Assembly (NCBI GenBank): GCA_964247055.1
Contig: OZ176051.1
Span: 12,028,001-12,092,000 of the forward strand
From: Paragordius varius
Lineage: Eukaryota > Animalia > Nematomorpha
Reading direction: 5' to 3'
DNA length: 64,000 bases
Within the stretch, counting starts at the first letter, position 1. The number at the start of each line of letters is the position of its first letter. The translations under genes and the position numbers were made by a program. Below the pieces are notes generated by a model that worked only from the letters and a program-made list of their open reading frames with translations, was not told the DNA's origin and did not search any database. Shown here piece after piece: positions 1 to 64,000 of the stretch.

Positions 1-450
1 TACGTGGAATCCATATTGAATTTTTACGGTCTCATACCTAGGGCGAAAAATCGATTCAAAAAATTATTTTTGTGAACTTTGTTTTTTGAAAAAGGTGGCA
101 TTTTACGGGGGGAGCGGGTAAAAAGAGCGCCTAAATCAAAAAAGTGGCTCGACTATGTTCAGCGCAATCGAAAATAAGTAAATAAAAATCATATTTGAAA
201 TTGAATGGTCCAACACGTTCTCCGAAAAATTGTCTCAAAGACACAATTTTTGTGGACTTCTGTTTTCAAAAAACCGTTTTTCATACGGGGTGGGCCCGAA
301 CTGGAAGCCTATTTCAAAAAAGGGCGAAGCTATTGTCGGGGCATTCATTAATGATTATATTTTTTCGAAGTTTGGATTTGATTGGGTCTACCGGTTTTCC
401 TGTACCAGATCACAAAGCCAGCATTTTCCATTTTTATAAATATATAGATT
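1..450 (+). repeat. Unclassified dispersed repeat (about 450 bp); inverted copy at 47223-47626
   Basis: The reverse complement of 47223-47626 matches along its length, e.g. GGGCCCGAACTGG and GATCACAAAGCCAGCATTTTCCATTTTTATAAATATATAGATT. The ORF track shows the same spurious peptide DHKASIFHFYKYID at both sites. Confidence 0.85.
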
Positions 451-539
451 CCTGATAACATCCACCCATTCTAAGCACATTTTGCTAATGTTGAAATCAT
501 GTAATTTCAGCAACCGTAACGGAACGTGGAATTTACGTG

Positions 540-2830
540 CTTATAATAATAGATTTAGTGGTTAACAAAATGACCAAGCAAGGACATACTAGGAATTATA
601 GTCCTTCTACCGGCACTTTAGAAATCGACATACCATATTGAATATAACTCTGGCCATAACTCGTTATAATTCAACGGTGTAGGTATAATAATGAATAAAA
701 AGCTGGCTAATTTATCTGACATTTTTATTCCAATCAATAAACATTAATTGCAATCCGCATACAACCCCTCATCTATCACAATCTTTCAAATTCACGCCCC
801 TACCTCCTTTTACAGCGAAGACGACTGTGGAAAATTTTAAAGTGATCTCGAAATGGCGATTTCCAAAATATTTATCTGAGAAAATTTAATTCGATCACAG
901 GAAAAGAAAAAAACACCTCCTATGACAGGCGGCATAGGCTTAGGCATAAAAAACGAGAGAGAAGATAGATTGATTGTGAATTCTGTGCAAACCATCGTTT
1001 CTTCGTCTCAAACACCTTTTTTAAACAACCTAAACGACGTCTATACACACGGCGTTCCCCGTGCAAAGATACCGTAACCAAATTGACTTTATATTAAGTA
1101 TGGTTAAATATAAAAGTTTTTCCATAAGTCAAATGCTTAGCAGGATTGAATTGCTACAGCGACCACAACCTATTAATCGCCAAAATCTGCTAAAGTTACA
1201 AATCCCCAAAATATCCAAACCCACCAGAACAAGATTAGATGATACAATCGACAACAAGTTTAGCACCGCTTATCTAATCGTTTCGATTGTCTTGATTATA
1301 ATTCCGAAAACTATCAGGATATAAACTCTTTGGAACGCTATAAATCTGCAGGGGTATAGCCGACAAATTTATACAGCCTCTCAAACTTACTAAACAAAAA
1401 AATAAAATTGTCAATCAAAAGTCTCGAGATCGCAGAAAAACGTAGAAAATCCAAAATCAAATGCAAATGGGGTGAATACAAACAACTAAACAGTGACTTT
1501 CAGAAATGTGCAAGAGAGGACAAAAATAATTATTACGACCAATTGTGCGAAAAAAACAGACGTCAAAAATAACCGAAACCTTTTTGTCCATACAAACGAT
1601 ATTATTCCACAAGAACTTTCTACAAGAGACCTATGAGAAACGACAACAACTCATCCTCACTGAAAAAGATGAAATCCGCAAACTCTTGCTTAAACATATA
1701 AGTAAACTATACAACGTAAATAACCCCCAGACTATTAACGGACTTACTCAAGAGAAAGACCCACCTATAATGAAAAAAGAAGTTAAACACGCTATAAATG
1801 ATTCTAGTATCGGCAAAGGAGCACAGAGAAATCCCTACTAAAATAATAAAATATATTACAATCAAAATACTTACCAAATTATTTCAAAATATACTTGAGA
1901 TGGAAAAATTTTTTGAAGATTGGTGTAACTGAATTATGATTCCTATTTATAGAGAAAAATGTAATTCATAATTGTGCGACAACTATCGCACCATAGCGCT
2001 CATTAACCAAGAGTTTAAAATATTCCTTAAAATAATACATCACTTAGGCTGGTTTTCGAATAGGTAGAGGATACAGAGATATGATATGCAAAGTGAGGTG
2101 ATACTAGATAAACATATGGAATACAAATAACGGCACATGTGCTTTGTTTCTACATAGCATTTGTTTCCATCCAACACAATAATTACGAACATCCCTAAAA
2201 CAACTTGGAATATTAACCCATTCAATCAAAGTCACATTCTTAATTTACTTAAATTCCACGGCTGTACACGGTATAACTGGCACATGTAAGGTGCAAGTCG
2301 GCCCACGCCAAAGCTGTGTTCTATCCTCTATTCTTTTTAACGCTTACCTCAAATCCATATTAAGAAACTCCCAGAAACTAATGTCATTAACGTAGTGGAA
2401 ATTTACTTACATACGTTCATTACGCGAATGAAACAGTCTTATTCGCCGACAGTGTAAACACATTAGAGGTTTTGCAAGTGTTTACAACTCAATAAATTTG
2501 GAAAATATAAAAAAAACAAAAGTTTTGCAAATCGACCCGGCTCAAAAGGAATTCAATATACCTCAACGGTGACACGTAATTGGGCAGCAATATAAACAAT
2601 GACAACAACTCTACTCCAGAAATAAAACAAAGAATTGCCCTTACAAAAGCAGTCACATTCAATAACAAGCAACCAATCATCAACCGAATTAAACGCCAGA
2701 TCCGGTATTGGCAATGAATGCAAAAGTTATATTTTCAATGTGGCAGGTAGTCGGAATCAACTTTAGCAACAACAAAAACAAAATAACTGCAAAATATTAA
2801 TGGAAATATCTTAATTTGGTAAAAAACTGA
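540..2830 (+). mobile_element. Decayed RTE-clade LINE (endonuclease and RT remnants) inside an ACLY intron
   Basis: Broken frames give RNQIDFIL (EN), EKDPPIMKKEVKHAI (linker), CDNYRTIALIN and PRQSCVLSSILFNAY (RT). These are collinear with the intact RTE at 16686. Many stops and frameshifts; ends approximate. Confidence 0.8.
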
Positions 2831-2869
2831 TAGAAAAGTATTAAACAGTCAAAAAGCAAAATCAATTAC

Positions 2870-5800
2870 CAATTTTAAAGCAGGCCGGCTTTATAGCACC
2901 CACGGTGGCTGGTCCAATTATTGTAATTTTATGATGAGGATGGTGATGTTTCCCAGCTTCATTTTTGTTTGAAACTTTTTCGGCATGCGCTATGAGAGAT
3001 TTCGTCAAATTTTCTGGAATACCTTCAGCTATGATTGCGATCGTACGAATCTTGACAAAATTATATATTTATATGATAACAAGGTATAAAATGCTATTTT
3101 ATATAAAAAATGAAAACACTAGTTAATTAAGCCTATCACAAGTTTTTCTCATCTAAAGTATGGATTTATGATTAATATTGGGAATATATAACAAAATGTT
3201 TGATTTCAGAGCATACAAAAATGCAAAATTAAATAATAATCACACATTTAGGGTTTAGGGGAGTGAATTATATGTGAATGAATTGGAATAAATTAATTTA
3301 ATTATTGCTAAAATCTTTTAAACCTGCAGTTTTATTTATAAACATCTATGGACGCCTTCTTTACTGATAATTTCAATCCGCGCAGATACATAATCTTATG
3401 TTTCGGGTGTATTCGTTTTCACTGACGCCCAATACAAGGCCCTGAATATATTCTTTCGACCTCTTCAAAATTTTATCTTCCTCAACGAGTAATTACCGTT
3501 GTTGTCATTAATAGCGGTCGCGTAAGGGGGTATGACCAACTTTTTTTATGTGTCCTTGTAATTAAAAACTTTATTTAAACCTTTCATATAGTGATTCCGT
3601 TCTCTCTTTTATAACCATTCTCACAAGCCTTTTGAGATCCTTATTATTCCTTTTATATTTTTCCCGCTCCTGGTTGTTATAATGGGTAAATATCCAGAAT
3701 TCAAAGGCTTGATTTTTTTACGATTTCATGTTTGGTCTTTCAGTCATGCCTCTTTATACACCTGATTTTTAACACCCTTCATTCTAAACACCCTAACTCC
3801 CGCCTCTCTAATTGTTTTAAACATAAAGACCTATCTCTTTCTGGATCGCTGTTCCTGTTTAGTATAACTACAGTTTCTACAAATCTTTCTTTACTGTTAT
3901 TGAAAAAATTCCATCACATTACCTTCGATGCTATAAGCTTTACGCTTTCAACAAATATTGGTATATCCGTTATATATTTGTGCATAATTATATGTTGTGA
4001 AACAAAAGACAAGAAAAAATATAGAATAATTGATATAAGGAACTCAAAAGACTAGTGAGATTGGTTAAAAAAAGAACACGAAATCACCTTGTGAAGAGAA
4101 TCAAAATAAAGTTTTTATATTTGCTCGACAAAGACACAGATGAAAGCTAAATTTTCTCCCTTACGCGACCGCTATTAAAGACAAAAACGGCAAATTACTC
4201 GTTGGAGAAGAGATTTTAAAGAGATGGAAATAATATTTCCAGGACAGTGAAACAAATTCACACGATATACCAGATTATGTATGTGCGCATATTTAAAGAA
4301 GTCGATATTGGTTTGAAAAAGATATTAATAAATAAAGCTGCAGTTCCAGACTTAAACATTAATTGTTGAAAAAAGTTAGAGAAAGGTATCAAATGTATAA
4401 CGATTATTTTTAATAATATATTATAAGTATTACTATCCGATTGTAAAAAGAGTTTCACTGTTACCATTTTTGGGTAAAGGAATTATAAATGATTGAAAAA
4501 TTACAGAATATAAGATTGATGTCCCATAATGAGATTAGAAAAACGGAAAAGAATGGTTTATATAGAGCAGGATTTACTGCAGTATTCGCAAAATATATGA
4601 GCTTTAACAAGTATTTAACTGATTTCGCAACAAAAGACTGTAACAACTACTATTTATTCAATCAATTTTACTTAGATCTCGTATAATTTTGTATCAAAAT
4701 TTGTCGCTAAAAATATTTTGCAGGTCCCGGTATGGAGAGTAATAAAAATTGGTTTTATTCCAGTAAAACACCGTCGATCCGATTCACGCAGTTAGAATGT
4801 TAATTGAAAAGCAGATAAAAATAAAAATAAAGTGTTTAATTTTGATTGGTAAAAAGCGTCTGCCATGATACCGCAAAGTATAATATAAAACGAAACAACG
4901 TGCCTGAAAGTTTCAAAAATATCCTCAAAAACATGTACGGCTCTAACCATATTATAAATAAAAGACATCAGGGAGTGTCAGATCATATCAAAATAAATTA
5001 AGGCGTCTATCAGGGGTCAGCAATCAGTCCGTTGCTTGAAATTATAAAAATTAACAATGTAATGGGTGGTATTTGCTGTACGCCGATGATGAAATAGTGT
5101 TGTGTCATGTGGCATGAATTGAAAAAAATTGTCATATGCTAATTAAATTTTGGTAAAAATGATGAATATATTGTGGAAGGGAGGAGGACAATAGCCCTAA
5201 AAACAAATGGATAGATACGGTTAAGATATGGCAAAGTTGAACTAAAATCGCAAGAAGAACGCCTTAGTCAAAGTTCAATGGGGAAATAGTTTTCAAATGT
5301 ATGACCGCTTGAAAGAATGATATCATATAATGTAGTTATTATATTAATTAAAATTATTTAAAGCATGAAAATCGATTACCAGTAATTTTTGTAAAGCGTA
5401 AGAAATAAAACTAAAATAAAATATGGTAATACTATTTAAATTGTTAAGTTCTTTAAGAATACCAAAAAAAGGCTTGGACGTTTGTATAAAAAAACATAAA
5501 GCAAATACCTATCGCACCTACTGTAAAGATAAAATATAACTAGGAGGCTGATATGTGGGTAATTGAGATAATAAAACAAGAGGGATATCAAAGGATAGCT
5601 TTTAGATTGAGAATAAATATACAGGAAAACGAAAAAATTAACAATCTAACAAATATGTTTTTTTAAATTAACAATATATTTTTATCATTCAAGAAAGTTT
5701 ACTAGTAGTATTCGGAAATTCATATTAATTTCAATTAATAAAATTTTAAATTTGGTTACAGAAATTTTTGATTACTTGGGGAAATTGCATACATTCCATA

Positions 5801-8800
5801 GTACTATCATAGGCGGATCGTAATGAAGCAAAATTTATCATAACATCGGCATCCCCATGCTTTTTCATAGCAACATCCATTTTGGCATATACTAATCAAA
5901 TGAAAACATAATAATTAATTGTTAAATTCAATTATATTTTCAAATCGTTAAATGCATATTAATTTGATAGGTTTTAATTTTTTGATCAAAAAAATAATAG
6001 TGCCTAATTCCGAATTTGTGTATGAAAGTTAATCAATTATGGTCGACGGTTGTGAAAATAATGAACGCGACTGATTTATCAAAATAACCCAAAAAGTTTT
6101 ATAGAGATGTTTATTTCGTGATTATATTTACCAATTAACAATGTAAAAAAAGTACCAATTTTTTATTAGTTTGTCATTTAAACACGATATAAACACTTTT
6201 AAAAGAAATTTATTGTAATTTTCGCTTATCAATTCTAATTCAATTTACTTTTTGCATTTAACCAGTTAATTATTATAATTATTATTATTTAGAGGTACAC
6301 CTTAGGCGTAGTAATTTCATTTCTAAAAATCCTTGTAAAAACCACTTATTATAAATTAAAATTCGTATTTTTAACATCTAATTATGCGAAATTAAAATTC
6401 GTAATTTTAACATTTGATTATGGGTAAACGCATAAATTATTTGATTATTTCTCAATGAATCAAATTATATAAAATATTTCCAAGATTCTATTACGAATGT
6501 AAATGACTGTAAACCTGGTATAAATATTTCCTTGTGACCCCAATAAAATTTAGCCTTGTGGTCTCCAGTAAAAGGATAAACCATAGCTGCCACCGAAGGC
6601 TGACTCCGAGCGCAGGAATAATCAAAATCTAACATACTTTGAACGGCTCGTAATTGCATACCCCAAATAATGGCACGCGTATTTTTCCTATAAAATTTTG
6701 GTAAATATATATGGAATTATCAAATTTTATAATTTGTTGCATAAAAAATCTAAGACTGAATTAGGTGTTAAAAACGGTTTATGAATCGCTTTTCAAAATA
6801 ACTAAACCAGTCAAGTCAAACGCTCCTCTAAATATATATTTATATAGTAATAATAATATATTGATACTTAAACTTAAATAAATTATGTCAAATATAGTAC
6901 TTTAATAAATAATCAATTTTAGTATAAATATGAATGATGCCCTAAATAATTATTTTAAAGTTTTGTTTAAACAAGTGACAATATATATATACATATGTAT
7001 CTGTAGGAAAAAGTATTTTTATGGTCGCAAATAACTGCAATCACGTTGAACTAGGTTAGGAAAGTTTTACACAAAACTACACATATTTTTTTAAAAAGTT
7101 ACTCTATTGATATCTATCGTGTAGGATATGTGTAAACTCGGAGGGAAAAATTTTGTTAAAGCATTCCAATTTCCTTTCCATATTAAAAGGTGTTAATGTA
7201 AAAATTTATATTGTAAATACACTTATAGTTATTAATAGAGAAAGTTAAAAATGTGGGTACTAATATTATATAGTCAACACCGGTTTTTCATGAAATATTA
7301 TCCATATAACACCATTCGATTTTTTTCCAAAAATATATATTAAAATAATTTTATTTAATTCTCTTTATATGGGGTTTGAAATATGCACAAACTACTAAGT
7401 GTATGTAAAATTAAACTCGAACGATTTTGCTCTAAAACCAATTGGATATCGCAAAAGTGTATGATGTAGCATAATCTAATACAAGTCGCTGTTTGTTAGT
7501 TTTAAAAATTGTCCTTAAAATAAGTGAAAATCTCCTGTTTATTTACATATATAATCATCAAATAAGCATGACATACATATAAATTCTAAACCTAAGATTA
7601 AAAAAAATTACGTGAAAAGAAGATAATCTTGGACTGTGTTTATTGATGTGACTTTATTTGAAGAATGCTTATCAGCCTTTTTAACATCATCATCATGCAT
7701 GGTGGATTGAAGGGAATCGCCTTTAGATGGCCAATCCATATCAATACCATTCGGCAAATTATTTTTTGTTGCAATGTTTGGGTCTGTCTGACTTTTTACA
7801 CCAAGCTGCTGTTTATTTGGGGTGTGAGAACTACTGGCAGTCGAAGAAGTCCCATGTGATATACTTTTCTATGCGCAATTATTAGTTTAATATCAAAAGG
7901 CATTTAAAAGACATTATATATATATAAACTTTTTGCGCGCTTTTTTATGGCAGACCTATATATCTAGGTTTTTTTTGAAAAAATGTCTTGTTTAATCCTT
8001 TTATCTGCTACTATTTATTTTTCAGCACACAAACAATTAAAAAAATGATTTTCAAAATTTTGCCATTTTTTTCATATAATAAAAAAAAGAATATACTGCA
8101 AATTTTCTGCAGTCTCATGTTTTAACAGAAAAAAATGTTTGAAAGCATAAAATGTTAACCATTCCGCTCGAGAGTAAGAAATTGGCTGTAGTTTCCGAAG
8201 GCACGGGTTCAGGAGCAATATCAGTTTTACCAAGCGCCATCCCCACGATAGCTGTCATGTGTGTTTCAGGTCCATACACGTAAATGGGAACACCGGATAA
8301 AGTTTTGCCTAAAAAGCCAAATAAGGGTATAAACATTATATTTTTAAGAAAATAAATCGGTTGGGTGTAATGAAATATAAATTAACAGTCCATAAGGTTA
8401 AAGTAATTAAAAAATTGAAACAACACATATATATATATATATATATTAGTTAGTAATGATGCTTTCTTTAGGTTAAATTAATCAAAAAATTATTTTGCCT
8501 AAAACTATATATTACAAAATATGGATGTTTGATGAATAATGGATATAATTATTTAAATAGATATATATATATATATATGCATAAACATCAGCTTTCATAC
8601 AAAATGGTAAGAACCATCAATTATTCATGTGTTAAATAAAATGGGATATCGTACGAACATGCACATAATAATTTCAAAAATATAATCTATAATAATCGCA
8701 CAAAATAGAATAATAGCTAGTTTATGTTAATAAAGAGCTTTAATACCCAAATTTTTCATGATTCTCAAGCCCTCTTGATAATTGGGTCCAGCACGGCGCA

Positions 8801-9925
8801 CATATATACGGGCATTCACGTCACAAAGTTTGGCGTGAAAATCGGTCAGGGCTCTAACGATACCCTTAAAGGTTGCCGCGACATTCGTAAAATTGGCAAT
8901 TCCTCCCCCAATAATCAAAACTTTTCCCCCTAACATATGTCATTAAAGTATAAGAATTAGCAAATTAAATAAGCTATGATAGGTTTGAAATAACATTAAA
9001 AATTTCAAAAAAACAGTTACGCGTCCAATAAAGTGAAATGTAATGATTTATAAATGTTATAGTTAAATTCAAATCTATCAAGCTAATAAGCAGAAATGTT
9101 CTAAGGTAAAATATTTCAAAATTCTGAGTAAATGTATGAAATATGGTTATTATTACAATTATAATTCGGCTAACGCTATAAATGAATTTATTGGGTGCAT
9201 TTTCGATTACTACTATAATAATCTTTATCATACGTATAAATAAATACGATTATTACATTTCAAAAATATCTTTTAGACAAAGATATTACTAGTGGTAATC
9301 GAAAATTAAGTTTTAAATAAATTTGTTAAACATAAAACTTAAATTAAAAGTATGTAATGCAATACATACCACCTTTAACACCCACATCATCTGTATTATT
9401 GGACGTGCCATACTGTTTTGTCATGAGTGATAAGATAGTTTTGGCATATTCATAGGTTTGGGATTCGGTCGGAGCTCCTGAATATTCGCCATAGTTTGCA
9501 AGTTCATGCGCACCGCCAAGTTCACAAATAGTGTCACTAAAGACAGAATTAATGTTCATTATATTTTACATTTATTTTTTACATTTTTGTTGCAAATATA
9601 AATATTTTATCATTAATATTTTTATTTCTTTTCGTTTTAGTTCATCCATTGTATATTATCATGAATCACAAATTTTGGATATATAGTTTATTTAATGCAT
9701 TTTAGAGATTTATTCATTTTTATAAAAAACCAGTAAACAACAACTTTGTAAGAATTAAAATGGACTAATTCTGATTATAATAAAAGAATTTTATGGAAAC
9801 ATCTTAGTCATGGGTATAAATTATTTTAATAGTTTTTGCATCTATATAACACATAATTATGCAATTTGGGCTATAAATGTAGTATATATGCATACGAAAA
9901 GTATTTTTACAACAGGTAAAAACAG

Positions 9926-9956
<31 letters not shown>

Positions 9957-10420
9957 TGTATTTTTCAACATATTCTCAACAACCAAAATGTAATATATGT
10001 CATTAACATTTTAAGCATATTACTTTATAATAAACTCACGAAAAGTCATTTAAAATATTTGCATGATATTTGTTAAAACCAATCTACAATGGATTAAATA
10101 AAAGAATATTTGTAATTAAGAAATTAATATTAGTAGTAAAAAATGAATATTAGTGAAAATAAAAAAGAAACAAAGGGCCATCGTGCACGAGTAAGCATTA
10201 CCATGCCCATTAAGTAATAATTATTTTTTACTATTTACTATTGAAGGGAAAAAATATTACGTATACATACTCAATAAATGCCCTTTCTTTCCTTTTTTAT
10301 CTTTCACTAATAGTAAAAAATGCTTCCATGGCCCTTTCTTTGTTTTTTATTTCACTAATATTCATTTTTTTACTTTTAATATTAATTTCTTTATTATATG
10401 CTTTTATTATATCCACTGAG

Positions 10421-10461
<41 letters not shown>

Positions 10462-13400
10462 CATGCATTCTGTTAATTAATATCAAGTAGCATACCTGTA
10501 TATAACAGAGGCCCCACCCCCCGCAACCATGGTCCAAATCCTACCCCTCGGATTTAAAATCGTGAGTTTAAGTGAAGCACCACTTCGGGCATCAAGTTCA
10601 CGGGTATATTCTTCCTGGTAACATATAGCAATATAACATTTTAAAGATTTTTCTGAGGGGCAATTTATATTTTAGACTCATTAACCACTAAAATGTTACA
10701 TTTGTATACATATTTACAGGTAAAAAGTTCATAATAGTTGTATGACACTTATATATGTTAAAAATACAAGGGTTAAGCCTGCAATTATTCCTTCGGTATT
10801 TCAATACTACCCATAATTTTAAAGTTATATTGTAACAATAATTAATTGCTATAATGACACAACCAGTAAGAATTTTATCTATCTAAGTTTTTTGCAAAAC
10901 AAAAACGGCGTTAAAAAATACTTCAGGGTAAGCATCCCTGCCAAAGGGTGGTGGAAAACTTATATCATCTCCCCATTTAGCTTTACACAAGTATTCGGCA
11001 CATGTGTCAATCTTAGCGGCAACATCAAGCGGTATTATAGCATTATTTTCAACTTTCATTACTACGAAAAAAAATGGGAAATTATAGAAATTATAAAAAT
11101 TAAAAGGAATATTTTGTACTCATTTTAAAATGAATTCGTACTAGCCGCACAAATGGTCATACAGAGTCTATTCAACAAAATCACATGTTAATTAAAGGTA
11201 AGCCATTTAATATTTGGTTAAAAAGAAAGAAAAATGTAAATTTTTTTCGTGTGTTTGTAAAAAAAAATTTCAACTGTATATCAAGTATAAAGAAACAACA
11301 TTCATCATAATACCTAATGGATTTATTTCAAGGTAAGTGAAGTAGAGCTCAGAATAAAACTTGAACAATCGTTCCAGGAATTTGGCTAATTCGCTAAAAT
11401 ATATATATATATATATATAATGAGAGGACAAAATAATTTTTTTTGAGAGAAATTTAAAATACATATAAATTTATTTAATTAATTTAAAATATAATATACA
11501 TACGCTTTTTGTTTGGGTGAAACGTTATGTAATAATTTTGATTCAATTTCATGTGCGCTTGGGAAAGTTTCAATAGGTATATCCATTTTCATAGCCTTAA
11601 TTAAAAATATGAATACAACAATTAAGTGGTATAATTTAAATTTTTGGGGAAAATTTTATTCGTGCAAAACACTTTATGTGAATTATTTTATGTTATACAG
11701 TAAAAAATCATACGGAGGACATAATGACATATATTTTTTTTAGATAGAAACAACCTAACTTTTTAAATAATTTTTTTTCCAAATATAACTTAATTGCTTT
11801 AATCTGCGTATTAGTAGCACTATCAATTAGGTATTTTACAAATGTTGTATATAAATGATTTTTTAGGGTAAATTAAGGTTTAAAAACTATGGTTGTCTTT
11901 TGATTAAACAAATTGTCTTAATATTATTACGTTTCCGTATAATTTCATTTTTAAATGTATTTCTTTCAGAATTAGGCTTACTTTAGAATCAACATCTCCG
12001 ATATCTACACCACCGGCATGGTAAAAAAGCATGTAGTCCCCTCCACGGTATGAGTATATGCAGACATACATTTCCTCCTCCTGTGTTTTTATGAGAAACA
12101 TGATTATTTTTGTAAAATTCAGGAAAAAATATAGATTATAATCCCTTGCGTATTATTTAAACGCTTTATTTATATTCAACTTAATTTTGTGAACACAGAT
12201 TATGGATAGTCAACATGCGGTAAAACCTTTGAAATGAATGCAACTTTTTAAAGCCCATATATATTTAAAAACTAATTTGATGCCAAAATGCAGCCCGCGA
12301 AGCCATTTGTGTTGAGCATACCTGATTTAGAATTTCTTGTTTCCTTATTTTTATTAAAAGGTAAGGACTGAAATCGTAACAGCAGAAGCTTTAACAATCG
12401 TCTAACGAGGGTAATTAACCGTGGTTATAAAAATAAATTGCGCAATTTCCTGACATACATCATACATACATACAATGTAATAATTAGTTGCTCTACCTAC
12501 TATACTAGGACAATACAGTGACATATATATATGGGCATTCATGAATAATTTAATTTATTTCACTCATAAGAATAACAAAATGCCAACGCAATATAACATT
12601 TCTTGCCGCTAGTTTTTGCCAATTAAATAGCCTTATTTAATAAATTTTAAAGAAATATCAATTTTTTTAAGATTTTGTGAGCAGCATATTTTGATAAAAA
12701 AAAGTTTCCAAATTTTTCACAGGTCCCACATAAAGAGATCCCCTGTATTGAACCATCAATAACACCTTCTAATATATGATAGGAATAAAAGGAAAAAAGC
12801 ACATTTGTTGGCTCACAAAATTAATAAATATGTAATGAATGCATAATGAATAAATAACGTTTCGTTTCTTGTTACAAAATTAACAATTTGTTTTATAAGT
12901 ATGTATTTTAAATTATTAGTTAGAGTACAAATATTATGTTTGATAAGTAAAAATTATTTTTATGTATAGGAAAATATAAAAAATTAATATATTTTCAACT
13001 TTCACCATATATATTATGCCCATTAAAATATTTATTATCCATCAATCTAATATTCATTTTAACGAATATTTTATATAATTAATTTTGGCGATATGCATTT
13101 ATCCAATTATAAATGGACAATCAAACATTTTTAATGTATAATATTTTTATCATTAATTCTCTAATATTAATAAATTGAAATGGTCAAAATTTTAACAAAA
13201 AAATGATAATCATCGTTAAAATTATTTATAATCAAAATATAAACGGAATAAAATAAATTTTAAAAATAAAATAATTGTCCAAACTATAATTAAATGGCTA
13301 AGTTTAAAAATTACCATAATTTTTCAATAAAGATTTATGCCAGTTTTTACACAAGTAAAAAAATCAATACATACATATAAATATATAGTTTTGTAAAATC

Positions 13401-13964
13401 TCAAGAGAATTTATGGATAATATATTTTTATAATATACAGTTTTAAGGATTGTTAAAAAATTTGCATTAAAGCCAAATCATCTTGTTAAGAAAGATAAAT
13501 AATAAAAAAACCTGGTAATGTGGTAGAAATTTCTCAATGATAAAATTTTTGATAACTCCTTTTGCTTTACCAACCTAAAAAAGATAATTAAAAAAATTAT
13601 ATTTCGAAAAAGTTACCTGAACTTCTTGAGTACGATACTTTTCTATCCAATCGCAAACTTGTTCATATGTTGCTTTAACTAGCAAAAGACCAAGTTTTCC
13701 ACGTCGTTTAATTAATTGATCAGGTTTGACTACCAACTCCTAAATATTAATATGTTAATTAACATGGAAAATAATATTTTTAGGATAAATAAATTCTTAA
13801 ATTACTTCTTTAAGAAGCCATGGATATTTTTCGGGCAGTGTTTTCAAATTTGTTTTTGGGTCGACGGACACAAAATAATCTTCGCCTTGTCCTTGATTAT
13901 TTTGAAGGACGTATTTATTTAATAATTCTTTTCCTTTAACTTCAAAAATAGCTTTAGATGACAT
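2870..13964 (-). CDS. ACLY: ATP-citrate lyase, spliced, 3'-partial (continues beyond the left edge). Exons: 13964-13806, 13739-13617, 13574-13512, 12080-11982, 11595-11504, 11393-11314, 11061-10922, 10614-10496, 9536-9370, 8929-8747, 8308-8160, 7868-7612, 6687-6515, 5891-5776, 3050-2870
   Basis: All junctions are GT-AG with consistent phases. The translation gives [115 protein letters not shown] and IIAEGIPE...IIGPATVG, all hallmark animal ACLY motifs. Confidence 0.97.
3322..3990 (-). mobile_element. Decayed RTE LINE fragment (linker region), inverted relative to the adjacent copy
   Basis: The reverse complement of 3322-3690 aligns with 4000-4340, e.g. CCTTACGCGACCGCTATTAA(T/A)GACAA(C/A)AACGG and ATAAATAAA(A/G)CTGCAG. 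Confidence 0.75.
4000..5700 (+). mobile_element. Decayed RTE LINE (linker and RT) in an ACLY intron
   Basis: Remnant RT motifs: [11 protein letters not shown] (about 4780), [12 protein letters not shown] (about 5002), LLYADD (about 5073). Frames are disrupted; ends approximate. Confidence 0.8.
12288..12324. mobile_element. Isolated hAT-type terminal remnant in an ACLY intron
   Basis: ATGCAGCCCGCGAAGCC...GTTGAGCATACCTG resembles the Charlie/Buster end seen at 56130-56167. No partner end was found. Confidence 0.4.
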
Positions 13965-14607
13965 AATTGGCTACGTAGTATGGAGATAAATAATTGTAGC
14001 GTGATATTCAGATGGTCGAATACAAAATGGTAAATATTTGAGATGGCAACAGTTAAATGCTCTTTTTTGTTATTCCGTTTGGGCCATAAATAACCCATAA
14101 ATATATTTGAAAGAATTGGCAAAATTTAACTTTATACATATTATTTAATAAACTAAATATTGTAAAAAGAATTATAATTGTTTTAAACTCCCAAAGCCAG
14201 GTAAAATAGTATATATTTTTAAGCGGTTTTCTCATTCTCTTTTTAAATGTAATTATATAACATTTTATTTTTTACGATTTTGCTAACAATTTGGTGTATG
14301 TGTCGATAAACTTTCAGATAAATTTTATTATTGTATATATCGAAGGATTTTTAAAAAGTTTTTGTTTATATTCAAATTTAAATAATTTCTCTTATTATTA
14401 TCAAAAATCCTTAATATCATATTTCATTTGATTTATTATCATCTTAAAACTTTTTTTGGAAACACATTGAGATCTTTTTCCAAAGCTACCTTAACATTTC
14501 AAAATCTTTTAAATTTTTGCCCGCTCGAATATTGGGATAATTTCATATCGCAGGCTTTCTCTTGCGAATAATATACAGTTTTAAAAAAAATTTAGTTGCC
14601 ATTTTAA

Positions 14608-15187
14608 CACTTCGATACAACACATTCACTTTAATCCTTCGATTCAAATTGGGGTAGTTAAATACCCCAACCCTGTTTAAAATTAAATTTTTTAAAAAAT
14701 ATGGAAGGAATCGAAACCATGGCAAAATCTTGCACTTATATAACATTAATAAACCGAAATATATAAAAAACCTTATTTAAAAATACTTGATATTACTTAT
14801 TTTAAGCTAAAACCGAAAGGTAAAAATTTAGTCAACGTTACATGCGTGCAATGGTAAAATTGAAAATAATACAAACTAAACAGCTTTTTCTATTTTTATC
14901 AATGTTAGATGTAATTTAAATAAAAAATTAGCTTTAATTTTACCCTTAACACTAAATGAAGAGACATTTTGCAAAAATGTTGTAAAATAAAAATGGCGTC
15001 GAAGTAGTTTGACATGGAACTTTTTTTTCAAAACATAATTTTATTTAGATATTATGGTATATTTATATAATTTTTATTAGGATAGAAGCATAAATTTAAA
15101 TTAGGACCGTTTCCTTCAGTAATTTTTTAAAAATTCTAACTCGAATTTAGTCTGGGGTATTTAAATACCCCAATTTGAATCGAAGTG
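14608..15187 (+). mobile_element. piggyBac-type MITE (580 bp), copy 1
   Basis: TTAA on both sides (14604-14607, 15188-15191). Ends are CACTT(C/G)GAT...ATCGAAGTG. A subterminal inverted repeat TTCGATTCAAATTGGGGTA has an asymmetric spacer. Non-coding. Confidence 0.85.
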
Positions 15188-15379
15188 TTAATTAAAAACA
15201 TGTTCCGTATTGGATTAAAGTATTTATATTTTTTATAGTTTACTTTTAGAGACTAAAACCCAGCTCCAACACGATTGAACTATCCAGTTTATTTTTAAAA
15301 TTAAATATAAAGTTTAAGGTAACAACCTGAAAGGTCATTCAAATCAATTATTTCTATTTAAAACCATATTATGCATTAA

Positions 15380-15935
15380 CACTTGGATACAACACATTCA
15401 TTTTATTCCTTCAATTCAAATTTGGGTAGTTAAATACCCCATGCCTGTTTAAAATTAAATTCTTTATAAAGCATGGAAGGAATCAAAACCATTGCAAATT
15501 TTGCATTAATATAACATTAATAAACAAAAATATATAAAAAGTTTTATACAAAAATACTTGACATTACATATTTTAACTAAAACCAAAAGGTAAAAATTTA
15601 GTCAACGTGACATATGTGCAATGGTAAAATTGAAAAATATTACAAAATATATGGCTTTTCTATTTCTATCAATGTTAGATGCAATTTAAATAAAAAATTA
15701 GCTTTAATTTTATCATTAAAATTAAGTAAAGAAGATATTTTGCAAAAATTTGTAAAATAAAAATGGGGTCGAAGTGGTTTGAGATAAAAAAAATTTTTCA
15801 AAATAAAATTATATTTAGATATTTTGGAACATTATATAATTTTTATTAGGATAGACGCATAAATTTAATATGGGACCGTTTCATTCAGTAGTTTTTTATA
15901 TCTTAACTCAAATTTAGTCTGGAGTATCCTAATAT
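15380..15935 (+). mobile_element. piggyBac-type MITE copy 2; right end lost and fused to an inverted copy
   Basis: Starts TTAA|CACTTGGATAC and is collinear with copy 1 up to the subterminal CTGGAGTATC-CTAATATCCCAGG motif. The sequence then continues as the reverse complement of the MITE. Confidence 0.8.
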
Positions 15936-16216
15936 CCCAGGCTATATTTAAATATATATGAAAAAACTACTGAAAGAAATGGTCCAATTTAACACTTCGA
16001 TTCAAATTGGGGTATCTAAATACCCCAGGCTAAATTTAAGTTAAAATTTTTAAAAAACTAATGAAGCAAACGGTCCCAATTTAAATTTATGCTTCTAACC
16101 TAATCAAAATTATATAAATATATCAAAATATCTAAATAAAATTTTGTTTTGAAAAAATTTTTCCATGTCAATCTACTTCGACGCCATTTTTATTTTGCAG
16201 AATTATTGCAAAATAT

Positions 16217-19200
16217 AAACCATGTGATTGAAAGCGGGAGGATATTCAAGGATAGTATTTTTTATTATATACTATAAATATATTTAAAAAATAGGTTTCC
16301 TTTTAGTAATTATTAATCTTTTTCTTTGTTTTGTAGAGTTTTTAATTTATTTGTATGCTAAGTATGTAATTTAAAGAGTAACATAATTCTTAAGTCATCA
16401 AAAATCATTGTTATACAGATCTCTCTCTTTTTTTTTCTCTACTCCTTGGTGCCTAATTATTTTATTTTTACTAGCCTAGCCATAATTTCTTTATATTTTT
16501 CCTTTATGATTGCCAGAGAGAGCAAAATATCAATATTTATAATTTATCCAAATTAACAACATTTATAAAGATTACTCCTTAATTTTAATTATTCTAGATA
16601 TTTATTTTTTGTAAAGAGGGTAAGTGAGAGGGAAGGCAATGGCAAACCACCCTCGTTTATTACTGCCAAAAAATAGTTTTACTAAATGAACTTAACAAGA
16701 ATTTTCAAAGTTGGATGCTGGAATGTACGTTCCTTAACATCAACCAAACAAGTGATAATTGAAAAGGAAATGGAAAGATTGAACATAGATATACTGGGTC
16801 TAACGGAAACCAAGCAAAAAGGTAGCGCGAAAGTACAAAACGGAAATTATACATTGTTAAGATCGGGGAGAGATGACCAGAAATCTGAAGGCGTTGCAGT
16901 ATTAATAAAAAACAAATTAAATAAAAGTCTCATTAGTTATACACCATATACACCCAGAATCATGAGTATTAGGCTGAATGCCAAGCCACTTAAATTTACA
17001 TACATAGTAGTCTATGCTCCTACGTCAAACGCTCCCAAAGAAGACATAGAGGACTTTTATGCAACGTTGCAAATAGTTTTGGATGAAACGAAGAAAGGAG
17101 ATATGATTATCATAGGAGGGGATTGGAACAGCAAAGTTGGTAGAGGTAGAGTAGATCAAATAGTCGGGCCATATGGATTGGGAGAACGAAACGAGGCCGG
17201 GGAAGCACTGATCAATTTTTGTCAAGAAAATGAGATGATGATAACCAACACATGGTTTCCACAACACAATAGGAGGTTATACACATGGACCTCTCCATGT
17301 GGTAAATATAAGAATCAAATTGATTACATAATGTGCCCTCAAAAATGGAAAAGCTCTATAATTGATACCAAAACAAGCAAAAGCAGCGATTGCTCTAGCG
17401 ATCATGAGCTTTTAATAACCAAAATCAAACTTAAAATAATTAAAAATAAGGTTAAACAGATATACAGATATGACACTCGGAACATTCCAAATAGTTTTAG
17501 AACAGAAACCAAAGATAGATTAGAAAGATTGGACAATGGATGTAGCTCAGAACAATTATGGGGAACGATAAAAAATGTTGTTAATGAAGTGGCAAAAGAA
17601 AAAGTGCAGAGAGTAAAGAGGAAAGATAACAAATGGATATCAGAAAAGAGTATAGAGATAGCAGAAAAGAGGAGAAAAGCTAAATCAAGAGGTGATAATA
17701 AAATGGTAAAATTATATAACAAAGAATTTCAACGACAAACAAGGAAGGATTACGAAGATTTTCTTAATAAACAATGTCTGGAAGTGGAATTAAATAACAA
17801 AAAAGGATTAATGCAACCAATGTTCCAGAAACTGAAGCAAATGACTCATAAACCTTTTATATCATCACAAAAGATTAAAAAAGAGAATGGCACCATATTG
17901 TGCAAACAAACAGAAGTACGAGAAAGATGGAAGGAATACACCCAAAAACTCTATCAGGCTCCTCAAACAAAGGTGTTGCAATTAAAAGAAGAAGAACGTG
18001 ATCCAGATATATTAAGAGAGGAGGTTGAATTAGCCTTAAAACAAATTCCTAACAACAAAGCGACGGGATTAGACAATATCCCAATAGAGTTCATAAAAGC
18101 TATTCCCGTTGAAAAGTTACACCAGCTATGTCAAAAGGTGTGGGAAACATGTGAGTGGCCAAACGATTGGGCATCATCTGTATATCTCCCAATATATAAA
18201 AAAGGAGGTGTACTCCAATGCGAGAATTATCGGAACATATCTCTTATTAGCCACGCTAGTAAGGTCTTACTAAAAGTAATACAAAACAGAATGCACAGTA
18301 TCATACAGACAGAAATACCAGAAAATCAAGCTGGATTTATGAAGGGAAAAAGCACAAGAGACCATATCTCAAACATGAGAAGGATAATGGAAACATCAAA
18401 AGAGTTCCAGAAAGAATTATACATGTGTTTTATTGATTACAGACAAGCATTCGATTCAATTAACTATGACTCCTTGTGGGAAACATTAAAGTTAGTAGGG
18501 GTATCGTCTCACTTAATAAGATTGATTAGATCTCTGTATGTAAAACAAAGAGCGATTATTAGAACACCAGCGGGGGACACAGACGAAATACCAATCTTGA
18601 AAGGAGTCAGACAAGGGTGTTGCTTATCCCCTTATCTGTTCAATATGTGCACAGAAATGATAATGAGGAAGTTGGATGGTAAAAATATAGGAGTAAGAAT
18701 AGGAGGGAGAACAATCAATAATTTAAGGTTTGCAGACGATACCACTCTTATAGCTGAAAGTGCAAATGATTTGAAGGAATTGATTGAAGAGATTCGAAAG
18801 GAAAGTTTGAGGTATGGTCTTAGGCTTAATCCTAACAAAACCAAAATATTATGTACAGGAAAAAAGCCTACAATTATAATAGAAGGAGTAGAAATAGAAA
18901 TAGTTAAACAGTTAACGTTTTTGGGCGCAATAATTTCAGAGGATGGGTCTTCAACTCCTGACATCAGAAAGAGAATAGGATTGGGTAGAGAAGCGATGAC
19001 CAAATTAATAAAGATTTGGAAAAACAAAAGCGTAGGAGTTGAAACCAAAAAAAGATTACTCTACTGTTTCGTTCTCCCGGTCACCACATATGGATGTGAG
19101 AGTTGGACCCTCAAAAAAAGGGACAAAGAAAGGCTCATGGCTTTTGAAAGGAGCTGCTGGCGTAGGATGCTAGGATACACCTGGAAGGATAAAATTAAGA

Positions 19201-19502
19201 ATGAAAGTCTAACTACAGAAATAAAACCTAAAACAAACATCATGGAGATAATTCTAAAAAGAAAGTTAACATATTTTGGTCATGTCATGCGATCGAATTC
19301 TCTGGAGAAAGATACAATGTTTGGGAAGGTAGAAGGGCAAAGGAAACGAGGCCGACCACCGATGAGGTGGTTGGATATGATAAAAGAAGAGACCAAAATG
19401 ACACTGAAAGAGCTCAATATAGCGGTTAAAGATAGAAAAAAATGGAAAGAAATAGTTAAAACTATATCCAAGTCGTTTACGACTTAGGAAAAACCAACCA
19501 CC
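16217..19502 (+). mobile_element. Apparently full-length RTE-clade non-LTR retrotransposon (3286 bp) with a 12-bp TSD
   Basis: Perfect TSD ATTGCAAAATAT at 16205-16216 and 19503-19514. One intact ORF, a very short 3' UTR and a short AACC/ACC repeat tail. Confidence 0.95.
16686..19487 (+). CDS. RTE LINE ORF: APE endonuclease plus reverse transcriptase (933 aa)
   Basis: EN motifs GCWNVRSL, GLTETK, GGDWNSKVG, NQIDYI, SDH. RT motifs QAGFMKGKST, FIDYRQAFDSI, GVRQGCCLSP, LRFADD. RTE C-terminal motifs YFGHVMR and RGRPPMRWLD. Confidence 0.97.
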   Translation: MNLTRIFKVGCWNVRSLTSTKQVIIEKEMERLNIDILGLTETKQKGSAKVQNGNYTLLRSGRDDQKSEGVAVLIKNKLNKSLISYTPYTPRIMSIRLNAKPLKFTYIVVYAPTSNAPKEDIEDFYATLQIVLDETKKGDMIIIGGDWNSKVGRGRVDQIVGPYGLGERNEAGEALINFCQENEMMITNTWFPQHNRRLYTWTSPCGKYKNQIDYIMCPQKWKSSIIDTKTSKSSDCSSDHELLITKIKLKIIKNKVKQIYRYDTRNIPNSFRTETKDRLERLDNGCSSEQLWGTIKNVVNEVAKEKVQRVKRKDNKWISEKSIEIAEKRRKAKSRGDNKMVKLYNKEFQRQTRKDYEDFLNKQCLEVELNNKKGLMQPMFQKLKQMTHKPFISSQKIKKENGTILCKQTEVRERWKEYTQKLYQAPQTKVLQLKEEERDPDILREEVELALKQIPNNKATGLDNIPIEFIKAIPVEKLHQLCQKVWETCEWPNDWASSVYLPIYKKGGVLQCENYRNISLISHASKVLLKVIQNRMHSIIQTEIPENQAGFMKGKSTRDHISNMRRIMETSKEFQKELYMCFIDYRQAFDSINYDSLWETLKLVGVSSHLIRLIRSLYVKQRAIIRTPAGDTDEIPILKGVRQGCCLSPYLFNMCTEMIMRKLDGKNIGVRIGGRTINNLRFADDTTLIAESANDLKELIEEIRKESLRYGLRLNPNKTKILCTGKKPTIIIEGVEIEIVKQLTFLGAIISEDGSSTPDIRKRIGLGREAMTKLIKIWKNKSVGVETKKRLLYCFVLPVTTYGCESWTLKKRDKERLMAFERSCWRRMLGYTWKDKIKNESLTTEIKPKTNIMEIILKRKLTYFGHVMRSNSLEKDTMFGKVEGQRKRGRPPMRWLDMIKEETKMTLKELNIAVKDRKKWKEIVKTISKSFTT

Positions 19503-19873
19503 ATTGCAAAATATCGTCTTCATTTAATTTTAATGGTAAAATTAAAGCAAATTTTTTATTTAAATTACATTTGCATTGATAGAAATAGAAAAAACGGTTT
19601 ATTTTTGTATTATTTTTCAATTTTACCATTTCACACATTTCACGTTGACTAAATTTTTACCTTTCAGTTTTAGATTAAAATAATAAATATCAAGTATTTT
19701 TTAATATTTTTTATATATTTCGGTTTATTAATGTTATATAAGTGCAAAATTTTGCCAAGGTTTTGATTCCTTCCATATTTTTTAAAGAATTTAATTTTAA
19801 ACAGGCCTGGGGTATCCAACTACCCCAATTTGAATCGAAGGACTGAAATGAATGTTTTGTATCCAAGTGTTAA

Positions 19874-20877
19874 ATAATATCTAAATAAAATTTGGTTTTG
19901 AAAAAAAATTCCATATCATACTATTTCGACGCCATTTTTATTTTACAACATTTTTGCAAAATATCGTGTTTTTTTATAGAATGAAAGCTAATTCATTTAA
20001 CACTTGGATACAACACACTCATTTTAGTCCTTCGATTCAAATTGGGGTAGTTGGATACCCCAGGCCTGTATAAAATTAAATACTTTAAAAAGTATGGAAG
20101 GAATCGAAACCATTGCAAAATTTTGTACTTATATAACATTAATAACCGAAATATATAAAAAATTGTATTCAAAAATACTTGATATTACTTATTTTAAGCT
20201 AAAATCGAAAAGTAAAATTTCGTCAACGTGACATGTGTCAAATTGTAGAATTAAAAAATAATACAAAATAAACCGCTTTTTCCGTTTCTATCAATGTTAG
20301 ATGTAATTTATATATAAAAATAGCTTTAGTTTTACCCTTAAAATTAAATGAAGACGATATTTTGCAAAATTTTTGTAAAATAAAAATGGCGTCGAAGTAG
20401 TTTGAGATGGAACTTTTTTTTCAAAACAAAATTTTATCAAGATATTTTGGCATATTTATATAATATTTATCAGGATAGAAGCATAAATTTAAATTGGGAC
20501 CGTTTCCGTCAGTAGTTTTATAAAAATTTTAATTTAAACTTAGTCTGGGGTATTTAGATACCCCAATTTGAATCGAAGTGTTAAATCACATCTAACAATG
20601 ATAGAAAAAGCAAAAATGGTATATTTTGTATCATTTTTAAATTTAGCCAATGCACACATGTCATGTTGACTAAATTTTCTTGAGGTTTTAGCTAAAAATA
20701 AGTAATATCAAGTATTTTCGAATGAAATTTTTTATATATTTTGGATAATTAATGTAATAAATGTGCAAATTTTTGCCTCGATTTCAATTCATTCCATATT
20801 TTTGAATTATTTACTTTCAGGTCTGGTATCCAACTACCCCAATTTGAATCGAAGGACTAATATGTTGTATCCAAGTG
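19874..20877 (-). mobile_element. Older, more diverged piggyBac-type MITE, interrupted by copy 4 (and probably copy 3; its left part lies at about 15935-15992)
   Basis: 19874-20000 and 20585-20877 are consecutive parts of the reverse-complemented MITE. They join across the TTAA flanking copy 4 and end in ATCCAAGTG|TTAA at 20877. Confidence 0.75.
20001..20580 (+). mobile_element. piggyBac-type MITE copy 4 (580 bp)
   Basis: TTAA at 19997-20000 and 20581-20584; both ends intact. Confidence 0.88.
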
Positions 20878-21458
20878 TTAAAAAATTTAAAAAAAATGGC
20901 GGCCAAAAGGTTTGAGATGGGGATATTTTACAATGATACATTTTTTTAAAATAAAAAATTAGGGCCGAAAATAGAATACATGTTGTCAAATTCGGCCCAA
21001 TACCTTAAATTTGTTTTAAGATAGCGGAAATTTCGTATAGCTATGGGATATAAAGCAGCCCCAAAAGGCAAAATAACGTGTTAACATATACTTTAATGCC
21101 TTATTTTCAAATTATTGACCATACAATAAGTTTTTTTATTTTACAATTAATTTGCCTATTTAATTTAGATAGAAATGGCGGCTTAAAATATGTAAGGAAC
21201 AATTTTAAATCATTGCTATGGTATCATTGTACCTAAAATGGGAGTTTGTTAAAAAATATCCTGGTGGTACATAGTCTGATAAAATAATGTAATTTATGAT
21301 AGTTTTGAAGCCTTCACGTGATAAAGTACATCATATTTTTAGCAACTGATTCATATCAGAAAATTGCATAAATTGAGCATAGTTTGCTAAAAAAATATTT
21401 TTGGTGCTAGCTAATTACTTCATTTCAAAAAATATAACAAAAATATATTATAATTTAA

Positions 21459-22036
21459 CACTTGGATACATCATACTCATTTTAGTCCTTCGATTCAAAT
21501 TGGGGTAGCTGAATACCCCAGGCCTATTTAAAATCAAATACTTTAAAAAGTATGGAAGCAATCGAAACCATGGCAAAATTTTGCACTTATATAACATTAA
21601 TAAACCAAAATATATAAAAAATTTTATTCAAAAACTTGATATTTCTTATTTTGAGCTAACACTGAAAGGTAAAAATTTAGTCAACGTGACATGTGTCAAA
21701 TTGTAAAATTAAAAAATAATACAAAATAAACCGCTTTTTCCATTTCTATCAATGTTAGATGTAATTTATATAAAAAATAAGCTTTAGTTTTACCCTTAAA
21801 ATAAAATGAAGACGATATTTTGCAAAATTTTTGTAAAATAAAAATGGCGTCGAAGTAGTTTGAGATAAAACTTTTTTTCAAAACAAAATTTTATCAATAT
21901 ATTTTGGCATATTTATATAATATTTATCAGGATAGAAGCATAAAATAAATTGGGACCGTTTTCTTCAGTAGTTTTTTAAAAAAATTAATTTAAATTTAGT
22001 CTGGGGTATTTAGATACCCCAATTTGAATCGAAGTG
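21459..22036 (+). mobile_element. piggyBac-type MITE copy 5 (578 bp)
   Basis: TTAA at 21455-21458 and 22037-22040; closely similar to copy 4. Confidence 0.88.
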
Positions 22037-25000
22037 TTAATAAAAGCAATACATTATTTTATTAAAAAAATAATTTTAGATGAGGGCCGGAAAATTTGCA
22101 TTCAATGTGGTTTAAATGGAGAAGTTCCCAAATAGGTAAAAATGTGATTGCCCGAAATTTTGAATATACATTATTTGACATAAAAAAACATTAAATATTT
22201 TGCTTAAAAATTTAATTTATAGGAAAATTTTGGTGTAATTAGTTTTATGGGATATTAAAGCATTGAGGAAACGGTACCTAAACATTTAAAAAAAAACATT
22301 TTATAAAATATTGAGCAGGTCTTCCATTTTTTTAGATAGCCCCAAAAAATACCCAACTTCTTTCTATTTATTTTTTTGTTATTATAATATTAAATTTATT
22401 TTATTGGTTTATTAAGATGTGCTGATTATATGATGCACATAAATATTATGAGAAATTTTACAATTTTGCAAAATATCAAATATATCCAAGCTAATCCTCA
22501 GTCTCTTAACCATTGTAAACACCGCAAAACCCATTAAAGTTTAAGATTGTTTAAATAATAGTTTTTGTATTTAAACCGAAAATTGACTTAAGAAAAACTA
22601 TCCCTAAATGATGATAAATTGATCAAAAAACACAAATATCCTTTTAAAACAAAATTTTATGTTTTTATATTAGCTATGATAATCTTAAATTTGTTAAACC
22701 GAGTACCGGGGCTGGTGTCTAAAAAAATGAATTGTTGAAAAATATATTTTTGAATATTTACCGTTTTTTACTGCCACCAGTTCATTTGGGAAATGCGAAT
22801 TCCATCAAAGTTTTCCTCCGATTCGTTATATTATTTTTGTTTTATCAAATAAATGACTAAAAATAATATATTTTTATATATAAAATGGAGAAAATTATTT
22901 GTCTCCTTTTTAAATTTCATCAGCCAAAAGATTAATTAACTATTGATATTAATAAAATAAAATTATTTTAGCCATGATATTCAGATAGTATAATAGGGTT
23001 TCTTTTGATGTTTAGCACAAAGCTTTAAATTGTTTTTGACCCATTAAAAGGTAAATAACACAAGATATTTGAATTTTTTAACTAATATATTGTTTTTTAT
23101 TTAATTTGTACGGCGATAAGGCCAGTTTTATGCAGCAAAATTGTATAACTTTTTTCACAATTTAAATTTTTTTAATAAATTTTATTTTTCGTGATATCAG
23201 CCAGTTATCATAAATATAAGTCAAAAAGATTTTTCATTTGATTAAAATATAGATAATTATTTGAGTAACGCACTCTTTCATAATGCCTATTATTTAATTT
23301 TTAAACAGTCGGGCAGTTGAATGCATTTTTTTGATATAACTCACAGATAATGTTTATATATATATATAATCACATTTATAAGTTACAGAAGTATCACCTT
23401 TTTTCCATAAAATATTTAAATAATAACCAGCATAAAAAATGAAAGACCAATAAGAAAATTGTAGAGGCAAACCGCTTTCAAATTTTTTAAAACAATTTCT
23501 AAAACCAAATTAGATTTTACTACGATGGCATCGCTTCAACATTTTAAGTTTCGCCCCCATTTAGAAATGACTATGTATATTTGTAAAACAAAGCCGATAG
23601 TTAATGTTTCTGAATACATTATGGTTGCGATTTTATTTTTTTCTAAAATTTTCTTTTTATATACTTATATTGTTTTAACACACCAAAAAATTTTAAAGAA
23701 CTTTCGGTACTACTATAAGTTAATAATCGTAATGCCGATTACATGGTATTATATGGATAAGGGATAAAGATTTGTACAAATAGTATACATTTAAAAGATT
23801 AGTGTCTTTTGAGAGCAGGTGATAGTTAATTTTTGAAATATGTGCAAAGAACGACATATATCAAAAAAATGATATTATATCCGGACGAAAATTAGCATAA
23901 AATAATTACGAAATGGGAAGATGACTGGTAAAAGGGTTTGCAAAACAGAATCATGAACGAAATTATATAGTAAGCAGTGTTCAGATAATGTTATATAAAG
24001 TTACACGAAAGATACAGATTAAATTTGGAGCAGCTCTTTATGCGCCTGCTATAAACAGCAGGACCATGATCGATGTTTGATGCGATTATAAATAAAACGA
24101 TAATTTTAGACCGTAAATAGATTAAAATCAAAGTAATTTGCCAAAATAACATATTATATCTGTAAAAGATATTATTTCTGCTGTAGACATTTTCAAAGGT
24201 CTACGATAAAATGTTTTATAGCATTATCTAAATACCCAGCTTGAAAGAAGCTTTCTTCTAGAAAAGAATAAATTAAAATACAATCTAATTAAAAATATAA
24301 TGGAAAATTCAGATATTCATTATTATAGGAGAATCATTAAAATTATAGATAATACAGATTAAATCCTATCCTTGTTTGAAAGTTGGATAGAAAAGATTTG
24401 GATAAAAAGGAGTACCAAGACATTTCGATGATTAAATTTGATTGGTTATACGAAATAGGATATATTTACTTTTCCATCGAAAATGTAAATGAAATTTATT
24501 TGAAATGATTGACTTAAGTTACAATTGAGCAACAAAAAAAATATTGTAAGAAAAGCCATGGCATTATGTATGTAGATGTAGTGCACCCTGAATTGGGAAA
24601 GAAAAACAACGACACTTTTTTGAATCTGCTATTTCTTTTTATAGCATTTTTTAAATAATTTTAGCATGGCATTGAGCCAGTAATATATATGATTTTGAAA
24701 GAAAATTAACAAAATTAATAATCTGAACATTATATCTGACAGGTGATTTAAAGCAATTATTATAAGCTACATCCCATGAATGATATGAATATGCTGATGT
24801 TAAGTAATGTAGGCGCTCGAAACTAAGTGAAGAGATATAATAAATAAGGATTTATAACAGTCGATTAGATTTTAATAAAGTTAATACTAAAAGAGAGTTT
24901 GGAACAAGATTGAAGCTTATAACCACTCATAAATGAGTAATTTTTTTATGTATTATTTGAAATGACTTGTCAATATCATCTTTTTTTAAAATAAAATTTT

Positions 25001-25199
25001 TTGGCGCTCGACACATCAGAACCCCTTTACCAACTACGCCACTGGTGGAAAGATAAAATAGATTTTACAAGTTTTAAATTAATTTAGGTTGTTTAGAAAC
25101 ATAGACAAAACAGGTATTAAGTATAATATTAGATTGTTGTTGCTAAAATACGATTCCGACTAACTGCAACATTGAAAATAAAACTTTTCCATTCATGGC

Positions 25200-25430
25200 G
25201 AATACAAGATCCTGGCGTCTAGTTTGAATAATTTTTCTTATAACTAACTTGAAAGGTCACTGATGCTGTGAAAAGTGAGTAATACTCGTAAAAGAGAAAA
25301 AGAATAAGAGAAGAACTCGTTGGATGGATAACATCCTCAAAGAAACTAACCAAACATTTTATCATGTAATGGCAATAAAAAGATGGGAGTGGGCGCGGTT
25401 GGAAAGGTATGAAATGCAATAATAGCTTAT
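25200..25430 (+). mobile_element. 3' fragment of a decayed RTE LINE
   Basis: Broken frames read ERSLML*K and RRTRWMDNILKET...RWEW, matching the RTE C-terminal EKxxMxGKxEGxRxRGRPxxRWLD region. Confidence 0.6.
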
Positions 25431-27084
25431 ATAACACTAGACAACAAATTTTGAAAAGTACATTAATATATACTTGAAAAAAATGATCTAATACCAAAGA
25501 AATTATTTAGGGTTTATCGATTGGCCTCGATTAAACATTAAACTCAAATTTTCAAATTTTAAAGGTTAAGATATAGCGCAATGTGATAGTATGCATTTTA
25601 TATAATTTTCATTTCTCTCTCAAATAATAATTTACAAATAGGATATTATTGTATAGTTTTAAAGCAAATATATTTTAAATTCTAAGGATGGCAAAAAAAT
25701 TAAACTATAAATATCAGAAAATGCTAATAAACTTGAGGAAAATTTCATATTATGGGTTCTTAGTGATAAATGATTAAATCAAAAAAAGTATAGGATCTGT
25801 TTGATCGAGGGTTTATGAAAATATATGGCACATATATAAAGCTACATTTAAATTACGTTTTTAGTTGTTTCAGTTAAAAAAGCCATTGTGGCCAAATTAA
25901 ACATATTCAATAATATTAATTTCTATTCATATGCGAAAAACACTAATATAACTAAATTTAATTTATATAACCAACAACTTTTTATTGTCAATCAACAGTC
26001 AATCTGCGACACACAATAAACGAGTTTAATACAAGGTCATGATTATACAAATTGATGCAAGAATTAAAGGTAAAAAATATTTTGGTATATCTAAAATATA
26101 AACATATTTGTGACCCGAATAAACTATTCCCATTTTCATTGCATAAATGTAAAAAATATTATTCCCTTATAATGTTATTAAATTGTTTTTGTCAATAGTA
26201 TTTACAGCAATTTAGAGAATTCGAATCGAGCGAGGATATCGTAAGTGTCATTATAGACATTTAATATGCATATTATTTCTTTGTAAAAAGCGTTATGACC
26301 GTAAATAAATTTTTCAAAATTTAAATATATTTGATATCCTATTGTAAACTAAATAATATTTATAACGAGTTTAAACAAAACAAAACGGTGATTAAGGCTT
26401 CTCTATGAATTAGAAGTGTGGAATATTATTTATTTTTCCGATTTCTTTGCATTAGACTCAAAATAGTTAATAATGCACTACCTTTTCCTTTTTAAAACAT
26501 ATACATTTAGGGGTGGTTTTCCACGTCAAAAGCTTTGCCTCATAATAAACTATTGTTAAGTTTAGTGAAATTTATTGCAAATATTTTAACCATAAACATA
26601 TATTTTTACAGTTTTTAATTTTTAGAGGCAGCGATACTGAACTAAAAATGTATTTTATTGAAGCAAAAGCTGTTTTCAACTCAATAAATATTAAAAAGTC
26701 AGCTACAATATAATTTAAAAGCTTAATAAAGTTATAACTTATATTTTTTTACAAAAATATACTATTGCTTATTATGTTAATGTATGATAATCTAACAAAA
26801 ATGTCGACGAAAGTTTGAGATGAAGAATTTTGCAATTTTCCATTAAAAAACAATATTTTCAAATTTCGTTGATACCTTAAATAGTTATAAAAATAAAATT
26901 TAGATACACTTCTTGGTTCCAAACTACCCCCAAATATATTGGATTATTCTATTTAAATGTATAATTATGTTCATTTTATCGTATATTTTAATCCATAACT
27001 TTTGTTAAACCTCCCTTGACAAAAATAAACGCTGCAATGATTCATATATCTCTAATACTAGTTTAACACAATATATGGACAATT

Positions 27085-27335
27085 CATATTCACCATCAAA
27101 CAAATCAAAACCCTTTCACAATAATTCCCCCTAAAAATAATTTGTGTTTTCGAGCTAATATAACTTATTATTTATATGATATCTTTATGGCATAGTTTAT
27201 TAGTTTTTCAGTATTATTATAATAAACATGTTTTTTAAAATATAAAAATATATAAATAATTTTTAATCTAAAAAAACAAATAATTTATTTTTAGGTGAAT
27301 TTAAATTGCTTAATAATGAATTTAATCTCTAAAGG
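27085..27335. mobile_element. Degenerate copy of the TATA-flanked MITE family
   Basis: Shares the internal sequence CCCTAAAAATAATTTGTGTTTTCG-GCTAATATAACT...TCTTTATGGCATA with copies at 38170 and 57443. Confidence 0.65.
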
Positions 27336-27654
27336 GTAAAAAATATATGATTTGGCTAAGCATAAATCGTCCTAAAATTTTACGTTTAACATCACATCTT
27401 TGTTCAGTTTTTTCATGTAAAATTTTGATAGCAGAAGGCATTTAGATTATTGCGCTTTTGGCTTTGGCCTTTACGGTTTATATGACTAATATTTGGGGAA
27501 GGCAAGGTATTTATTGTATATCACAAAATATTGTATATCACAAAAACAACAACTGCGCGTTATATCATGATCTCTATATATATATATCTACGATAATTAG
27601 GTTTAATGTATTCACATATATCAAGGTAAGATGTTTGCTTATATACAATTATCT

Positions 27655-27830
27655 CAAAGTATAATAATAATCACAAGTAGTGGGGAGGTTATAACAATAT
27701 AATAATAGTATACAGATAAGTTAATAGGTTAATGTACTGCAAGGTATAATAATAATATTCACAAGTGGTGGGGAGGTTATAACAATATAATAATAGTATA
27801 CAGATAAGTTAATCGGTTAATGCACTGATA
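27655..27830. repeat. Tandem duplication, about 83 bp x2
   Basis: GTATAATAATAAT-CACAAGT(A/G)GTGGGGAGGTTATAACAATATAATAATAGTATACAGATAAGTTAAT(A/C)GGTTAATG occurs twice in tandem. Confidence 0.85.
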
Positions 27831-28594
27831 TATAACGAATGTTGAGTGTTTAGCAGGTCTATTCAAATTAGCCTCTAACAATGACTAAGTTATATACATA
27901 CACATTCGTTAAGTGCTCTATATTAAAAAATGGCAAAATTTGCGCATATTTTTTATAATAAATTTTTTTTGGTGAAAACTATGATAAAAAATATTACTAT
28001 CATAATCTTATATGAAAACTATACTTTGATAAAATATAAATTATAGATCTGGGCTACCAACGGAAGCTTTAAATTTTAAAAACGTTCCCATTGTCTAAAA
28101 ATAAAGGCGAAAGGGCTGTTACTGCGCAATAAAAATAATTTTTCCATAAGAGATTATGGTATCATAAAATATTTATTAAATAAGATACCCTTAAAAAATT
28201 ATAGCAAATTTTGTAGAGCACACTTTATTTTGAAGAATGAAAAAGATAAAAATATGCTTTAAGATATTGCAAAAACATTTATTATTTATAAACCAAGAAT
28301 CTTAAACATATGTGTCATTTTAGAATTTTAATATAAAGGCTTCTGCTAAAATTTGGGTAAAAATTTATATCCAACGAAATTAGAGGAACGAATATATATA
28401 CCATATTTTGTGGTGAGAGAAATGTCAACATAATCGAATTATATTGTTTCATATATTATAACATTTTTATACCGTTTACAACATGTTTCGAAATCTTTTC
28501 GCTTCATCGCTAAAATTAATTACAATAAACTATGCAGTTTTTTAATATGTTTTTGTCGTGCCATGTATTTAACGAATTTGCGTTTATTCTAACC

Positions 28595-30688
28595 CAGTGG
28601 TACTCAAACCGCGGCCTGCTGGCCGCATGCGGTCCTAAGAATGCTTTAAAATTCTATGACCATATTGATACTTAAATTATTTTTTATTGAATTTTTATAT
28701 ACATAAACGAATTTTTTATTTTAAAATTAATATATCTTTATTAATTTTGGTAATTTTTATATTTTACCCATTTTGAAATCAGGAAAAATTTCCACGTTAA
28801 GATGATTTCAAAATTTTGGCACACGTTGTTTCTGATTCTGTGTTCGATTTTCTTTTTATTTGAAATTTTGACATTCCTTTTATGTATTTAGCAAACCTTT
28901 TACCCAAACTTGCATGTACATATTCTTTTCATTGCTATCTGCATCATTTTTTATAACTCATTCCCATAAAATATTTTTTAAATCAACATGATTAAATTTG
29001 TACCTGTTTTTGTTATAGCGTAATTCTAATTATATTCCTATTTTTTGAAAAGTTTTACATAATAAAACATTCAAAGGATTACATCTAATGCTAAAAAACG
29101 TAAATTATGCGATGAATATCGCTCCTTTAAAAAAGAATGGGAAGAAAAATTCCTTGTCGGTTTAAATAAAAATGTTGTTACCTGCCTTATAAAGGACAAC
29201 ATAATTATAAAAAATACAATATTAAAAGACATTTAACAATCCATCATTCTCATACAATACCAGAAAATCTTAAGGAAAGAAACGAAAAATAAAAAAGTTA
29301 AGGAAAAAGAAAAATCTATTATGTCCATAGCTTTCTCCCAAAAAAAGGCTGTAACATTTTCGCATGAAATTCGCTATATTTTAGAAAAAAATGAAACCGT
29401 TTACTGATTCCCAACTAATAAAAGAGTGTCTAATAAATGGTTGCACTTTTTTTGATAAATTCCATAATAAAGATCAAATATGAGGCAAATTGAAAAACTT
29501 CAACTTTCTGAACATGGCGCCACGCATAGATATGTATAAAATATTTTAACATTACATTATTGGCTCTGAAAAACTGCAAATATTTTAGTATTGCTATTGA
29601 TTCTAGCACCGATATTAGTTCGAAATGTGCCCTCTTCGTGAGTTGCAACGACAATATAATCAACGAGTTTGACGATATTCTTGTGTACACCGCTGTGGGA
29701 TGGCTAAGCCTTAGCAAAGTATTAAATAGATTTTTTGTTTAAGACATCAAATTCTATTATTTATAAAAGATAATAGAAAGTTTGACGAGGAAATTAATAG
29801 TGACAAATGGTGGGTTTATTAGCCTAATGCGACATTATTTATAAACTTTTTTTTAATACAAATATTCAAGGGAGCAATATAATAACCCAATTGGCTAATC
29901 AAATATTTGTTGAAGAAAAATTAATAATATATAAAGATTTTAATAAAGCACTCCTATATTTTCCAACATAAAAACGATTCATAAAGAAAATATGGAATTT
30001 ACCGCGGAGATAATAAATCATTTAACATTTTTATCTAATGAGATGAATTCAGATTTTAAGAATTAAGAAATATTAAAAATTGCTTAAAACTCGTAAAAAT
30101 CCATGGCATATGGATATATCCAATATTAAGAAACTTGATCATTTCGGTTTTGATCAGAGCATATCATTGAAGATTTCGTAGATTTTAAAAATGATTCCAA
30201 TTTAGAGGCTATATTCAAGGAGAATCATAGAGTAGAAAAAAGATATGTAGAGTTTTGGCAAAATGTGCCAAATAAATAAGAAAATAAAAAAAAAGTGCTC
30301 AAGGTTATCTAGCTGTTTTCCGTCAACTTACACGTGTGAGACTGCATATTCAAAAATGAGTATGCCAAGAATACCTACAGAAATCGCTTAACCGTTAATC
30401 ATATGGACGACGTATTAAGATTGTCCTGTCATGAGACCAAAATTGTTAAATATCACTGGTTAATATCAAAGTTAATGTTGTTATCAAAATATTTTAATTT
30501 TTTAACTAAATGGTGCAAAATAAATTTTTAGCTGGATTTACATACGATCCGGAAAAAATTCATTGTGTTGATTTAAAGTATTATGTGCATATGTGTTAAA
30601 TAGCTATGGAATGTTTGCCATTATATATGGCCCTCGAAAAAAAAATATATTTTATTTGGCCCGTTAATCTTTTTGGTGAGTACCACTG
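28595..30688 (+). mobile_element. hAT (Charlie/Buster-like) DNA transposon, internally deleted, transposase decayed
   Basis: TIRs CAGTGGTACTCA...TGAGTACCACTG, subterminal GGCCGCATGCGG. Imperfect TSD TTCTAACC / T(A)TCTAACC. Collinear with the copy at 53712-56167. Confidence 0.9.
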
Positions 30689-31437
30689 TATCTAACCTAT
30701 TTTAGCGGATAAGGACATCTGGTGCCCATATCTAATTTTATTAAAATAATTTGCTTTATATATAGATTAAATATTTTATTACTTTAAAATAGAGCAAACT
30801 TTACGAAAATTGTTAATTACCAAAATGTGCGCAAATTTTGCCATTATGAAGAGCATAAAAGTGTAAACATTTTTCCAAAATCATTCATCTAGGCCACACC
30901 CAAATTCGGACGCAATGTATATTATCATTTTATATTATCATGAAATGAATTTACAAATCATAAGGTATCTTTATTGATTAACTGATAACACAAATTCGAG
31001 TCTATCTTCAAGAGCTGATGATGCTGTGATTTTATTTTATTCATGTTGAGTGTCATACATATAAACGGAAAGCTGTATTAGGCTAGGGTTTTAACAGTTA
31101 TAAAAGATTATAACCGTTACTGTGACTGCTTTAATATAATCAGACATATCTTTAAAACACGTGTTTGACAAGTGATAATAACGTGTAATGGATATCAAAA
31201 AATTGCGGAATTTAAAAATGTAATTTTTAATTTGTTTGCCAATTAATAATGTTTATGCGGTATTAAAACCAGAATTTATTGGTAAATTTACATTTTACTG
31301 GTTACGACAATAAATCACATTCATAAGCAATCATACCGGGTTTGCATCTTAAGCCGTTTTATTCAATTAAATAATTTGTATAACATTTATACTTTTTTAA
31401 GTGTGGACAATAATGTATCCATTCTAATATATTTTAG

Positions 31438-32880
31438 ATGTGTCATATCCACCATTTGAAGACTATGGTTATAGCATGCTTTGCAATGCTTTGCTATTTG
31501 ATAGCCCCATTTTTAACAAATGGGATAATCAATGCTCATTCCTTGCCTAATCCAAACACGGAAGTCACATGTTCTGACCCTAGGAATCAATGGAATCAAA
31601 CAAAATGCTTATTACACAAATCATGGGAAAATGGGGCTTTACTCCCAAATCAAACGTATTATTACAGAAATGGTTGGAGAAATTATATAGCACTGGTGGC
31701 CAATCTTTTATGTTTGTTTGACGTATCTCAACCCCTAGATCCCTATTCACAATTGTGTCTAGGTCCGTGGCTAAATAATGGGAACAATGGAAGCAATAAT
31801 GGTACAAATAATGGAAACAATGGAAATAACAATGGGACAAATAATGGAAATAATGGGAACAATGGAAACAATAATGGTACAAATAATGGAAATAATGGGA
31901 ACAATGGAAACAACAATGGTACAGGCAATAATGGAAATAATGGGAATAATGGGAGCAACAATGGTACAGGCAATAATGGAAATAATGAAGTTCCCCAGAA
32001 TAAACCTTGGAAAATTACTATTAATCTTCAGGGATCTGATAATAGCGATGGTACACCCGGGATAAAATTGGACATTGCCAGCATCTTGGATGCGAATTGT
32101 TATGACATTTTACTTATAAAAATTATGCTTGATATGAGACGCATACTACAACAAGAAAAATGTCCATTGTGCCCAAAACGTGCCAAACCTCGCAAACCAA
32201 ACAATAGGAGTCGATGGTTCTCTGATGACGTCAATAATAAAAATGCTAATTCCAAAATTGAAAATTTGTTTACCGATTGTCCATTAAATACGTCATTTTT
32301 CCCGTTTCATGGTTGGAATAATTGGATTTACGATTATGATGTCAAGGATTTTTTGCCTAAAAAGAACAAAATCCGATTTCTAACACATCCAAAGGAATGC
32401 CACACAAAATCAGAACCAAACCGTTTTTCTAAAAAACTACGGTGCCCCAAGATTTCAGATTACGAAAAATGCCACAAGAATCCAAATATAACCTTTCTTT
32501 CAGGTTGGATCTGTAATTTAATTGATTTGCCAGCCATGAATGGGACCAATTATCTAAAATGTTATCATCAGCGTAGAAGGCATGCAATTTTTGCAAAAGT
32601 TTTACGATACCTTTTGCAAAACAAATATCGATACACAGACAAATATAAAATGGCACATATGGTACGAAAGGCTAATCCCACTTATTTCCTGTCTTTAAGA
32701 GATCGTAAAATTTTGCTTCAATCAACGAAAAAATTATTAAAATTATCGGAGCTTGGATTCTTAAGCAATTCGACAGATCCTGATGTAAATAAACTCTTGG
32801 ATAAAATATATTACGTTGGTGGACCAAACATTATACGAAGATTTTATGATTTTGTTAACGTAATATTAATGAACTCTTAA
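31438..32880 (+). CDS. Intronless, probably secreted orphan protein (480 aa) with a Gly/Asn repeat
   Basis: A 1443-bp open frame in very AT-rich DNA. Hydrophobic N-terminus (MVIACFAMLCYLIAPFLTNG), about 70 aa of (G/N)NN repeat, Cys-containing flanks. No family recognised. Confidence 0.8.
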   Translation: MCHIHHLKTMVIACFAMLCYLIAPFLTNGIINAHSLPNPNTEVTCSDPRNQWNQTKCLLHKSWENGALLPNQTYYYRNGWRNYIALVANLLCLFDVSQPLDPYSQLCLGPWLNNGNNGSNNGTNNGNNGNNNGTNNGNNGNNGNNNGTNNGNNGNNGNNNGTGNNGNNGNNGSNNGTGNNGNNEVPQNKPWKITINLQGSDNSDGTPGIKLDIASILDANCYDILLIKIMLDMRRILQQEKCPLCPKRAKPRKPNNRSRWFSDDVNNKNANSKIENLFTDCPLNTSFFPFHGWNNWIYDYDVKDFLPKKNKIRFLTHPKECHTKSEPNRFSKKLRCPKISDYEKCHKNPNITFLSGWICNLIDLPAMNGTNYLKCYHQRRRHAIFAKVLRYLLQNKYRYTDKYKMAHMVRKANPTYFLSLRDRKILLQSTKKLLKLSELGFLSNSTDPDVNKLLDKIYYVGGPNIIRRFYDFVNVILMNS

Positions 32881-33689
32881 TTAAGTTTTTGAGTAGGATA
32901 TATTGTTTTCATTAGTCAGCCTTAATTTTATTGCATAAATTTGGTAATAATTAAAAATATTTATAGACCAATTATGTAAATCATACAAATTATTTCTATT
33001 CCCATAAATAATAAATTATTAATTAATCAAGGTAAAATAATGAAATTACCTATATTCATATAAATCGCTTTAATTGAGTTTCTGAAGTCCAACTAGAATT
33101 CTCTTTTGTATTAATAAAACATCAAAAAAATGTTCCTATTAACTCATGCTAGGTGGTTCTATTAACACTATTTCTAATTTCTTAAAGCCTATATAATTAT
33201 GATGAAAACCTTCACATTTTTGATCTGGATATATAATTTAATTTTATACATTAAAATTTCATAGTTTGAAAACATATTAAATTTTATATGCGGTTTTGCG
33301 TTTTAAATATATATTTTCATACGCATACCCTAAAATAAAAAATAATATTTTATATTTTAACCTTGAGCCTGTTATAATATATATTATCTTGTAAAGCATC
33401 AATAACCAATATAATATATAAAGAAGATATTTTTGATTCATCAAAACAATTAATTTGCTTACAATCAGGTATGGATGAAACAGTTTTTAATTTTTTTATA
33501 TAATTATTATAAAAAAAGTATTCAACCTTGCATTAGATAGCTTCTTATTATAACAATAAAAAATTGGTATAGTCTGACAATTACTAATAAAATGGAAAAT
33601 TTATGATTAAAATTGATCAATTTTGATCCCTATAATAAAGAAATAAATAATAATTTATTCGGAAACAAACAAATATTCTATTCTACAAA

Positions 33690-36600
33690 AAAATCTTTGA
33701 TAAATGTCGTGCAAAGAGTTTTAGTTAATTCAGTCAAAAATGTTAATATTTCTTCAGGTGCGTGTAGGGTGTGTTGGAGAAATAGAAAATGATCACGGGA
33801 AAAAGCCAGCGCCAAAAAGGGATTTACTATTTCAATCCTTTGAAATGTGTTGAGATATTGTGGCAGATTATAAGCTAAAAATATATGATAAAATATAGCG
33901 TTATTTTTTTAGATATATAACAAAAATTTAAAAACCGCTACTTTATAAATTAATACTACTTACTTTTGAAAGCGTCCAATGTTTGAAGGCTGTTTGATAA
34001 CGTAAGATATTTTAATTTGTCAGGCAAATCTGTATTAACAATATTTTCGGCCCTTTCCACATAACATTCTTGATAAAATTTTACAGATGCCGTTTGATAA
34101 ATATCGTATGAATTGGTCGGTGTTTCCGAGTCTGATAATATATTTTGATAATTATTATCACAAAATAATTGGGACAATGGAAACCGAGAAAATGAAATTT
34201 GAATTTGAGATAGACTAGGAAGCTCATGGAAAAATTGTTTAGTTTCTAAGGAAAAAAATAAAATGTTAATTATAAAACAATTTTTTTTGATCGACAATAA
34301 AATGCATATAAAAATACCAATCTTTTTGTCTAAACTGTCATTTAAATGTTGGGTTTGTTCCAACAATTCTCGTTTCATACTTCGTTTTATCCATTTGGGT
34401 TTAAGCAAAGGCCAAGTTACATAAACAAGTAGGGAATAAAAATGTGAAAAATTTTCAAAGCTTTCAGCGGTGAACCTTTTATAGACAGGCGAATCATTAC
34501 AAATATTAGCGTTTAAAGGACTAGATATTTGGGTTGAATGTTGTTTCGGTTCTTCGATAACCAGTGTTAAGGGATGTATCATTTCATCATAATCATCATC
34601 GGGAGAATCTAAAACATATGGAAAAAAAGTAAAAAATTAAACAACAATGTTAAAATTCAGTTGTAATCAAATATTTTGTTTCCTGCTATTAATGATAAAT
34701 TTAAATTGCAAATTTTTTCGGATAACAATAAACACATCATAACGTCTACCGTATCTTTGGAAATAATCATAATTATGAATTCTTTGATGCGATAAAAGAT
34801 TAAATAAGATTTGCCAAAACGCCATTTAATTAGAAAACAGTTTCAATTTTTTGGAAAATAAAATGGTAAAAAACTTGAAAATTATTATAAGGTTATTCAT
34901 GGTTTTCATTTGCTTTGAAATAAAGATAAAACAAGTTATAATAAGAAAAAAAATATCTAATATAGTTATAATGATAATATGATAATTATATGTTTAATTT
35001 TGACAAAGGTTGATTAAATTAAATTTAAAACTTATTTTAAAATATCATAGTCAAGCGATGCTGCCCCACAGAGAAACATTCAGATATGATTTATCAACCT
35101 GGACCAAGTCTCAAACACAATAATTAAAAAAATATCCAAAATATCTAATCAAATCATGCATTATGATTACAATTAAACCTGGTATAGGGTATGATTCAAC
35201 GTTTTCAGATGTAGTATCATCTGAGAAAACATTATCCGTAGATATCTCAATATCCGTCACTTGAGCAAATTGGTTATTATTTAGTAGGTCGGTACCACCA
35301 AATACTATATAGTATAATATAAATATTTAGATTAATCACATTAAAATTGAGTGATTATATATAATGTATTAATATTGGGATTGTAAGACTATAATTGAAT
35401 GAATTTATTAAGTTAATTTTCGAATACTACAAGAAGTAATCTTTGTCAAACGTAAAAATTACAACAAGATATAAAATAAAAATCAAAGTATAAATTAAAA
35501 ATATTAAATGAGAAACCAAACTAAAATATGATATTTTCTGGCAGATAACATAAGACGGGTCTGCCGCTTTTGTATACTAAATATATGTTATAATTATTTA
35601 TGTGCAATAAAATTAACCATTAATAAATATATAAATTCTATTTTTGACAATGTTTCACATTAAGATTTATACCATTATCTATATTTATTTTTCATCAATT
35701 GTTGGTTGATTTACAAAAACATAATTTCCGACAAAAATGCAGACAACCTAAAAATATGTTTCAAAAAAATGTATTAAAAAACTTCATACCTGAATTATCT
35801 TTAAATGGTACTGGTTTATTCAGAGGCGTGCCATTTTCATTGTTTAAGTCTATCGTTGTTTGAGGTATAATTGGTGTAGTTTGATAAGCAGTTGTAATTA
35901 TAGGTTTAACAACGGTAGTAGAAAATGTTTCTTTATCAAGTATTAATTTTGAATCTGCAATTCGGTCCTTAAATGGTATAAAGACATAGTTTGCAGGTAA
36001 GGGTCCAGGACTACGCATACCCGGTGAAGCGAGAAGGCTTCTAAAGCAAAAATTGTTTGACATTAATGTCAGAAAAAATGCTTTATACCCAAAAAATCAA
36101 TTTCCGTTAAGTTTGTTATATAATTATTGCACCATAAAATTTATTATTCATATATAGAGTTAAAGGCGGTTTTAAAAATGAACAGACATAATGATCATTG
36201 TATTCACCAAATCTTTTTGATAAACTTAATATTAATAATAATTGTCTACGAAAAAAAATCATATCTCAATTAGTAAAAACCTTTTTTGCGTTTGATTATA
36301 ATTGTTTGGTGAGGAGGGTGAATTGGCCCATCCTTCATTGTTTGTATCATCAATCATTTCATCAATCAAGACTTGAGACTTCTATACATATTATATATAT
36401 ATATATATATAAATATATATATAATTCATATGTGTGTAAACATTAAAAACTATGCAAAAAATAAAAACGATTATAAATATACTATTTACAGTTCAAATTC
36501 ACCCTATATGTGTTTTCAAACTAATATAACTCATTATTAATATGAAATACATTTTTATGGCATACTTTGTTATTTTTTGAGTATTATTTTAATTTAAAGG

Positions 36601-39600
36601 AAAATTTTGATTTTTTAAAAATTTTATAAAATATAGGTAATTTTTAATCTTAAAAAACATATATTTTATTTGAGGGTGAATTTGAATTGTTCGATGGTGA
36701 ATTTGAATTGTAAATGCCATATTTTAATCGATAATAATTTATAAGGTTATTATACCTTATCAACTGTTTTAAATGGGTTCCCAAACGTATGAAGCCGTGG
36801 TCCAGATAAACCGAAACCCCTATTATTAATGCTCAATGGATCCACAGGCCTGAGTGAAGGAGAAGTTTGACCCTGTTGAGCCTTTATATTTTGATATTCC
36901 TGGAAATTTCCCATTTGAGCGATGCTTACCTGGAACTCTAATGTTAAATGGACAAATTAACAATAAAAATATAAAATTTTGTGAATGATATTAAGATAAA
37001 ATTACAATCAAAAAGGCAATATCCGAATTCAATTTTTAGTCAATATTTCATGGTTTTATCACAAAATTGTTTATGAGAATTAAAATTATATATTATAAAA
37101 AAATACTAAATATATGCATACCTTGATGAGGTGGTACAGTTTTAAGGAATGTTTTCGTGTCCAAGACCCAATGTTCATTGAAGGGTGGAAGGTTAAAATT
37201 AAATCGACACCATGTATCCTTAACCAGGAGTAAATGTCTCAACGATTGGATCGTATTATACATGGCGGTTTTGCGTTCATTTATGACTGAAGGATATACT
37301 CTCTTAGCGTTTTCTGTGTGGTTATTTCGCCGTTTCAAACATTTAGAATACGGCGAAAAAATCATTCCATTTTTTCGTTTACCCACATTTTGAGCATGAT
37401 CAACATTCGGACATATTATTTGCATTTCTAAACTATCATTGGGTTGTATGGCTTTGCCCATCGTTTGCAAAAAGCTGGGGGAATTAAATTGAGCAAATGT
37501 ATCTTTGGCAATTTGAACACCAATTTGTTTGTAAGTTTCTAAGCTTTGTGTCGTGAGCGTTAGTGATATTGTAGTTAACGCCATACCAATACTATTGTTT
37601 TCATTCATAAGGGGTGTAGTAGAGCTGACCTCTGAAGATTGGGGTATAGTTAAGCCAAGATCAACACTGTATATAATTTACACATATTAAATCGATAAAA
37701 TAGACATGAGTTGATCAAAAAAATGGGTAAAAATATTTTAAGTAAATAAATAAACTTTTAAATAACCGTCAAACGTACTATATATGGAAAAATTGGAGAT
37801 AACATTTTTGATATTTATATCTATCTATGTTGTTACTCTAGAAAATGTACTACAAATAAATTAGTATTGGATTTCATTATTAGGAAAAGTTGGAACAATT
37901 AAATCAATGAAACAATATCCATAAGCTAATATTTATACTAATAAGTAAAACCATTATTGATGTAGTTTAAACCATTTACGTAGAGACGAAAAAATAACAA
38001 ATGTTATTATTTTAATGAAAAAATTATAAATATGATAATATTATACATATAACTAAAAAATTTTTTATAATTATTATAAAATAATCATAAAAGAGTTAAA
38101 AACCAAAAAAAAATTTGTAATCATTTATTTAAATAAAAACACATAATAAGTATTTTGAAAAAATATAAACCATTTACAGTTCAAATTCACCTCTTGAAGA
38201 ATTCAAATTCACCCTAAAAATAAATTAAGTGTTTTCGTACTAATATAACTCATTATTAATATGAAATATATCTTTATGGCATAGTTTAATATATTTTCAG
38301 TATTATTTTAACTTAAAACAAAATATTTATAAATAAAAATATATTAAAATATAGGTAATTTTTTAATCTTAAAACAACATATATTTTATTTTAGGGTGCT
38401 TGAATATGAATTGTTCAAGGGTGAAATTGAACGTAAATGGTATATTTGAAATGTTTAAGGGTGAATTTGAAATGTAAACTGTTAATGGTATATTTTTCAA
38501 CACAACAAAGTTATTCAAAACAGTTTTGGATTTTAAATGTAAAATTTCTTTTAATAATTATAGAATCCCTACTTTTGAGCTAATAGACTTTTGGTCAATT
38601 TAGAGGCAAGTGGACACCCTTTAGGCGCCTTAATAATTTGGGACGCTAAATTTTCCAATTTATTTTTATGTCCTGTGTTAGATTGTGCCAGGGTGTGAGA
38701 TATAAGTGCAACTTGTCTATCATATTCAACTTTAGCCTATAGAAATAAATAAATGTATATATATATATATATAAGGTAATTTTATTGAATACGATTCAGG
38801 TAAAAAAAACATACATCATCTATTTTACATTATAATTTTTTTATACTTTCCGCTCTACCTATGATTAATTATGGAGATATTTATTTAAAAATGTCAAATA
38901 TATTTATTTATTTTTGATTACAGTAGTATAAGGCACCATTTCACTTTAAATTCATCACTGAACAATTAAAATTTACCCTAAAATAAATTACGTGTTTTTT
39001 AGATTAAAAATAGCTATATTTTTTTATATTTTTTAAAAAATAATATTCTGTGCAAAATTAAAATCATACTGAAAAAATAATAAACTAAGCAATAAACATA
39101 AATTTATATTAATTTATATTAGCCTGAAAAATAATTTATTTTTAAGGTAAATTTGAATTGTTCAAGGGTAAATTTGAATTGTTCAAGGGTAAATATGAAT
39201 TGTTCGAGGGTGAATTATTGTTTAAGGGTGAATTTAAATTGTAAATGGTATATTTCTGATTTCAAATACAAAATTTTATTAAACCCTAGTAAAATTCATT
39301 TTAATAACACATTTCCCTGAATAAAACTTTCCATATTTTGGCATAGCGAAAATTGATAAAATAACTATTTGTTACAGATATTTAAATATACAGTATGCAT
39401 TCAAATGGTTGCTTATTTCACACAATAGTAGGGCAATTTGCAACACAACACTATTGTATGGAAAAAAGAAGGAAAAAGATTTTTTAATCAACATTTTGTT
39501 GCTTTTTCCATACACTACTGTGATGCGAATTGCCCAGCTATACTGTGAAATAAGCAACCATTATGATATAATATAATATTTAAGCACGCATTACCATTGT

Positions 39601-42600
39601 TTCATAAAAATAAGAATACTATTGAAAATGTATGGAAACGCATAATAAGATTAGTTAAGCACTATTTCCAAAAAAAACTTAAAATAAAAACCTGTGATTT
39701 AATTTTCTTTAGGTATGAGATGAGAGGATAGCTAAGGCCAGAACCGTCAGTTAAATGCTCAGGGAACGCGAGTACGTGTTGTAATCCAATTTTATGTAGG
39801 GCTTTTCTCAAAGCCTAAAAAAATATTCGGCAAAAAAATTGTATATTCCATTTCATTCCATTCATAACTTTTAAAATTTACCCTTAAACAACACAAACCT
39901 CAAAAAATTAGTTTTGTGTTCCTAAGCCTTAAATTAGTAAAATAAAATATTTGTTTTTTTGACCGAGTTTAGAGTAATAAAACAAAACAAAATAAAACAT
40001 GGCTAAAGACAGAAGCCTGTCTTATTTCATTTTCTCATCAATTAAATAGTTTATTTTTAAAGGGAAAAAATGAAAGGCAATTTTTAAGAAGGATAAAGGT
40101 TAATTTAAGTTGAATTTAAAGTGTTTGTAATTTTTCGAAGAGTAAATCTTTGGAATATAAAAATATAAATGTATACAAGCGACAGATTTTATTGTGTATG
40201 TAAAAATTATATATTACGGGTATATAATAGAGTGGGATGCGGTTTAAATAAGCCTCATACCGCGTATACCATGACTGAGTCGGTTTGCATTTCAAGACAT
40301 TCAAAATTTCATCTATGATAAATATACCATTAACAGTTCAAATTCACTCTAATTCAAATTCACCCTTAAACAATTCAACTTCCTCGAACAATTGAAATTC
40401 ACCCCTGAACAATTTAAAATCACCCTAAAATATGTGTTTTTTAAGATTAAAATTACCTTTATAAAATATTTTTTGTTTAAAATTTATATAATACTGAAAA
40501 AATAATAAACTATGTAGTAAAAATATATTCATATTGATGATAAGTTATATTATCCAAAAATAATTTATTTTTAGGGTTATTTTGAATCATTCAAGGGTGA
40601 ATTTGAATTGTAAATGGTATATATATGTATAACAAAATGATTTCTAATCAAATGTTTATATTTGTCATTGAAATTTTTAAGGCATAAATGAAAAGTTAAA
40701 GTTTTGTTTAATTAAGTAAATTAAACAACCATTAAAATGCATACTGTATATTACCAATAATATCTATTAGTGCAAACATATTGAAAGGCCCAATGCATAA
40801 ATGGCATATATAGGAAGAAGGCGGCAGTGTGTTTGAGATTTCACCATTTTCTAATTGTGGAATAAAAGGCAATTTTTGGATGAGGTTTTTAAAGTTTTTT
40901 TGCATAAAAGTTATTATCAAATTTTATAGATGGAAATTGTAAACTATAAAAATTCATTTTAAATAAATATTACTTTTGATTTTCTGTACTTCATTAATGA
41001 ATAAATATTTATATAAAATCATATTTTCTTAAACACAGTCATATTAAGCGTGTTAAAATGAAAAGTTAAAAAATAAAATCGAACCCGTAGTGGGTAAAAT
41101 AGTGTATATTGGAGTGACTTTAACATAACCAATCGGTACATTAAGTGTAGTGAGTGCATTAGTGGTATTATTATTGCTATTATCTAGCAATGTTGGTTCA
41201 GACTTTGTGGCATTTTGATTTGGGAATTTGGGATTTGTAAAATGCATTTCAACCTTATATGAATAAAAAAGTAAATAAGAATTAAAGATTAGATTCAATT
41301 AAAATTACATTAATTATTGTAAAAATTTCCAAAATAGTATGTTATAATTTCATATTGATTAATATGTTAATGTGGCCACAATCATGTAATGCAATATATC
41401 CTATATATATTCCATTTATATGTTCAATTTTACCCTTAATTCAATTCACCCTTGAACAATTCAAATTCACCCTAAAATAAATTAGGATTATAAAATTAAA
41501 AATTACCTTTAATTTATAATATTTTTAAAATATGAAATTCTGTTTAAAATTAATATAAAGCTGGAAAAATAATAAACTATGTCGTAAAAATATATTTCAT
41601 ATTAATGATGAGTTATATTAGCCCGAAAACACATATTTTTAGAGTGAATTTGAATTGTTTAGTGGTATATTATTTTTTGAGGGTGAATTTGTATTGTAAA
41701 TGGTATTTTATTTATATAAATATACATTGTGACAGAACAGTTTTGCACCGACAAATTAAGAAAAACGGTAAACTAAATATTAAAAAAATTTTGATATTAA
41801 GGAATGAGCCTTAAATTTACTATGAATTAAAAAATTTCTGTGTCGCTAAGGTTATAAATAGACACGTCTATCCAATTTTTTTGAATTTATATCGCTAATA
41901 TGGAATTCACAATTGTTTAAATCCGAATTGATAATGGAAATTATCTAAATATCCATAATAAATTTTTTTTATTTATTTATAGAATAAAATAATAATTTTA
42001 AAGTTAAAAATAAAAATAATATACAAAGCACTTGTTCTAATTTTAATTATATATATAATTTACCTGGAAACAATCAAATCGCTGTGAATCTTTGCCGCTG
42101 TTTTCGTTATTCGTGCTGCAAGTCAAATGATCATTTATCAGCTGATATTGTTCAATCAAGGTTTTAGCAAACAGACTGCTAGGTTCAATTTCATATCGAT
42201 CAATCGGAAAATTAGCGGTTCTTTGAGGGGAAAGGCGTTCACGTTCGGCAAAATAACCATAAATGATACCATTTGTTTCAGCCTCTTGATAGCTGGCTGG
42301 TTTAACAATACCCAAATTAATAAAGAGTGTGGGTATACTGTCACGAACAGGCTGCATAAAAATATAAAAAATGTTAACTAAAGAAAAAAAATAGGCGATA
42401 GGGCAAAGTAATATTTAAATGTCCAATTTTTAAGTAAAAAATCTTAAAAAATTGTTAAAAAACTACATGCTATAACTTGCTTATAAAAAGTTTATTTCAA
42501 AACCATATTATCGTGTAATTCGAAATAAATATACTGTTATTTATACCATTTTATTACTAAAACTTACAAAATAATTTTCAAAAAAAAAATGCATAAAAAT

Positions 42601-43851
42601 AAAAAGTTTAAAAAATAATATTATGGCCCACCAAAATATCCTTTTCCCAGCTATGGAAGTAAAACGATTCTGGTAATGGCCAATACGAATTTTGTGCACA
42701 ATTAGTTTTGGCATTCACTATAATGTTAGTTACATGCGTTTCATATGTTTTAACAGGCGAGCCAAGGAGTTTGTTAAAATGTTCTTTGCCTTTTAATGAG
42801 GAATAAATTTCTGAATTTGTTTTAGCGGTGTTGTTTATCGTTTTAGTATTAAAATCCGTTTTCCGCATATCAATGTCCGAGCTTGCAAAAAAATCCATAT
42901 TGTATTCTCTACTCATGTCTGGTGTCGGGATATCTACAACACTATAAGATTTGTTATATTTACGGGTATTTGAAAAAAAAAAGATTTTAAAGTAAGGAAA
43001 AAAATTGTTATAGTCAAACCCCAATCAATTTAATGTTAAATAATTATACATTATTAGAAAACTGCTATATTAAAAAATAACTGATTAATTAATACATGTT
43101 AGTAAAGGGCCAATGAATTGATTAAGTATCAAATGTAAAGCACAAAAATTTGCAATTTCATAGCTTAATGCAAAGTTAAACCATTCATAAATTTTTTAAA
43201 TTCTTAAAAATTGATGTTTACCTAGTATAATGTGGATATATAATGATTTTTAAAACAAACCACTCATTTAAATTAAAAATAATCTATAAAATCAATAATA
43301 TATATATATATAAATACTCTTGTATAAGTATGGTAGGATGTTTAAAACATAATGTAATGCGTGAGAGTGTTAAATAATTAAGAATCCAATCCATGAAAGC
43401 TGACATTTCGACAGGGTTCCTAACTTTTGTGAGTTTGGCTATTTCAATATAATATATATCATTAATACTTCAAACCTTGAACATTTAAATTCACCCGTAA
43501 ATAAATTATGTGTCTTTTGAGATTAAAAATTACCTACATTTTTTAAAATTTTTAAATAATAAAAACTTGCATTTGTTAAAATTTATAAACTGAAAAATAA
43601 AAAAATAAGCCATAAATATATAATTTATTTATATTAACCCGAAAAGTCATAATTTATTTTTAGAGTGAATTGATTTGATTAAGGTTGATTTTGAATTGTA
43701 AATGGTATAATATATATTATCAAGATTGTCACATTCATATAAATGTTTATATCGGGTTGAGACAAACATCATATTAAGAAAAATATCATAAGCCAAAAAG
43801 CGAATAATTTTAAAAAATTTTATTACCTTTATGTAAAAAGTTTGAAATTTA

Positions 43852-43905
<54 letters not shown>

Positions 43906-45334
43906 TTATAAGGTAGCCAATATCAATAATAAATTAGTATCGGGAAAAACTATTAAACGGAATTTCGTTAGGTTATGTATCTATAAATCCCATTTTTAGC
44001 TCTTTCCCGTATCTAAAAAATGGCGTTAATTTAAAAAGTTTATATAAGCTCTAATAATCATAATTTGGCTGGTATATTTTAAACTGTAACAATTTAATAT
44101 AATATTTTAGGTCCAATACACGGCTTTAATATCGATTTCAAATTAATTAACTATATTTAACATGGGAATAAAAGCAAAAGTTTTACCATAATTTAATCAA
44201 TTTATATTTTACATCTGATTAATATATTAACCCAAAAAACGTTTTTTGTACAAATCTAAATTTATATTGACAGATATTATAATAAGTTTACAGATATCAG
44301 CGTTTTACTACATATTTTTAAAAATTAGAACGATACTGATAATCGGCTGTTTGAAGCATTCACCAAAATTTTTGGAGATTAAACACCTTATTCTATATTA
44401 TACGAATCCTTCCAAAAAATAAAAATAACCCTCAAATATGGCATATTTCAAAAAAGATTTTTTGTAATTTTAATTATATTAAATTAATAACAATTACACA
44501 ACTATAAGCTAAAAAATTTATAAAATTATATAATTTTAATTTTATGGGGATAAAACGGTTTAAATAAAAAACCTCCAGTGCTCTCACAAAAACTTTGCAA
44601 ATCATGTGTCTCAATAACTTTTGTAGTTGTATCTTTGAGGGTTGATTTTACCATTTTTGTCATAATAGTGTTAGATAAGTTTCCAGAATATGCGATGTAA
44701 AGGGTGAAAAATTTATGGTCCCATCTATATGGTAATGACCATAGTTCGGTACCCAATAAGCGATCTTTTGATGCCGAATTTAAATTAAATATATTGATTA
44801 ACTATTGTATATTAATATTATAAAGCAAACCTTTTCGGTGAAATTTGACTCTTTTTGAAGATAACAACCGTTTGTTATAAATATACATACACAGTATTCC
44901 GTATAAAATGGTGAACGCCCCTAAAAATATTACTGATTATTTACTTGTCCAAAAGTATCAATTCCAGACATAAATCGGTTAATATTTAGTAAGTCAAATG
45001 TTTGAATGACCGCATTAGGGACTTTGGTAGATAAAGAATTCGCTTTAACAAACTTTAACTCATGCATAAAAGTTATATGATTTTCTCTCCAGCCAGCCTA
45101 TACATTTTAGAAAATAGTAACTTTTATATTATGTGGATATTCATCCAAAGTTAGCAACATATATCTATCTATACGTGCATTAGGTTCTTTGGCTCGCAAC
45201 TATATTTTAAAATTAAGCACAACTTTTATAAATGATTCTATAAAATTTTTAGCGACATCTAAATAACTAATTCCTAAATATGTCTTTTGTTGCATCGAAA
45301 AATTGTTATCAACCAAAAAGACGATAATAGTCAT
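33690..45334 (-). CDS. INTS6: Integrator complex subunit 6, spliced. First exons 45334-45224, 45199-45122, 45097-44945, 44920-44831, 44801-about 44565. Further exons near 42990-42630, 42350-42063, 41250-41090, 40920-40740, 40300-40217, 39815-39695, 38736-38567, 37670-37121, 36937-36766, 36380-36250, 36060-35790, 35310-35183, 34610-33963, 33855-33690. Some internal boundaries and the 3' end are unresolved
   Basis: VWA N-terminus MTIIVFLVDNNFSM; AGWRENHITFMHELK; FDLLNINRFMSGIDTFGQGRSPFY; GTELWSLPYRWDHKFF; WPLPESF; PIDRYEIEPS; GLSYPLISYLKK; SIAQMGNFQEY; PRLHTFGNPFK. These match INTS6 in order. The exons below about 35300 are assigned by phase only. Confidence 0.92.
36482..36718. mobile_element. 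TATA-flanked MITE (ends CCATTTACAGTTCAAATTCACCC) in an INTS6 intron
   Basis: Terminal inverted repeats and internal sequence shared with the other copies. Confidence 0.75.
38170..38488. mobile_element. TATA-flanked MITE in an INTS6 intron
   Basis: CCATTTACAGTTCAAATTCACC...GGGTGAATTTGAA...TAATGG|TA with 21-bp subterminal repeats. Confidence 0.8.
38936..39248. mobile_element. TATA-flanked MITE in an INTS6 intron
   Basis: Ends CCATTTCAC... and ...TTGTAAATGG|TATA; several AATTTGAATTGTTCAAGGGT repeats. Confidence 0.8.
39405..39561. repeat. Foldback element (about 157 bp imperfect palindrome) in an INTS6 intron
   Basis: ATGGTTGCTTATTTCACA...GGGCAATT...GTATGGAAAAA is mirrored by its reverse complement ending TGTGAAATAAGCAACCAT. 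Confidence 0.8.
40327..40617. mobile_element. TATA-flanked MITE in an INTS6 intron
   Basis: TATA|CCATTAACAGTTCAAATTCAC...GTGAATTTGAATTGTAAATGG|TATA. Confidence 0.85.
41412..41703. mobile_element. TATA-flanked MITE in an INTS6 intron
   Basis: Same ends and internal sequence as the other copies. Confidence 0.8.
43460..43705. mobile_element. TATA-flanked MITE in an INTS6 intron
   Basis: Right end TTTGAATTGTAAATGG|TATA intact; left end degenerate. Confidence 0.75.
43855..43902. repeat. (AT)n microsatellite, the longest of many in the window
   Basis: An uninterrupted AT dinucleotide run of about 45 bp. Confidence 0.9.
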
Positions 45335-47222
45335 GTTTTGGTCCTTCTAGGTATCACAGCATGGAATTTAATGTTTTATCATATGTGGATATAATTTGAT
45401 ATGCGCAATATCATGCTAAAAAATACTTATATTTGATTGGGATAATTGCGACCTCTATACGCATCATATATTAAAAGTCTCTTTGAGTGATACGCCGAAA
45501 TAAAAAAAATATCGATTAAAATAATTTGCCTATTTTAACAGCTACTTTTTGGGTTAGTTTTCCAGACCGATTTTTTTTGATATTACTTTTCTTAGTTTTT
45601 ATTTTGCAATTTATATCCCAGAGTAATTATTATAAATAAACCAGAGTTTTGAAAGTATTTTAGTTAAACATTTATAATTGTTCTCATGTTTTAGATTAAG
45701 CTTATATTTGCTGTTATGTGGCTTACCGAGTATGAAATTAGGACAGCTCCAAAACACGATTTAAATAAAGAGCTGCTATTAAAATTGCCTGAAAATTTTT
45801 ATTATTAATTCTAACCATAAACTACATCTATCAGTCTGTTGCAAGCGATTAAAATATATATAAAAAAGATAACGGTAAATAGGTTTGAGATTAGGATTTT
45901 AAGTAAATTTTAAAAAAATTTGTATAAATGCGCCTAAAACTAAAAGATATTTTTAAATTCAATTTAATACCTAAAATTCTCATATTCAAAATTTAAATCG
46001 CTCTAGGTTATAAAACTACCCTAAAAGGTAATGGAGTATTAATTGCCAACATTCTTTAAGCGTTTAGGCCTAAAATATTTATTTACCTTTAGGCACATGC
46101 TAATAAAATATTTTGAAAAAACCTCATTGCGGCCAATTTTTAATTATTTAAATCGTTAAGCAACAGAAAAAATTTATATTATTAGAAAATGTAATAAATT
46201 AACGAAAAGCTTTTAGGCTACATTTTACCAAAAATGTTGAGACATGTTGATTGAGTGAGCGTTTATTAGAATCTTGTTTTGACGCTGTCCCAAAAGACCC
46301 TAAGTTAAAAAATATAAGCTTTTTTGTATGCAGGAAAAATTATTAAAATTAGATACCAAAACAACTCCCAAAACAGTAATTTATAAAATTAAGCTTTGGG
46401 ATATAATCCCCAATATGTCATGGCGGACAAAAAAGCGATGAGCAAAAATTTTGACGCTAAAAAACAATGCCAAAACCATTTTTCTCGATATTAATGTAAA
46501 CTTCCATTAAATTTTCATTTTGTTTTGTCAGCGATGTCTGGGGGTAGTTTTATATCCAAGAGGCTAACTTTTTATATAGACGATTGTTTTGTTAAAATTA
46601 AATTTTCAAACGTTGTTCTCCTGTATTAAATAAGAATTATATATTATTTTAACATTTAGATGATCCAAAACAAGATTAAATAATCGCTGGTAAACCGTAG
46701 CCGGAATATTTTTTACAGTTATTTATTTACATTTACTATGCATTTTTCCTGTTGTATCAGCAATTAAAAAAATTTAAAGAAAAAAAGGCGGCAGAAAGTT
46801 TGAGGGGATTTTTTTACAATTTTATATTTAAATTTTTTTTTAGAATCATGCGCCTAGAAATCTAAAGTAATCATATAATTATTTGGCACACCTTCAAGAT
46901 ATTTAAATTTCCGATCGCTATAAGTAACCTTAAAAGGTCCATGATCTGTTAAATACAATTTTAATCAGGAATATATATCTTGACTAGAACAAAAAAAGAG
47001 AATATGAAATAGCGTCAATGATTCATCTCAGGGCTTCTTAAACTATGGGTCGCGACCCCATTTGGGGTTGCGAGTGATAAAAATACAATTTAATAAAAAA
47101 TGTTTATAAACTTGTAGAATTATTGTTACAAAGAAAAATAACAATTATCGCATATAAATATATTCTAAAATCTTCTTGTTCGGAAAGACTGTTTATATTA
47201 GCATTTCTATATCGATCATTAT

Positions 47223-47626
47223 AATCTATATATTTATAAAAATGGAAAATGCTGGCTTTGTGATCTGTTTCCGTAAAACCGGTAGACCCATTCAAATCCA
47301 AATGTCAAAAAAATATAAAATTAATGAATGTATCGACAATTTACTCTTTTTTTGAAATAGGCCCCAGTTCGGGCCCACCCCGTCTAAAAACAGCTTTTTT
47401 GAAAGTCCACAAAAATCGTGTCTTTGAGACAATTTTCCGGAAAACGTGTTGGTCGTTTTCAAATATGATTTTTTTACCTTTTTTCGATTGCGCCTAACAT
47501 AGTCGACTTACTTTTTTAATTTAGGCTCTCTTTTTATCCTCTTCCCCCGTAAGATGCTATTTTTTTCGAAAAAACTAAATAATTTTTTTGTCCAGGGTAT
47601 GAGACAGTCAATGAGGATTCCAGGTA
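47223..47626 (-). repeat. Inverted copy of the repeat at 1-450
   Basis: See the feature at 1-450. Confidence 0.85.
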
Positions 47627-49854
47627 TTCCCTATTAAAAGGCAAAAATTTTAGTTTTGCGTTTTTTTAATTTTGGCTGGATAAAAAGATAGCCGCTAGAA
47701 CTGCGCCACTATATAGAATTTGCTTTGTTTTGGAGCACAGATATGAAGCCATATGAGCTCATTAAAATAAAATATTAGCCGTAACTAGGTAAAATTTAAT
47801 GTCGGGCTTTTTATTAGCCGTTAATTTGGGGTTTTTATGCTTTCGCCATCATATAACGATTTTTTACAGCTGAGGTATTTTTTTAATAACCCATTAGACG
47901 ATTGTATCAAAGATGCCCTATAAAGGCAAAGAATTTTACTCGGTGCTTCCATACTATGGGTAGACGTCTACCGGTTTAAAACACCATATAAAATGGCGTA
48001 GTTTTGGAGCTAATTTTCGAAAAATTTAAACAGCACGAGTTCAGTTAAATATATTTCTGGATAATTTGTATAATATCATTCTTTCCTTTAAAAGGGACGA
48101 CAAATGATTTACTTTTGTTATCCCTTGATCAGATGTGTGAACACAATTTCAAAATAGAACTTATAACCATGATTTCTGAAATGAAATCTTAAATTAAATC
48201 CAATGATAGTTGAATATTAACCTTTATAAGGGACAGTTTAAATATGGTCAATTTTGAGTAAACAATATTTGAGCCTATGCAAAAATTTGTAAAAGAATAA
48301 TTAATGAGATTTTTTATTAAATATGTTTTTTATATTTTTTTATCTCCATCTCTATTTATTGTAAAGTGACCAGATAGGCTGTTTTTGGCAGTATAGTACT
48401 GGATTTTTAGAAAATAACTGCGACAGTACTGCCCCCACTTTTGTACCGCTTTTTGAAATTTAAATATAGTACCCTCTGTAAAAATAACCCCATAATTTGT
48501 AAAGAAATGGTGCATTTTGGGGTAAAAAAATAAGATTGGTCTATTTTTAATTGGTTAATATTTTATTTCTGCTCGAATTATATATAAAATTGGATTTTGG
48601 ATCGGTCAAATCGCTTTTCGTTGCAGCCTTTCGCGCAGTGGCGACACTATAAATCACGGACTCCACCGTTTTTTCACACAGGGCTTCCGAAATTGACATT
48701 TATTATATTTTAATAAATGTTTGATCTAGTTGGAAAGTTTATTTTTTGTTATAATTATCGGGAGAATTATTTAGAAAATTGCTATTCCCGCAACTATTAT
48801 TTAAAATTAATTATATATGGCATATGATTCGAAATAACTTTTTTTTCATAATAATTAAGAGTTTTTAAATTTACATACTCATTAGGTGGGAGGTATGTTA
48901 TAACTTAATTTTTTTCCTAAACTTTAATTTTATTAGTTTTCTTGTTTTTTTGCATAAACAAATTTGAGTATGTTGCCTACTTCAAACTATTTTATAGCAT
49001 GATGGAAACGGTGTAACGCTTTGAGATATGATAAAACCCTTTTTCTAAATAATATGATATTTAACATTACTATAGATTGAGAATTGAAGGTTTGTTTGCT
49101 TGATTTTGGTGAATTTTGTAAAAAACACAATTTTTATTTTACATAAATTTAAAACGAACGAATATTTTAATCATAATTCTGAAAAAAATGTTTAGCATTA
49201 TCGAATCAAATATATATATATATATATATATAAATGGTCTAACATCTCAACCGTTTATATCGTATCCATCGTCCTCAAAATAGTATGAAGTGCGCTTCAA
49301 CAAAATTTTGCTAAAAATTTAATTTTTGAAAGTGTGAATTTTTTAAAAAATAAATTTAGTTGATATCAAAATTTAGCACATATTTGAAATAATTACTAAT
49401 GTCGGATTTTTAGGTTTTTTTGTGAGAATAGTCTGTTTTAAAAGAGCAAAAAAATTTGGGACTTTCAAAGCCCACCTAACAATTTAAAATTTTTAAAAAA
49501 TTTGCTTTTTTTATGTAGTTTATGTTATATTTAAGTGATATTTTTGAAATAAAGTATTAAGTTTTCACCACAAAATATATTTGAACTTGCGCACCTTTTG
49601 CAATTTTATGCGGAGCTACCACAAAAGTGTTGATAACTTTCTTTAATAATAAAGATTAAAACCAAAAACACCATGATAATCCTGATATTTCCTATCAGAA
49701 TATTTTATTTCATCAGGATATTTTTTGCGGAAACTGTGTTATATACCACACCAATGGTGTAAAAACAGCTAAGTATGTTTTAATTTTGTACTGCGTCAAA
49801 ATTCTAAATATCTGGTAACATTGATTTATTGCAAATTATTAGGAATTATGAGTG

Positions 49855-49891
49855 GGACTACGCCACGGCAAAGCGTGACAAGGCCAGCTAG
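49855..49891 (+). mobile_element. Helitron-type 3' terminus (possible 5' end near 47627)
   Basis: GC-rich hairpin GCCACG-GCAAAG-CGTGAC followed about 8 nt later by CTAG|T, the canonical Helitron end. A candidate 5' end TCCCTATTAAAAGGC lies at about 47628. Confidence 0.6.
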
Positions 49892-50759
49892 TATCTTGTT
49901 TAAATTTATCAGAAAATGTTATAGAAATTTATAAAAAATGGAGATTTATTTTTGTCAATCTCTTAAAACCAAAATTATCTTGTATAAATTTACTATAATC
50001 AGCAAATATTATAGAAATTTATAAAAAATGCAGATTTATTTTTGTCAATCTCCTAAAACCGAAATAATCCTGATAAATATTATCAACAAAATTTCTAGGT
50101 GTTATTGCGAATCTAGGGGTTGTTAAGAAACACGCCATCATAAATGGGGTCGGGAACTACAAAAGTTTAAGACGCTTTGAATTAAATAGACGGGACGACC
50201 ACAAATAAATGATGGGATTTATATGATCCAATGTATCAATAATTTCTTTGAATCAAAAAAAGGAATTTAACACGCTTTTTGCCTTATATTATTAGAAACC
50301 ATATTTTTCAATTTAAAAACATGTATGATGTATTATATTCGGGAACCTAATAAAGTTTAGACATTATTTTAATGTATTTTCCCAAAATCTTTTCGGTATA
50401 AATTAATAAAATATAAATTCAGTAACATTTATATTCCATATCTTGCTATCCAAAACGAAAGGTTTCGAATTATAAGCGTAAATGAAAATCATGAAAAAGG
50501 GATTTGCATAGCATTTTCGTTAGGGACATGGTGAAGCCATTACCTGTTTTATATACCAAAGCGATTTCACTATAAAGTATTATGATATTAAGCGAATTTA
50601 AAAATATGATTTCTTCAGTCCTTTAAGCGCATTATTATAATATTTTTTTTAAAAAATGTAAAATTGTTATAAATTCCTATTCTCATACTTTTTGCCGCTT
50701 TTTTAATAATGCAACAGGCAAATAAATGTATAATGTGGTTAGAAAATATAAATAATAAA

Positions 50760-51780
50760 CTTTAGACTTTCAGGCTACATTGTACCACAAAATAAACTGC
50801 GTCAGATTAACAATAGGCAACACAGCTTTCGTTCCAAACGAGTCTGGGATTCATCAAAGATCTATCTTAAGCCCTTTTCTTTTTATATTAATTATTTATC
50901 TAACAAAAGATATAAAAGGTCGACTATGGGAGTTTATCTATGCTTACATCATGATCGCGGCAACATCAATTGAGAATTTAAATCAAAAGTACAACATATG
51001 AAAATTTTAAAATAGTGAAACGGCGATAAACAAAGCAAAACACATGTGCAAATAACGGATAAAACGGTATGTGAACGAGTTAGTTTATATATGGAGTAAA
51101 ATAAAACTTTACTCAATACTATGTACATCTTCAAGGGTGGTATACAAAAAGTGCTTTCTTATAAAAGGGACTTTAAACAACCAGGATAAATTTCTATGTG
51201 AATCATGCAAAAATAAAACTGTAAATCCACATACTTCTCTAAATACACTTATATGTCAGACGCCAAAATGATTCATTAATAATTTTGAATACCCGGGCGA
51301 TGTTATACATTTCCGAGGTAGAATAAGCCAGATAGTTCAATAAAGATCCCATTAGGCTTGGGTAAATTATCATCAATCTAAAATAGCGCTGAAAAATAAA
51401 CATATATCTGGAAAAAACAAAGGCCTGATCTAAAAACAACCATACGCCCCATACTCCTCTATGGAAGCGATACATGGCCGATGACATATTAAATCGAGAA
51501 TTAACTGATGGACATAAAAAGCGGATGATTTAACTATTTAACCCCAATAGGTCAAACTCAAATTTGGATCAACTCTACTAACCTTTAAATATGCTCAGAT
51601 GTAATAGACTCAGATGTTTAGGACACATCAAACTAGCTCCAGAACAATGGACATATAAAATTTTATTTCCACATCCCGAAGGTATCAATCGTATGAGCAG
51701 ACCTACTTTAAACTGGGAAGTTGCCAACATTGATGTAATGCCTGGAAGGATCGCAAATGTTACAGGCAGATAGGGATACA
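50760..51780 (+). mobile_element. Decayed RTE LINE, RT to 3' end
   Basis: ORF track peptides GIHQRSILSPFLFILI (GxxQG motif region) and LRCLGHI...EGINRMSRPTLNW (RTE C-terminus). Confidence 0.75.
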
Positions 51781-51861
51781 ATGACTAGCCATCCCACACG
51801 ATACCTCCTAAGATGAAACATTTTTTAATAACCTTGCAAGTAAAAAATTTATTAAAATAAA

Positions 51862-52626
51862 TTATATAACATTTGGCATATCTTCGATTCCAATCTCCTC
51901 CTAAATACAAACGTAAAAAATATTTTAAAACCAATAATTGATTTTTTGGATGTGGATAATTTTCAAGTATTGTATCCAAAATATCCATTAGCTAAATTTA
52001 ACCAATAATTTATACCATTCTACGTCTAATTTTATATTCTTTGGTCAAAAGGGCATTTAAATCTAATATCTTGCTTTAGATTAGAAATGTAATTACCATT
52101 TTTTTCTCGTTTTCTGGTATAAGGTTTTGATTTGTTTTAATATGAGTTAAAGTTTCTTGCAAATAATTTTTCTGAATTTAAAATTGTATTATACTTCTTT
52201 AGATGTTTCATCAAGTAAAAGTTTAGCTTCAGCAAGAGTCAAAGTAGCTCGTAAACTTTGTAATTCTTTAATATCAAAAGGTAATACTTTCATCCATAGC
52301 TTTGATATCCTTCTTGACATCAAAATTATTTTCTTTTAACTCATCAATCTTATGGTCCATTTCTCGCATTTCATCCTGGTCTAAAATTGGCAGTTTATCC
52401 TAAACATATTACATAATAATAAAACTTGATCAGGCAGGTATACTTTTTGTTTTCCATAAATTTTTTCAACAATTAACTTTTTGGCAACAAGATTATCAAG
52501 TGCCTTAATTATTGCAGTTTTTCCATAGTCTTTCTGCAAGTGATTACTAATATCTTGAGCACTATATGGCCGATTGTGGTTTTCCAAAAATTGGTATACA
52601 GCGTCGTCTGCTGTGGATCTACTCAT
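51862..52626 (-). CDS. PSMC3IP: Homologous-pairing protein 2, complete, 203 aa. Exons 52626-52426, 52399-52288, 52265-52195, 52171-52097, 52069-52016, 51991-51932, 51900-51862
   Basis: Winged-helix N-terminus FLENHNRPYSAQDI...KIYGKQKVY, coiled coil, and C-terminal KEYKIRRRM-LMDILDTILENYPHPKNQLL-EEIGIE matching HOP2. The spliced CDS is 612 nt with no internal stop. Confidence 0.95.
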
Positions 52627-53056
52627 GCTTATTAAACAGCTGAATTTGTTTTAAACAACTAAATTCATATTTTTATAAATTAAATTATTTATTATATATT
52701 TTTTCTATTTTAACTGTTTCACAAATGATTTTGTTGGATTCACAGATATGTGGTTAGATAAATTGTTTTTATCATCAGATTTAAATCTAATTTTTTGCCC
52801 TTAAGCTAATTTGGGTGTGTTTACTTAAACATTTATTTGATTATCGCTTAAATAAATTAATGATATGAGTCACCACCTGGATTTATAATGTTAGCAATAT
52901 TCCTACGTTGTGACTATCCATATATAAACCTTACTTTATTATCATCATTGGAAATGGGCGTTTATTCTTTTAAAATTTATCAAGCAACCATGCTTTCAAA
53001 TCGTGCATTTGATTAACTAAATAACCCACGACGCCCTGATCTATATCAAATACAAT
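52627..53056. promoter_or_regulatory. Probable bidirectional promoter between HOP2 and the MEGF10-like gene
   Basis: The two start codons diverge and are only 430 bp apart. No specific motif was identified; positional inference only. Confidence 0.5.
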
Positions 53057-56000
53057 ATGGCATTTAATTCACTGGTTTTATTATTATGGTGCATAATTAT
53101 ATTCCTACAAAATATTCCACCATCAATTTATGCTGCCAATTCTATATACGATTTATCTTCTGCCAAACCTCGTAATACAGAAAGCTTGACTACATTTTCG
53201 CAACGTCGGTCAGTCTCTTTACTAACAAGTAATCAAACCAGTCTATTAGAGCTTGAAAATGGCCCGAACGTTTGCACCAAATCTACTATGTAAAGTTCAT
53301 TTAAATTTGATATATTATTTATTTTATACCTTTATATGTAGTGTTCTCCTAATGTACACAAAATATTTGGGTGTTGAGGATTAGCGTTTTAAAATTATTA
53401 ACGTTTATATCAGGGGACTCTAACACCCGACCTCCAAGTCATTATATAAGGCCTCGATTGTGAATCCATAATTTCCAAAAATATTCTTAAATCTTAGTTA
53501 AATTGATACTTCTGAGACAATTTTTATTAAAGTATAATTGGCGACGAACTGACTCTAACGTTAATTCCATGAGATATTTATTTATATCAAACTTTTTTAA
53601 TCAATGCCCTGTGAATTGATTGGAGTTTTTGCAGATTTAAACTATCAACCTAGATTATGGTCTCACCCCTGATACTGATTTCGATTTTTATGCATGCCTA
53701 TATATATATATCAGTGGTACTCACCAAAAAAATTTGACGGGCCAAATAAAACATATTTTTTTTTCGAGGGCCATGAACCTTATAATGGCAAATATTCCAT
53801 AGCTATTTGACACATACGCACATATTTATACTCTAAATCAGCACAATAAATTTTTTGCGGGTCGCATGTAAATCCAGATAAAAATTCGTTTTGAACCATT
53901 TAGTTTTAAAAATTAAAATATATTGATAACAACATTTATTTTAATATTAATCAATAATTTTTGACAATATTGGTTTCGCCTCATGGCAGGCCATTCTTAA
54001 TACGTCGTCCATATGATCATTAGTTAAGCGATTTCTGTAAGTATTCTTAACATACTTCATTTTTGAATATGCCGTCTCACACGTGTAAGTTGATGGAAAA
54101 ATAGTTAAGATAACTTGAGCACATTTTTTTATATTTTCATATTTATTTGGCACAACTTGCCAAAACTCTATATATCTTTCTTCTCTACGGTTTTCCTTAA
54201 ATATAGCTTCCAAATTGGAATCATTTTTAAAATCAACGAATTCATCAATGATAACCGCCTGATCAAAACCAAAAAGCTCAAGTTGCTTAATGTTGGATAT
54301 ATCCATATGCCATGGATTTTCCACTAGCTTTAAGCAATTTTTTATATTTTTTAATTCTTGAAATCTGAATTTCATCTCATTAGATAAAATGTTAAATGAT
54401 TGTCTATTATTAAATTAATATCCGCGGTAAATTGCATATTTTCTTTATGAATCGTTTTAAGTGTTGGAAAATGTAGGAGTGTTTTATCTATAAAATCTTG
54501 TTTATATATTATTAATTTTTCTTCAAAAGCAAATATATGATTAGCAAATTGGGTTATTATTTTGCTCCCTTAAAGACTTGTATTAAAAGTACTAAGTTTA
54601 TAAATAATGTCGCAAAGGTAGGTTAATAAAATTCACCATTTGTCACTATTAATTTCCTCGTCAAACTTTCTGTTATCTTTTATAAATAATAGAATTTCAT
54701 GTCTTAAATCAAAAAATCTATTCAATACTTTGCTAAGGCTTGGCCATCTCACAGCGGTGTACAAAAGAATATCATCAAACTCACTATGGATATCTTTCAG
54801 AAGGTTTTTGAATTTAATGTGATTGAATTCTCTGCCACGGATGTAGTTAACTATATCCACAACCGTTTTAATTACTAAATTTAGTGATTCATCGTTTACA
54901 CGCGAAATCAAGTTTTGCTCATGAATGAAGCAGTGAAAGGATAATAGATTTTGCAAATTATATTTGTTTTTTAAAAGAGAAATAAACCCTTTGTTTATTC
55001 CAATCATAGAGGGACAGCCATCTTTGCAGATCGAAACCAATTTTTTCATAGATATACCATTATTATCGAAAAAGGTGCTAATTACTTCAAGAAAATCACT
55101 GCCTTTTGTGGTATTATTCATTGGTAAAAATTTCAAATATTCCTCGTTGATTATGTTGTCGTTGCAAAATCTCACGAAGAGCGCACATTGAGGTGTTGAA
55201 CTTATATCAGTGCTAGAATCGATTGCAATACTGAAGTATTTGTAATTTTTCAGAGCCAATAATGTATTGTTAAAAATATATTTAGACATATCTTCAATGC
55301 GTCGAGCACATGTTGAATCAGAAAGTTGAAGTTTTTTAATTTGCCTCATGATTTGTTCTTTATTATGGAATTTATCAAATAAAAAAGTGCAACCATTTAT
55401 TAAACATTCTTTAATTAGTTGGGAATCAGTAAACGGTTTCATATTTTTTCCTAAAATATAGCAAATTTCATACGAAGCTAATGTTACAGCTTTCTCCTAG
55501 GAAAAAGCTATGGCCATAATAGATTTTTCTTTCTCGTATAATTCCTTAAAATTTTTATATTTTTCATTTCTTTCCTCAAGATTTTCTGGTAATTTATGAG
55601 AATGATGGATTTTAAAATGTCTTTCAATATTGTATTTTTTTATAATTATATTGTCCTTGCATATAAGGCAGGTAGCAACATTGTTATTTAAAACGACAAA
55701 AAAACCAGTTTCCCATTCTTTTTTAAAGGAGCGATTTTCATCGGATAATTTACGTTTTTTGGCATTAGATGTCATCCTTTGAATTTATGTTTAAATATTA
55801 TGTAAAAAAAAGAGGAATATAAATTGAATTATGCTATAAAAAACAGGTCGAAATTTAATGATATTGAGTTGAAAATATTTTATGAGAATGAGTTTTAAAA
55901 ATGATGCAGGATAGCGATGAAATGTATGTGCAATCGGTGAAAACAAAAAAGAAATGCAATAAAAATTTCAAAAAGAAAAGAAGAAGAAACAACGTGTGCC

Positions 56001-56466
56001 CATAAATCATAAATTTTAAAATCATTTAAATGTAGGAAATTTTTCTACATTTCAAATTGGGTAAAAAATAAATATTATTTAAAAAAAATTAAATATCAGT
56101 CATAGTGCATTTTTAAAGCACACTTAGGGCCGCATGCGGCCCGCGGGCCGCGGTTTGAGTATCACTGATATATATTTTGAATGCGGCGCCGTTCTTTTAA
56201 GTCAAAAATCTGGTTCATGAAGCTATTTATGTTTGTCAGCCCTAATTTATATTTTATAAGTTTTATATTGTTTTACTCGTCATTTTATTTAGCCCCCAAA
56301 AAATATATTTTTTCTTCTGTAAATTTAAACTCATATGATATTTGCTTGTAATTAATTATATATTATAACTGGTTGTATTTACTCTTGATATGTAGATGGT
56401 GGTCATTTATGCTCCTACTTGTTACCAATTTATAAACTATTTTTTTGGTTTTTTTGGTCAAAAGTT

Positions 56467-56506
<40 letters not shown>

Positions 56507-59500
56507 TTAAAAAATTAAGTCTTGATAGCATGATAGATATATAATTAATTTGGTTTTTTAAAGGTTGAATTATTTATATTTCGGTTAAAATTTTTTATCA
56601 AACTGATTTTAATATGTTCTAATATATTGCCTAAGATAGATGCAAGCTAGCGATGAAAAGTTTTTACAATTTAATTTGCGTCATTTTTATAAAATATACT
56701 TAATCATTCAAAAAAGTTTTATTCTTAAATTTGCCGACATATAAATTAAGTCTCTTTGCAATCATGACTAAATTAAAGTATATATATATATATTTCGATG
56801 ATAACGAGTTAGACTATTAAACCTAAACCTAAGACTCAAAAATAATTTTTTTGAAAAAAAACTTTTTTTTAATTTTTAAGTTTATTTATAATGTATGCTA
56901 ATTAATAAAAAAATTCTTTTTTTAGACAAAAACAATCTGTACAAGTGACGAAAGAAGTCGATTGCAGTTTTTTGGATCACGTCATAGATTTCTTTAAATC
57001 CAAGAAAGTCTGTAAAAAAACCAAGTATATTATTTCATGTTAAACAACATAAATTGTGCAAAAAATTTGCGTTTTAATCCATGTTTATAAACGGTATTTT
57101 TGTTTTATAGTTTACGTAAAAAGAATGTAAAAAAAACTTTTTTTTGTCCATGAAAGTTTAATGATGAATATATTATATTGTGTTAATGACATAATATAAT
57201 ATGCATTAATTTTAAAAATTTTTTGATAAATTATTCCCCTGTTTTTTACGGTTTAAATTTAAATAAAATTAATTGATTAACATTTATTATTTGCTTATAG
57301 AATAGTTACCGAGTTTCGAGACGTTGAAGTTGATGTTAGGGTTTGTTGTGAAGGCTATCAAAAATTTCTTACAAAATGCATACGTAATAATATTTACCTC
57401 CATTTTTAAAATCAAATTTAGATTTATTTTTTAAATAATATACCATTGACAAAATTCATATTCACCCTTAAACAATTCGAATTCACCCTATCAATTATAT
57501 GTTTTCGGGCTAATATAACTCATCATGAATATGAAATATATCTTTATGGCATAACTTATTATTTCAGTATTACTTTAAATTGAAACAAAATTTCATAATT
57601 TTTAATCTTAAAAAACACTTGATTTATTTTGGGGTGAATTTGAATTAGAGGGTGAATTTAAATTGTTTAAGGGTGAATTTGAACTGTAAATGGTATATTT
57701 AATTTGAAACGAAAAACAGCTATATGTCCTGATCAATGTGTGCACGGGGTATGTGTGGCACCCAATGTCTGTAAATGTAATCCTGGGTATTCTGGAAAAA
57801 GATGTCTTTACGGTAGAATAGATTTTAGAAATAGTTCAATAAAGAATTTTAAATTTAACTCTATTAAATGTAAAAAATAAAATTTGACCAAAAATTACTT
57901 AAAAATGGTTTAAAAATTGTGAAATTTCATAAAATATATTTTTTTAAGACATTGACCTTCATAGTGAGTTAAACAACGTAATTAATAAAAATGATCTTTA
58001 AGTTATCAATCAAATGAATATTTAAGCCAATAAAACAATCCTTTTTTGTCATATAAGTAGAGTTTCGGTCATTGTATCAAAATCATCGGTTACTTTTTTT
58101 GTATTTATGAGCTGGATGTATTATTATGTATTGTTATATGTTTTATCTCAGCTTGCAAAAATTTCACTTGGGGCCCGGATTGCTCAAAACCTTGTCATTG
58201 CGTTAATGCTATATCATGTGATCCGGAGAATGGCATATGCAATTGCAAATCAGGTTATTTGTATAAATATAAAAACTTTTTTTTATTTTTACTTTTCTAT
58301 AAAATAAATACGACTTAATATAAAAAATGTGAATATTGTAATTACCGTAGCCTTTGTGTTATAATGACCTTTTGTAATAACTCCTCCGCTTTTTAGATTT
58401 TGTATTTACTACGCTTTTCAAAATTAATCGAATATTTTTTTTAATATAAAAATTTATTGATTATTAATAAGATATTTAAAAGAGTTTCTTCTGAAAGCGT
58501 TATTAGGTAAGGCTGATGATGAAATTTTGTGGCCATTTATATAGCCATCAATGGTATTTAAATTTCACACAATTGTTCCAGATTTAAGTAAGCTTAAATA
58601 GGATATCCATATTTTATTTAAGATTGTACGAAATTTTAAAATCTATTATTTAAGAGTTGTCTGTCAAAAACCAAGCACACCAAATTGTTGTTATTAAAAT
58701 TAAATTTTGAATAAATATAACGATTTTAACCAAAAAAATGAATTATTGAGTTTAAAACGTTTTTTTTTTGTTAAAATTGACTCGTAACACAAAAACCGTT
58801 TTTATGTATTTTTTCCATAAAACTAGGTTGGCAAGGTACCCAATGTACCAAAGCGTGCCCATCGACCCATTGGGGTCCAAATTGTTCCCTTGCTTGTGAT
58901 TGTGATGACAATGTTGGTGGTGACACGCAACAAAGCCAAATCTATCAAACTCATCATCCGGACGACTTGACTAGCCATGATATGAATGCAATTAACATTA
59001 ATGCGAATGCTCAATTAACATTGGCTCAACATTCAATCATTGCTGAGTTACTCAAGAATCAAAATGATAAGCAGAAAACCAAAACTATGTTGCCTAGTAT
59101 GACGTGTGATCGTTTTACGGGTAAATGTGCCACAACCCTATCTCACTTATTGGCCACAAAGCTAAGCACTGCCGAACATTGTCAACTTTGTTTTGCATTT
59201 GGACACACTTACAATTGTTCTCGGACCATTAAAACTAAGGATGGTGTTGATACAGACAAAAGAGATTTATTATCAACTGCAACACGTATCATCACCTCAT
59301 CTAAAGTGAAATGTGACTGTCATATTGGGTATGTAATTGATATATATTTTTATTTGAAACATAAATTGTTTTATATAATGTAGTATAGTGCTGAGGTGGG
59401 CAAACCGGGGACGATACGTTTGTTTCAATGTCTTTTGGATAAATATGAAATAGAGCGTTAAGTAAAGAATATGAGCTTTAAAACCAAAAAATAATTGCTA

Positions 59501-62500
59501 ATTTATTTGGAATTTGTTGCTGTTTATTTTTTAACCGCATAATAATGTTTTAAAATGGAAAGTTGAATGTATTTGATGCCTAAAAAGGAGAGATGTCAGT
59601 TTTATAAAATTAATATATATATATATATATATATATTCCTACCACACCTTAATTTTTTTGGGGCAGTAATCAGTGAACAGCTCTTCATCACATACTGTAT
59701 CCATTTTTTGGAAGCATTTGCATTGTAAAGGGTAGAGGGACACATATCAGCCGACAAGGAATTGATACTTGTTGAGTTAATCAAGATTTTTATCAACTAT
59801 CTTTCCAATTACCTTATAATCATATTTAATCTTTTTTAAGTATTCGTCTTAACAACCTATATAGTATTCTACAAAAATACATTACTAATTATCAGAATTG
59901 TTAAAGTAAAGTATTAACGGACTCTTTACTTGGGGATGAATTTAAGGATTTTAAATATAATAAAGTTGGGAAGTTTTAGGATTTAGTCCTCAGAAAAAGA
60001 TATACATATAAAATTAACAAAATTCGCATAAAATACAATAAGAATGGTAAAGAATCGAAATCCTTAGTTTACTCAGCATGACATTATCGAATTTTTATCA
60101 GCAGATCATAAAATGTCTCCCTCTACCCTTTATAAATGCCCCAATATGTAGTAATAAGCATTTTTATTACGAACCTTTTGTGCGGAATATGTAAAAGATG
60201 AATCACAAAAATATGTTTATGCTTGTAAAATTATAATTTTCTAAGGATACCAATCTGAGTAACTACTAATTTTTGCTTCGGTGTATGCAAACGATATCTT
60301 AACCTTGAGTGGCATATTCTATTATTATTAAATTAATAGTTTATTTATTATGAATAAGTACAATAAAACTATTTTGTACGAAATATATGAGGGGACAAGC
60401 GATTTGGAAAGGGAGTATCATGTCAAAACGTCGATAACAAAAAATTAAATAGTAGGTTACAAATCAATCCATTTGCACATTAATTTGATTTTAATATATT
60501 TTAAATATTACATTTCAAAAAGTGTTGATATACCCAAGGTGTATTGGAAGGCATTATTAAATCTAAGCGATGAATTCATTTAATAATAATAAGAAATATA
60601 AGATGCTAGCTAAGATATTATTATCGATGATAAAGTGTTTGATTCTATTAGTTTTAAACAAACAAAGTTTATAATATTTTTCAATAACAATATAAGGCTA
60701 TTTATATTCTTTACCCATTTCTTTCTTATAATAAGGGGCAGCAACGTATTATTTGTCTGCATAAGGAGGAAACCGTTTTATTTTTTGATGAAACATAATC
60801 TTTCTTTCTTGTGTTAAGGTATCGCGGTGAGCTTTGCCATGAAAAATGTCCCCTAGGCACATACGGTCCGAACTGTGGTAATCAATGTGATGTCCAATGT
60901 CCACAAAAACTTAAGAATCTACTTTTTAGCAGAACGAATTCTTCTACGCATACAGCTGCTAGTATGAGTAATTCTGGGACAAATTTATTATTTGCGGGTA
61001 CTTTGTGTCACCATGAAACAGGAAAATGCACATGTCCACCCGGTAAAACTGGAAAGTTTTGTGAAGTAATTATAATATGCATAAAAAAATGTTTGAATCG
61101 ATTAATATAACTTTTTTAACGTATGTCATGGCCGCATTTCAGTTTGGACTATCCGTCATAATATAACTAACTAACTGCATTAATTTAGTTCCTTCATTTT
61201 GAGTTTTCAAATAATCATCTTGGGTTATTGAGGGACGAAATTATTTTATGATAGTAATAAATTATGCTATTAAATATATCCTAATTTATTTTTACAAAAT
61301 AGGGTTTTACAAAATTTTCCTCGTTTTATTATCCATTAAATGTTTGTGTTAATATGTTTTTTTTAATTATAAAATACAAATATAGGGTATGAAAAACAAT
61401 TTATGATTACGAAGAGATTGTTTAATTTGGATAAAAAAAATAAGGGTTACATCCTACATATTTGAAAAACTATATAAAATTATAAAAAATTTCTAATCCA
61501 TCAATTTTACATATCTTTGAAAATCTATAAATTAAAATTACTTATATATATTGTCATATAGATTGGTTGTGAATATGGTCGTTGGGGTCCAGATTGCTTA
61601 GAGGTTTGCAAGTGTCAGGATCTACAGTCTGTCATTCATAGGGGGGGACATATGAATGCCCTAGGGGGTCGTCGCAAAAATATTTTGTTATCTGGCGGCC
61701 TTAATAAATGTGACCCCGTCACGGGACATTGTATTTGTGCTGATGGGTTTAGCGGACAGTTTTGTGAAACGAGTGTTTGCCCGCCCAGCAAATTTGGAAA
61801 GGTAAGTTTATATTTCGTTTTTCATTTGAATTAAAAAAAAGATAAAATTTATTGCAACAATATTTGTATATGTTAACATAATATACTATTTGCACTTCAA
61901 GAGTGTCCTCGAATATTTCAAGTTGGTCCTTGAACACTTTAAGTTAGTCCTTAAACACTTTAAGTTAGTCCTTGAACATTTCAAGTTGGTGTCCTTAAAC
62001 ACTTTAAGTAAGTCCTTGAACATTTCAAGTTGGTCCCTAAACACTTTAAGGTCCTTTGACTTTTTTGTTTTGATTTTAACTTATCAACATATCGTATTAT
62101 GGATTAGGTTGAATCAGTATGTTTTAGAATGATATGATGTAATATCAGCAAAATTAATAATGAATTTATTAATGAATTTTCGTTAGATTCCTCTAACTTC
62201 TTCGGATTAACACAAAAATGAAATTAAAATAAAGATACAAATTAAAATTATAAAATATTCATAAATATAAAGAAGTATATCTATTTATAAATCCGTTATT
62301 TGGTTGATATGATTGATTTCTTTTTGTCGGTTTATGTTAACGTAATATTTTAACTTTTTGGAGATAAACATTTTTGTCAATACGTATTATCATAAATGTT
62401 GGTGCATTGAGACTTTTTCATGAATTAAAGTTTTTTTGTTTATAAAAAAACGATTAGAATAATTGTGAAAATGAGTGTCCAACCATTTGTCCCGTAAGAA

Positions 62501-63612
62501 AATCATTCGCAGATTTGAATTCCAACAATTATAATAATATGAATAATTCAGAAGCAGTAAGGATGTGTAACCCAATTTCAGGTGAATGTATGTGCCCCGA
62601 AGGTTGGACCGGTCCGCCCCAATGTGATATGCGATGTCCGCTTGAAGCTTTGACCCTATATCACCCTTCTGAGACAGGATTAAAGTTTTTGAAAATAGAT
62701 TAATTCCCTTCTTTGAAAAAAATATTTTTGAATAACCCTTACCAAATTTAGATTTTAATATAAAATATTGGAAATTCTGTGGTATAATGGTTTATTTGAT
62801 AAAACAAAAAAATGACAGTAATATGCGAAACTCTGTTGATTGTTATATGCTTGTTATCACTCAAAAACTATTTGACTAATTAACGTTTTTGATTCTAATT
62901 ATATATACTACGTCCAAAATTGAAGCACAGACCCCTAGGGTTTATTATAGGTGGAGTTTCATGACAATTTTTAATAATTGAATAGCCAAATGTTAATTGT
63001 TACACTATATCTCATATTACAATCTCTATAATACTTTCTTAACCTCGTTTTTTCCTTTTTGATTTTAATAATTAAAAATAACAGCGTTTTATGATATACA
63101 GTATGATTAAGTATATATTGTTGCCAAATAGCATATACAACAAAGGTCGTTATTATTGGCTTATAGTTATTTGTATCACTTTTTACTATTATTAGCCAAT
63201 AATAATTCTTTTTGCTGCATATGCTTTTTGGCAATAATTAATAACTTTGTAGCAATATATATACTCAATCATACTGTATACATCTATATGTTAGAGTTCA
63301 GCATTCTGCCGAATTTGTAACGAATGTTACAAAGAAACCCCAAACTCAATTGTATTATTACCGTACTTCCAGCGGTCTCAATTGTGGTCTTCAGTGCAGG
63401 TGTGGCCCTTCCTATTTACATAATCCTGAAACTAGACCTCACTATGCTACCAAATACAATATTAATAGTAGTGTGACAAATAATTTTACGGCTCTTTTGC
63501 TTGATTATGCCCGATTTAAGCATTGGTTTTGGAACCCCAATAAACGGCCGAGAACCATGCCAATTATATTTGAATGCACGGTTGAAGATGGACGTTGTGT
63601 ATGTCCACCCGG
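53057..63612 (+). CDS. MEGF10/Draper/CED-1-like EMI and EGF-repeat receptor, 3'-partial. Exons approx. 53057-53289, 56926-57024, 57301-57383, 57720-57812, 58152-58253, 58828-59329, 60819-61065, 61562-61801, 62458-62685, 63295-63612
   Basis: Signal peptide, then ENGPNVC and VCCEGY...KCIP (EMI domain), ICPDQCVHGVCVAPNVCKCNPGYSGKRC, and repeated CPxGxWGPxC-x-C-x-C...CDxxTGxCxCxxG units. Junction phases are consistent. Orthology to MEGF10 versus MEGF11/PEAR1 cannot be decided here. Confidence 0.88.
53712..56167 (-). mobile_element. hAT (Charlie/Buster-like) DNA transposon, apparently full length, in intron 1 of the MEGF10-like gene
   Basis: Ends CAGTGGTACTCA / TGAGTATCACTG; perfect 8-bp TSD ATATATAT (53704-53711, 56168-56175). 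Confidence 0.93.
53947..55775 (-). pseudogene. hAT transposase pseudogene (GTF2IRD2/EPM2AIP1/ZBED5-like family)
   Basis: BED-like CLIC...RHFKIHH, IAIDSSTD, KDGCPSM, FHCFIH, TAVRW, STYTCETAYS. In-frame stops at about 55498, 54634 and 54570, plus a frameshift near 54400. Confidence 0.92.
57443..57693. mobile_element. TATA-flanked MITE in an intron of the MEGF10-like gene
   Basis: TATA|CCATTGAC...GGGTGAATTTGAACTGTAAATGG|TATA. Confidence 0.85.
61882..62058. repeat. 21-bp intronic minisatellite, about 8 units
   Basis: Unit approx. CACTT(C/T)AAGTT(G/A)GTCCTT(G/A)AA in direct tandem with no unique spacers. Confidence 0.9.
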
Positions 63613-64000
63613 TAGGATATATATAATGCAAAATATTTTATGTCAAAATCCCATAGGGGTTTTAGTTAATAAAAGTGATTTGACGCTAAACATATTTTAA
63701 TTACTTGAATTAAGTGTTTGTTTTAAATTATTTTATATTAACTTTTATGTTCTTAATTTTTTACATAGATAAATTATTTGGTTTTTATTTTGTAATATCA
63801 TGTTACATTTTAAGACAATTAATTTTTTTACCAAAAAAAGAACTTTATTTTAAATTACCGCTATCATTGGTCGACAAAAAAATCCAAAATCACATTCTAC
63901 TACGAATTATTTATGAATTTTTTTTATTCCATCCCATAAAACATGGCTAAATTTTTTGTTACCCTTACAAAATGTAAAAGTAAAAATTAAATAGTTTTTT

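What the first reader, a model, noticed from the sequence alone, without database searches (positions are those of the whole stretch)
51862..52626. HOP2 gene in which all six introns are only 22-31 nt
Seen directly: GT-AG segments at 52400-52425 (26 nt), 52266-52287 (22), 52172-52194 (23), 52070-52096 (27), 51992-52015 (24) and 51901-51931 (31). Each introduces a stop or frameshift unless removed. Removing all six gives a clean 203-aa HOP2 collinear with the recalled human protein. The internal exons are 112, 71+75, 54 and 60 nt; from memory human PSMC3IP has exons of 112, 146, 54 and 60 nt (to be checked). That would mean five ancestral introns shrank and one extra microintron splits the 146-nt exon. 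Established: most animal introns are longer than about 40-60 nt, and introns this short are known mainly from ciliates, nucleomorphs and dicyemids. Inference: this animal's spliceosome handles introns near the known minimum size.
Basis: partly seen in the sequence, partly recalled or inferred. Interest (0 to 1): 0.92.

Follow-up and report, generated by a model that had tools for sequence, protein, structure and literature searches.

The report
HOP2 gene with six tiny introns
An intact meiosis gene (HOP2) in what is almost certainly a horsehair-worm genome is interrupted by six introns of only 22-31 bases, each at a position where other animals have much longer introns; this supports a third animal group with introns under 30 bases, though no RNA was available to show the splicing.

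Summary
On the minus strand at 51862-52626, removing six GT-AG segments of 26, 22, 23, 27, 24 and 31 nt joins seven exons into a stop-free 203-aa protein. It is a HOP2/PSMC3IP orthologue. Exon 1 matches the Pfam TBPIP/Hop2 winged helix (1.3e-23), and homologues fetched with exon 1 alone align over residues 1-197. In a tree it pairs with the horsehair worm Gordionus at 100/100 support.

All six introns share position and phase with Gordionus introns (39, 40, 132, 37, 43 and 1646 nt there). Five are shared with an alligator and five with a clam. Eight of ten exonic variants between individuals are synonymous in the spliced frame.

Two N-terminal introns are missing here.

No RNA run held this gene, so splicing is inferred. 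A stop-free path alone proves nothing here, since decoy splice pairs give as many.

Introns under 30 nt are published for dicyemids and myxobolids. I found no such report for horsehair worms. The scan had already noted such micro-introns elsewhere in this genome, so this is one more clean instance.

The parts
51862..52626 (-). HOP2/PSMC3IP gene, from the ATG to the TAA stop (765 nt genomic, 612 nt CDS, 203 aa)
52426..52626 (-). Exon 1 (201 nt), the winged-helix DNA-binding domain. It is a fused exon: two introns present in relatives are absent here.
   Evidence: Pfam PF07106 at 1.3e-23; mouse Hop2 structure 2mh2 at 2e-15; intron table
52400..52425 (-). Intron 1, 26 nt, GT-AG, phase 0
   Evidence: Same position and phase as Gordionus (39 nt) and Alligator (811 nt). 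The variant at -3 leaves the AG intact.
52288..52399 (-). Exon 2 (112 nt)
   Evidence: Same length as in Gordionus and Alligator
52266..52287 (-). Intron 2, 22 nt, GT-AG, phase 1
   Evidence: Same position and phase in Gordionus (40 nt), the clam (1000 nt) and Alligator (185 nt)
52195..52265 (-). Exon 3 (71 nt)
   Evidence: Same length in Gordionus and the clam
52172..52194 (-). Intron 3, 23 nt, GT-AG, phase 0. This is the intron that splits the vertebrate 146-nt exon.
   Evidence: Shared with Gordionus (132 nt) and the clam (367 nt), absent in Alligator
52097..52171 (-). Exon 4 (75 nt)
   Evidence: Same length in Gordionus and the clam
52070..52096 (-). Intron 4, 27 nt, GT-AG, phase 0, with an in-frame TAA
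   Evidence: Shared with Gordionus (37 nt), the clam (2471 nt) and Alligator (821 nt). Two C>T variants inside it.
52016..52069 (-). Exon 5 (54 nt)
   Evidence: Same length in Gordionus, the clam and Alligator
51992..52015 (-). Intron 5, 24 nt, GT-AG, phase 0, with an in-frame TAA as its second codon
   Evidence: Shared with Gordionus (43 nt), the clam (6152 nt) and Alligator (1337 nt)
51932..51991 (-). Exon 6 (60 nt), part of the LZ3/capping-helix region
   Evidence: Same length in Gordionus, the clam and Alligator. Weak PF18517 match on this piece alone, E=0.03.
51901..51931 (-). Intron 6, 31 nt, GT-AG, phase 0
   Evidence: Shared with Gordionus (1646 nt), the clam (3946 nt) and Alligator (198 nt)
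51862..51900 (-). Exon 7 (39 nt including the TAA stop)
   Evidence: The C-terminus is short, as in Gordionus.
51848..51853 (-). AATAAA hexamer 9-14 nt after the stop codon, a possible poly(A) signal. This is weak evidence in AT-rich DNA.
   Evidence: Read from the sequence
52651..52653 (-). In-frame TAA nine codons upstream of the ATG. It bounds the ORF and supports 52626 as the start.
   Evidence: Read from the sequence. The N-terminus MSRS... aligns with MSK... of homologues.

Best explanation
This is the functional HOP2 (PSMC3IP/TBPIP) gene of a nematomorph, a horsehair worm related to Gordionus but distant from it. HOP2 is the meiotic recombination cofactor that works with MND1. The coding sequence is interrupted by six ordinary U2-type GT-AG spliceosomal introns. 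All six were inherited from the bilaterian ancestor and have shrunk to 22-31 nt. Each must be removed exactly to restore the frame. They are most likely recognised by intron definition from a minimal 5' signal (GTA or GTT), a 3' (T/A/C)AG, and an A-rich patch 6-8 nt before the AG that would act as the branch site. The anatomy, homology, conserved positions, presence in genomic DNA and purifying selection are shown here. The act of splicing and the signals used are inferred.
For: Anatomy and reading frame. Winged-helix domain matches. Homologues retrieved with exon 1 alone align collinearly over residues 1-197, at E values from 1e-47 to 1e-26. The tree pairs the window protein with Gordionus HOP2 at 100/100 support. 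Exact exon mapping shows all six introns at the same codon and phase as in Gordionus, five shared with Alligator and five with the clam, and internal exon lengths 112, 71, 75, 54 and 60 identical to Gordionus. Genomic contigs from several runs and at least two samples carry the segments unchanged, with no indels in the gene. Of ten exonic variants, eight are synonymous singly, or nine if the two changes in codon 43 are read together. Eight lie at third codon positions of the spliced frame. The two wrong frames give 3 and 0 synonymous of 10. The binomial P is 5e-5 against all possible changes and 4e-3 against transitions only. None of the four intronic variants touches a GT or AG. In the same window, INTS6 pieces align to human INTS6 residues 1-37, 38-63 and 64-113 without gap or overlap across two 24-nt GT-AG segments, so the feature is not peculiar to HOP2. 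Introns are 19% GC against 30% for exons.
Against: There is no transcript evidence. The RNA-labelled runs of the same species label hold none of the gene's sampled words. The four runs I laid look like DNA and show no spliced joint. No protein matching the spliced product turned up in a search of the public protein collection with the Gordionus orthologue. The ORF criterion alone is not diagnostic. The kind of runs X2-X5 is not on record. If any were RNA, it would show intron retention, but the even depth across intergenic DNA argues that they are DNA. The branch-site reading rests on ten introns in 81% AT sequence and is not significant.
Confidence: 0.86

Rival explanations
1. The introns are real, but the model is wrong in detail. 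One or more boundaries may differ, for example the alternative AG four bases upstream in intron 4. Or the true start may lie in an unseen upstream exon, with the apparent ATG region following an acceptor at 'CCACAG'.
For: Gordionus and the clam have a phase-1 intron after 22-25 nt of CDS. The aligned site in the window reads ...TCCACAG|CA, which resembles an acceptor. No RNA was available to fix the boundaries.
Against: The internal exon lengths equal those of Gordionus exactly (112, 71, 75, 54, 60), which fixes introns 2-5 and the inner ends of introns 1 and 6. The alternative AG in intron 4 would shift the frame. The N-terminus MSRS aligns with the conserved MSK start, and an in-frame TAA lies nine codons upstream.
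Confidence: 0.07
2. This is a dead or dying HOP2 copy. The short segments would be insertions or retained relics that are never removed, so no protein is made.
For: No transcript evidence for this gene. A contig in X4 and X5 appears to join 51868 to 52670 and so skips the gene, which hints that it might be dispensable.
Against: Frame-specific excess of synonymous variants across exons 1-5 and 7. Every segment has GT-AG ends and lies exactly at an ancestral intron position and phase. There are no stops or indels in any exon. The skipping joint has only 21 letters on its shorter side, in AT-rich low-complexity sequence.
Confidence: 0.04
3. Assembly or sequencing artefact: the short segments are not in the animal's DNA.
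For: None found.
Against: Run X1 holds 99-100% of the sampled words. Contigs of X2, X3, X4 and X5 span the segments with only point differences. X4 record 23 covers 51858-52883, and X2 record 5 covers 51927-52433.
Confidence: 0.01
4. The segments are removed at the DNA level, by programmed elimination in somatic or germline nuclei as with ciliate internal eliminated sequences, and not by RNA splicing.
For: The size range overlaps that of the shortest ciliate eliminated sequences (general knowledge). This cannot be excluded without RNA and tissue-specific DNA.
Against: The GT-AG ends, and positions and phases identical to spliceosomal introns of three other animals, are what inherited introns predict. 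No DNA contig lacking single segments was seen in four runs.
Confidence: 0.01

Closest known systems
HOP2 gene of Gordionus sp. m RMFG-2023 (Nematomorpha; XP_065312511, locus L001)
   Same: Nearest relative, at 51% identity and 100/100 tree support. The six intron positions and phases are identical, as are the internal exon lengths 112, 71, 75, 54 and 60. Both have a shortened C-terminus, and both lack the phase-0 intron that the clam and Alligator have in the winged helix.
   Different: The Gordionus introns are 39, 40, 132, 37, 43 and 1646 nt, against 26, 22, 23, 27, 24 and 31 nt here. Gordionus also keeps a 42-nt phase-1 intron after 22 nt of CDS, which this gene has lost. In this one gene the short-intron size is about 40 nt in Gordionus and about 25 nt here.
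Ultra-short introns of myxobolid myxozoans (Henneguya, Thelohanellus, Myxobolus) and of Dicyema japonicum
   Same: GT-AG introns with medians of 22-27 bp at conserved positions. The 5' signal is reduced to 'GTa', there is little beyond AG at the 3' end, and a few weakly conserved A residues lie upstream of the AG (PMC13644364). Dicyema has a mean intron size of 38 bp (PMC6736024). The ten introns examined here begin GTA (5) or GTT (5), and A is commonest at -6 to -8.
   Different: A different phylum (Ecdysozoa: Nematomorpha). This genome is not compact around the gene: an intact-looking LINE and hAT transposon remains lie within the same 64 kb. Earlier notes of this scan report ordinary long introns beside the micro-introns. 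Splicing here is not yet shown by RNA, whereas Iso-Seq reads support it in Henneguya.
Vertebrate PSMC3IP/HOP2 (mouse winged helix 2mh2; Alligator gene structure as vertebrate proxy)
   Same: The same protein architecture, with a winged helix followed by coiled coils. Five of the six intron positions are shared, and exons of 112, 54 and 60 nt are identical.
   Different: Alligator has a single 146-nt exon where this gene has 71+75 nt. It has two extra introns in the N-terminal part, its introns are 77-1337 nt, and its acidic C-terminal tail is longer.
Ciliate micro-introns (Paramecium about 25 nt; Stentor 15-16 nt)
   Same: Spliceosomal GT-AG introns in the same or a smaller size range. They show that a canonical spliceosome can process such lengths (PMC13644364 cites Stentor; the rest is general knowledge).
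   Different: These are unicellular eukaryotes in which nearly all introns are tiny. Here the gene is animal and the intron positions are ancestral bilaterian ones.

Membership tests
HOP2 / PSMC3IP / TBPIP protein family | N-terminal TBPIP/Hop2 winged-helix DNA-binding domain (PF07106) | tested here: met
   Exon 1 scores 83.1 bits, E=1.3e-23, covering profile positions 2-60 of 62. It matches the mouse Hop2 winged-helix structure 2mh2 at E=2.2e-15.
HOP2 / PSMC3IP / TBPIP protein family | Coiled-coil or leucine-zipper region ending in the LZ3 capping helix (PF18517), with a total length of about 200-220 aa | tested here: met
   The spliced 203-aa product aligns over residues 1-197 with full-length homologues that carry PF07106 and PF18517. 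The 20-aa exon-6 piece alone gives only E=0.03 to PF18517. The whole spliced protein could not be handed to the Pfam tool by reference.
HOP2 / PSMC3IP / TBPIP protein family | Orthology: groups with HOP2 of related animals | tested here: met
   Sister to Gordionus HOP2 with 100/100 support in a 16-taxon maximum-likelihood tree.
HOP2 / PSMC3IP / TBPIP protein family | Forms a heterodimer with MND1 and stimulates DMC1/RAD51 strand invasion | not testable with these tools
   No MND1 gene was looked for outside the window. This is a biochemical property.
Ultra-short (<30 nt) spliceosomal introns of animals | Canonical GT-AG boundaries and a length under about 30 nt | tested here: met
   All six are GT-AG. 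Five are 22-27 nt and one is 31 nt.
Ultra-short (<30 nt) spliceosomal introns of animals | They occupy conserved intron positions between conserved exons | tested here: met
   Six of six positions and phases are shared with Gordionus, five with Alligator and five with the clam.
Ultra-short (<30 nt) spliceosomal introns of animals | Precise removal seen in transcripts | not testable with these tools
   The RNA-labelled runs of this species label hold 0.00 of the gene's words.
Ultra-short (<30 nt) spliceosomal introns of animals | A class feature of the genome, not of a single gene | tested here: inconclusive
   Two 24-nt introns of INTS6 in the same window are supported by gap-free collinearity with human INTS6 residues 1-113. 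A window-wide census by ORF chaining could not tell real introns from decoys. Earlier scan notes report many more, but I did not test them.

The most novel reading that the evidence does not exclude
Horsehair worms, or at least this lineage, are a third independent animal lineage with spliceosomal introns under 30 nt. The same six HOP2 introns are about 40 nt or longer in Gordionus, so the shrinkage would have happened inside the phylum. It would have happened in a transposon-rich genome that is not compact, which argues against simple genome streamlining as the cause. Standard gene finders and BUSCO-type tools do not expect such introns. Part of the published 'rampant loss of universal metazoan genes' in Nematomorpha could therefore be missed genes and not lost ones.
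Probability: 0.55. Interest if true: 0.72.

Novelty: new member of a known kind. Interest (0 to 1): 0.55.

Why it matters
Introns under 30 nt were long held to be absent from animals. A 2026 survey of 51 metazoan genomes found them only in myxobolid cnidarians and in Dicyema (PMC13644364). Its main text does not mention nematomorphs, and its species list was not available to me.

This HOP2 gene is a clean, self-contained test case for three reasons. It has six such introns in 765 nt. Every one is anchored to an ancestral intron position. A related genus has the same introns at about 40 nt or longer, which gives a within-phylum contrast for asking how and why introns shrink.

There is also a practical consequence. 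Annotation pipelines with default minimum intron lengths would break genes like this one. That bears on the low BUSCO scores and gene-loss claims for this phylum. This last point is my inference and was not tested.

Tried and rejected
1. I ran a window-wide census of micro-introns by dynamic programming, chaining stop-free segments through any 18-35 nt GT..AG. Decoy boundary pairs (TG..GA, GA..TG, AG..GT, GT..GA, TG..AG) gave as many or more chains. The real run even extended the HOP2 chain with nine spurious 'introns'. I rejected this as evidence.

2. I sought RNA evidence. Two run searches and one laying of X2-X5 found only genomic-looking contigs that keep the segments, with no spliced joints. 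The RNA-labelled runs of the species hold none of the gene.

3. I searched the public protein collection with the Gordionus orthologue, looking for a match to the spliced product. No other nematomorph protein was found. The 81-aa read-through ORF of exon 1 is not on record either. An exact look-up of the 203-aa product was left out because the spliced protein has no reference and long sequences must not be typed.

4. Pfam on short exon pieces of HOP2 and INTS6 was too weak beyond exon 1. It was replaced by full-length alignment and by PDB matches. INTS6 piece 4 found nothing.

5. Rfam on the whole window, looking for snRNA genes or other RNAs, found nothing.

6. Literature searches for intron sizes in nematomorph genomes found no statement. 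The Current Biology paper on the first nematomorph genomes is not held.

7. I considered and rejected a ciliate origin. The CDS uses the standard code with no in-frame TAA or TAG, and the protein nests inside animal HOP2 next to Gordionus.

Full report
**What is there.** On the minus strand, an ATG at 52626 opens a gene that ends with TAA at 51862-51864. Removing them joins exons of 201, 112, 71, 75, 54, 60 and 39 nt into a 612-nt stop-free CDS of 203 aa. Unspliced, all three frames are broken. Four segments shift the frame, and the 27- and 24-nt ones carry in-frame TAA codons. The window is 24-35% GC throughout. The introns are 19% GC and the exons 30%.

**Is it more than chance?** The open reading frame alone is not. 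I chained stop-free stretches through any 18-35 nt GT..AG segment across the window and compared the result with five decoy boundary pairs. GT-AG gave 47 chains with at least two 'introns', and the decoys gave 44-73. The optimiser also added nine spurious 'introns' around HOP2. In DNA this AT-rich, a clean ORF after removing short GT-AG pieces is cheap. The case rests on the independent evidence below.

**Identity.**
- Exon 1 alone matches the Pfam TBPIP/Hop2 winged helix at 1.3e-23 and the mouse Hop2 winged-helix structure 2mh2 at 2e-15.
- An exhaustive HMMER search with exon 1 alone returned 368 relatives.
- These were found without using exons 2-7, yet the full-length ones align with the spliced product over residues 1-197. 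The clam Ruditapes gives E=1e-47 at 40% identity.
- The nearest relative is HOP2 of the horsehair worm Gordionus sp. m RMFG-2023, at 71% identity in exon 1 and 51% overall.
- In a 16-taxon maximum-likelihood tree the two are sisters with 100/100 support.
- Both share a shortened C-terminus.
- Gordionus has 26.9% GC (bioRxiv 10.1101/2023.06.26.546503), similar to this window.

The window therefore comes from a nematomorph, though one distant from Gordionus (path length 1.27 substitutions per site). Earlier notes of this scan reached the same identification from other genes.

**Intron positions.** I fetched the genomic loci of four orthologues and mapped each protein exactly onto its DNA.

| Species | Exon lengths (nt) | Intron lengths (nt) |
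|---|---|---|
| This window | 201, 112, 71, 75, 54, 60, 39 | 26, 22, 23, 27, 24, 31 |
| Gordionus | 22, 185, 112, 71, 75, 54, 60, 45 | 42, 39, 40, 132, 37, 43, 1646 |
| Ruditapes (clam) | 25, 95, 105, 97, 71, 75, 54, 60, 54 | 344-6152 |
| Alligator | 34, 107, 132, 112, 146, 54, 60, 57 | 77-1337 |
| Orchesella (springtail) | 150, 228, 258 | 94, 105 (neither position shared with this gene) |

Placed on one protein alignment, all six window introns share column and phase with Gordionus introns. Five are shared with Alligator and five with the clam. Positions predicted from this sequence alone coincide to the nucleotide with introns of three other animals. That is the strongest argument that they are real introns.

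- The recalled vertebrate pattern of 112, 146, 54 and 60 nt holds in Alligator. Human was not checked.
- The intron that splits the 146-nt exon (71|75) is not an addition in this animal. Gordionus (132 nt) and the clam (367 nt) have it at the same phase-0 site.
- This gene has lost two introns of the winged-helix region. One is a phase-1 intron after about 22 nt, present in Gordionus and the clam. The other is a phase-0 intron present in the clam and Alligator, and Gordionus also lacks it.

**DNA, not artefact, and under selection.**
- Run X1 holds 99-100% of the sampled words.
- Contigs of X2-X5 span the segments. X4 record 23 covers 51858-52883.
- Depth in these runs is even across genic and intergenic DNA. 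I therefore read them as DNA, although their kind is not on record.
- They differ from the window at 14 positions inside the gene.
- Ten of these are exonic. Eight are synonymous singly, and nine if the two changes in codon 43, which lie on one contig, are read together (CTT to TTA, Leu to Leu). Eight fall on third codon positions of the spliced frame.
- In the two wrong frames only 3 and 0 of the 10 would be synonymous.
- The binomial P is 5e-5 against all possible changes and 4e-3 against transitions only.
- The synonymous variants lie in exons 1, 3, 4, 5 and 7, whose genomic frames differ. A single protein read across them requires removal of the segments.
- The four intronic variants spare GT and AG, and no indel occurs in the gene.

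**What is missing.** There is no transcript. The RNA-labelled runs under the same species label hold none of the gene's words, and the laid runs show no spliced joint. A search of the public protein collection with the Gordionus orthologue found no match to the spliced product. Splicing is therefore inferred. I could not test that.

**Not only HOP2.** In the same window, three consecutive INTS6 pieces align to human INTS6 residues 1-37, 38-63 and 64-113 with no gap or overlap. This supports 24-nt GT-AG introns at 45200-45223 and 45098-45121.

The ten micro-introns examined begin GTA (5) or GTT (5) and end mostly TAG. A is the commonest base at -6 to -8. This resembles what is described for myxobolids and Dicyema (PMC13644364), but it is not significant at this sample size.

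**Context and novelty.**
- Sub-30-nt introns in animals are published for Dicyema and myxobolids. The 2026 survey states these are the only two lineages known (PMC13644364).
- Its main text does not mention nematomorphs, and its supplement is not held.
- Papers on nematomorph genomes in the library say nothing about introns.
- The gene lies among transposons. A 933-aa endonuclease plus reverse-transcriptase ORF is at 16686-19487, and hAT transposase remains are at 53947-55775. Compaction of the whole genome is therefore not the setting.
- The scan had already flagged micro-introns in this genome several times on other DNA.

I file this as a new member of a known kind. The gene itself is ordinary. 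The intron size class in this phylum is the interesting part, and this locus is one of its cleanest illustrations because of the Gordionus contrast of about 40 nt or more against about 25 nt.

Noticed in passing
window 45098-45121 and 45200-45223 (minus strand): INTS6 begins at about 45334. Its first three coding pieces align to human INTS6 residues 1-37, 38-63 and 64-113 with no gap or overlap, which supports two 24-nt GT-AG micro-introns. Two further candidates (44921-44944, 24 nt; 44802-44830, 29 nt) were not confirmed, because piece 4 found no match.
   Followed up: partly
window 51868 to 52670: In runs X4 and X5 (one sample) a contig joins 51868 to 52670 and skips 801 nt, almost exactly the HOP2 gene. 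Its depth is about 0.4 of the main contig. Only 21 letters lie on the shorter side and the flanks are AT-rich low-complexity sequence. It may be a spurious match or a deletion allele.
   Followed up: partly
window 51602-51703: About 160 nt beyond the 3' end of HOP2, word depth in the DNA runs jumps from hundreds to as much as 100,000. This marks a very high-copy short repeat, either a MITE or a satellite-like element.
   Followed up: no
window 16686-19487 (+): An uninterrupted 933-aa ORF with an Exo_endo_phos endonuclease domain (1.9e-12) and an RVT_1 reverse transcriptase domain (6e-40). It looks like an intact non-LTR (LINE) retrotransposon.
   Followed up: partly
window 53947-55775 (minus strand): Three ORFs next to HOP2 carry a hAT dimerisation domain (7e-9), DUF4371 (2e-4, below the curated cut-off) and a Spin-doc-type zinc finger (1.6e-5, below the curated cut-off). 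These look like remains of a hAT-family transposase, possibly also split by short introns or frameshifts.
   Followed up: partly
L001 (Gordionus HOP2 locus) 3001-5606: Five of the seven Gordionus HOP2 introns are 37-43 nt. That is already near the lower edge for animals, but clearly longer than the 22-31 nt at the same sites here.
   Followed up: yes
whole window: No Rfam family reaches its gathering score anywhere in the 64 kb: no tRNA-like, snRNA or rRNA match.
   Followed up: yes
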